From positions 1,064,457 through 1,128,456 of the forward strand of contig RHPI01000797.1 in assembly GCA_009103225.1 (NCBI GenBank): a DNA stretch of 64,000 bases, written 5' to 3'. How positions within the stretch are numbered: the first letter of the stretch is position 1; every line of letters starts with the position of its first letter. The stretch is from Chlorokybus atmophyticus. Its lineage: Eukaryota > Plantae > Mesostigma and Chlorokybus algae. Below the pieces are notes generated by a model. That model was not told the origin of the DNA. It made no database searches and was given only the letters and a program-made list of their open reading frames with translations. Positions 1-64,000 of the stretch are shown piece after piece. The position numbers were made by a program, and so were the translations under genes.

Positions 1-334
1 ACCGTGTGTAACAAGCCTTCCCCTCCCCACCCCGCCCCCACATCGTCCCACCCATTTTTCCCACTGCACTGGACGCAAAGCTACGCCGTGCGCTCCTCAT
101 TGTGCATAAGCGCGGCTAGCAGGCACAACACGCATGTCCCTGACTTGCTACTAACATAAAAACATCGTTTGCCACTAGCTAGTGCTCAGCCCGCCCAGGA
201 AGCGCTCCACAGTAATGTGCGTGCATCAATGCGAGTGCGCAGGCCTGTATGGCAAGGCATGCGTGCTCGTAAGCATGTGCATGTGCATGCATGTGTGTTC
301 TGGAGGGTAGAAGGGGGGGAAAGGGAAGGGAAGG

Positions 335-631
335 NNNNNNNNNNNNNNNNNNNNNNNNNNNNNNNNNNNNNNNNNNNNNNNNNNNNNNNNNNNNNNNNNN
401 NNNNNNNNNNNNNNNNNNNNNNNNNNNNNNNNNNNNNNNNNNNNNNNNNNNNNNNNNNNNNNNNNNNNNNNNNNNNNNNNNNNNNNNNNNNNNNNNNNNN
501 NNNNNNNNNNNNNNNNNNNNNNNNNNNNNNNNNNNNNNNNNNNNNNNNNNNNNNNNNNNNNNNNNNNNNNNNNNNNNNNNNNNNNNNNNNNNNNNNNNNN
601 NNNNNNNNNNNNNNNNNNNNNNNNNNNNNNN
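335..631. other. Assembly gap (N run)
   Basis: Run of n, flanked by G-rich sequence on both sides. Confidence 0.99.
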
Positions 632-893
632 CCCGGGGGGGATGCAGGCTTCATGCAACCAGTTAGTAGCCTGACAAAAATGCTCCATTACAGTTCCTAC
701 GCACAAGCTGACTGGTACAAGTGCGTCAATGAGCTGTGCGCCAGCTACCTCTTGACATCGCACCCAGTGGTCAAACAAGTTGACGTTGTGTTTCTGTTAA
801 CCATTTCAACGCTGACTGACAAAGCAAAACAATGTAACAACAACAACCATCCCACAAGCAAAGCAACCAGTCACAACTGTCGCTGCACTTTAC

Positions 894-1315
894 ATGATGT
901 CTTTGGGGAATTTCATGTAGTCGGCTCCATACTTCCTCTCCAGGTTATGCCAGACAGTCTGGAAGATGAGCAGCGGATCCTTGATCTCCAGGGCGGCTGC
1001 GCGCTCGTCGGCCTCGTCCTCTTCATCGTCGTCCTTGGCTACCGCAGTCACATCCACCTCCACAGCAGCATTGCTGGTCTTGCGGCCAGACCATAGTGGC
1101 CCGGTCAAGGGGGGTCCGGCTGTGGCAGGTGTGGCTGCGGCCGGCCATGGAGGAGTTGGAGGGGGGTGTTGAATGGGTGTATGAGACAACAATCTCCCCG
1201 TAGAGTAGCTCCTCCATGCCCTGGATGGAGAAGACCACCACCGTTGCTGCCGCAGGAGTGCGAGCCCCCCCGGCCGGAGCCTCAGCGCTGCGCCGGCAAT
1301 GCCGACTGGCAGCAT
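894..1315 (-). CDS. First coding exon of an adenylate-kinase-like protein with a probable mitochondrial presequence; remaining exons not found (gap or outside the window)
   Basis: ATG at 1315. Arg/Leu/Ser-rich N-terminus without acidic residues, then IKDPLLIFQTVWHNLERKYGADYMKFPKDI, which resembles the segment preceding the P-loop in an atypical protist/fungal/bacterial adenylate kinase group. GT donor at 893. The P-loop itself is not visible. Confidence 0.5.
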
Positions 1316-1878
1316 CCTTGATCGTCACCTAAACCTCATGGACACCAGCACCACGTTCCTTCACCAGGACCACCACCACCCACCCTCCCCGTCCACGCCC
1401 TCCCCACCGCCGCCCCACCACGAACACTCGAGCTACGACACTGCCACGCTGGCAGTCACCATTGTTAAGGTGAGACGTGAGCAGGTGTCAACTACATTGA
1501 CGCTGAGCGTGCGGTTAAGGTCAGGTCAAGCCTTAAAAAGTAGGTTAGGTCGAAAAACGCAATCGTTAAGGCCGGTGGTATTGACTTGCAAGCCACATGT
1601 TAACGCCTGACTAAGCTTGCCACGTGGACTGGTGTTGAGGGTTTGGCTGCGGCGGCGGCGTCATGCGTGGTGTTGTCGATACAGGGTATTTACTGCTGGT
1701 AGCAGCTTAGCGCGTGTTATGGCCTGGCCATAGCTCCACATTCGGCCAAAAGCCAATCTTGGCTTGGCCTGGCCTGGCCTGGTCTGGTCTGCTCTCATGC
1801 TGCGGGCTGCCTCTGGTGAGCGCTAAGCATTGGCCTGAAGTTGGGGCCGAATAGTCTAAAGGCCAGGCGGTCGGCTTG

Positions 1879-3843
1879 ATGGAACATGAGCTCAAGCGGG
1901 AGGTGTGGGCTGGCGCCCTGCCGCTTAAAGTTGCGCTTGCTGAGGACGAAGTCTCTTCCTATCCAGCTCCAAAGCCTATGTTTGTGAGTACAGTGCATGG
2001 CAATATATCGTGTCTCAGTACATCCGACTGGATGTACTGACACACGACTTATGTTGTCATTGCATGTGTTGAATGTCAGGTTAGATGAGACATGACGCTA
2101 CCTGTCGAATAACAGTATGTGGCGACTGCAGTCATGCGTAGGGCTTTTTGAACATGCGGAAGCAGCGCGTACATAAGCATGCACAGGTCTGTTGTCCGCA
2201 TGGCTCCTTTGTCGGCACTTCTCACGTGTTGCTTTCCTGCAGTTACCTTCCCGCACATTGTCCATCATGCTTTGTTGGTTATTGATGGTTTGTGCTGAGG
2301 CATCAGCTTAGTAACCAGATCCGTTGCAATTGGCATTTGATATGTAGCACAGCGTGCAATGCATCGGTGTCATATGTCGGTCCTTGCGTTCAATAGATCG
2401 TTATGAACTGTGCCGTTGTTCACATTGCACAGCTTGTGCCAGATTAATTACCGCACAGTTCAGAAGGAGCCGATGCGGCCTACAGCTAGTTGCACTGTCT
2501 GTGGATGCTGAGTCCAAGGTATGACTGTTGACACCACAGGTAATGCTTCCGCGCCACAGCTACCTGCCCCTGCTGGTCACCACTCTGCGTACACATTTTG
2601 AGCCATCACTCCTTCCAGGCGCCGACACGATGTGGCTGGATTACGGCGGGTTGCCACTAAAGTGGTATGTTATTGTGCACAAATGCGATCCGCATTGCTG
2701 TCAAGATGGGATTTCTCATGCAATGTAAACACGCTCTCATGCAGGCACCTGCCTGCTGGCGTACTATTTGATGTGCTTGCTGATGGTCGATTACCTTGGA
2801 GCGTGACGGTAAGATGAAACTCAACAAGCAGCTTGCTACAACTTGATGAGGCGTTTTACGAGAGTCAAGCACACAATGCAATCTCAACTACTCTCCGTAC
2901 ACACTGGGACTGTGTCAGACAGTTGTGCGAGTATAGTCAACAACGGCCAACACTGCTGCATGGCGTGTTAGGTACACTTCAGGGGCTTCCCAGTTGATAT
3001 CCTGCAACGTTGCGACAGTGAGGAAGCTGTGCGGTCCAGCTTCTTGAACAGTCTGAAAGAGGTATACAGATAATTGACGTGCATGATATTGACCAATGCT
3101 TGGAAGTTGGCTCCAACTCCTGCGCACGTGAGCAGGCAGAGTACCTTGTGCACAGGTCAACGGACTCTGTGATGGGTATGAAGCGAGAAACAATCAATGA
3201 GCTTTGGAGAAGCGTTGTATCAGGTACATTCGAGCACTGGTCGTCATGGTATCGCATGACATGAGTTGCAAGAACAGCTTCACATTGGTCTCTTGAATGT
3301 CTCACAGGCCAGGAGGAAGTGTACACGAACGCTTCAGCTTCACTGTCGTCAGCCAATGACGTGCGTCGCGTACCTGTCAGGCTGTTTGCAATCACGCCTG
3401 CAGGTGATAGCAGCAAAGGCGCCAGCCGCCTGACCTGGGACAGTGTTGTAGTCGCCACACGCGTTGTGGACGCAATGGATGCTGCTGGTGAGTCTGGCAT
3501 GAGGGGCATGCGTGAGTAGCATAAATGAGTCACATAGTTGAGTATTGTGTTTGCGCTCTGTGACGTGGTCAATTGCAAATGCGCAGCGCCACAGGTATTG
3601 AATTCCAATTTTTGTGCAGGTCAACAACAAACCCTACGGACAACACTGGCTTTATGTTTGCCCCAACAGTTTGCAAGTGATGGCGTGACCTCGCTTGCCT
3701 CGGATGAAGGCAGCGGTGCAGGGCTCTTGGTGACAATCCAGGGGGTTACAGCACCGCTTGATGCACCGTTAGGCTGGCTGTGCAAACATCTGAGTGGCCC
3801 CGACAATTTTCTACATATTTGTGTGCGCATGAAGCCCAGATGA
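1879..3843 (+). CDS. ATG5: Autophagy protein 5, 7 coding exons
   Basis: In-phase GT-AG splicing gives MEHELKREVWAGALPLKV..|VMLPRHSYLPLL..WLDYGGLPLKW|HLPAGVLFDVL..LPWSVT|VHFRGFP..FLNSLKE|AEYLVHRS..|..RRVPVRLF..|..IQGVTAPLDAPLGWLCKHLSGPDNFLHICVRMKPR*. These are characteristic ATG5 blocks. Confidence 0.95.
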
Positions 3844-4961
3844 AATGAAGGTTTTGCACAGAAGAACATATCTGTCTGTCAGCTGTCAGCTGTCAGCTGT
3901 CAGCTGCTACCCAAGGTACATGTGAGTGCGTGTGCAGTATAAAGTCATGCAGCGAGCAAGTAACTGATAAGCGACGTTGCTTTCAATAACATTGCATACC
4001 ATGCGCATTGACACATGCAAACGTACATGAGGCCCAGTACAGCAGCTCAATATCATTAGGTGCACTTCACTCCCGCTCTCCCCGCATACCGCAGCTTGCA
4101 GCCAACCCACAAACCTACAGCAGAATATGTAGCTGAGCATGTAACAGACACACCCCATCATGTATATCAAATGCAGGACATGCATGCGCACAACATGCAT
4201 TCAAGTCAGGCCACAGCAATGCATGCAAGGTGTAGTACACCAAAGCACATTCACTTACCCACCGGGCTACTTCTACCACACAAATGTCGTTATACATAGG
4301 TGGTATGCATGTGATGTACAAAGTGTGTATGTGTCATGCGAACTTCAGTTTTGTATGCATGACACATACACCCATGACAAGCATACCAATGCAGTTATCA
4401 ACCACACCACCTAGCTACACATACACAAGTATCTACCTGTGCATAAGCCATTGCATACCACATTGTATGCACATGTGTATACTGGTAACTGAAACTATCA
4501 TCTCAAGCAGCAAAGTGCTACCAACAGCTCGTGTCACAGGTGAGGTAAGATTCAGTTCGGAACAAAGGCACCACGACTGCCGTTTGCAACTGGCTCTATT
4601 GACACTAATTCGGGCCGGATGTGTACATCATCTCAGCCGGCCAAAATGAGTAATGATCCACTGCATAATCATCAGCAGACGGATAAAGTAGCCGTACCAA
4701 GCTATAGCAAACAAGATGTATGAGCAAAGAGAATTTACTTTCTTTGTGCGCATTTTATTTGCATTGTTATCTGCAGTTTACTACCACGATCCACTAATGT
4801 GATGCCCTTCACCTAGATTGCAGCACAGCGCAGCCAAATACCCACACAGCAGGGAGTGGCACATTTTGTTACACAGGCGCGGCTTGGAGAGCTCAGAATC
4901 AATTTTACATGCGGGAGTTCACAACGTTTTGTACAAACAACCCGGGCCTATCCTGCGGTAT

Positions 4962-5713
4962 CTACTTGTTCTTCTTCTCAGGCTCGTCGGGGATGGCAGG
5001 GTCAGGAATGCCAGGCTGCGGTATACAAAAGTCAGGGCCTGGGCCATTGCATGTCGCCGACAAACCACATCACATGCACCAGGATGGCTTACCGCTGAGT
5101 TGTCAGCACCGGGCTCGCCAACTTGTGGGGTGACGGCGTCTCCGACGACAGCCTCCTCGGTCTTCTTGCCGATCTTGGCAACACTCTTCCTCAGGTCCTC
5201 ACCCTCAGCGACCTTGTCGGATTGAGGGTTGAAGGCGTTTTTCAACCGGTCGAGGAGTGACTCAGCCTGCCGAGAGCCACATTGCAATGTGCGTGAGTTA
5301 CAACCCATACAACTGCTGCAACACTACTATGAGTACATGCATTACATTCAATCTCCTCACCTTGGCCTCCTGTGCAAGAGCAGCGGTGAGGGGGATGAAC
5401 GCCAAAGCCTTCACGAAAGACCTGTGACGACACAAGCAAGGGCATTAGGCAAAGGCACATAGCTCACCATGGACATAGATCCGGCAATGCCATGTCAGAG
5501 TAACAAGTGCCGCACACGTGCTCTCCACACAAACACGCACAAGGCAATCAACACGAGCAAGAGCGACAGCAGAGTTGGCACTTACCGGCGGTCGACGGCA
5601 GGGCGCTCCGCGGAGCAGCGGGTGGGCTGCCTGCCGCTGCTGGTAGCCTTGGGGGCGCAGGCCACCTTGGGCACTGCCACAGCCGCAACACCGAGGGACA
5701 GACCCGCCACCAT
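4962..5713 (-). CDS. 138-aa protein of unknown function with a bipartite chloroplast/thylakoid-lumen (Tat) targeting signal; exons 5713-5586, 5421-5361, 5266-5093, 5015-4962
   Basis: All four exons join in phase at GT-AG sites. Ala/Ser/Arg-rich transit peptide, then DRRSFVK, hydrophobic ALAFIPLTAALA and A-K-A. Confidence 0.8.
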
Positions 5714-7820
5714 TGTCGCTGCTAAGTTGCACAGTGTCTGGAGTCAACTGCTGAGTAGAAAACTAACGGGCACGGCGACGCGGGGATGGACGAGGATAAA
5801 CACACGCTCAGGGATAAGCGCAAAAGCTGCTTGAAAGCACACTGCGCGCTGTTGCGTGGCCCAATCACGTTATATACCACGGTGGGCCTGGCGAATGGCA
5901 GTTTGCTCCCCGCCTTTACAACAATACTGCGGGAGACGTGGCTAGATCGCATATCCTTGCTGGAACCAATGATCTCCCGCGAGATTACTGTAATTCAGCT
6001 AGAAGCAAGATATCAAAAAACATAGCGCAGATATAGCGCATTTCAACCATCTCATGCAAGATGCGCCATTATCGGGTGTGTCCTCCGTCAGATCTCTGTC
6101 AGATCACATCTGACGGGGATTGATCGCTGTGAAGAGCCCGTATCATCTGCGCAAGAGATGGCGGATACATTTCAACACAATTGCATGTACTCCCGGTATA
6201 TGCAACAATTGCATACAGGCGTTATGTTATGTAAAGTGTATCCACACGAGTATCCATATGTGTGCACAATTTTGTTCAGATACCTGGTGCAACACGTTGA
6301 TCTCTAATTTACGTGTCTAAACATGCTTGAACAATAATAATGATTAACTTCAAGTAAAAAGACGTATATATAATGCATATAACATATATTATTTATATTA
6401 ATGAATAGTATATCATATTCGCAGTCTTCGTTATTTTACATAATACTTGTGAAGATTATGAAGTACAATCATTTATACTATTTTATACTTGACAGTAACT
6501 TATAATGCCAACCATGGATGATGTAACACAATTTTGATATTGCAGTTATAGTGTGGATATAATGTTTATCAGCGTCATAAGCTCTTTTTGACAATGGTTT
6601 TGTTATTTGCATTCAAGCCGTTATCGCACTTACAACACGTTTGTGTACACAATTGTAGAGATTTATGATTTGCTCTTTCTTGCATTCTCTTATTGACTCA
6701 GCACCGTAACACTTTTCGCTGATTGAAGTTTGTTAAACAAAGAACTAGCACTACAACCAGCATCATTAATAGATGGAAGCCCTGACAGCACCGCACCAAG
6801 GTAGATAATGAACACCTCACCTTCAATACCAGACACACATGCGCAAGTACACACGCATGCACACACAACCACTCCGCGTACACACTTAAACTAAGCGGTA
6901 CAATCGCTGTAGTACACGCCGTATGTGTCTGGCACACACACATGCTACCAATAAGTTACACACGTGTGCACACACTATACCTCCAACATGGGATGGTAGA
7001 GCAAACCTCTTGAAAAGCTATGAACCAGACACCCCACACACAAGTAGTAGCAGAAGCAGTGCACACATTATTATGCGAACACACATGATGCCCACTAGCA
7101 ACTGCAACTCGGCATACATACCCATGTTGCTCTCCGACCAGACACACACCAATGGCTCACAAGGCCCGTGAATGGCAGCAACTAACATGTTTAGTTACAG
7201 CCTTGTGATCGGTATCATGTGTGTGCTTTGCTAGCTTAGCATAAGAGGCTCCGTAAGCCAATTTGGTGCAAGATCCATACCACATGTACACATGCAAATT
7301 GTATCCCATAGCTAGCACTCATACAAATGGTGCAAAACCCCTCGCACATGTGTGCGTGCCATTGCGCGCGCGTAAAGAGTGCCATTGGCGGCATAAGAAC
7401 TGTAATATACCTATTAACATCTGTCACAAGGCACAAGTAGTGTGCTAATGTTAGCATATATGATATATTTACTTACATATGTTGATAAGTCTGATGTCAT
7501 AATGCACGCCGTGTCAGTATGTTAACATTAGCAAAACCTCATCATGTTAAGAGTGGCACAAAAACCCAAAACAACGGTCTTACACACGAAAAACTGATTG
7601 CTTTTAACAACATTTGAGGTCTTCCAGGTTTAAGTAATTACCAATCACTCGAGTAATACTGAAGCCGAGAAGACCGGTTACAAAATTTGGATACTATTTT
7701 CATAGTTTACCATCGAAGTTATTGAACAAGTAAGTGTTGTTGCCAATAACTCATAAGCCCAAGGCTGATCCACGTTGGTAGCAATTCACTCATATTCTGC
7801 CACAGCTACTTTCGACCCCC

Positions 7821-8004
7821 NNNNNNNNNNNNNNNNNNNNNNNNNNNNNNNNNNNNNNNNNNNNNNNNNNNNNNNNNNNNNNNNNNNNNNNNNNNNNNNN
7901 NNNNNNNNNNNNNNNNNNNNNNNNNNNNNNNNNNNNNNNNNNNNNNNNNNNNNNNNNNNNNNNNNNNNNNNNNNNNNNNNNNNNNNNNNNNNNNNNNNNN
8001 NNNN
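7821..8004. other. Assembly gap (N run)
   Basis: Run of n flanked by C runs. Confidence 0.99.
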
Positions 8005-8467
8005 CCTCACTTGCATCACTGCTTTGTCACATGTGCCTGCATAGGTACCTGTGTCATGAGCGCTGTAATACGTGTATACCACATAATGTCGAGAGAAACG
8101 GAGCAGAGAAGCCGAGTCACTCGCAACCTCGTCCATTGCGGCAACAGAGCAAACAAAGCTACGACTCCACCATAGACTATCCATTGCTTTCGCGTATCTT
8201 GTTATTGTCTCTCCCCCACCCCCTTCCTTGGTGCTGAGGCCCAAGTCGAGGGTCTTGCATAGTCTAACTTATATGCATGCTTGTGTATGCCATTTGCATA
8301 CACATTGCGCATGCTGAATACACACACTGCAGCCACCTGAAACGAGTGCGTGCTGCATTTGCCACAATGTGTAACAAAGCGAGGAACAGCTGCCATACCG
8401 CTTAGCCTATACATAGCACTTAAAATGGGGAGGGCAGCATGGGTCACTAGTGCACATACACAGCAAG

Positions 8468-10354
8468 TCATATAGGAGGCCTCCGTTCCACTTCAACATC
8501 CAGGTGCTTGGGTCTGGGGGAGGAGGTAGGTGACGCCTCCAACACCCGTCCACTAAGCACGCTGCGCGGTGAGCTCAAGAACAGATTGTCCTGCTTGGTG
8601 CTGCTGTCTCTATGCCGTGGCGAGTTGCCCAAAAACGGGCTGTCTGGCTTCTCCCTGTCCAGCGCGCGCGGCGTAACAGCTGGCGATGTCTTATAGTAGT
8701 GCTCATTCTCCTCCATCACTATTGATGTGCTTGTGGCATGACCCTCTCCCCTCGTCCAGCGTCTCGGGTTCCAGAAATGCTGCTGACAGACAACTGTCGG
8801 TCTCCACAGTCCGCAAGCGGCCATGCAGCATACCACAAAACACACAAGTGCCTTGCGGCAAGCAAGACACTTGTGTGTTTGTTGTACCTGCTTTTCATGC
8901 TCGCCAATGGATCGTCTCGTAAGCAATAAGTTGATCTGGTCTAGAAGTGAAAAGTCGCTGCTATGACTTCGCTCTATTAGCTGCTTGGCAGTGTTGAGAG
9001 CGGTTCGCGAGGGCTGCCAAAAGTAGACTTAATAAATCCACAGAATAACATTGAAGTACCTACCTTAGCAGTCACACATACTCAATGCCCCGTAAATGCT
9101 ATTGAACACAACACATGATCACAAACAGTACCTTTGGACGGTCCAACAGCATGTTGCACAGGCCGAGGAGATACCAGACTTCAACGTCCTCCTCGTCCTC
9201 GGCCGTGAGCTCCCCCAATAGGTGCGCAGCGGTGTCATACTGCGAGAGCTCTACCAGCAGCCGCGCTGTCACCGTTCGGAAGTCGTACGACGGCACCATG
9301 CCCTCCCGCGCCAGCTTGCGGCAGATGTCCACCGTCCTGCGCACGAGCACCAGAGCCTCCCCTCGCCGGCTCTGACTCAACCTGAAGTCTGCCAGCGCCT
9401 GCGTGGCCTCCGGACAGTCCGGATTGTACAACAGCGCCTGCATAAGCAACTATGACTTTACTCTTCATATCAGACACATTCGCATTGATAGGCATGCGGC
9501 ATCAACATGCTTTTTCTGCAGCATAGTTGAAAAGCCTGTTTGTATGTGAGGCTCTAAGCAATACATGCGATAGCAAATGCCTCCATAGACAATGCAACAT
9601 ATGCAAGACTTGCCTGATCCAGCAACTGTTCACAACGCGGTTGGGACTCTCGCTCATGAAAGCAGTCTGTAAGGTAGACTTTAGCAACAGCGGCCATGAC
9701 CGATGACAGCTCAAGCTGGATGCTACGCCTTTGGCCTTCCCCTTCCTCCCCTTGTACCCCATACGTCCTTTCAAGCTGCAACACAGCCACTCCATATCAA
9801 CAACACTCCTTGAACAATACTTCACATAACTTCATTGCAACTAATCTGTCCCCACCTCTGTTGTGAGCAAGCGCACTGCGTGCTCAAAGCTCGCTATAGC
9901 ATTGCTGCCTTTTGTCAGATGACCAAGCAGGATGAACTTCCCAGCCCCTGCATCTGGCTGCAGCTGTATACTACGCATCAACAAGTGCACAGGAGTCAAG
10001 GCGCACAAGCAGCACTCCAGACGTGGACTTGCTATGCAGTAACATTACAACACAACACAATAATAGCACGTGATGAGGATATTTCTCTCGCACTCTGAGC
10101 TTCTCCAAGCTCTGCTAGCAGCTCAGCCGTCGCATCCATGACTGTTGTGTTCTCTGGCTCAGCTTCAAGCACCTGCCATACGACGTGAAGGCACCATGAA
10201 CAGACCACATGTGACAAACACAAAGGACGATCCACCAACCAAACACCACGTTTACCTTCACATACAACTTGAGTGCTTGGTCAGCCTCCCCTTGCTCAGC
10301 CAACTGTTGTGCTCGTCTCACTAATGCATCTGTTGAAGGCGGCTTCCATGACAT
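8468..10354 (-). CDS. ACL4: TPR protein resembling the assembly chaperone of ribosomal protein L4; start codon and last exon less certain
   Basis: Spliced product includes ALVRRAQQLAEQGEADQALKLYVK|VLEAEPEN..LLAELGEAQSARE|LLMRSIQLQPDAGAGKFILLGHL, LSSVMAAVAKVYLTDCF..RCEQLLDQ|ALLYNPDCPEATQALADFRLSQ, VPSYDFRTVTARLLVEL and EDEEDVEVWYLLG, matching recalled ACL4-family blocks. Confidence 0.75.
9438..9613 (-). other. GC-AG intron in the ACL4-like gene
   Basis: Donor CAG|GCAAGT and acceptor ATGCAG|GCG. Splicing gives LLDQ|ALLYNP in frame; the unspliced frame stops at 9554. Confidence 0.8.
9985..10082 (-). other. U12-type AT-AC minor-spliceosome intron (98 nt) in the ACL4-like gene
   Basis: 5' site ATATCCTC, branch point CCTTGAC (10001-9995) about 10 nt before a terminal AC. 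Removal gives an in-frame TPR helix (SARE|LLMRSIQLQP). Confidence 0.85.
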
Positions 10355-12270
10355 GCCTTGCAGGAATGCAGCGCGCTGCATAGAGGTGCACGAGAATCTG
10401 GTTATTCTAATGACCTTAAGGGACACTGTGCCATCAGCGCCCTGACCCAGGCTTGCTTTACCTCCCAACGCCTTTCTGGCTCGTGACCGAGCGTCTCAAT
10501 AACATACTCCAACATCTGCAAAGAATTTGCGGCAACACCTCAGCTACAGCATTGCAGCAGACTGAATGCATTGCCTATGGTTGCAGTTGCACTGCTTGCA
10601 AAACAATCGATTATCGTTGCCTGAGTACTACTGACTTGAGGCAGCTGACAAGAGCTTGCAAAGGCACCTGGCTGCTTCAAGTGGGATTGTCATGCCCTCA
10701 CGAGGTGTGCGTTATGACTGACTGTGGTCAACTGTGTAGCTTGCTGGTAGTTTTACAACCAGCAAGCTCATAACACCAACACAACACTCAATTGTTACAG
10801 TGGCAAATGGCAAAGTATACTGAGTGACTCACACTTCCACACTAAATGAACTGCATACTAGACAAGACCTTGCCGAAACAAACCTCACCCCTGCCTGGTT
10901 CCCCCCGGCAGGGTCACAGGGCCGTCAATAAGTGTTAGTTATATAAACCCGTCAACTCCAGCGGATGGGTTGCTAGGTGTTTGCATTGTTATATGATATA
11001 TATAATATTTAATAAGCATGAACTGGGTAGGAATCAACTTACAAAGTGCCTAAACCTGCTTCCTTGCAGCTACACCAGTTGGCATGTAAGCGACTGATTG
11101 CGATGAAGCAACCAAGCTAGGCAATGCTCGCTGTGTCTTACAAGCAACTGCCAACAGCCAATTTCCCTTCACAGTGTACTGCAGACGGTTTCGTTTAAGT
11201 AAATTTATATATGACTGGCAGCCAGAGAGGCATGAAAGTGCGGGAGCTGCGTCAGAAGGTGCATAAAGCTATGCTCGCAGCATGTGCATTGCACTGCCAG
11301 TCCCACTGACTGGCTGTTCTAATGTGTGTGGAAACTCACCAGCACAAGGTTCTGAAGAAGAGCAACAATCACAGCAAGGAGCAGGCGCAGCGGGTTGTAG
11401 TTGTACAGCAGTCGCCCAGCTGAAACAACCAAAGCAACAACACTGCTGCCTCTGCTATGCGACGCTCCTCCGGACCCTGGCCCTAGCCGTTGTTTGCGTC
11501 CTGCAGCGGCAGCAGCACCAGGAGCAGGCAATGGAGGCGGCTGAGGTGGAGGTGGAGGAAGGTGATGAGGTCCTCTCATCTCCCGCCCTGACCAGGCCCC
11601 TCAACCGCCTCATCACCCCGCCACTGCTCCACCTGACGCTGCACAGCCAGCTCCTCCGCCTGCTCTCCGGTGCATTACTCCTTTTCCTTCTTGCTCCCCC
11701 CGCCTTGACTATGTCAACACAGCCTACACGTACACGGCCTGCCGCCTGCGCTCATGTTCATGTTGCAACAGCTATGCTAACGACGACACGGAAACCCACA
11801 CGGCCGCCGCCGCCGCCCCCAACAAACCCTCCTCGCTTGACTTGCCCAGAAATGGTTGTTGCCTCTGTGATAGTAACTCTCGTCCCCGCTCGGCCCTTGG
11901 CGACGCCGCCCACGACTACGACAGCGCCCACGACACGGTGGTCGCCGCATAACCTGCGTCAGGTCACCTGACCGTCACAGAAGGAAAAGGATATCGCTAC
12001 CTCCAAGCGATTTCCACAGCTTCAACTGGTGTCGCTGTCAGAAAGTTGCCTTCACTCCCATCAATCAGCCTTCACATTGAGATATCCACGCTCGGTTGAC
12101 TTTCTGCAAGCATCACGTGCCACTCTTTGCCGCACAAGCACTGCTAGTGCGAGTAAAGCACAAGACTGTCGCCGACGTGGACGCTCCTGCTGGAAGCTGA
12201 TGCTCCAAACCTGCGATATTGGCAAAAGCACGGATATCGAGTTGCCACCGATAGTGGTGGCCGTGAATGA

Positions 12271-12280
12271 ATTAGGGTTT
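12271..12280 (-). promoter_or_regulatory. Telo-box (AAACCCTAAT) in a CCG-rich leader, divergent from pTAC3
   Basis: Exact motif on the minus strand next to (CCG)n at about 12290-12313. Confidence 0.5.
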
Positions 12281-12616
12281 GGACGGCGGCAGCTGCGGCG
12301 GCGGCGGCGGCGGTGGACGCGGACGACGGCGCGACGTGGGGGGGGATTGGAGGTGTCTGGCTCCACCACCATTAGAGTTGCCAGTTGCTTTCTTGCGAAG
12401 GCCCAGAGACAATTGACACGATCAGCGTCCACCTAGGCCGTAACGGGCCAGGGCAACATGCCGGGCGGCCTGGCATGAATGCATGACGAGTTGATACGGG
12501 CGTGCTGCCATCCCCAATTTGGTCGTTAGTTAGGTTGGTGTCATCTTGTCTGGTAGTGGTGAGCTTCCGGCTATGTTATCGTCGCAGCTATAGCTGCTTG
12601 AGTCTGATCTTGCACC

Positions 12617-15600
12617 ATGGTTATCGCTGTGGCTCTGGCGCCGTCTTTGGCGTCATGGAGCCGCCCATGTGATGACGGCCAGGAGGCGTTGAGTGCGGGA
12701 TTGGTAGGGCAGGAGAGGTCGGCCAGCAAGTTGCGCCGCTGGAGGTTGCGGCAGCTCACGCTGAATAGAAGGCTACGCAGCTGCGGTCACAGTTCAAGTA
12801 ACAGGCCAGAAGTAAACATAACGGAAGCGTCGTTCAATGGGCCTCCCCGTGGTAAAAGGGAGGGCAGCCCTGACGAGCGCAGGCCTTTCTTGGAAGCGTT
12901 GGTGGAGCGGGCCCGAGCTGCCGATGCGCAAGGTTGGCTGCCTTACTGCCCGCTGTTTTTGTGACTTTGCCGGTACCACGCTTGACAGTACAGATTCACT
13001 CCTATTGTTATTAGCATTGTCTTTAAAGCTGCTACTGTCTCTCATGCTTACTACAACTGCCATATTAATAGTCGTCGCAGTTACTATCCAAACTGGCATG
13101 CACACGTTTACAGGGTTGACCCGTTGCGCATTCATATCTTGTTCGTCAAGCTTCTCCGTAAAGTCTAGTATTTATATAATATTGCCACGGAGGGACGGGA
13201 ACAGATATGCATGAAGGTGATACACCGTGCAAGCTACTACTACTTACTGCACGTCTTGCAGGTGCGGAGCTTGTGTTGGCTGATATGGGCAAGGCTGGCC
13301 TGAGGGCTGGACCTCGAGCGTATCATGGGCTTGTAGTTGCTTATGTTCGTGCTGGCGATCCTGATGGCGCGGTGAGTGTGCGTTGCAATTTGAGTCCTTG
13401 TTTTGAATTAGATGGGTAACATGCAGTTCATATGAATGCGTATTATGCGTATAAGGACAGTCTTATGTCACCTTTTATAGCCGGTCACCACCATGTATGG
13501 ACTGGAAGTCTTTTTGGCCCTTCAGCACTCAGTGTTTTTGTTTGGTATCATGTGCTTGCACTAGGCTTGCTAGATAGACATACAATGCAGTCACTGTGCG
13601 GGTAGAGTCCAGAGGTGTACTGGTTGTCAAGGTCACTGCTGACATAAATTTTGTGACCCAGTCTGTCCAGGATCAGGAATTGCTGTCCGTGATTGAATGT
13701 CGAATAACCAAACATGGTTGACGTGTTGTGTCAAACACAGTTGGGAGCTATGCGGCGCCAGCATGCTTCTGGGGAGCGCGCCCTGCCAGAGACATATGTA
13801 GAGTTAGTCAAAGCATATGCGCAAGCAGGCGATGCAGAAAGCGCAGAAAAGACGCTTGGTGCCATGGAGCGCGCAGGGTATGAATCATCCCCAGCCTGGC
13901 TTGTGCTGGTTGGTAAGTCAGTCTTGACGGATTTACGAAGCTCATGACTGACGCTTCCATGCTTATGCTGCGGTTGCATGCCAAGGGTGTAGGACGATTC
14001 TGACTGGATGTTTTGTGCTTTAAACAGCGGAGCTATTCAAAGCCAATTGCAGAGCTGATGCGCTTCGCTGCTACGAACGTGGTGTGTCTGTTGGGTATGC
14101 CCCCAACGAAGAAGTCTTCCTCTTGGTCATTGAGGCTTTATGCGATGATGGGGAGTGGGTTGAGGCCACCGCTGTGCTTAATGGCATGGATGCCGTGAGA
14201 TGCCGGCCCACTGCAAGGCACTTCAATCCTGTAATTAAAGCCCAGGTTAATGCGTGGTCGCCTACTTTGGCCTGGCGGACTTTTGAGCGGATGCAGCAGA
14301 CTGAGGGAGGTGTGTGCAGTGTAGTGTCAAACCATTTGTTAAAGCAATTGTGCCACAAGGTCATTAACCCGGTTGTGGTGCAGAACCTGTTCAGCCTGAC
14401 TCTGAGTCCTTCAATTGGCTCATACGTGGTTTTGCAAGGGCTGGGAATGATACTAGGTGCAATGCATGCACAAGCTCCCTTTACCTCACTGCAAGCTGCA
14501 ATGGTGCTGAAGCTGACTGTGTTTGCAGCCTTGATGAAATGTTGAATATCTTGGGAATGATGGAAGATCGGTACCACATGAAGCCCAATTCCACAACCTA
14601 CGCGTGCGTTTGTATTTGACTGGCACTGTTCTGGCGTTGAGTGGTGTCGGCAATGTGAATGATCCATGTCGTCCCTCTCGCACTTATTGCAATTCATGTG
14701 TGCAGGTATTGCATTGAAGGCTGGTTGAATAACTCAGATGTTATCAATGCACATCGTAGTTTTAGAAAGATGCGCGCGAGATATCAAGATGAACAGCGCG
14801 CTTTGTCAGCAAAGCTGGCCTTTGACACACCTGCACATTCATATATTGACGTGGTTCCTGAGAGTCTGCACGGCTTGGACTTGGCAAAGCAAAATGAATG
14901 GTGGCATCGCAAACTGGAACACCCGCTTGAAGAGAATGGAGCTTCTGCTCCATCAGACTTGTATTCTTTTCCAGAAACAACAAGTCAGTCGTGGCGCGCA
15001 CTCAATCGACTTCAGGTTGGTATTTGTCAACGTTTGAGCATTATGAGAGCTGCTCCAGTTGCATGACTGACAACATTGCACTTTGTGATGCACACAGTCC
15101 TTGTCTCCAGAGCAGAGTGCTTTGTTGTCTGATAATTCGCCAAGCATGCGAGGCAGTCAAGGTCCAGGTCTTGGGGTTAGGAATGAGGATCAAGCATCCC
15201 AGGAGACGAAGGGTGCTTGCTGGCTCCTTTGCCAAGAAGGAGACCCAAACAATAGTCCTCTAGCGTACCTGATTGAAGCATTGATGCGTGCAGGTGGGAT
15301 CACCTTGCATGCACGGGACCTGCGCTAACATTCTCTTGACATGCGGCCTTGTGTTCTGACAACTGACTGTAGGGTTGGCTCCTGAGTTGCTGGAGGTGCT
15401 ACAAGCCATGGAGGAGGATGGTGTTCCGCTGATGGAGTATGCTGCTAAATGGAACAAGCTTGGGCGAACACTGGTCACCAGCTGGGTGCACGCTCCAGAT
15501 TTGGGGGAAGGATCGCTAGGTGCCCGTCGCAGGGCAGGGCGCTGGGGAGCACGCTGCGCTGTAGAAATGGCAAGTGGTGGAGCTTCATCTGCACCACCTG

Positions 15601-18239
15601 GGTCTGTAGTTAGGCCAGTTGTACAGGAACGCCATGCAGTTGATGAGGAGTCGCTGGTAGAGGAAGTTGAGGGCCAAGAAGGCTGGCAGCCTCTCCCCGT
15701 CGATGAGAGCGACTTTGACTCGCTAGTTGATGATGACTTGGTCGTGGAAGATCCACAGTGGCGTCTAGACCGCAGCCGCGTTGTTTTAGATGACCCAGAT
15801 GAACGCCGGAGAGTCCCCACCCGCAAGGCTGACAAGGTGAGTGCAGTTGCGTTGCGGCAGGTAGTTCTGAGACTGCAGGACTGGTATCTGACGTGTCACT
15901 GATTCTCCTGCAGAAGAAACCAGAGCCTGAACTTCAGGATTGGCGGGCGCTTGGTCAGACACGGGCAGATGGCTTTGGCCTGTTTCACCCAGAGAAGGGT
16001 GGCATTTTCCTAGGGTTTGGCTCCCAACGCATATGGCGCAAGGCAGGGCCGCGGTTTGCACGCAGGTACCATGTCTGCTTGATTACATCCCCCCTCCCTC
16101 CCTCCCCCCCACGCGCGGGTCATTTATTTTATGCAAGATTTTCAATGAATCACACATATGAGACAACAAAGCATTAGTACCCGCATCTGCTCCTACGCCT
16201 CCTGCGTGCCCAAGCCTCTAGGCTGCTCAAGGCGTATGCACTCTCATGCGTTTGTGGTTACTCTTGTCACAATACATAGAATGGTTTGTGATGGATATGC
16301 TGCGCTGTCCATTGGGATGTTGAGATTTCTTACAATCTTCTCGATACCAGCATCTCCTCCAATCATATTCCCCCCTTTCGGCGCCCGCCGCGGTTGCGCA
16401 TGTGCCTTCACGCATGCACGCGCACATGCACTGAATCAAACAAAGGGGCTGAGTGCTGGTTATCAAAGGGGTCTGTGACGTCTGTATGGGCATTGCGTTT
16501 GCGCGCGCTTTGTGCATCATGGTGACATGCATTTATTCGTGTCTAGAATGGCATACGAAACCCGACGGCGTGAGGCAGTTCTTGCGGAGGCAGAGGAAGG
16601 CCTCAGGCACTTGCTGCAGCAGCGAGAAGAGGCACAGCTTGCGTCACAGTCACCTGCACTGATTGCTAGCACCTTTTTGGAGGCAGAGGTACTGGCATGC
16701 TGTTGTAACCAGCTATCAGATACACAGAATGGGTGTACACCCTTGACATGGCTTTGCAATGATCTGCATCTTTATTAACGATGTTTTGCAGGTTGCTGAC
16801 TCAGATGTTGAAGATGAAGAGGATGAGGACATTGAGGCTGGTGAGGATGGTGCTGGCGAAGATGCTGCTGGCGAAGATGACGCTGAGGTTGAGCCAGAAG
16901 CAGCTGATGACCCAACCGTAGCCAGCAGCGACGTCCAGGACATTGATCCGGTCAGTATAGTTACGCGGGCATTGGCAATGATTATGCACAACATGCTGGT
17001 GAAATTGGATTATACTGGTGTGTGGGAGTGGTTTTAACTTACAAGACGCCCTCATGTTTATCACACACTCCTGCATTACAGGCTTTAAGGTTGAGGGTAA
17101 AGTCCATCAGCAAGTTGAAGGTAGACGAACTTCGGGCTGAACTGCGAGCACTTGGACTTCCCGACAACGGCAATCGACCGGCTTTGTACAAGCGACTACA
17201 GGTCCTGAATGATTACGCTGTTACCAACCACTGAAGCTAGCAGCTGACATGAGGAGTTTTGCAGGATGCACGGCGAGACGCAAGGGACAGAGGCATTGAT
17301 CTCATTGGGATCACACTTGAGGATGGACGAAGTCTTGCCAAAGTCACTACTCATTATGTTTATTACAAGTGGGTTCATGGTAAAAAGGTGCCATACACAC
17401 CTTCGGAAGAGGAGATCCAGAAGAAAAAGGAAGCAGAGAAGGAGCGCCTCGAGGCTGAACGGCTCGAGGCTCAACAGGTACTAACTGATTCTGCCCATGT
17501 GGTTCACATGCATGGCGGGATGTCGCCAGCAACAGCTTATAATTACCGCTCGCAGATTCGCCAAGCTGAGTTTCTGAGTAATGTAGATGACCGTGAGGTG
17601 GCAGACATGGAGGCTGAGGTGAGTAGTATTGTCACGTCATCGTCGTTGTCGTCCTACTTTACTACATGTGTAGGACAATATTTTGGACGTGTCTATCAGT
17701 TATGCGTCAGTTGTCTCTGCAATCGTGCGTGCCTTTATCACCATCCTCTATAGGTTGCCAAGCTACGCCTCTGGGTTGAGGAAGGCAAAGGATATAGCTC
17801 CATGCATATGCGAGCTAGTGCTGAAGCGGAGTTGTCGCTCTCTCTTCAAGTACTAGATGCAGTCGAGCGGCTTGGCCAGCTGGCATCGCCAGTGGACCAC
17901 GTTGTGCTCTTGCAAGCTGCCATCTATGCACGAAGCGCTGATGGCATCCTAGGTGCTCTGCAGCGCATGCGGGCTGTCAAGCAGCGAACCGATGGTGATC
18001 TGTACATCCAAGCAGTGGAAGTGTGCCTAGCCGAAAACACCGCAGATGCGGCACTGGTTGTTCTGGCTGACATGGAAAATGCTGGCGTTGTGCCCCCAGA
18101 AGCACTGGAGGCACGGGTGGTACAGTTTCAACCCAGGGCCAAATTGAGGTCAGGGGCCAGGAGAAGTGACTCCCCAACACTGGTCCAAGTAGATGACGAA
18201 CAGCCATCCAACAGGTCATCACCAGTGACTTCGTACTAA
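12617..18239 (+). CDS. PTAC3: Plastid transcriptionally active chromosome protein 3 (PPR-like repeats plus SAP domain), multi-exon
   Basis: PFLEALVERARAAD, GAELVLADMGKAGLRAGPRAYHGLVVAY, RALPETYVELV, PDSESFNWLIRGF, MKPNSTTY, NSPLAYLIEAL, RTLVTSW and a SAP motif KLKVDELRAELRALGLPDNGNRPALYKRLQ, in the order known from land-plant pTAC3. N-terminal transit-peptide-like sequence. Confidence 0.88.
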
Positions 18240-18932
18240 CTTTGCGTATTCTGAAGTGCACACTCTGCGGCTTACCAGCTGCATTGGAATGTATAAAGCA
18301 CGCAACATTCTTGTGAGCTATGCACTGCAATTGATTTGGCTCCACCTGCCCACACCATTGTTAGTATGTATCTTGGCATGAATTGCCTGGCAGGTGCTCG
18401 TATACAGGTGCATCAGCCATTTGCAAAGTTTAGTGTGGTTGCAATGAGATGCTTGAGTTTGCTGCATAGGTCGTCTTTTCCTGTCATGTTTGGATTGGAG
18501 CCCTCCATTACTCGACATTGCAGTGCCTGAACACTGCAGTAGTACGTCTGAACAATGCTCCTGTCAACACATATGCAGACAAACATGGTGTGTGGTGTGA
18601 CCTTACACTTGCGTGCCCTTGTCTTCTTTGTTGCGCCTAACTCACCATTATTGCAGGCAGATTGAGCATGGTTATGAGCATGGTGTGTCCAAGTGCATGT
18701 TATGTGAACCCATGCATGTGTCTGCGCTGCGTAATTCACATTGCTACTCTCTTCCTTGCTTTCCTGTTCTCAACTGTGCAAGAGACCTGGTGCACTTAGC
18801 TCTCGTGTACGGCGCCCGCTTTGCTTGTTTCAATAAGCTTGTTTCTATTATAGTGGTTGTCACTTGTATCGGGCATGTACCAATCAGCACGATGTGCATA
18901 AGGCAATCGCGAGTAGTGACTTGCCGTTGAGC

Positions 18933-19273
18933 AGGCTGTCGGGCTACTTGGCTCTGTACCGGCAGCGCGTGTCATGCGCGTTGCAGCGTGCCCAGGGCAT
19001 CACCATCCTAGAACGGGGAGCGGCAGTCGTAGCGGCGGTACCAGGCTGGGGCCCGGTCCAGATGGCGGCACCAACGGCGGAAGCGGACGCTGTGCTGGCG
19101 GCGGCGGCAGTGTAGTTGTGTAGGCGTGCTGGCATGCTGCTGGCATGCGTGTGGGTGTGCTTGTGCAGTGATAGGCAGAGATTACAGTGCGTAGCTTGGT
19201 GTGACGATGTAATAGGCATGGATGACAGTACGTAGCTATGTGTGACGATGTTACTGTACTAGTAATGAGAGAG
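18933..19273 (+). mobile_element. 5'-truncated non-LTR retrotransposon remnant (CRE-like C-terminus plus 3' UTR)
   Basis: CpG-rich intronless fragment encoding YLALYRQRVSCALQRAQGITIL..* (stop 19113-19115), similar to the recalled QR(L/I)SxA(L/I)QRGNA motif at the C-terminus of CRE-type elements. The tail recurs twice more in the window. Confidence 0.55.
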
Positions 19274-20418
19274 TGACTGCTATACCACGTAAACAAGCCG
19301 AGGCTTACTGCTTATTGCATGGAATTGCTGCAGCTGGCGCATGGGCGATGCTCCGACAAGGAGCAGTGGTGGCAGCCATGCGCAGGTGGGCGCCACCTGC
19401 ACGCAGCGCCACTTACGACGGTGGAAGATGTGCGAGCAAGCGCGCTGTTAGCGTATCACAGCCGTACTCGTGCTGCATGTAGTGTGGTGTTAAGGTGTGC
19501 GGCATGAGCACATGGAGCATGTAGTGCACATAGTTGTAAAGCCCCTGTAATAACTGAAGTGTTGGTCTTGCCTGTCTTTGTGCCTAGTTTGCTTGCTGCT
19601 TGTGATGCTGCTTGTTGTGCATTTGGACTGCTTCTTTGCCCTATGATTTGTGCCTAATGCATGGTCATATGTGGTTAGGCATGTACAGCTGTAGAGTGGC
19701 AACGTGTACAAAGGATGCACTGTGGTGATCGTGACAAGCATGACACATGCATGAACACCGCATCATATAGCACACAAAGAGCAACACCTACAACCACCAT
19801 GCTATGTACAAGTCATCTAGCTACCTACGTTGACTACAACCCCTGACCCCGTCAGGCATCCATGCACGTTGAGGTACCTGTTCGCAGTGCGGGTAGTGTG
19901 TGCGTAAAGCAAACAAGCAAATTATACGGCATCAAGCAACGACAGAGTTGGGGCGCGAGGGGGGGAGGGGGGGGGCCGGGCAGAGGCGGGGGCNTACAAG
20001 CTATCTGCACAACCACAACCACAATCACGACCAACAGAGGGAACGGCATCACATAATCAGGCAGGTGGATATCACGGACTTCAGAACACAAGGTAACCGC
20101 CTGCGCAGCACAGGCGTGTGTTGAGTGTCAGGCCTTGTAGCAGCTCCAACAGTCGAACACTCGCATTGGTTTTGTAACAAAGCGAAAGAGTTTTGGCTAG
20201 CAGATCAGTGCGCGAGCTCGGCGTGGAGAGCAACCATAAGTCTTTCATTGAGAACCATACTCAGGTAACACAAAACAAAGCTGGTCACCTAGTCACCTAG
20301 TTTGCGAGTTAGCAACTTGCTTTTCTACATTTTGGTGATTCCTGTCATTTGCTGCAAAATGCACTGTTTCCAATCCTTGTCCAAAGGGCTGGTTGACATT
20401 GACAATCTTGCACATGCT

Positions 20419-20560
20419 GCGGACGCTGTGCTGGCAGCTGCGGCAGTGTAGTTGTGTAGGCGTGCTTGCATGCCGCTGACATGCGTGTGAGTATGCTTGT
20501 GCAATGATAGGCAGGGATGACAGTGCATAGCTTGGTGTGACGATTTTGCTGTTAGTGGAT
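20419..20560 (+). repeat. Second, shorter copy of the retroelement 3' end
   Basis: gcggacgctgtgctggcagctgcggcagtgtagttgtgtaggcgtgct..cttggtgtgacga aligns with 19083-19208. Confidence 0.85.
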
Positions 20561-21200
20561 CATGACATGCTACATGTCCTACTATACTACCGCTTGTACA
20601 TGAGTGCCACACATGTGATACGCACATCAGCGACAACAAGTGTTATCACCAATACAGGTGACATTGGTACCAGCATAATTTTCAATTTTGTTTGTTTGTA
20701 CCGCGTACCACATGATTGGTGTTGTAGAATGCAGTGATTGTTGTGACAGAGTGCGCTACAATGACCCTGGTTTCGGCTGGGGTACAATGCAATTGTTTGG
20801 TGGCTGATCCTCGGTGTGCTGCTTGGTGAGCTATGCTGCATGCTCGAGTGTGTTGCATCTCATGTCACCGATCAGCCAATGCAGTTGCTGCTTGAACTCG
20901 TTCGACCGTAAAATCATCGTGAATCCGCCACAACCTGTATTGTACAATGCTGGTTACAAAAGAAAGGAATCAGATGAATATACAATGTCAATGACAGAAA
21001 CTAAAGTGTAGACGAGCAAGCAGAAACGATGGAGCTCGACAGCCTACAGCAACTGCCCTGTACAACTCGGCAGTGTCTAGCTAAAAGCTGGCAGCCTATG
21101 AATACACAAAGCTAAGCTAATGGACAATGGCTAGTTGAAGCCACCTTGACAATTGTCCGCAAAGGAAAGCCTATGGCATGCAGGTTGCAGCGCTGCACAA

Positions 21201-23683
21201 TCACTCCTCAGCAACTGCACCAAAGCGGCGCGAGACGCGTTCTGCCCTGGTCTTCACACTGATTGCCACAGTTGCTGATCCATCACTCTGCAAGACCACA
21301 ACCGGATGTCAAAGACGCAAGCTCAAGCACAGGTTGCTGCAAACAACAGTGACTGCACCTTGGCGCATGTGCCAGCCTCAGCGTCGCAGACAGGATACTC
21401 AGATGGGCAGCAGTGCTTGTGGTCAGCGCAGCAGGTAGCCTGAAAGGTGCAGTATGTCAGATCATGCATAACACTGCTACACAGTCAAGTGCCCAACACG
21501 TTTGTAGCAGCCTACAAACAAGACATACCGATGGCATTGGGCAGCAGCCCCATGAGAAGCAATAAGACTTCACTGGCAGAAGGCAGCAGCAGCTAGTGTT
21601 CTGCAAACACAACAGAACCAGGTGTAAGCGACCATACCGGCGCAGGTAAAGCGTGCGCGCAACAGCACATGCCCTGTCCATGCGTTCCAGACCAACCACA
21701 TAAGCTACACGACTAGGAACAAGTTGGAGGCAAACTGCTTGTCGTACCTCAGGGCAGAGATGAGTGCGATCACACTCCACAGGGCCCGGAGGTGGGGTAG
21801 GCTTGGGCTTGGGTGGGGCAGGGCCAGGGCCAGCCTTCTGTGTAGGGTAGGATGGCTTCATGGCTATGCCACATTGCCCGAAACCGCCATTGAGACCCAT
21901 GGCCAGCTTAATGTAACCCTGCAAGGCGTGATGGTTCACAACAGCATTGCTATGTGATTACTTGAATGTTGCGAAAGAATAGACAGTTGACTGCTAATAC
22001 TCACATGATCGCCCCAAAGTGGACCCCACGAGTTCTTGACCAGCCAATAGCCAGTGCCATTCTCAACACCGTAGCCAACCGCAAGGACACCATGGTCCAG
22101 ACCGGTTCCGCAAGGGGCATCAAGGATGCCTTCCTTGTAGAATTGAAATTCACGCTCATCAGCCTCAATAGCCACGCTGACTGGCTGCATGGTCACAGCT
22201 TTCTTCAACGAACTTTCATCATTCTGCGAGGAGAGCCACCCATAAGATCCGATGCCCACGAACACATGGAGCAAGCCTATATACTGCAGGTGAACACTTA
22301 TGCAACGTATTTGGGAACAACGTACCGACGGAACATCTTCATAACCATCGATGGACACAACGTTGGCCGATTCCTGCAATATATACCAGCATACAATAAG
22401 GAAAGGCACCGCCATACAGCAGTTCAACAGGTTCATACGTGATAGGATGGCTGAGTTATGCCAAGTTCAGCTGCGTACCAACAAACGGCGGTACGACTCG
22501 GAAAATTGTGAGACAGTTACTCATTGTCAGCTCACCTTCTTCACATTGCACTTCTCATCTTCTGCCTTGTAGGGGTAGTCTTCTTCCGTGTCGAGACCAC
22601 CATTCTGGATGATGAACTCATAGGCATAATCCATGAGACCACCTCGGCAACCCATGTCAAAGCTGCGGTCACAGTCCACCAGCTCTTGCTCTGATAGCGA
22701 GACAAGGTCTCCAGTGTTGATAGCATTGATGCCCTCCACAGAACCGGTAGTAGAGAACGCCCAGCAGCTTCCTGCACCAACACAACCCATTCCTTTCAGC
22801 ACATTGGGCACGACTAATGCCTCAAATTGGTCTGATGTGATTGACTTCTACAGGAGCACAGTCAGGGTATTACCGCACTGCAGCTGATTCTTCACAGCGG
22901 TCACTGCGCCCTTTTGGCGCCAATCCACCGAATCGGCTGCCTCAACATTGGCATGCCTGAAGCCAGGTCGCGACTGCCAAAACAGACCTGTCTTAGTACT
23001 GACAGTCACGGTGGCCAGCAGACGCAGACAACAGATGCCAATTTATTGGAACAAGTACAGAAACAGGTGAAGTATGTAGCAATGCACCGAAATTGGCACG
23101 CTGCAAGCAGCTGTTGCAGTCTATGACAGTGACTGCAACTTGCATGTGTCAACGGCATCAAAACTGCACACCAGGACAATGGAGGAACCACATAAAGGTA
23201 ACGGCAAATTGTGTGCGCTGATTGCCATGTCTCAAGAAGACATTAAGAACACCCTTCTCATACAGCATGCCCAGTGTAGGAAGAAGCGCTATGCCTAACG
23301 TGCAACGGACGCTCAGAATAGAGTCCGTGCAAGCATACCTCACGGAACGGCATGGGCTTATCACCACGGTAGCCGAGGTACTGGTCCATGAACTCGTCAT
23401 GGGTCAGGTCAGCGAAGGGGTTGAGCCCTAGGGTGAACTTGTACTTGCGGGCGGTGTTGTGGCGGTTGATGAAAAGCAAATTGTCCAGGAAGACGTTGAA
23501 GCGGTGTTCCTCTTCCTCAAAGGCGTGGTAGACTTTGCCGTGCTCAATCACCCATCTGGAAAACCACGCACGCAGCAACAGCTCGTTCTCCGTGGCTTCA
23601 ACAAGCGTGCTGGCTGCTGCTGTCGTGGCGAGCAGAGCGACCAGGGCCAGAAAGGCCGCCGTGGAGCGGAATTGCGCAGTCAT
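21201..23683 (-). CDS. RD21: Papain-family cysteine protease with signal peptide, I29 prodomain, Pro-rich linker and granulin domain
   Basis: Signal peptide, ERFNIN-type prodomain ([18 protein letters not shown]), [40 protein letters not shown] linker and the granulin SWGCCPMPS|[18 protein letters not shown]. Confidence 0.95.
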
Positions 23684-24530
23684 GGTAGCAGCGTGTAGCC
23701 TGCAGCCTCAGCTGCTGCAATTCACGGCCCCAACCCCTCAACACCCACCGCTGTCGCCACCGCCACCGCCGCCTCTCCCACCTCAGCTATATGTGCGTAG
23801 CGCCGCATCAGCCGTCCACTGTATAGTGGCACTGTTAACCAAGAACTGCCAACAAGCACCTGCAAGAACCGTTGCGCGGCCAACATTAACCAAGAACAAC
23901 AGATATCGAGGCATTCGAGGCATTATAAGCTGCAAAAGTTTTGAGTAGACTCTGATATCCGTTTCTCGGGTACATCCAAAATGGGCAAAACTTTGCTGAC
24001 ACGTCGTGAAGTTCGAACTTATCTGAACAGATACTAGCTTAAGTTAGGTTTTAGTGCACGACATAACCGAGCTAGTCCAAAGATTCTAGTTGGCAACTGA
24101 CGTCAGCCGCACTTGTTGGGTTATAAACTGTGATCAAGGGGCTGTATACGGCGCTTTTGTCTGACTGTCCACAAGGTCAAGTTGAAGTTGAGAAGCTCAA
24201 TTGCAGTGCATTGAGATTCAGTTCTTTGGCCGTGGGCGTGTTGCCGCCGCCGTCAAACACAGTGAAAAGCGCAACGCGGCTCCGTTACGCTGCAAAGGGC
24301 GTCCGTTAGCCAACCATGAAGCGAGGCCATGCGCGTTAACTGAACTGAGCCTCAACTCACGGTGCAAAGTGAAGTGCCAAGCTCGCATTGTGAAATGTGC
24401 ACTCTGCATGGCTTACGGGGACTGGCAGGCCGTAGCCCTAGGCCGTACTCCGTAGCACATGTACTAATAGCAACCTATGCCAACAAATTGATAAGTAGTC
24501 TAATGTAGCTGTAAACTATAATATGTCTGC

Positions 24531-24562
24531 GCGCGAGAGCGAGCGAGAGCGAGAGCGAGAGC

Positions 24563-24596
<34 letters not shown>
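24531..24596. repeat. (GAGAGC)n/(GA)n microsatellite
   Basis: Directly visible. Confidence 0.95.
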
Positions 24597-24602
<6 letters not shown>

Positions 24603-26352
24603 CGGCCAACAATGTATACATGCATATGCGTATATGTATTCATCATGCAATCGTCATAAACCTCACCAAGTACTTGAAGCTAACATTGCTTGCACGAGTT
24701 ACACATCAATATCATGCATAAGCGATTATATTTTACGATAACTTTCATCTGCTTGCAATTGAAGTTAAGGGATCGAGAAGTCCATTTTTACCATGTGATG
24801 CTGCGCATAAGCTTGAGCACAATGTGTGTTGTACAAAAATTGCAACGCTGTCAAGATGTGCTCGTACTGCAATGAACCATTGTTCAGGCGTTCGGACCGC
24901 AACACGTACAACGCTTCATTTGATGCTCATCTATGTTTTTATACTTGTAAATGATACTGTAACAGTTATATCACATACAATCATTTAAATAACAGTAAAC
25001 ATGAGGTTATTGCATCAGCCACAATGAAGGTTGGTTGAGTATTGGTTTCACTGATGGTGAAAATCGTAATCATCACGCGTGTCTTGTATGCTACATAATG
25101 TATCAATCATGCATTACTGTATGGCCTCATCTCCTCTTGCAATTTGTAACTTAGAATCTGTTAGTCATAAAACCCTAATCCTAATTGGGATTAAGGTTAG
25201 GGTTGGCTTAGGTTTTGACATACGCTTTGCTCTCGCTTACGCTGCGTTGCAATCTAAGGGTCTTGCATGTATGCAATAACAACCCACTTATCTATGCTCA
25301 TGTTTGCGTGCGAATTGCTGCTTGCATACTTGCATCCAACAATGAAGTTTGCTTTGCGCAGCTTCTGACAAACTGAAAATTGACACATACAGTCTGTTAT
25401 GGCTTGCGTCGAACAACCTTAACAGATTAAAACACTTACTTATGAGGGTTTATTGAAGTGTTAATATACAAAGCCATATAGCTCTATTGCAATGGATTAA
25501 CACCACTTTATCATTCATGCATTAACAAATCCAAAAGTGTCGCGTACAACAACGGTATTTTAGTTCGCATACGGTGTTCCGTAACGCACCACCTATGATG
25601 TTTGCTAACCACAATAATTGCTATTGCTGTACTAACCACACTGCTGCCATTCTCATAGCCGGTTGTAGTGAATTTCACAGTCGAAGGCATTTCAAACCCT
25701 ACAAGTCCGAAGGCGCCCCATTGAGTACCGTACTGCCAGGAACTATCCGACACTTTTTTTGTGACACACCATATAGGTTGAAGTTTGATGATTCCTCGCG
25801 GACTTATAGACTGCAATGGTAACGCACCATAATCAACGTGGCATTGATGGACTGCATAAAGTGACCCAGCGAGCGGGGGGGTTTTCTTTTCGACACCCAC
25901 CCTGCGTTTCCTATTTGATACACTGGCGGATAGTACGTGGCAGTACGGTCGTTGCCCACAAGGCAGTTTGCTCAGTGTCCTTTGCGTTCAGGTGCGCGGG
26001 GGTGTGGCTGTGGTTGTAGGTGGCGGGCTGCACAAGCGGCAATCTCGCTCGTTTATCATGATACACTTGCATTTGTTTCGTAGGGGCTTGGGCGAGCCCG
26101 TTATTGCTATTATATAATTGCAGTTGATTATGTTGACCTTGTAACTGTGAGCTTGAGCTGACTTACCTACACTGACTTACACCAACTTACGCACGGCACG
26201 TCACATAACCTATAAACTTAATGCTTGCTGTTGTGGTGTTATACATTCAACATAAAACACTATCCTACCTTATATAATACACAAAACAAAACCATTTGTC
26301 ACTTCGCTTGAAGGTTATGTTAGGATATAGACTACATCATGTGAAACACACA

Positions 26353-28454
26353 CTAAAGTAAGCTTGAGCGCCTACAACTGAGGATACCCGCCACCTCATC
26401 ATGCAAGATATCATAATCCAAACCTTGATAGCGCTTGGTCAACTCCTCCACGCAGCCTCTATAGAACAGAGGGGGCCACTCGACAAAAGCATCCGATGTC
26501 CATCCTGAAAAGTCAAGCAACCATAAACGCAAATGCAGATCACATCACATGGTTCTGGACAGGGGACGCGCCACACACACCTGTGCAGACGTACACCCTG
26601 TGCTATGCTGTGATGTGTTGTGCGAACGCTACTGTGACTGATCATACATTTGAGTGTGAGTTGATTTAGTGTCAGCATTACATGTGCTCGCGAGCATAGC
26701 ATGCGGTGCACACAGAGCTAGTCTCTATATTGTATCCACACCACCTTGTAAATTGAGGTATTGCCTTCGCTCACCTGAAATAATGAGCGTGGTGACAGCC
26801 TGTTGGGCAGTCCAATTGAGCAGCGCGGTGACAAACCGATCTTGAAATGTGCTGGTGAAGACCTGCAGACTATGCACACAATGACCGCTGTTATTGCAAT
26901 GAAGCATGCACACATGTTTTACTGCATAAGTCACGTCAACACCACACAGAGACGTGGCAGGCAGTGCACCTTTCAAGCCGTGGAAGCGCATTGAGGGCAA
27001 CAACAAGGGGTCGCGAGCAGTCATATGCAGCGCGTGGTGGAAGTGATGAAGGGATGACAGTGCTGGTTGCATCAGCAGATGCTTCACCGCTTGAAGCAGA
27101 CTCCGCAGTACTGGCAGCCCACACCAGCTGCCGCAACTGAATAGCTCCGACCAAGCTGTGTAACTCAGGTGTTTCTGGCTCGTGGATGACGTAGTCAGCT
27201 GAAAGCAAATCCAAGACGCCAGTTGATGGCGCACAAGACGAAGTTTGCTTCACACCTGCGTCAATTGAGAGCTGAGTGCAATACGAGCGTGATGAGGAGT
27301 AGATGTGCAAGCAGTCCACAACATTGCCGTCACACAATAGCAAACATGGTGCTTATAATGCTTGCCTGTGCCAGTGAGGCAAGCGCAGTTCTCCACTACA
27401 AGCGTCTTCAACGTTGGCAAGCACGCCAATCTTTGCAAGAAGGAGTCTGTGACATTGGGGCAATGCCTCAACACCAACTCAGTGATTGTGGCCACCTTGT
27501 ACAGCGCTTGTCCCAACTCATCGTCATGGAGGTCAAGCTTGGTGAGAGTCACAGCACACAACCTGCGTGCACCATGTGCACGTGTAGAACAGATCAGCAG
27601 GAGCACGAGTATGCAATGACTTGCGACAATACCAACCACACATACTGACCAGAAATACGGCGAGCTGACAGGACCATGCTTTGAGAAGGCCGGGAGTTCA
27701 GCAACATCTACATCATGGTGTCCCTTGTTGTCGCACGCAAGGGCTGACCACTTCAGCAACTTCGCATGCACATGGACCCCTATTTTTGGGAGGCGCCCAT
27801 GCCAACTGAGCAGCGAACGTGTCAAGTACATGAGCAGTCTCGCAGCACACTACGCATTCATGCATAGGGTACGGTTGAACGCTTGACATGCTTAGCTTAA
27901 TTACCACACGGGATGTTGGCCCCTCAGAACGCACTCATCAGCAAAACTGCACAGCTTGCCGCTGGAAGTGAATGCCGTTGTCTGCGCAGAAGCAGAAATG
28001 GTGTGTTGCCTTGTGTGGAGGCAGAGATGTGTATGAGTGTGTTTTCCCATTGCTACTTGTTCAAGCCATGTCATGGCTAACCAACTTATACAACAGCTGG
28101 CGCTACTACTCAACCAACACTCCTACCTCGATTTGAGCTTTCAGGAAGCACACAAGTGCGTCTCTGGAAGACTCCGCCGCAGCCTCTGCTAGCAGCTTGT
28201 GGAAGCGTTTGCACACGAGAGGAAGCACAGCGTGCCGCTCTTGCACCGGAAGCCAGCTGCAGCGCAACCATGCACGTGCACAGTGAGCCAGACCAGCTCT
28301 GGCAGGGGACCGTCCCATGCATACACACATGTCACTGGCGTCGGAGCTTGCTTGCTGCTCACCTTGCCACAGCTTCTAGACAGCTGTCGGGCAGCTGGTC
28401 AAGCCGCCACCGCCGAGAGGACGCGGCCAGGCGCTGCCGCACCCGCTTCTGCAT
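26353..28454 (-). CDS. F-box protein with RNI-like leucine-rich repeats; internal exon boundaries only partly resolved
   Basis: ATG at 28454. LDQLPDSCLEAVAS|WLPVQERHAVLPLVCKRFHKLL (F-box), then LTKLDLHDDEL..ITELVLRHCPNVTDSFLQRLACLPTLKTLVVENCACLTG (LRR). Last exon GWTSDAF..RRSSLL* ends at 26353. Confidence 0.75.
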
Positions 28455-30312
28455 GCCGTCGTGTAAGCCGCTAGCACACCGCAGGCAGCTGTAGCTGTAG
28501 GCAAAGCTGTGGGGTAAAAGCTACGTGCGTCCGGCTTGCATGTCCTCTAGGTGATAATTTGGTCATACGCTCTGGGAGCTTGTAGCATCGGCGTCGCTTG
28601 TCACCTTGGCGTTCATACAGCTCTGCAGCCGGAGGCTACGCTATCTCGTGAATGCTCCTGTCAGATAAGATAACACAGACTGGATGGAACACTTGCACGG
28701 GGGAGTTGTTGTGCAGCAATGCTACACCAGTCCATAGAGCAAGCACTTGCAACTCATGCCTTTGGCACCCTTCATTCACAGCAAGCCAAAGACATGGTAA
28801 TCACTCAGCAGCGAACCCATCCACTGAAAAGTTCTGCGTGCGCCACGGCGAGCATGGTGTGGCACATCGCGCATGTGTACACAACTCTCATATTGGCAGG
28901 TTCGCAGGGAACTGCCTGGTCGCATTACACCCATCACAAACCTTGCCACTAGGCATGTCACACTGTCACGGTAAGACACAACGTGCTTGTTCGGCGGACT
29001 TGCTGCTTGCAGCGGTTGGCGAGCTTGCTGGGAGCAATAATGGCCTCAACAGTGTATGGGTTGCACAACTGGCGATGAGCTTACCAGCATCGCACAAGCA
29101 GATATGGCTGGGCTGTTGTATTTTAGCAGATGCTAGACTTAGTTTTGAACTAGCTGAACTGATTGTACGGCATGCAACAGCTCTGTATAGCGGTATCAGT
29201 ATGATACGCACATTGTTGTGCGCGTGTGATACACATCATTTTACTACCAGTGCCGCAGCGCACCACTTAAGCTGGTCCTGCAATCCGAATTGAAGTCAGA
29301 AAGCAACACAAAACTTGCCGCTTCTCAACCTGAACAACACCAACCTGTCACACTTGCTCTTGATGCTCGGCGATGCGACCTCTGCTTGCCAAGGCATGCA
29401 GATGTGTTACCTGTAAAGTGCAAGTTGCGCCAACTCCAAAGCAAAGTCTTCTCAGCCACAAAGATTCAGCACAGTTAGCTACCTTGGGCTTAGCATGGAG
29501 CACTTGACAGCAGTCGCTTGTTGGCTTGCCTGCATGCAACACGTTTGCTCTTACAAGTGCTGCATAGGCCAGGTGAGCAACGAAGCACAAAACTCTGGCT
29601 GTACCCGGGTGCACAAGTGTAACCTGGGTTGGCACTCATTAACAACATATAGCACTGTCTGGCGACACAACCACAGCTGCAGGTGACCTGTGATTATACA
29701 GAACGCATGCCATGCCAGGCTGTAGCAACGTTCTTACCCGCATCAGCCTGCACCACGCCGAGGTCCAGGCATGCTGCATTACTGGAGTCACCAACCAACC
29801 GGCTTTTTTTATTGGCAAGTGACAGCTGGAGAGGGGAGCCTGCAGAATGATGACAAGGGTGAGATCCTAGCAACTGGCAAGCAGGCAGTCAGCAAGCAAC
29901 CATTCATGCACCTGTGACAACAGAAGCAGCGATGCGAGTCCAGCACAGCCGCCACGCATAGGCACCAGCACTCTAGGGGTCCAGGTTTTTGCCTGCGACA
30001 GCAGGATGCACCTGCTGTCAACATACTGGACAATCACCATCTGGTCACGGCCACCCATGCACGCACATCTCTGCAAGCTCAACGCCAACTTACCGCACTG
30101 TACAACATGGTCACGCCAATCAGCCATGTGAGCCCTCCATGCCAGCCCTTTGTCAACGAGAGCTGCAGTTGGCAGTCTCACAGGGTCGAAGATAGCAACT
30201 ACCAACGCCTGCACTAGATAGCTGTCATGTAGATACAATATGCCTATGATACATGCACGCATATAAAGCCTGCATCATGGGACTCACCGATGGTTGGAAC
30301 ACACGAGCGCCT

Positions 30313-30996
30313 TCACTTGCTGCATTTCAAGACAAGTCCTTGTTGCTTCTTCCAATCTGCATGCCACTGTTGGTACCGAGGCCACCGTGTGTTCCACTCC
30401 ACATTGCCAATAGCAACAATCCTTGGCGCTCCCATATGCAACTTGAAGTGCTGCCAAAATGGTAAGCGCTCCAACGCATCACCTGCGCACAGCAACTTGC
30501 CCCAAGCCGTGGCAGGCCAGCTTTGCCGTTCATCGGGGCATGTATAATGTATGATGAAGGCCAGCTTTCGGCTCAGCAAACTGATGTTCAGTTTCAATAC
30601 TCCCAAATGCGCAAGCACCGTCTTCTGCACCATATGCAGCGGCAAAGCAGCTTCCTCATGCATCAAGTCATACAACAGCTTGAACCTATGCTCCAACTCT
30701 GCCGACGGATAGAAGAACATGGTAGGGAAAGACATCAGCGAACTGAGCAACGTGGAGTCGGATGCATTGAGCAGCCTTCCCAGAGTCCTCAGGACATCTT
30801 GCAAGTCTGCAGCTGGGTGATTGAGGATTCGCGGGAGGCGCAGCGCGAGCTTGGCAAGCTGTGGTTCAGTCAGGCCAAGCCACTCAAGAATCACGTGTAT
30901 GTTCGCAGCCAGTACATCAGCAGGCCACGCCTTGAGGATGCCCGGTGCTTTGGCTAAAATGCAAGCGAAGTCAAAATCTGGAAACTCCTTTTGCAG
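30313..30996 (-). CDS. mTERF-like repeat protein, internal exon; 5' and 3' ends unresolved
   Basis: After a CAG acceptor: LQKEFPDFDFACILAKAPGILKAW..LEWLGLTEPQLAKLALRLPRILNHPAADLQDVLRTL..LLSSLMSFPTMFFYPSAELEHRFKLL, with repeated helix-P-x-(I/M)-(L/F) units typical of mTERF motifs. Confidence 0.55.
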   Translation of the reverse strand: MQKEFPDFDFACILAKAPGILKAWPADVLAANIHVILEWLGLTEPQLAKLALRLPRILNHPAADLQDVLRTLGRLLNASDSTLLSSLMSFPTMFFYPSAELEHRFKLLYDLMHEEAALPLHMVQKTVLAHLGVLKLNISLLSRKLAFIIHYTCPDERQSWPATAWGKLLCAGDALERLPFWQHFKLHMGAPRIVAIGNVEWNTRWPRYQQWHADWKKQQGLVLKCSK

Positions 30997-31600
30997 CTGC
31001 CAGACAAGTCACAAGCACCTCAGGGTTCCATCTTAATGTGACACAGGCCAATGGACACTGCTGTGACCAGCATTACAGCACACTACATTACATTTATCTA
31101 TTACCGATGTGCAGGCCGTAAAACTGCAAGCACAGATGTTCCGTGTCTGGAAGTCTACATGCGTGACACGACAGACATTTTGCATTGTGCGGATAGTTGC
31201 ATTTTTGCAGTCACGCGCATGCATGCGATCATCTTCGCCAAAGCCCTCACCTTCACTGCAACCAAATACCTAGCGAAGGCTGATCCCAGACACAATGCTA
31301 CAGCAACAAAGTACCAAGGAGCGCAACTGCATACAACCATGCTTGCTCATAATCGTAAACCATCATACGCATGCTGACCACAGCAAGTGCACCCACCATG
31401 GTTATGCTGTCTTCTAAGGGCGCCGTCTCCATCAATGCTACGCTGGTGGGCATGCTTGACTAGGCCTGACGGTTGTTGCGAGCGGCTTTCGGTTGTTAGT
31501 CAGACGTGCAATTCTTGCGCGTCCTAAGCGTCCAAGCCCAATGCCAATAAAAAGGCAACTTTCCTCCAGTGGTATGCAGCGACCTGTGCCGCCGGTACAG

Positions 31601-31627
31601 CCACCACCACCACCACCACCACCACCA

Positions 31628-31656
<29 letters not shown>
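31601..31656. repeat. Compound (CCA)n(CCG)n microsatellite
   Basis: Directly visible. Confidence 0.95.
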
Positions 31657-31658
<2 letters not shown>

Positions 31659-33396
31659 CTGCCTGAGCAGCGCGACCACTAGGAAAAAGGTTGGCCTCGA
31701 CGCTGCTGGCTGCAGCAGGTCCCTTGAGACTTGCAGGAAATTCTCAATTTTGGAAGAGCCCAGTCAGCGTGCACGTTGCACGGTCAATGCCATCTCAATG
31801 CACAGCACATCTCAACATCAAAGCTATGATGATGGCCATTGTCAATGTTTGGGCAGCACACTAATGTGTGTAGTGGGCAGCACCCACTACACACATTGAT
31901 ACCTAAGGTTTTATGGATGTGTGTAGTTCAAAGGCTTTCTGTATTCAACAACTCAGCACAAGCGAGCGCGCGCGTGCGCGCGAGTGAGCGTGTATGTGTA
32001 TACAAGGGGTATGGTACTGTGTGCCTGCGTGTGCGCGTGTGGGCATGCGTGTGCGTGTGGGCGTTGTCTATGCTGGCTCTGTTGTTTTCATCTGGCACGT
32101 ATGCCATTCGCATTTTTTATACAATCATCATTATACCGTGTACCAAGGGTATGCTTACACCTTGCATACATGCATGCGGTGTAAGCTGGAGACATGCTTG
32201 CTGAACTAACTAATGACTAGCGTGCTCTCTAACATGTCTACGAGCTGTCCACTGTGCCTGACCTACGGAACTGCCAATGGAGCCCTATGGTGTATTGCCT
32301 GCAGTCATTCACAACACACAGCAGGCGCGGGGCTTACAAGTGTTGCAAGAACCTATACAACCTCGCGCCTCGCCGCCAGAACAGCAGCAGCGTTGGCATT
32401 GCACACTACAAGCATCACCGCCCTTCACCCCTCGCCCTTCGCCTTGCCTTGCTGCTGCTGTCCATTGCTGTGCACCTACCGACCTAACCTCCAGCCCTGT
32501 GCGCACAGGTTTGCTTGTCTTGACACCTGCGCTTGCTCCCCTCTCCCCTCCCCTGCCTTGTTGCTCCTCACCCCGCCCTTCCGTTCGCCTCACGCACATA
32601 GTTAGTGCACTTAGCTAAGCTTGCCTTGCGCCCATGTGAATGAGTGTTCTGGCCCTTGTGACTGTGAGCTGTGCGGTGTGCTTGTATGCTCTGTCTCTGT
32701 TTGGAAAGCCTATACATGTCGGTTGCAGCGACCAGTTTGTACAGTGTGAAGACGTACTCGCCGAAAGCTGTGCACAACATAGTGTACACATGAAGTATGC
32801 TGCATAGTGTGTGACCAGTATTGTACCTTAGCTGTCTTGCTTCCAACCCCATCAGCCTTGGATGCTAACTTCCTTTTGCAGCATGCAATGCCATGCCAGC
32901 AAATTTGTGCACACCCCACAATCCCAGTGTTAGCGTCAGGCACTACATGTCAGGCTAGGAATTGCACACCAAGAGGGCAGCTATGCCATAGGTGGTCGCT
33001 GTGTAACGTGATCTATTCAGCTGTGTCCACACGACTTACACATGCATATGAAGTACGGGGATGCATGTGCGTGCGCAGTTGACATAAACCTAGGTACATG
33101 GACAGGCAGGAGCACTCAGTGTAGACGCTACAGTATACGGATACCATGCTAATGACAATGACAAGTGCTGGTAGCTATTGAATACGTCAGCGAGGTATAA
33201 AGCTAGATACTACAACGACAACGACAACCACATGACAAACCACTATCAGCAAGACTGATAGCGACAGAGTGCACTCCGCATTGTCACAGCTGTATCATGT
33301 TGCTACCATATTGGCTATGTTGTATCCACACAGCACGACCGGCATTCCGAACGTGCGGCAGGCAACGCTTGACACCGAACTTTCATCACCCGACAC

Positions 33397-35523
<2,127 letters not shown>

Positions 35524-36240
35524 CTTCAAGCCACTTGTCCCGCACCCACCCCTCCGCTTACAGAATCCTGCACAATAGCACTACCTCAATGCGGCAAAAT
35601 ACAAACATAGACATTGCCGTCAGTGGCTTAGCACATACACATAGCAACAGTTTAAGCAGCCAGCACCTGTGAACAACACGGCCCCACCGTACCACCACCG
35701 CCGCCGCCGTTACCCCTGCCGCCGTGACTGCCACGGCAGCAGTGTCTCAACAAACAACTTGTATTGATCCCATCTTGACCGTCATTGAGTGACGCTTTGA
35801 ATAGTAACGAGTAACGAGTTACAGCCGTAGCCAGTGTGCTCAACAGGCAGCAAACGGCTGTTCGGGGCCTGTGACAGGCCGGGCCGCCTGTCCCAACATG
35901 CACAGCACTAACGGCAAGCGCTGCCAGTAATTAAGCAGCCTTCTTATCGTTATCAGCAGGCACACAATTACTGCCTGTGACTCGCAGGCAAATCCCAGTC
36001 AGCGCCATCTATACTGCCACGCACAGCCGGGCATTGTCTTTGACAGGCAGTTTGCTAGGTGACGCGCAATGCGGAAGTTTGTGCCTATCTCTAGGTCGAG
36101 ACTATCGCGGCACGGATCCAGTTCGAGGGCGGCTCGATGCGATACGGTTTGACGGATCCGGACTGGCGTGCTATTGAGCCGCCTGTGGCGGCGGCGGCAG
36201 CGGCGGCGGCGAAGGAGGAGGAGGAGGAGGAGGAGGCGTC

Positions 36241-39200
36241 ATGGACGACATTGAGGACATGGTGACTGCTGGAGCTTCTCCTCAGGGATTGCACCTCCCC
36301 CCGCCTCAGGTCTTTTACAAACCTCAGGTGGCGCAAGCAGAGGGCGTCTCAGTGGGCATTGTACCTGGCACCGAGGTAGGCGGCGGGAGTCCGTAGCTGG
36401 TTAAACGCTTGCATACTGGTTTGCTAAAATTTCTGTTGAATGTGCCATTGATTCCGTTCACCTACATAGCTATTACCGCGAGTGTGCCTTGCAGACCATC
36501 TACTTGAGGACGTTCGGGTGTTCTCACAACCGGGTAAGTCAATAAACACTACTTGTTGAGTGAAAGCTGAGTGTAATGTGCAATGTCAGTGCTTGAACTG
36601 ACGCAGTCCGGTACATTACAGAGCGATAGCGAATACATGGCCGGCTTGCTTCAAAGTTACGGTTACAGACTGACCGAAGAGCCGAGCGAGGCACACCTGT
36701 GGCTGATCAACTCGTGAGTACAAGTGCATGGCACTCTATTTTCAACGACAGTTTACGCGTGACGCATGCTGTGCACTTCTTGCATGCACAACACGCATAA
36801 TGCATGCAAGCACCCTCTTAGTCACGGATGTAGTAACATGCTTCTTCAATCGGTGTACCTAATGTCGTCTTGGTCGCAGCTATTTCACTTGCATCTTTTT
36901 GGCAGTTGTACAGTAAAGAACCCAAGTGAACAAGCTGTTGGCACCCTCGTACAACGGGGAAGAGACAGCGGAAAGAAAGTTGTTGTTGCAGGATGTGTGC
37001 CTCAGGGCGACCCAAAGAACAGAATGCTGCAGGTTCCAATCCTCATGCATTGCTGTTTCGGCAAGCAATCGGACGCTGTGTTCAGGGCGTTGTCTAACAA
37101 CATCATTTGTTGCAGGGCTTGAGTCTTCTTGGTGTAAAGCAGATTGGCCGGATTGTAGAGGTTGTTGAGGAGACCTTGAAGGGCAACTCAGTGCAGTTAC
37201 TGAGTAAGACGGGTCCCTTGCCAGATTTGGACTTACCCAAGGTGCTGTACTTTAGCTGTGTATATGGCATCACTACTAACACGCAAGCTTACATGCCTCA
37301 CATCATGTCTGTTTAGGTGCGGCGCAATGAATTTGTTGAGGTGATTCCCTTGAGCACAGGCTGTTTGGGCGCCTGCACTTATTGCAAGACAAAACATGCC
37401 AGGGGCGAACTTGGCAGCTATCCATTGGAGTCATTGGTAAGTTGGTGTCAATGTGTAAGTCAGTTGGCTTGGCTGAAAGCAACGACATTGCACACTTGCC
37501 CAACCACTAGACTTTCAACTACACCCTGACATCAGGTCTATTGCTGTCACTCAATCAGGTTGAACGAGCGCGAAGTGTTGTTCAAGAGGGTGTGAGAGAA
37601 ATCTGGCTCAGCAGCGAGGACACTGGTGCTTACGGTATCCAGTTATAGCTCACATCGCCGGCTGCTCCCTTGCAGTATAAACAAGCTTGTAACCCGCTTG
37701 GTGCGTTGTTTCAGGAAGGGACATTGGCACGAACCTGCCAGTTTTACTCCGAGGCATTGTGAGTGTCCTGCCCCGCGACAACAGTGTCATGCTCAGAGTT
37801 GGCATGACAAATCCGCCATTTATACTGGAGCACTTGGACGCTATGGCAGAGATCCTGAGGCATCCTTCTGTGTATGCATTTCTTCACGTGCCTGTGCAGT
37901 CTGGAAGTGATGCTGTACTACTGGTCAGTACAGTGACACGCTGTTTCGCAAGAACACTAGCTACTCATGTAGTATATCTGCACTCCGATGAAGTTGAGTT
38001 GTGGGGTTAGTCAATCGTTTCTTGATGCATTGTCCTAGAGGTGTCATTTGGGTCATCAGCAGGGATGGTTGTTCTTGCATGTAGCTGATGTGCATGACTT
38101 GCAGGGCATGAATCGCGAGTACACTTCCGCAGAGTTCAGATGTGTTGCAGACACTCTTCTTGCGCAAGTACCTGGTTTGCAGCTAGCAACGGATATCATA
38201 TGCGGGTTTCCAGGTCAGCAGAATTGCTCTTGGTTTACATGCACGCATCCTGGCCGTCCAGTCAACAGCATCATACTTATCACCGATGTCTGCAGGTGAA
38301 ACTGCATCAGATCATGAGCATACTATGTCCCTTGTCCGACAGTACCGCTTTCCTCATTTGCACATCTCGCAATTCTACCCACGACCTGGTTAGTTTAGTC
38401 CACTCAGCCAATGTGTAAAGGCCTGTGCTGCCAGCCCGTACATATTAAGCGCCTTGCGTGCTCATGCTACAACTACAGCAAACCTTCGCATGTGCGTAAC
38501 TCAGGTACACCTGCTGCGCGCATGAAACGAGTGCCCACAGCTGAGGTCAAGAGCAGAACTCGGGAGCTCACTGCGCTGTTTGAATCATTTGCGCCGTATC
38601 AGGGCTTGGAAGGCCGCACGGAAAGGGTGTGGGTCACGGAAGTTGCTAGTGATGGGACTAGCCTGGTAAGCCGAATCATGAGAATATATCTCTACAATTC
38701 CAGCCAGCAAACTGTCCTCGTGTACACACTGACATCACACTTTTGGACTCAACGCAATGGAGTCTTTATTTGAGGCCAGTTACTGATTGACTTGGTTTCA
38801 GGTGGGGCATACCAAGAACTACACACAAGTGCTGCTATCACCCACAGAGGGTCTACTGGGTAGAAGTGCCCTTGTTCGAATAACCTCTGTCTCCAGATGG
38901 AGTGTAAAGGCAGACATTGTGAGCGTGTTTCCCGACTGTGATGCTGCAGAGTTGTATGGACCGCAGCAGTGGCGGTTTGCAGAACAAGGAGCAGACGACA
39001 GAGCCAACAGTGGCACTGGCACTGGCACATCGTGTGCCTCAGATTGCACTTGCGATCAGGCAAGGGCAAAGCACAGTTGCACGTGTGCTACCATATTTGG
39101 CGAAGACGCGTCACTGGAGAATGGTGTTGGAGTCGGCAGGTTAGGGGCTTTGCTGGGTATAGCTACAAAGCATAAACCAATGGTGCTTGTAGATTGGCTG

Positions 39201-39287
39201 CTGTTAAGTGGCATGTTGGCGGGGGTTGGGGGCGTGGTATGTGCAGGTGTATTGACCTGCTACACAGCTTGGAGTTTAGGTACTTAA
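36241..39287 (+). CDS. CDKAL1: Threonylcarbamoyladenosine tRNA methylthiotransferase (radical SAM, TRAM domain, C-terminal membrane anchor)
   Basis: [59 protein letters not shown] (CxxxCxxC), [54 protein letters not shown] and a hydrophobic tail. Confidence 0.96.
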
Positions 39288-40007
39288 CAATAAGACAGCA
39301 GTCGTTTGCCAAGCTCATGCACGCCTTGAGGTCATGTGTCACAACTTCCTGTGCCTGTAGATATTCCGATGCAGCTGAGTATTTTGGAATCAGCGTACTT
39401 GATGCCTTCATGTAAACATCTAGTTAACTGCCTCCTCATGCGTCAATCGATGCTACACGTGCAAGCACACATGGCAGCACCCTTGCAAGCCCAAACGCAC
39501 ACCCACCCACCCATCCAGAGCTTCATTTACTAGAGGGCCTGGCTATGGGCCGAATGCAAGTAGCTTAGTGCAACCGAGGGAAAGACCAACGACGGCGATG
39601 ATGACAACATACAGCCGCAGCAAGGACCAATCGATTGTACCTTTCAGGAGGGTGTGTATAACTGTTGAAGTTGATTAACTTCGAGTCTAGGAGCACACGC
39701 ACTCTGTCAGCTTGATGGATGCATTGGGCGCACGTGCAATTCACACATAGCCATCACTATTACAACGCATGAAACAATGCAAAGAGGACGTGCTGTAAAG
39801 ATGGGTGACACTCAGCCATGTCTGAGACAGGTGTGGCAATCAGCGACCAAAGAGGCTAGCTACGCTCCATATTTGCCATTGACGGCATACTCAACTCGCC
39901 GTAGTTGCTTCCTAAGGTTGAAAACTGTACTACGGTAGCGCTCATAACAACAACTTTTCTCAACCCACGCATATGTACGAACCCGTCGCCGCCACAATTA
40001 GCGATGC

Positions 40008-40353
40008 CCACATTTTGCGGTTGCTAACCGGTGGCGCTCTGCCACAGATGGGCCGCAATGCGAGTTGTGGTGAACTCTAGAGGTGCCTACTGCAGCCTAT
40101 TTCGTTGTTTTATTGTGCGTTGTTGTTGGGATTGCAAACATTCAGCTAATGGGGGCCCGGGCCAGCTCTTTGCACCACACTTCGCGGTTGCTAATTGGTG
40201 GCACATTGTGCGACAGGTGGGCCGCAATGCAAGCTGTGGTAAAGTCTACTAGTGCCTGCTGCTGCTGCCTACGTAGAATACTTTCTTCTTTCATTGTGCA
40301 TTGTTGCTGGGATTGCAAACATCAGCTAATGGGACCCCGGGCCAGCTGTTTGC
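40008..40353. repeat. Degenerate tandem duplication, two units of about 170-180 bp
   Basis: Units 40008-40173 and 40175-40353 share gcggttgctaa, tgggccgcaatgc, gggattgcaaaca, tcagctaatggg and ccgggccagct. Confidence 0.9.
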
Positions 40354-41045
40354 TCTGTGCTTTGCTAGTTGTGCTTGCTGTGTTCGTACCCATTCATACA
40401 AGCTACCTTATATGCCATGTTGCGCCATGTTTGTGTGCATATATATTGTCAATTAATCATAAGATGTGCTCGTTGAGAATATTGGGTCTTTTATTATGTA
40501 ATGTTATACATTATTTCATAAAACATTGTTGAGTTTACTACTTTTATTTTTATCCCGATTACTTCATAATAAGCGCCCGTTGGTGAAAACCCCCATCGTT
40601 ATATCAGCAACAAATGTTAGATGTTGTATATTTATGTTTAGGTAGAATAATTTTATTGCATGCATCGTGTTGCGTGTAAACATGATATGTAATTTAACTT
40701 CATTGCAATGCTCACTTTAATGTCTCTCCTACTGTACTAATGTAAAAAATGAATGCGCGTTCAAAAGTGCCATCCATGAGTTCAGAGCGTCCACTTTAGT
40801 ATAGAGCGGGGACTCTTACCGAGTTATAAGTGACTAAAGTATTCATCAAATGCTTCAACAAATTCAAGCCGAATTCATATTTCGTCTAAAGATGTAATCA
40901 AGTCACTACTAGCAGTTGCACTAGCGAGGCTCGGACCGCGGTAGGGACAAACGGCTAGTGCGGGGCAGTTTGAAACACAGTCTGCTTGCCTGGCTGTGGT
41001 CGACCACATTGTTCATATCGCCGCCGCTGTCGCCGGGGCGGTGTG

Positions 41046-44000
41046 ATGCCACGCGGTGGTGGCATGGATGAGAACTTCTGTCCTGTATCGCCCAACATTT
41101 TCGGGGGCGGCGACGCTGGAGGGCTGAGCAGCAGTAGCAGCGGCAGCTTCAAGACACCACAGCCGCTGAGGCCTTCCAGGGCTGGGGTGGGCAGGCAGCA
41201 GCAGCAACAGCAGCAGCAGGGGGGCATGGGCGGGCCGCCCAAGTCGCCTGCCACCGTGGCGACGACACGTGGCGGGAGCTTTTGGGACAGGGGCGGCGGA
41301 GGTGGATTGTCGGAAAGCGCCCCTTGCTCTCCTCGTTCCTTGGGCTTCCAGATCAGTGGGGCTGACCTGCAAGCTGCGGCTGGGGCAGCCGCCTTGCTAG
41401 ACAGCAATGTGAAGGTTAGGGTGTGTTGCATGGTAACAATATTGTTGCGTGTGCATGTGGAGCGGTGGCGACAAATGGAAACTGCGACTCTTGTACAGAT
41501 CTTGTGCTGGGCAAACATGGTGTCTAACTAGTGACGTGTTAAGCATCCGCATGGGACGCAACCGTGTCAAGCATCATTTGCTGGAGTGCATGCACCGTGC
41601 ATTTGATGATCTCCAGATTCTTACTAATCCTAGCTGAATGCACTGCTTCATTGGGCACGTTCCATCCCTGTGGTAACACATGACAGGTAGTATCTCACAG
41701 TAGTCAGCTTCTTAGCCAGTCTGAGTTTGAGCATGCTAAGCACCTTTAACATCACACGCCATGCAAGATGTTTGCTGCTGATGACAATATGCGTGTTGGT
41801 CGGCAGGTCTTTGTGCGAGCTCGCCCTCTCAACCCAAGCGAGCTAGCTCAACCCTGCGTGCAAGTCGACGGCGACGAGTCGGTAGTGGTTAGCAGCGCGA
41901 GGAGCACAAACGGCACCCCTTCTCAACCGCAGCGGTTCACATTTGACAGAGTACTGGACGAGAATGCTACACAGGTGCTTTGAGATGCATACTGCCATCA
42001 AGCATGCGCACTTGCACGTCCCAACCAATTACTTGTTGCTTTGAGGCATGCACAGTCTTGGACAGCAGGGTTGATGGATGCCGTGCATGCGAACCCACGC
42101 ACGCGTCATTTTAAGAATTTCCAATCAATAGTGATGCCTGGCTTGCAGGAGGAGTTGTTTGAATCCGCTGTGAAGCCCATAGTGGAGAATTGCTTATTGG
42201 GTTACAACAGTAGCTTCTTCGCGTATGGTCAGGTAGATATGCTGGGCACCTGCGAACATGCTCTTGACCAGTTGCCTGATTCTTCTTTCAATCGCAGACT
42301 GGCAGTGGCAAGACGTACACTATGTTCGGCGCCCTTCCTGAGACAAGTACAGGATGGAGTCAATGCGCCCATCGCGGTGTCATACCAAGGATGTTTGAGC
42401 ATCTACTGGCGCGTGCAGCACAGGTATACACAAGGTGCTATAAGAGAGAAGTGAAGAGAGTAACTAAGTTTGTGTGAAGCAACTGCAAACAATCACCCTT
42501 TCTGTGCAGGAAGAGGCGCTCAATGGCACAGAGTTTCTGTGCAAGTGCTCGTTTGTAGAGGTAGGTGCCTGTGGTGTGACGGACTTACATGTTCCCACCG
42601 GCGAGTAGTGACGTGACTCTTTTGTTTCAGATATACAATGAACAAGTCAACGACCTGTTGGACCCGTCCAAGCGCAACCTCAAGGTGTGCGCTTCAGCTG
42701 CTGCTGTGCATCTATGGCTTCAAGCTTGCTGTGTTGCATGTCGCAACATTGTGTAATCAGCCAACTGCATATGTGCGGCAGGTTGTGGACGCACAGTCTG
42801 CTGACCGTGGTGCACACATCAAGGATGCCACTGAGCGTTTGGTAAAATCAGCGCAAGACATGTATGACCTTATTGCCCAGGTGTGTTGCCGTGTACTCTA
42901 CAGCAGAAATATCAAGCAGTATAACTGCAGAGGTTTTATCATCATGGCACATGTGGCATGTCTTGATTGTGGCTTGTATCAGGGTCTGGCAAACAGAAAG
43001 ACTGCCACCACCAACATGAACTGGGAGTCGAGCCGTTCACATTCCGTCATCACATGTTTGCTGGAGCGCAAGGTTTGCTTCTGACCTCCTGCTGCAACAG
43101 TGGCCAGTAGCTGTGCATGCACGTGTGCTCACGTGCATATGTATCCTCGCAGCATACCGCACCTGATGGCACTTTCAGCATCCGATACTCCAAGCTGAAC
43201 CTGGTGGACTTGGCTGGGTCAGAAAGGTGGGTGCTGGCTTAGTTCCTTGTTGCTGCTGTTCGTGAGTGCATAGTCTAATGTCCGTTTCAACAGGCAGAAG
43301 AGCTCCGGCGCGACAGGGGAGCGCTTGAAGGAAGCCTCCAACATTAACAAGTCCCTTTCTAACCTCGGGTAACCTTCTTGTGCATGCCATGCACAGCTGG
43401 GACGCACAGGCTGAACGGTAATGTCTGTTGCTCATCTGCAACTATTGTGCCAGGCTTGTTATCAAGCGTCTCATTGAAGCGCAAGGCAAGAAGACCTCAG
43501 CATTGCCTGTGCCTTACCGCGACTCCAAACTCACACACTTGCTGGAAGTAAGTGGAGTAAACAACAATGAACAGAAAAGTATAGCTATGAGCAAGTTTGA
43601 CAGCGGCAATTATGTTGCTTGCAGGAGTCCTTGGGTGGGAATGCATTCACTGCCATCGTTGCGAACATCAGTCCATCAAGCGGGTGAGCGCACGTGATAC
43701 TCATTGCAAGCCAATGTGTGCTGACTTGCTTAAATGGTGTTGGCATTCTTTCAGGTGCCATGAAGAAACACTCAGCACGTTGCAGTTTGCTCGCAGAGCA
43801 AAATTCCTGCCAAACAAGGTGACGTTTGTGTTTGCATCTTGTTGTTTTGCCTCAGTGTTCACGTGTAGAAACCACAGATAACCAATGTCACCACAATGTG
43901 CAGGCTCATGTCAATGAAGTAAGGAGCAGTCATGAACAGGAGTACCGCCTGCTGAGGTTTGAAGTGGAGAAACTGAAGGTGAGACTGCATGTGGGATCAG

Positions 44001-47000
44001 TGGCTGTTGCTTCCCTTCAATGCTGCATATTGCATGTTAGATCAAGTACCAATGTTGCAGGAGGTGCAGCAAGAGTGCTTGAAACGCGAGGCAGACACCG
44101 CGTCCCGGTTGACAAGACTCCAGTAAGCACACTTCGTTTGTTTTGCTTATGTACAAGGCAGTATTGCGATAACAAGCGTATTTGGTCTGCAGGAGCGAGC
44201 TTGAGGAAACAAACGGGCTTGCGAGCAGAACCGATGAAGAACTGGGCAGCCTCCAGCATGAGATGAGTGGAGTGACAAACAGCGTGGAGTGCCTGAAGGA
44301 AGAGGTCTCATGATGTGCAAGCCTGCTGTAACAAATGCACTGTGCTTGAGCGTAAGCACTTACTTCAACTGGTTGTGTTCCACAGGTGCGGGAGACTATG
44401 CAAAAGGCAGCCGACTCCCATACAGCCCATCAAGCCTTATTAGCGAAATTGGCACTCCTGGAAGGAGATTGCAGAGTTCAGCACCAGCGCATGCAGACTG
44501 ATGTTGCTGGCATCAGGGGAGAAGTTGAAGACACTGCACATGTGCTACAAGTGCTGGCTGCAAAGGTTCTCCCTAAAATGTTGATTTCCTTTAACAAGTG
44601 TGTATCGACGTCAGGGTGGCCCTGTTGAGTACCTCTGACAGATCGTGTTGCAGGTTGGAGGGTGCAGTGGCCGTGATGAGCTGTCTGAGACCTCGCGTGA
44701 AGTTGAGAAAATGGTCGGGGTGCTGATAGCAATGCAAGAGGTTTGTTTAACATTGCAGCACCCAGCATCTGCAACGCTGAGTGTTGTAACCTTTCCTTGT
44801 GTGTACTGCAGGCTGATGCGAAGCGTAAAGATGCTGTAATCAGCTTGCACGAGCGCGTGCGCACTCTTGCAGGTAGCTAGTAGCAATTGTCCGTTGTGCA
44901 ACTATAATGTCTGGTCTCTTGTAACTGTCTCTATGGAGCTATTGCGTGGTGTGGATGTCTGCACTCTTAGGGTTGTATCTGCTCTCTGTTGCAATGCAGC
45001 TGATGTTGTCTCGTATTGTATTGCAGCGGACGTGGAGCAGCTGCAGAGTCTACACAAGGGCGTGGTGAGCAGTCAATACATCCACACTTACCTTGACAAC
45101 CTGAACAGTGGTGCATCGGCTTGCAAGGCCTGATAACTGATTATGGTTTCAACAGGGAACTCGTGAAGCTCCTTTGCTGGAGGATAGGTTCAGCAATTTG
45201 GCAGCCAAACTCACTGATGTAAGCTGCCTGACTTACAGCTGCGCTTGCTCTGCTGCTCGCACAACGTTCATGTCAACTCACAGCAACACCCACCCGCAGG
45301 AGGCCACTGACTTCCGTTCAAAAGTGGCGGCTGAGGTAGAGTGGCAAGTGGAACTGAATGCTCAGAGCAAGGCCGAGCGCGAAGAAGAGCGTGCGGTGTG
45401 TGGCTTGACTCAACCTTCAAACCGTTTTTAAGCACCCGTTCACTGCAGCTTGCGTTCCTCACACTTGCAACACGCGACACACAGGCACTTGCTGCGTTGC
45501 ACAATGAGCTGTCGAGGTTTTTGTTGGAGCAGCGGACAGAAAACAAGAGCCTGCGCACCCACTTGAGTGAGCAGCAGCAGGTACGTGTTCTACCATAATC
45601 CAACCAAGTTTTGTGTGGTTGCAACACATCATGCATGTACATGTCAATGACTGCTGATGGTTCATGTGCCACCCCAGTCTATGCAAGTGATGCGCATAGA
45701 GTTTGGAGAGACTCTTAGCAAGTACACAGAAACGCTGACGAGTCAGGAAAAGCTGGTCGCGCATTACCAAAAGGCGCGCGAAGCTGACAAGGAGGTAGAC
45801 AAGTTCTCTCCTTCTGAAAGATCGCATGCTTGCGTGTTGTATGCAGTTGGCAAATAACTTTTGGGCTGCAGAACCTGGCGGCCACGCAACGAGAGCTTGC
45901 TAAGCTGCGTTCGGAGCATGAGGAGTTGCTGCACAGTCTGCGTGAAACACAGCTGCAGCAGGCTGAGGTGAACATCTGCGTGTTCCTCCAATGTGTTGCA
46001 TGTTTGTTCGGGGTGCATGCTTTGTCTGATGCCCCATCGCAGGATTTGCACTCCTTGCAATCTGGCTACTCGGAGCTGTCCATGATGGCCATGCCAGTGG
46101 AGTCCGCGTGCGCGCCTGCGGGCCAATCAATGGTAAACCCAGCTCGCTATGAGCTCTGCCATGTTGACTAGTGTTTTGTACTAAAGCTCAGCGGTTCCAG
46201 GCGCAAGACTTGCATCCCGATCAAGACCTCAGTGCCCTCCGTCAGGAGCTGTTTGCCAAGCTGGACAAGCAGGCCGCAGTTTTACGGCGATACCGCGACA
46301 TGCAAGCGACATCACAACTGGTTCGCTGTTCTGTTGCTGTTTGTCTTGGCAAAATGAACCTTGAAGAATTGCTTTTTAGAAAGCAGACTGGAGTCATGCT
46401 GTTTACGCGTCAACTTCGTGCAGGAATTGGAAACGGCACTGATCAATGAGAGAAGGGCGTTTGAGGGTCAGATGGCTGCTCATGCACGAGACCAAGAGGA
46501 GGTATGTCCATCAACTTGTTGTTCACAGAGCAGGATTGCAGTATTAACAATAATTGCACACATGTGTAACAGCGCTTATCGACGTTGAAGCAAGAGATGT
46601 TGGCTATGCTGGAGGAACGCTTGCAAATCACAAACAACACGACAACAGCACAACAGAGTCCATCCCAACAGCAGGTAAGATTTTGACACTCAGGATGCGG
46701 CATTGTTCAATGCTGCGCATTGTCCCACACAAGACTGCGTGTGGTTGTGCAGATGTCTGCCTCCGCGGAGCAGCAGGTTGACGAGAGCATGCATCCGACA
46801 GCGACTATACCGGTACGCATATTTGGACGCTCTGTGCAATGTGTCTGATCGTGTCAATTACTTGTTAAGTTGATTGATCGACTGACAAGCTGCTGTCACA
46901 TTGCCTTACCAAATTGTTTGAGGGTGCTTTGTCTCACTTGTAATGTAAATCAGGTTTGCACAGATGCCGACAATAAAGAGGCACCACCAGCAGCATGCAG

Positions 47001-48791
47001 TCCAGATCGAGTAGCAGAAGCATCCTCTTCATCGCCTTCAAGGCTAGAGGTGCTCATTGTAAAGGTGCTAGGGAGGGTGAGGACCAAACAATACCACATG
47101 CTTATGCTAAGTTGATGGTTATCAACAGGCTGAGAGGATTGCTGAATACACGTGCAAGACAACCATGCGCGGCCACAACTCTTACGTCACCTCGCTCACT
47201 GTCAGTGGTGGACACGTTTTCAGCGGTTCCTCAGATGGCAACATCAAGGTACTGAAGCAACATGTGTGCATCAGCCATGCAACGGACTCAGCTTCTGATA
47301 CCAAACGTGTATATGACGTACACTAGGCATGGAGGACATGTGATGGCATTTGTGCTGCCACACTTCAAGGCCACAATGGTGCAGTCAACGCATTGGCAGC
47401 CACGGACACGATGCTGTTCAGCAGTTCTCACGATGGCACTGTGAAGGTAGCAGCATGTGTCGGGCACTTCATAGTTGAAATAGTTGAAATAGATCACCAA
47501 GACTTTTGTTGCTTACACCTGCGAGTCGTCGTAGGCATGGAGGTTGTCGGACTGTGGTTGCGCCAGCACGCTGAGAGGTGGCAGCCAGTGCACCATCACG
47601 GCGTTGGCAGTCTCGGATGAGATCTTGTACAGAGGCTCCTCGGACGGCATGATCCAGGTACATGAAGTTGATAACATTTCTTGCCAGCTGTGCATGCGCT
47701 GACTGCTTTGCATTGTGTGTTAGGCGTGGAGGTTGTCAGACTACCGCGTGTGCGCAACGCTTCAGGCTCACGACGGGCTTATCACTTCTCTTGCTGTTGG
47801 TGACTCTGGCGTCTTGTACAGCACGTGTGCCGACGACCACACCATCAAGGTGCGTGCGTGTTGACAATGTTATTATTGTGCTTCACACCCATGGTCAGCT
47901 TATGCTGTCTGTCCAATTCGTGCTCCATCCAGGCGTGGAGCGTACCCGAGCACACGTGCCTGAACATCATGCGGGGTCACAGTGGTGCGGTATGGGGCTT
48001 GGCCGTGTCATCAGACAAGCTGTTCAGTGGCTCCTCTGATGGCACCATCAAGGTACAAGACTGCCAAGCAACAGTTGAACACATCTGCGCATGCATTGAC
48101 TTCTGAAGTGTTGCTCACTTACCCAATGTTGTAACATCAGCATGTAAACCAATGCATTGCGGTGTTGTGACAGTATCTTGCCTATGGTGATGGTAAATTG
48201 GTCATCTGCTCTTCAGGTTTGGGATGTGCCGTCGTACCGCTGCATTGCAACGCTGAGTGCCCACAGTGGTGCCATTCGCGCTCTCGCCGTCACGCAACCC
48301 GGAAGTATCTGCACTGAAGCACCGGACGCGGATGTGGTGTTGCTCTCAGGCGGTTGGGACGGCACTCTTAAGGCACACATGCACATGTTCGTTTGCATGC
48401 ACGTGATATTGTCTCAAGTGCACTGAACGTGCACACCAACTGATTGGCAGTCGCACTTATCACAGCCCAATAAATGAGCCTTTTGCTTACACGCAGTGGT
48501 TTGCGTCCTCGATTGCTGATTCTGGAGTTGTGCAGGTTTGGAGGTTGAGCGATTACAGCTGTGCCGGGACGCTCTTTGGTCACGGAGGCGCTGTGCGTGC
48601 GCTTGTTATTGCGGGAGAGGTTGTGTACTCGGGCTCTGAGGACAATACCATCAAGGTGCGTTGACAATGAACAACCTAATCATATTTTCCCTTTGTCTGT
48701 GTCAAGCCAGGTTTGTTCGCTTTGGCTGCTGATCGATCACTCACTGCTGGTGTGCAAACAGGTGTGGCACGATGGTGCAACCGACAACTGA
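41046..48791 (+). CDS. Kinesin-12-type motor with coiled-coil stalk and C-terminal seven-repeat WD40 domain, one continuous spliced ORF
   Basis: Motor: VFVRARP, FTFDRV, AYGQ|TGSGKTYT, CKCSFVE|IYNE, NWESSRSHS, LNLVDLAGSE|RQK, NINKSL, PYRDSKLT, ETLSTLQFA. The stalk exons I traced join in phase up to the WD40 exons at 47129-48655; stop at 48789-48791. Confidence 0.88.
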
Positions 48792-49283
48792 TTCGCTGCT
48801 GAGTTGGTTTAGGTAGAGTTGTGCTCGGACTCATTATTGAACATCGCCATTGTAGCTATTGTGTTGATCAGTAGTCATCGTGTATCCTTGTAATAAAGTG
48901 CCCTGTTCAGAAGCATGGTACGTAGGAATGCAAGTTGCTATTCTTGACGAGTTGTTGCCAACACCGTCAGGAATGGTCAAGACAGGGTACCACATTGCGT
49001 ATGCGATACTGCCTTGATGATGTATGAATCAAATCATGTCAACAAGAGCGCTCTTCAGACTTTGCCACTCAGCGCATTGCCAACATGTCGCTTGTACTGT
49101 GTAAAGACAGAAGTGTCACATTACACAGTACACGTGTTACAGGATCTCTTGTCTAAGTTGGAAACTTGGCATTTTTCAATTGACTAACAGGGCTCCAAAA
49201 ACTGGCAATAGTTTCATGTACTATGCCGCACACTGGCCTAATTTTGCAAGCATCACTCCAAACACACAACACACCCACACACT

Positions 49284-51494
49284 CTACTGCACATCATGTG
49301 CTCCGCAGTTCCTATCGCTCTCCTCTGTGCAGAACGTGAGGTAGCCGTCCTTCGCCAGAGCCTTAATGAGGGCGCGCTCGGCCTCGAACGAGTGCACGGG
49401 GTTGCCAGAACTCCTCTCCGTGCCCCGTAACCGGTAGTACTGGTAACTCACGCTCTTGCCTGCGTGCCGCAAAAACAACATGCTCTCAGCTGCTGAGTAG
49501 ATGTCTGGAGCCAAGTCAGTGTTACAACGACAGAACAGAAACGCAGTCCCATTCACTCAGAAACTCGAAAGTGGCGTTGGGGTTGGCAATGCGCTATATT
49601 ATATTATATCACACATCACATAAGCTAGTAGTGCCACAATCACTGCCACTGTTGTGTCTCACACCTGATTTTTGAGAGACAGTGCCGAAGCCGTACACGG
49701 TGACGCGCTCGCACAGCGCTAGGGCCAGCGCCACGCTGTAGATACCCGAGGAGGGCGTGGAGCCCCCCTCATACCGGGTGTTGAGTCCTGAAGCAAAGGT
49801 GTTGCTGTGTGAGCCCACATGTTGGGTTGCATTTGCATGTGCACATAAACAAGCATAGTGAAGTACATAACTGCACAGACTGACCTGCACACTTTCGCCT
49901 TTGTCGGAAGGCCGCCATAAGCTTGCGGACCCCGGAGCCGATGACAGATGATAGCGTCACTGCGCGTGGATGCGCAGCCTGATACGAATGTTGGTTTGTG
50001 TTGACCGTTTGCTGTAGGACTTCTTCGTGGCACTGCTTCACAAAATCAAAGACTAGACTCTCACCCGCAAGCGCGCCATGAGGGGCGGTTCCCCGCGGGA
50101 AGCCACGAGCGACATGTTGGGTTCCAAAGGCAGCCACTTGAGAAAGCTCGCCATTGCATACCTAACAGCAGCGATGGTCAGACAATGCTGACGCCAGCAT
50201 GCAAACATACTACCTACCGTACGCAGACATGTGTGCACACACACATGTACACGCAAGAACACGCACGCATGTGCACACACATGCACGTAAGGATGCGCAC
50301 ACACATGTGTGTGTGCGTGCACATGTCAGTACTCAGGTGCTGTACACAGACCGTTTGAGCCAGATCTTGTTGAGCATCCGTATGCTCGTCTTCCCGCCCA
50401 CATGCTTCTCATACCCCCGCGTCGGCGCCTGGTTCTGCCTTATCACCGCGCTATGCCCATCAATATTGCTCCCAAACCTGCACGCAACCCCACTCATCAC
50501 CTCACAGTCCTCACACACTCACCACACAACTCCTTCCCCCACCTCACCTCTTCAACAACAAGCTCCCGCTGTTTCCCACGACAGCACACGACCTCGAATC
50601 AAACCACTCCAGCGCGGAGGTGCCGTCCTTCTTGCGCAGGATGGGGGTGGTGGGTTGTGCGTGTGTTTGTGCGGATGTTGCGTGGGAGGGGAGGGGGAGG
50701 AAGGACTCGGGGAGGCCGCGGAGGGTGAAGGGGTCGCCGCGGGTGCAGGTTGGCTGTTGTGATGGGGGGGGTGAGTGTTGTTGTGCTGCTGACTGTGTGT
50801 TATATAGCCACACTGTGTAACAGGCGTATGTTCCTTTTAGTGCATATGCGTGCGTGCGTGCGAGCGTATGTACACAGGTGTGCATATGGGTAAGTACACG
50901 TGTGCATGTGAGCGGGTAAGTGGCTTTGACTGTGTGTGTGTGTGTGTGTATGCGTGAGCGTATGTTCATGTGCGTGTGCGTCCTCGGTTGTGCGTGCCAC
51001 CGGGCGCATGCATGTGTGCATTGCATGGAGTGGAGTCAACTGCAGGAAACAGCATTACATAATGCGCACAGCCTGAACGTACTGCTTGTGGAGCTGCTTT
51101 GTTCTTCTTTGCTTCGTGCCCGTTTGAACGCACGAGCGTGTCTGCTGTAGTGTTGTTGCGCTCAACACCCTCTTCACGCAGCTTGCGCACCTGCCGACAA
51201 CACCACATCTCACACACCCGAAAGATAACAAAACACACATGCATTAAGACTGAACTCACGCACCTGCTTCATCTGGCCATTCAACCGCGCATCCGTCAAT
51301 CTGACCACGTTCTCCCTCGCTTTACCCGTCTCGAGCAGTCGAGCGCGTTTGAACTGCCGGACATGTTGTGATGTGGCTGATATGGTGTTGATGTTACTCG
51401 CTTCTGGGGAGTTGCTTTCGTTGTGAAGAATTGCGCCTGTTAACACCGCCACCACGCACAGGCTGGCGACGAATATAAGCTTACGATGGCGCAT
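49284..51494 (-). CDS. Glycosyltransferase family 29 (sialyltransferase-like), type II membrane protein
   Basis: N-terminal anchor ([23 protein letters not shown]), sialylmotif [17 protein letters not shown]|[30 protein letters not shown], motif [24 protein letters not shown], motif III YQYY, motif VS HSFEAE. Confidence 0.92.
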
Positions 51495-51605
51495 GGTTTC
51501 GTCATGCAGTACTGTCTGGTGTGCACATTCCCCTTAATGCGATGCCGTTTGTCTGCAAGCCACAAGACGAGGAATGTTGATTGGTTTGTTGCATACGCGG
51601 GCGCG

Positions 51606-51614
<9 letters not shown>

Positions 51615-51660
<46 letters not shown>
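51615..51660. repeat. (AG)n microsatellite preceded by short (CA)n
   Basis: Directly visible. Confidence 0.97.
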
Positions 51661-51665
<5 letters not shown>

Positions 51666-52134
51666 GCTGGCATTGCTGCACACTCCGCCAAGGTTGCTGC
51701 TTCTTACGTCACATAAACCTCATTTCGCCCACAGGATGCATTAGTAGCACAAGAAGAGAATCTGATCCCAAGAATGAACGAGATGCTGCGTTTCGATCAA
51801 GTTCAAAAGATTGAAGCACACTTATGCAAGGAGACTCTTTTTAAACATTGCATACTCGACGGCAACCGTGACACTCGTCACAGCCATTGCCTGTAATCCC
51901 AACGATTGCAAACTCAGCAGCAGATAGCATTGCAGCAATAGCACAACATGCGCTCACCTCGACGTATCAGCAAGATCGTATCGCCTGCCGCCGCCGCCGC
52001 CGCCGCCGCCAGCAGCTGCCACGTGTCCTGCTCTCAGCCCCAACGGCAAGCTACTTGATGTCGATGCCACCGCACGTGATGCACGAATAAACTCGCTTGA
52101 ATCAGTGATGGCAGAGATATCCCAAATCCGAATC

Positions 52135-52144
52135 AAACCCTAAT
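52135..52144 (+). promoter_or_regulatory. Telo-box (AAACCCTAAT) in the divergent promoter between the GT29 gene and MED16
   Basis: Exact motif, flanked by (GCC)n at about 51985-52010 and GGC-rich sequence at about 52181-52212. Confidence 0.5.
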
Positions 52145-52930
52145 CTCAGCTCGCTGCTTGCGGGCAGGCGTGGGTGTTTGGGGCGGCGGCGTTGGCGGCG
52201 TTGGCGGCGGCGTGAGAACAAGGGTGCGTTGGGCCCAGCGCTTCAACACGTCATTACTTGAGCACATCAACCAGTAAGGAGCCTTACTGGTTGCTTGCGT
52301 TGTTTTTGAACGAAACCGGTAAGGGCTGTCTTAAGGTCGTTGTGTAGCAGCAGCTCGTGCATGCAATGCTAGTGCAGTGCTGAAGTGGTTGCATGGTAAA
52401 GACTGCCAATGCCGCCTCATGCTAGCTGGCTCTGTATGTGAGGTTATGTCACAATACCCTTGCGAGTGGCATTCCTGCTGGCACGTGTCTGTTTGTAAGG
52501 TGCATGTCATGCACCTTCAGTGTGTGCTCCTTTACACAAGTTGTACTAATGCAAGCTGCATGCAAGCCAGTTGTGGCTTCCCTTACCTGCCATTATCATT
52601 TAATAGCCTCAGCTCTTGTTTCTTGATGGCTGTGTAAGTACAAAAGAGCAGACATAGAAGAACAGAAGTTGAAGTTTTCAATGTCTGTTTTTCCATGTCT
52701 GCTCTTTTGCAGACGTTGCTTGTGTTTTGGTTACGTTTGGCGATAGAAGGAATTGGATCCAATTGTAACCGTTCGATTGTCAGTCAGGTGTTAAAGACTG
52801 ACCAACAGCTCATTTTTCTGCATATAGTGCTCTTGCTCAACAGTTGCCAACATGGAAGTCATCCTTCTGCATGCATGCAGTCAAGTGTTTCCGCTTGTTG
52901 TACAGCAGGGTACGTGAACGATGCTGCCAA

Positions 52931-55900
52931 ATGGTGACGGTCAAGGCAGAGGAAGGTCCAACAGCCTCAAGCGAGCCCGTTGTCAAGGTTGAAGAAGACG
53001 CAGACAAGAAGGATGCTACTGTCGATGAACACAACAACCAACAACAGGACAATAGCAAAGATGGCGCCACGAAGATGGAGGTGGACACCGACGAGCAGAA
53101 AGACAAAGTTGACAACAGCAGCTCGGGTGTTGCGCCCGAAGTGGTTAGCAACACGGCGGTTACTGTAAAGGCGGAGCATGTTGAGCAACCTTCCAACAAG
53201 GACAACAATGCCAACACAAATACCGACACTAACACCAACATCAAGACCGACACCAGTAACAATGTCAATGCTACCACCAACAACAACAACAACAACAGTG
53301 GCATCGGCAACACTGCCACCAACAACACCAACGACAAGAACAGCAACACAAGCACAGTCGTCGCTGCCACTCCTGCCATTGTTAAAGAGACCAGCAGCGC
53401 CAGTAGCCAGGAGGACGATGTGGTTCTGCGCTTGAGCTTTGTGCGCAATGACAAAGACGGGACTGCTGGCGGCAACAATCAGGATCCACTATGCACTAGA
53501 GCCGTTGCCATGTGTGAAGTCACGAACCTCATCGCCGTCTCTGCACCAGCAGACTCCACAAGGTATGTAATGAGTTCTATACTTAAAGAACTATATGCGG
53601 TTGTACTGTGATATGCCACACATCACATTTGAAGGATGTGATGTATGCACGCCAACACATGCGCGGACATGTTCAAACACACGTGCCAACAACTGCACGC
53701 ACAAACATGGGTGCTAGCACCCTGGCACACGCCTCAACAACCTTCTTTTTCAGTCCAGCGGAGGTGTGGCTGCTGGATCCAACAAACAACCCCCCTTCAC
53801 GTGTGGTACTGCGCCCCCCTTCAGCATTCTCCACCATCACCCACGTGGCATTCTCGCCTCCGGGCTGCACGCGCGCACTCCTCGTCGTTGACTCAAGCGG
53901 GCGCGCTCGCTCCTGGACCAGACGCCCCGTCGGACTAGCCCGGACTACTGGAGACTGGGCCTCTGTTGAAGCTTTCGCGCTTACAAGGTGAGAGGGAATG
54001 TGACTTGCGTGTGTTCGTGCGTGCGTGTGCGCACGTGTGTGTTTACGTGGAGCTTTGTATAACATTTTCATGCACCCAAGTGCGCGTACATGTGTGCTTG
54101 TTGAGGGGTCATTAATTGCAGCACACTGGCGGTTGGCTTTTTGTCACGGCCGCAAGCATACAAGTTCTCCTCCATGCACACTTCTTCCACTTCTGCACCT
54201 TCTGCTTCCACCACTATCAACAATGCATCCTCACCGCCCTTGGCTACTACTGCTGCTGCCAACACCACTACCGGCGCTGCACCGACCTCCATTGAAGGCC
54301 GCTTTATTGCAGCGAGAGAGCGCGCTGGCAACAGGTGACTTGTCATGTTGTAATGTGCATCGTAGTACGACAGGTTGGGATGACAAACATGACACAACAA
54401 CACTGTCATATGCAGTGCGTGGGGAGGTGTGGGCTCTGCTGTTGCGTTAGCATGTTGGGGCGTGTCGGCACTCGGCCACGCTCAGGTATTGTGTACAGCT
54501 TTTGTCTTGCAAGCGCATAAACGAGAGCGTGTACAATGTCCCCAGCCACTCGTGATGATGTTGATGTTGTCCCACACTCACAAGGTGTTTTATGACTGCG
54601 GGGACACGGTGCCGTCCTGGGCGAGCACGCGGGCGGTGTCGTTGGGTTTGGGTCCCCTCACGGCGGCGGACGCGCTTCCCGCACGCACGGGAGCGTTGTA
54701 TCTGGTGGCGTTGCCCGCTGCCAACCCAGGGCAGGTGGCCGTGTTGGAGTTGCACTACGCTCCACCCACATCCGCGCGGCCGTGGCCGCTGTCGGACCTG
54801 CTGTCGGGCTGGCGGACACGTCTCCAACACGGCGAGAAGGTGTCCCCGCCCTCGTTGTTCTGCCGGCCGCTGTCCAACTTGTCCACCTTCGCGGGGCCGC
54901 TGGCCATGCGGCCGTCGTCGGCTCCAAGCACACGCGCGTTGAGAGGGTGGGAGCTCGTGCGTGTGAGACTCAACATCAACGTACACAACAGCGGCTTGCA
55001 TCGCATGGAGCGGTTTTCTGAAGCCTTTCGAGCACCCGTGCCGGCAACACAGGCGTGCATGGCCGCGCGGTTTCGACCCGGCTCGGACGGAACGTGCTTG
55101 GTTACGGCCACGATCACGCCTCACGCGTGTGTCGTCCAGCGTTGGGATGCGACAAAGGAGCCCTTCCAGCTGTCGCCGGTGTTTGCTAAAGCCAACAACT
55201 CTGCTGGCGGCAGTAACGGCCCCAACGACAAGAATAGCAATGCCAACAACAACGCCAAGATGGCCTCCGTGCCAAAATGGGCTCTCACCTGCACAAGGAA
55301 GATTCCGTGCGTGAGTTGTGTCACGCCTTCATGCACGCACGCAGCAGCCACCTCGTCCAATGGGGCAACATTCTGCCTCAGCCTCCCCGACGGCCGTGTG
55401 ATCCTCCTCAACCTCGAGGACCTAATCATCCTCCGTGAGGTCCCACCACCCTCATCATCAACAACATCAACAACATCATCATCAATGTCCTTCTCTTCCA
55501 ATGGCCTCCTTCTCGCTCTCTCTCATCCTGGCGCCGACGAGGCGGTCTCTCTCGTGCGCGTGCCGCTCACGCAGAAGCCCAACGCAGTTGTGTTGACTAG
55601 CAGCAGGCGACTCGCCGACATGGCGCTCTGGAGTCTACTCACGGGACGGAGTTACTGGGATGTGTGTGATGTGGCGCGTAAAGAAGGCGTGGAACGCAGC
55701 ATTGCAGCGCTTCTCACGGAAGACTTTCAGGTTGGTGCAGGTTGGCGTGTTGACCCAACAGAAGACATTGCCCGCATGTTGAGTGGTGGTCTAGTAGTAC
55801 AATGTGGGCTGTGCTGTACACATTGTGTGTGTTCTGCTCCTTGTGTGCATGATGCAGGCCCATTTGCTTAATTGGTCTCACAGTCTTGTGCAATTGGCTT

Positions 55901-57335
55901 TGCAATGTGATATGTTGTCTATGTTGGGAATAGGTTCTCCCGTCATCGACGCTTAAGAAGGCCCACAACGCAAACTTTGATCGGTTGAAGTGCGCTCTTC
56001 TCGCTCAGCGCGTGGACTCCGCTGCCGATGTGGACGACATGCAGATGCGTCTGCTCGTTCACCACATGCACGCACTGATGATGTCGGCGCAGTCCAAGGC
56101 CGATATCGGCACCACTGCCGCATCCATCAACGATGAGGACAGCGCTCTCGCCCCGATGCTCGACCCGTGGGTCGATATCGCCCTGGAACTCGCCCTCCTG
56201 TTCATCAACTCGATATCCACGCACCTCGCGTCTATTGTCCAACCCGCACGCGTTGGTGCTAACTATATGCCAGGTGTCGGCGTCCGACTTCAGATTGATA
56301 TCGAGTTTGTCAACCAAGTGGCTGAAATGCTCAAGTTTAGTGCTGGCTTCCGCAGAAGACACCCTGCGGGCAAGTTCAAGCCCAACGCAGGTGCGTGTGT
56401 GTGTTTGAGGTTGTGTGCATGTCTCGTGTGGAGTGTGCTGTAGTGTGCTTTGTGTATTGTCTTAAGCATGAGGCTTTCAGCAGGGGCAGCAGAGCGAGTG
56501 GCGAGTGCGTTGCTGACCGCAGATGATGCGATAGCCATGCTGTCCATGTTGAGGGAGCTTCAGAAATTTACGCAGCCCACTGGCGCTAACGAGGACAACA
56601 ACAATGACGTGAACACCATCTTGCCAGCGCCCAATGCACCCGGCGATAAAACGCCTGACCTGCTGCACTGTATAGACGGCGTTGGTGTGCTACCGGAGGC
56701 GACCAAACTCTTGAAGGTTCATGTTGGTTTGCAGCAGAACAACACTTGCACATACATGCACACAACCTTACTCTTTGTTATCATCAACTCAGGTGGTGCC
56801 CGTGCAACCCATCTTTGCTATCATACGGCGAGTGAAGTTGGCCACGGGCATTATCGGTGGTGCCGCGTTGGCGTTGTTGCGCGCACCGCGTGTGAAGTTA
56901 ATTAAATCACATTCGGCGGCGTTGAAACCACTGTTTGACCCGCTCAGGCCGTGGCTGAGTGAGGGTCCCATTGATATCACGCTTGCGGTCAGCCACAAGC
57001 GCCGCCGCATCACGTGCGGGGGACACAACAGCAGCAACAACAACGGCTCAGGCAGGCAAACCCATTCGGTGATTAACGCAAAGGGCGGTTGGTGGGATGT
57101 TGTTAGCGGTGAGCTTGTTGCGACGGAGCCGACGATACACGTCACATGCACGCAATGCAGCCGCAAGTCCGTGGCGTTGTGCGCGGATAACAACATTGCC
57201 CAGGCTGTTGCGGGGAGCAACAACAGCAACACAGCTGCCAACATTGCTCATGCCTGGAATGCGCGCTTCGCTTACGCCTGCCCCATATGCGCCGGCAGCT
57301 GGCGGCTGGTTGAACTCAAATACCCGTACAATTAA
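52931..57335 (+). CDS. MED16: Mediator subunit 16 (SFR6-like)
   Basis: AVAMCEVTNLIAV, HVAFSPPGCTRALLVVDSSGRARSWT, LTAADA..LYLVALPAANPGQVAVLEL, LWSLLTGRSYWDV and a C-terminal zinc-ribbon-like CTQCSRK..W..RFAYACPICAGSW, in the same order as plant SFR6/MED16. Confidence 0.85.
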
Positions 57336-58081
57336 GTGCGGGTCACATGTTGCACGCCGTGTACAAAGGCTGCCCTGTAGTATACATTTACCCCAACTGC
57401 GTGTTGTTCAGTTTGCCTGCATGAGCAGGCGTGTGACAGTGTAACCATAGACTTACATCCCTGGCTTCTGCTCTTATGTTAACAATTCGTTGCACATGAT
57501 GTTCTGAATGTGATGCTATGCCAGCTGTAAATGCTGCATGCGTTGTGGTCCATGGCTGTGTTGGAGGCTGGTAGGGTTGGGTCAACACAGTGTGTTAGTG
57601 TAGAAAATATGCAATGCTGTGCATGTGACTCACCAGTGTGTCGTGGCATGTTCTTTGTTGTCCAGCATGGCATTGGTGCAGGGAGTTCTGCCCGGCTCAC
57701 AGTTTGCCCAGACACGCGGAGGTCTGCCTCTGCCAGCTGGGCGCAATTCAGCGGAAGATTACTGATACTCTGCAATTAGTAAACTGTGCGAGCAGCCAGC
57801 GTATGTGTACGTGTATAGGTGGTATAGGAACATAGCATGCATTGCAACACAGTACTGACTGCAGGTATGTGATGAATGCAGTGTGCCTTGCATGCATGAA
57901 ACCCGCGTTGCATCTTTTGTGCTCTATGTGCCCGACAACGCAATTATACAATCCGCCACTAGCGTGTCACCTGACCTGGACAGAACCGCCTGCTGTGATC
58001 AGCGCCAAGTCGCCTGCACGCAAAGTTACCATGAGTTTTGGTATAGTGGGCAAGCACATATCAAGCGCAACACTGATATGT

Positions 58082-58170
58082 CATGCGTGTGAGTATGCTT
58101 GTGCAGTAATAGGCAGGGTTGACAGTACGTAGCTTGGTGTGACGATGTCGCTGTTAGTGTATGAGAGAGA
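58082..58170 (+). repeat. Third, shortest copy of the retroelement 3' UTR
   Basis: catgcgtgtgagtatgcttgtgcagtaataggcagggttgacagtacgtagcttggtgtgacgatgtcgctgttagtg aligns with 20481-20558 and 19144-19210. Confidence 0.85.
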
Positions 58171-58632
58171 TATGTACCCCCAACGCAGCCCATACCGAGG
58201 GTGTAGATGTTCTTACCGCAATGCAAGTACCCTAAGCACAAGTACGACATCAATATTCTTGGCACGCACATGCCTGGCTGCCACACGCCTCGCACAGTAT
58301 ACATCCGCATACCCCAGCACTTGCAATATAAAAACAACCGGGCATGGACAATTGCCCATGTATAACCAAAATGGTTTGCAGCGCTGAGTGCGCACACATA
58401 AGTGGCATGTGCATTGCTGTCGTAACCTGTACATAACAACAACCATCAATACCTATTGCAATGTACTATCCCGGCATGATTGCCGGGGCCTGCCAATCAG
58501 GACAACAGTGCTCACCTACGGAAACCTACTATTCATGCTAGCTGTACAGGCGTTCCAACATGATGCTGACAGTCTACTGGTGCACAATAAGCGTTAGTGG
58601 CTTCATGCATTTCAGTGCAGAGCGCTCACTAA

Positions 58633-60936
58633 CTACCACCAGAACGAAGGGTAGTGCCGGTTGCGGGGCAGGTTGTTGACAACGAGCGCAACCGCCAACA
58701 TGATCAGCGTGCCGGACAAAATTGGAGTGAGGACGAACAGATAGCCCTCTGCCGGTTGCAAGACACCAACGACTGATGCTGTCAGCGCCGTCGCACCACC
58801 TGCATGAGTTGAAATTGGTACAACACGCATTCATGTGCCAGTAGTCCATGAATGGGAGTCAGTATTCCTGAGAAACAGTGACCCTTCTGTTTGTGCACGC
58901 ACATGTACACATGTGATGATATACAAACACAACCTTACTGCGTACACATATGTGTATGGACACGCGTGTGCATGCAAGTACATGATGAAGTGCGTGTGCG
59001 TGTGCTTGTGCGTGCGCTCGCACATGTGTATGTTAGGTGTACATATATTAATACCTGGTGGATGCACAGTGCGAGTGAGTTGCATGACAGCAATGGCGAG
59101 TGCCACAGCCAGTGCCGCTGCGAGCCAGAGCGTGTTAAGTCTCGCAGGTTCAGGCAGCAGGTCAAAGAGAGCGCGCACCGAGCATCCCACAATGGCAGAA
59201 AGGCACTGCGTGCACGCAAGATTGATCAACAACCACATTGTGTGGTGACTTATGTGACTTATGCTGAGAGCAGAAGACCATTTGGCTTACTCACATGACC
59301 ACCCATAAAGTTTCTGGGACTGCTCAACTCAGCACCGGGCCGCCCATAAATGAGCACGGCACTTGCTCCTGCAAAGCGTGCATGATGTGTCCCGGCGCCT
59401 ATGCATGCGGCTTGCGAGCAACATATGAATGTGCAGTGGAGTGTTAGAACCTCTTACCAAAGGAGAAGGTCAGCATCGCAACCTCCGGGTGCTGATTTGT
59501 AGGCGAGTTGATCACTCTGAAGTGCAGCAACGCCACAAAAAGTATGCCCAGAAAAGAACCTGCAATAAGCATAAGACACTCGATCGCACGCGAAACATAC
59601 ACAAACCGAAAGTAACCAGAACGAAGATTACTTCAAGTACCAAGTATAGAGACGAGTATGTGGTCGGGCGAATCGCGAGGCGTGGGTCGCGGGTGCTCTT
59701 TGTTGTCGTAGTGTTTGTACCACTTGTTGCCTTCGTGCTCGTACATGTAGTACCTACCCAACATCTTGTCTGTGTACAAACGCCAATACCCCACCTCCTC
59801 TGGCGGGCGCGGTTTCTCGCTCAAGTTCTACAAGCGTAGAGAGTTTTACACTCACACACTCACTCAAAGATCTGACATGATAATATACTAAAACCCAAGA
59901 CGACAATGTTGCAATGCAATCACCGTGCTCTCATTACTGTTGTCAGCCCGTTACGGTTGTTGCTATTACAATCGCCATTATGGCATTGATAATGTTTCGT
60001 AGTCGATGCTCACCTTGATGTGTGTTGGTGTCAAGTCCGGTGCAAGCTCCATGTCATCGCACGCGTCTTCTTGCTGCTGCTGCTGCTCAGACGAGTACAA
60101 CCTGACGGGGTGCCCGTAGATGTTGACGGTGTGGTGGTGCGCGGGCGGGTCGCAAGGATCGTGTTGGCTTATTGTGGCTAGATTGCGGTGGTGGTGCGGT
60201 GGAGGGTCGCATGGGTCATGATCAGCTGCTGATGATGCTGAAGTCCTGTGCCGCACCGGTGGCGTGCGTACATCGCGGTCTTCTGCGATGCGAGTCTCTG
60301 CGGTGACGGGATGATCTCTGCTTTGCTGCGCTTCTCCGCTGCGCTGTCGGTCTAAACTGTTGCGTGGCCCTGTTGGTAAGTACATGCATGAGAAGAAGGG
60401 TATAGGTGTGGGAAGTAGGCTGACAGATACTGTTCTCCCCCCCCCCCCCCCCCCCAGTCAGCAAATGGCAAGCAGACTCAGCTACTTTCACAACCGCTCC
60501 ATTGAAAGAACGGCATTTCACTTACATGTGCAATCAGCAAGCTATGCTCCCCGTGTTTGCTACAAAGACACACTGTACGATTGATAAAGGTAGCTGCTTC
60601 AGCATGACTTGAGGAAAAATGGCACAACAACAAACTACAACCTTTCATTCCGTTCTTGTGGCGTGCGTACTGCATGCAAACAGGATTGCAATACAGAACA
60701 AAAGCTGTTCCGCTGTGAACTACAATTGTGCATGCGCATGATGTCAGTGTAAGATCACACCAATCAAGCCTCTCACCAGCTGGCGGCGCCGTCTGCAGCA
60801 TGGGCCAGACGGCCTTTGTGCTCGGCGGACGGGGATCGAACTCCTCCGCCGTGTGGAACACCTCTTCCGTTGGCCACCGCGCTGTGCCATGACTCGGCTG
60901 CCGCCGCCACTTGAATAGCTTCTTCAGCACATCCAT
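58633..60936 (-). CDS. HPP-family integral membrane protein with a long hydrophilic N-terminal extension
   Basis: In-phase exons: ..ILG|SFLGILFVALL..MLTFSF|GASAVLIYGRPGAELSSPRNFMGGH|CLSAIVG..ALAVALAIAVMQLTRTVHPP|GGATAL..GYLFVLTP..VALVVNNLPRNRHYPSFWW*. Confidence 0.92.
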
Positions 60937-62570
60937 CGAGGCAGGCGTGTGGTATAAACGACTGCTATGTCAATTGAGTGCACACTCTGCGCAGAGAGAG
61001 TTAGACTGTGGGGAACTACAGTAAGACAATCACACGTGGTTCGTGTACACAGATGTTGCAGCACAACCAGCAGTATTTATAGTTTCAGGGGACAATGTGT
61101 GGTGCTGGAGTGCCTTGAACATCGGCGGTGAGCTGACGTGTGCAGCAATTTTGCAAACGTTGCAGTCAAGCTGAAACATGTGCACCACGACTCAGTGACA
61201 CGTGGACTGAGTGCAAACTCAGCAGATGGCGCTGGCAAGTGGCCAGTTCAGCATGAGGCTGCTCATTTGCTGGCTTGGAACTTGCTTACAAAGCAAGTTC
61301 CAAGCAAGCAAGGAAAAGCAACGCGCAACGAGGCAGGCCTCGTCACATCAGCATCAAACCCGCCATGAAGGGGTTGCATAAGGTGCTAGAGGCTGCACAA
61401 CCCATGCACAGCGTTGAAAACACTACAGAACAACTGCAGAGATCAAAGCAAATCCGCAGCACAGTGGACGCCACGCATGCAAAGCGTTGCTAGCGCCTTG
61501 AGCCTTGCGGAGGGGGCGACTAGCAAGCTTGTTTCTTTCTTGCCTAGCAGCTTACAATGGTTGATAGACGTCGAAACCCGCTCCATTGGATTACTGTCTA
61601 TCCGGCGCAGGCAACACACAGGTACAAACACGGACGCGAAGGCGAACGCGAACGCGCACGCTGACAACCGCCGCCGCCGCCGCCGCCGCCGCCGCAACCT
61701 GGAGTGTGGATGACAGCTACTGTGTTGGCTTACAGCGACTAGTCATGCACGTTGCCTGCATACAACACCTGCGACATGCATGCGCTAGCTATGGATCATA
61801 GCCTATGATTGTGCTTGACAATGCGGTAATCTGGTGATACCGTATTGCCACAAAGTGCGAGAGCATTAAAGTGTGCTTTGCGCAGGCTGCATTCTATGGC
61901 TGATTGTCCGAGATGCCCACATCAGACTACCACATGTTTCAGAACGCTCATGCTGCGTGAGCGATTCACCATACTCATGCTCTTATACAACAAATGAAAC
62001 ATAAAAAATAGATATGACATGGTTAACATGCATTCATATTTGTTGTTGAGTTGCCTTGCATACACTGCTTGCCCCGTTCGTGCGTTGATGTGTGAATGTC
62101 CAAGGGTTTATTGCTGTTCAGTTTGCACTACGCAACCGGATAAACAATATTGGTCCACATTAGCCACTTAGCACACTTTCACATCCGTACCAAAAAATTG
62201 AATCAAAAAGAGTGACTTTAGCAGCCATGTGGGTGTGCCATACCATGTGGGTATACATATACATATATATCAAGTGTGCTCGCATAAGTAGACGCCGCTT
62301 TAGAGGCATGAAAACATATAAGCGTAGCCTGCAGCAGATGACCTGCAGCGCAAGTAGAGGTTGTCGCAAACTTCAGTCGCTCAAGCTATGATGCTCAATC
62401 TGCTCTCATAAGTGCAATGTCTCATGTGTGCATGCTAAGTACATGTAAAAATAACAATTGTATGTTTGCACCATGTGACATCATCTTTCATTATTGCATG
62501 CGTTATTGCACATATTGATGAGCATATATACAATGACGTGGAAACATTACACAACTACTCAGTGATATGC

Positions 62571-62732
62571 GATCACGCTTTGTATTTATCAGGTCGTGGA
62601 TCAATTGATAAATGATGGTAATGCAGATACAGAATCTTGTGCAATAGGCTTATATGTGATCTCGTCGATTTATTAGGTTGTGGAGCAATTGATAAGTGAT
62701 AATGTAAATACATAATCTTGTTAAAAAGGCTT
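62571..62732. repeat. Degenerate tandem duplication, period about 87 bp
   Basis: atttatcaggtcgtggatcaattgataaatgat..aatgcagatacagaatcttgt versus atttattaggttgtggagcaattgataagtgataatgtaaatacataatcttgt. Confidence 0.8.
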
Positions 62733-63403
62733 TGCCGGTGTACCACCATTCACAATGCGTTGATCTCAACATATGCCTTGTATGCTGATTAACGATGCGA
62801 GCAATCTTCAAAAAGTATGTTCATCTGTTGTCAACTTGTTTCATGCACCATAAAGACTACGCTAGCACATTTCGTGCACGCAGGCACAAGACTTCGACCC
62901 GGTAAGTGTAGACTTGTATACTGATTCATGTAGAGTATGAGTATATACCACTTACTATGGAGTGAGTATTTGTTGGGACGGCTGCTTAGTGAAAAGTTAT
63001 TGGATCATGCCATGCATAAGAAGTTCTTATGCATGGCATGATGCAAGCATCTGCAGACGCATCAGCCACAGATGCATGACGTAGTCGCTAGCAATTAAAC
63101 GAACCACTGCTACAAGCAATGACACATTACATTTGGTCAGTTCCCAGTCTTGTGGACTAGACCTGTCACAACGTTCTGTTACTCCATTGGCACAGCACAT
63201 GATCTGCGAACAGAAACACTTTTTCTGGACAACTGCAACACCAACCTCGCCAGCCTGGCTCGTATTCAGTGAGAATTGCAATTGGCCAAAAACTACCGGA
63301 AATTGCAGCTACCGGTACTTGCGCTCTACTGAGAATCAAAAGCATGGACAGAATTGAAAATTGATAATGAGTCTCGCAACGCTAAAGCTAATAGCCACGC
63401 TAT

Positions 63404-63958
63404 TTAAGCCGCGTCTTCCTTCTGCTGCACTGCAGGGTAGCGCTGTTGGACGTCCTCCCAGGTGATTGTGGCATCACTCATCTGCCTGATGAGCGCGGCA
63501 ACATCCTTGACAGGGACTCGTATCTGGCTCGTGGAGTCGCGCTCGCGCACCGTCACAGTGTCATCCTCAAGACTCTGGAAGTCGATCGTGACGGCAAAAG
63601 GGACACCAATCTCGTCTGTCCTGGCATAGCGCTTGCCAATGGTGGTGCCAGTGCTGTCGCTCTTGCTGGAAAGGCCTGCTGCTGTGAGGGCAGCTTCAAC
63701 TCGCCGCGAGTATGCGTCAAAGCGCGGTTCTTGCACAAGCGGGAAGATCGTGCACTTGATTGGCGCAACGACTGGCTGCAACCGAAACACCGTTCGCTGC
63801 TCGTCGCCTTCACGGGTGTAGAACGAGTGCTCGTACAGGCAGTAGATGATGCGCCCAATGCCAAATGAGGGTTCGATGACAGAAGGCGTGAACGTCCGCC
63901 CTTGCTGCGTCTCCTTCTTCTTCTCGATGCGCACCATGTCCTTTTGCAGGGTAAATGA
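63404..63958 (-). CDS. GARS: Glycyl-tRNA synthetase (eukaryotic homodimeric type), last exon with anticodon-binding domain; gene continues beyond the window
   Basis: FTPSVIEPSFGIGRIIYCLYEHSF, APIKCTIFPL, TIGKRYARTDEIGVPFAVTIDF, TVTVRERDSTSQIRVP; CAG acceptor at 63961-63959. Confidence 0.96.
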   Translation of the reverse strand, partial: SFTLQKDMVRIEKKKETQQGRTFTPSVIEPSFGIGRIIYCLYEHSFYTREGDEQRTVFRLQPVVAPIKCTIFPLVQEPRFDAYSRRVEAALTAAGLSSKSDSTGTTIGKRYARTDEIGVPFAVTIDFQSLEDDTVTVRERDSTSQIRVPVKDVAALIRQMSDATITWEDVQQRYPAVQQKEDAA

Positions 63959-64000
63959 CTGTAACAACGCGAAGCACATATATAGTCACTTGCAGTGGTG

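Follow-up and report, generated by a model that had tools for sequence, protein, structure and literature searches.

Can a kinesin-12-type motor carry a WD40 propeller in place of its usual tail? The question is raised by a plus-strand gene in a window of 64,000 nucleotides from Chlorokybus atmophyticus, which belongs to one of the streptophyte green-algal lineages most distant from land plants. Kinesin-12 proteins (POK, PAKRP1) are central in plant cytokinesis, and their tails set destination and cargo. An earlier note, made from the sequence alone, had proposed a kinesin-12-type motor joined to seven C-terminal WD40 repeats in an early streptophyte. The host is confirmed by the database copy of the protein, which is named as C. 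atmophyticus gene Chrsp45S06036. In a 2006 survey, no WD-40 kinesin turned up in photosynthetic eukaryotes (PMC1434745). We find that the fusion of motor and propeller is real and expressed.

The spliced gene model has 39 exons and encodes about 1316 residues, with a low-complexity N-terminus, the motor, a stalk, an acidic linker and seven WD40 repeats in that order. The coding sequence extends from a predicted ATG at 41046 (alternative ATG at 41064) to a TGA at 48791, and the frame is open with zero stops across all 39 joined exons, in line with the earlier claim that no forced stop interrupts the motor, coiled-coil and WD40 parts. The transcription unit, traced over 41046–48911, is defined by the gene model, a spliced transcript contig and identity to a public protein; the genes flanking it are separate. 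The public annotation of C. atmophyticus already contains this gene as Chrsp45S06036 (protein P0002 here), and an uncharacterised protein in public data is what was already known of it. The public model begins at the second ATG, 41064, and in a global alignment it is identical to the 39-exon model except for the start codon and a gap of 12 residues, corresponding to residues 1256–1267 in blade 6 of the propeller. P0002 lacks these residues because the annotation avoids the GC-AG intron 37 (48373–48535) that is seen in transcripts, using instead a GT donor 36 nt upstream. The joint of this intron, 48370/48534 with a cut ambiguity of 3 nt, is found in contigs of two public sequencing runs, X1 and X2.

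A single spliced contig from run X1, of 3944 nt and with a depth of 26, joins the exons of motor, stalk, linker and propeller as one mRNA. It leads from the motor exons through the propeller exons to 120 nt beyond the stop codon, placing the end of the 3´ UTR at 48911 at least. When the contig was compared with the genome from position 43000, inside the motor, onward, its 31 joints coincided with the 31 predicted introns, with those of the motor part found from 43072/43153 on. The joints 46812/46954 and 47049/47129 are spliced in contigs of both runs, which are independent; short contigs of X2, from a second study, contain the same splices at the border of stalk, linker and propeller. At junction 46674/46753, an X2 contig reaches 46674 and then carries 11 further letters that agree with the start of exon 30 at all but one position. 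The three junctions singled out in the earlier note were thus correctly placed to within one base. The runs must be cDNA-derived because the contigs are intron-free, and assembled contigs leave room for additional tail-less or propeller-only isoforms. The contig offsets put the 5´ end of the transcript near 41173 and reveal 24 extra nt around exons 22–23; from these offsets and the depth bins we infer corrected limits of 45300–45395 for exon 22 and 45485–45580 for exon 23.

Exon 1 (41046–41414) encodes a Gly/Gln/Ser-rich extension of 123 residues that is mildly basic (pI 9.4) and had zero matches in a Pfam scan. The motor domain follows in exons 2–13 (41807–43818), residues 127–464 of the 1316-residue model, and is identified by Pfam, by single exons that are collinear with the Kinesin family in an exon-by-exon search and by KIF15 as the top structure. 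In P0002, Kinesin (PF00225) scores 350 bits over residues 121–458 and covers profile positions 1–325 of 327. All the motor motifs listed in the earlier note were recovered: the P-loop GQTGSGKT is intact across the exon 3/4 junction, and switch I (NxxSSRSH) and switch II (DLAGSE) are intact in exons 8 and 9, respectively. The L12 motif VPYRDSKLT is present as well. Against solved structures, the motor scores 316 bits with KIF15, 277 with KIF3B, 255 with Eg5 and 228 with KIF4, which places KIF4 structures 88 bits below KIF15. The best 120 database matches to the protein are all named KIN-12E/G, POK or KIF15-like, at 47–54% identity, and the highest scores (355–364 bits) belong to land-plant KIN-12E/G. 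By similarity ranking the motor is kinesin-12-like, and the assignment to kinesin-12 instead of kinesin-4 is upheld.

Exons 14–29 (43904–46674) encode the neck linker and a helical coiled-coil stalk of about 490 residues with three breaks, as judged from the model and the heptads. A single-sequence AlphaFold2 model of the stalk has four helices of 55–165 residues each. Hydrophobic enrichment at heptad positions a and d is 0.44 as compared to 0.26 ± 0.02 in shuffles, about 9 SD above. When the stalk (P0002 471–1000) was compared by phmmer with 120 fetched kinesin-12 proteins, only the protein itself was found at E < 1e-3; these are KIN-12E/G-type by length and source names, such that effectively that class alone was tested. 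A scan of metagenomes with the stalk returned 136 pattern matches and zero relatives. The stalk is followed by a linker of about 60 residues in exons 30–31 (46753–47049). It is rich in Ser, Ala, Pro and Gln, has zero Pfam matches, and is predicted to be disordered (pLDDT < 50 in the AlphaFold2 model), with a net charge of –6 and a pI of 4.3.

The remaining exons, 32–39 (47129–48791), comprise seven WD40 repeats by Pfam, repeat alignment and AlphaFold2. Each repeat is one exon, and a short last exon adds the strand that closes the propeller, together with the stop codon. Phase-0 introns divide all repeats at the same site, after K and before V/A-W. Four of the exons match PF00400 individually, and in P0002 this family scores 111 bits with repeats over residues 1005–1298. 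The seven repeats proposed earlier are modelled as a canonical seven-bladed propeller with 28 strands (pLDDT 89.9, pTM 0.87); the model was built from P0002, without the 12 residues of blade 6, and confidence is lowest there. Foldseek matched it at TM 0.85–0.87 with LIS1, WDR5, RACK1 and a seven-bladed designer propeller. The propeller has a net charge of –8 and a pI of 5.7. Of the solved structures, Tako8 (247 bits) is nearest to the tail in sequence, followed by 2YMU with 239 bits. A word search with the WD40 region gave, at 190–331 bits, generic many-repeat WD40 proteins of bacteria and fungi in which the arrays are linked to NACHT, nSTAND, TIR or AAA domains. The mean pairwise identity of the repeats is 42% in protein and 52% in DNA, and their introns are unrelated, which suggests an old blade cassette, not a newly copied one. 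That every blade is a separate exon suggests a cassette shaped within a eukaryotic genome.

How does this layout relate to known systems? With kinesin-12 (KIN-12E/G of the At3g44050 type, POK1/2, PAKRP1, KIF15) the protein shares the N-terminal motor, where similarity is the highest of the families tested, as well as a long coiled-coil stalk and a similar length of around 1300 residues. However, the stalk has no detectable similarity to those of the fetched plant kinesin-12 proteins of the KIN-12E/G type, and a WD40 propeller takes the place of their C-terminal partner-binding regions. STAND/HET-E-type propellers (Nostoc 2YMU, and the designed Tako8 and WRAP-T) share consensus-like WD40 similarity that is confined to the repeats. 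Those proteins have an NTPase (NACHT/NB-ARC/nSTAND) before the WD40 part and at least 14 repeats, whereas the Chlorokybus protein has a single seven-blade propeller with one exon per blade and no such NTPase in the Pfam lists seen. These lists are the precomputed one for P0002 and the best 25 of the 31 families that matched in the scan; every family in them is Kinesin, Microtub_bd or of WD40 type, and a kinesin-related tail family is absent from them, as is PF23203, the regulatory coiled-coil of KIF21A. The propeller was probably acquired as an exon-per-blade cassette of consensus-like STAND/HET-E-type WD40.

The animal kinesin-4 proteins KIF21A and KIF21B have the same order of N-terminal motor, stalk, linker and C-terminal seven-repeat WD40 domain. 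Their motor is kinesin-4, unlike that of the Chlorokybus protein with its higher score for KIF15 than for KIF4, and the linker of KIF21B is rich in proline, serine and arginine whereas the one described here is acidic. Because motor family and linker differ and PF23203 is absent from the Pfam lists seen, the likeness to KIF21 is best read as convergent.

The fusion is apparently lineage-restricted. A word-filtered search of 5.8 billion proteins did not reveal any other protein with both a kinesin-12-like motor and WD40 repeats, and a whole-length word search, used as an architecture search, gave no match scoring above the motor-only ones. There were no kinesins among the matches of the WD40-region word search, and none of the kinesin-12 relatives fetched contains WD40 repeats. 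In the Atlas, searched with protein-language features, KIF21 clusters were the sole clusters resembling the whole protein, and zero matches were left once clusters with PF23203 were excluded; the tail retrieved generic WD40 clusters. An exhaustive search of representatives, with a query of 97 residues translated from exon 7, the read-through intron and exon 8, recovered P0002 among 36 matches, mostly short fragments; its top match, a Sushi-repeat protein, is spurious and was probably drawn in by the cysteine-rich translated intron. Among the papers found on kinesins and WD40 in plants, algae or Chlorokybus, no such protein is described. The proposal of an undescribed architecture holds for the literature found; the gene model was already public as an uncharacterised protein. 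A wide occurrence in green lineages, which would have spoken against the earlier interpretation, did not emerge from these searches.

The reading we favour, and regard as reasonably probable, is that the Chlorokybus gene encodes a kinesin-12-type motor in which the tail has been replaced by an acidic linker and a WD40 propeller that docks a partner. The stalk would mediate dimerisation, and the dimer would walk to microtubule plus ends, the direction typical of N-terminal-motor kinesins with this neck type. The paired propellers at its far end would offer a partner protein or a cargo adaptor a place to dock. The protein is probably a dimeric plus-end motor with a partner-binding propeller, and by analogy with other kinesin-12 members its likely setting is the spindle or cytokinesis.

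One alternative is that linker and propeller are a second microtubule-binding or tip-holding element that regulates plus-end dynamics instead of carrying a partner. The precedent is KIF21B: among kinesins built this way it alone is well studied, and its linker and WD40 domain bind microtubules and pause plus ends (PMC5383399). The restriction of whole-protein resemblance in the Atlas to KIF21 clusters points the same way, as does the finding that LIS1, which regulates the microtubule motor dynein, is one of the nearest seven-bladed folds. However, microtubule binding by KIF21B requires its proline/serine/arginine-rich linker (PMC5383399), and the negative charge of both linker and propeller in the Chlorokybus protein is unfavourable for contact with the acidic tubulin surface. 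This acidity would argue, if only indirectly, against KIF21B-style binding and against the propeller as a second microtubule-binding site. With a motor that is not kinesin-4 and no PF23203 in the Pfam lists seen, we consider such a role unlikely.

A different alternative is that exon shuffling produced the fusion by accident, recently and in this lineage only. It would then have little if any adaptive role, with a tail that is expressed but dispensable or that mainly autoinhibits or destabilises the motor. That the layout was found in no other protein searched is what such an accident would predict. Against it, the 39-exon frame is intact, the canonical WD40 signature is kept, the fold is confident, the mRNA assembles at the depth given above, and the diverged repeats with unrelated introns speak for an old cassette; we regard an accident as improbable. 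Finally, it is very hard to sustain that a kinesin-12 gene and a WD40 gene starting at the in-frame ATG that opens exon 30 (46753) were merely joined by read-through or chimeric assembly, contigs being no proof of a single molecule, since the mRNA splices exon 29 onto exon 30 in the X2 contig, exons 28–29 and 30-31-32 are spliced in phase through GT-AG introns in two independent studies, the linking exons are all open in frame, the introns near the stalk/linker/propeller junction are just 78–141 nt, with the 78-nt one before exon 30 too short for a promoter and a 5´ UTR, and the public annotation also has a single gene.

In conclusion, partner docking by a replaced tail remains our preferred reading of this kinesin. 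A more far-reaching version of it, possible but tentative, is that the protein is an independent KIF21-like motor on a kinesin-12 chassis, which captured a HET-E/STAND-type cassette and serves as a partner-recognising plus-end motor in a cytokinesis that lacks a phragmoplast. Published surveys tie class II kinesin-12, at least, to the origin of the phragmoplast. The public gene model can be corrected by restoring the 12 residues of blade 6 through the GC-AG intron. The impact is limited in that a single organism is so far known to carry the fusion and its roles are putative. A propeller-tailed kinesin-12 would imply that the tail of this family is evolutionarily plastic, and it would add a second, independent design of motor and WD40 beside animal KIF21. 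A comparison of the two could then address whether a propeller on a kinesin always touches microtubules or is a general docking module. If the reading of a convergent capture is true, the Chlorokybus protein would be an example from nature of motor tails that evolved convergently, and it may offer a view of kinesin-12 function before the phragmoplast.

The fusion proposed in an earlier note, a kinesin-12-type motor carrying a C-terminal WD40 domain of seven repeats, is encoded by one gene of 39 exons on the + strand (ATG at 41046, TGA at 48791). It was modelled by reading 40900–49100, translated in the three + frames, and setting coding blocks between consensus splice sites. Introns are 65–392 nt long, in phase 0 in 32 of 38 cases, and GT-AG except for intron 37 (48373–48535), which is GC-AG. 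Translation would start at 41046 or 41064, and the 5´ end of the transcript contig from public sequencing run X1 falls at ~41173 by offset. Against this contig, the first gene model was 24 nt too short between 44386 and 46201. The frame would equally stay open if a shorter exon 22 (donor 45336) were paired with a longer exon 23 (acceptor before 45449), but this pair was rejected; because contig offsets and depth bins fit donor 45396 and acceptor 45484 instead, exon 22 was extended by 60 nt (45300–45395, + strand) and exon 23 shortened by 36 nt (45485–45580, + strand), after which all depth bins match the model within ~6 nt. The corrected protein has 1316 residues.

That motor, coiled coil and WD40 domain reside in one mRNA is borne out by contigs from two studies, which between them contributed four runs of one organism to the sequencing-run index. 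The contigs were compared with 43000–48950. A single X1 contig of 3944 nt (depth 26) begins to the left of this stretch and extends to 48911; 31 joints were tallied, matching the 31 model introns, and the 15 listed, all from X1, are consistent with the model, among them 46501/46573, 46812/46954, 47049/47129 and the GC-AG intron 37. Run X2, from the other study, yielded three short spliced contigs covering exons 28–29 plus the opening 11 letters of exon 30 (one mismatch), exons 30–32, and exons 36–39. The junctions singled out for transcript checking are thus spliced in both runs at 46812/46954 and 47049/47129, and from 46674 to exon 30 by the 11 letters in X2. The RNA nature of the runs is a tool's guess; the absence of introns from the contigs shows that the runs derive from cDNA, barring a processed retrocopy. 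A separate promoter before the WD40 exons has no space, as the introns around the border are only 78, 141 and 79 nt, in agreement with the original reading.

The neighbouring genes are separate from it. Upstream, a + strand gene at 36766–39290 carries a CxxxCxxC radical-SAM-like motif and reads like a radical-SAM methylthiotransferase (CDKAL1/MiaB-like), single exon-sized pieces giving only a weak radical-SAM-type Pfam match; it ends (~39290) about 1.7 kb before the ATG. Downstream, on the − strand, lies a gene with an exon match to glycosyltransferase family 29 (sialyltransferase-like; 49284–49890; 32 bits, family cut-off 23). Long tracts rich in CA/TG and GA/TC dinucleotides occur at 50200–51700; the ORFs they yield on both strands encode His-Thr and Arg-Glu repeats, and the tracts, microsatellite-like, probably do not code for protein.

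Public annotation already contains the fusion gene, as an unnamed, uncharacterised protein. An exhaustive search with a 97-residue reference recovered P0002 (1298 residues), named eukprot jgi/Chlat1/6570/Chrsp45S06036 in the word search, the JGI annotation of Chlorokybus atmophyticus, an early streptophyte as the note supposed. It is identical to our model save in two places: it begins at the second ATG, and 12 residues encoded by the last part of exon 37 (WD40 blade 6; 48337–48535) are missing from it, because the annotators took a GT donor lying 36 nt 5´ of the GC donor; transcript contigs from both studies use GC-AG 48373–48535.

The motor is intact, as first described. Taken singly, exons match consecutive parts of the Pfam Kinesin profile, the whole-protein scan gives 350 bits (P0002 residues 121–458), and direct reading of the + strand places the P-loop across the exon 3/4 junction, switch I (NMNWESSRSH) in exon 8, switch II (DLAGSE) in exon 9 and the L12 motif (VPYRDSKLT) in exon 11. 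Among solved structures it scores highest with KIF15 (316 bits), followed by KIF3B (277), OSM-3 (258), Eg5 and fungal kinesin-1 (255), KIF13B (245) and KIF4 (228). The best 120 matches in a collection of 5.8 billion proteins (355–364 bits, 47–54% identity) are land-plant or unnamed Logan (public-run) assembly proteins of 850–2055 residues, with the source names KIN-12E, KIN-12G, "like AT3G44050" or POK. This similarity ranking supports placement in kinesin-12, as the note had it, and rejects a kinesin-4/KIF21 identity; the KIF21A regulatory family PF23203 is likewise absent by Pfam. Between the stalk and the fetched plant kinesin-12 proteins no similarity could be detected.

Folded alone, the stalk is predicted to form four long helices (P0002 463–606, 613–667, 673–837 and 862–945) followed by a disordered stretch (946–1010). 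With a hydrophobic a/d heptad enrichment of 0.44 against 0.26 ± 0.02 in 50 shuffles, it is consistent with a hinged coiled-coil dimer. The linker (exons 30–31, 46753–47049) is acidic and disordered (net charge −6, pI 4.3), and the propeller (−8, pI 5.7) matches WD40-type families over P0002 1005–1298, PF00400 being matched by four of the seven repeat exons singly. Folded with 36 WD40 relatives, the tail is predicted to have 28 strands in the seven blades anticipated from its repeats (mean pLDDT 89.9, with a dip where P0002 misses 12 residues; pTM 0.87), and superposes on seven-bladed propellers including LIS1, WDR5, RACK1 and beta-TrCP with TM 0.83–0.87.

So far the combination has been seen in one organism and is not described in the papers searched; its gene model was already public. 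None of the best 120 motor relatives has WD40, a tail-only search returned 120 WD40 proteins with a motor in P0002 only, and a whole-length search with words from motor, stalk and tail gave nothing above the motor-only 364 bits; these searches, in which a word prefilter scores 8000 candidates, covered proteins of 714–2271 residues and would miss orthologs split by annotation in other algae. ESM Atlas look-alikes were KIF21 clusters only, none being left once these were excluded, and a metagenome scan found no stalk relatives. WD-40 repeats were counted among the kinesin domains "not found in photosynthetic eukaryotes" (Richardson et al., 2006; PMC1434745), and a recent green-lineage kinesin survey sampled neither Chlorokybus nor Mesostigma (bioRxiv 10.1101/2023.11.22.568388).

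Judged by its repeats, which share 28–53% identity (mean 42%), the tail is a consensus-like WD40 array. Among solved structures it is matched best by Tako8, a designed propeller (247 bits), by 2YMU, a highly repetitive protein of Nostoc (239 bits), and by FBXW7; the top-scoring database proteins are WD40 arrays of bacteria and fungi joined to NACHT, nSTAND, TIR, AAA-like or kinase domains. Within 47129–48791 each of the seven repeats occupies exactly one exon, and the phase-0 intron always follows the repeat-ending K and precedes the V/A-W opening the next. This regularity suggests that an exon-plus-intron unit was amplified or transferred inside a eukaryotic genome. DNA identity is 52% among the repeat exons and ~30%, near random, among the intron flanks; the event is not recent, which suggests an old exon-per-blade cassette.

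Kinesins with an N-terminal motor, a conventional neck linker and a coiled-coil dimer walk toward plus ends. By this established biology, the protein would dimerise through its coiled coil and move to plus ends. Its tail could dock a partner or touch microtubules. Microtubule binding by KIF21B needs a proline/serine/arginine-rich linker plus the WD40 domain (PMC5383399). Because linker and propeller are here acidic, in contrast to the KIF21B linker, we favour docking of a partner or adaptor. The tails of plant kinesin-12 proteins bind partners at the division site or cell plate, and by analogy the most economical guess is that the protein may act in the spindle or in cytokinesis.
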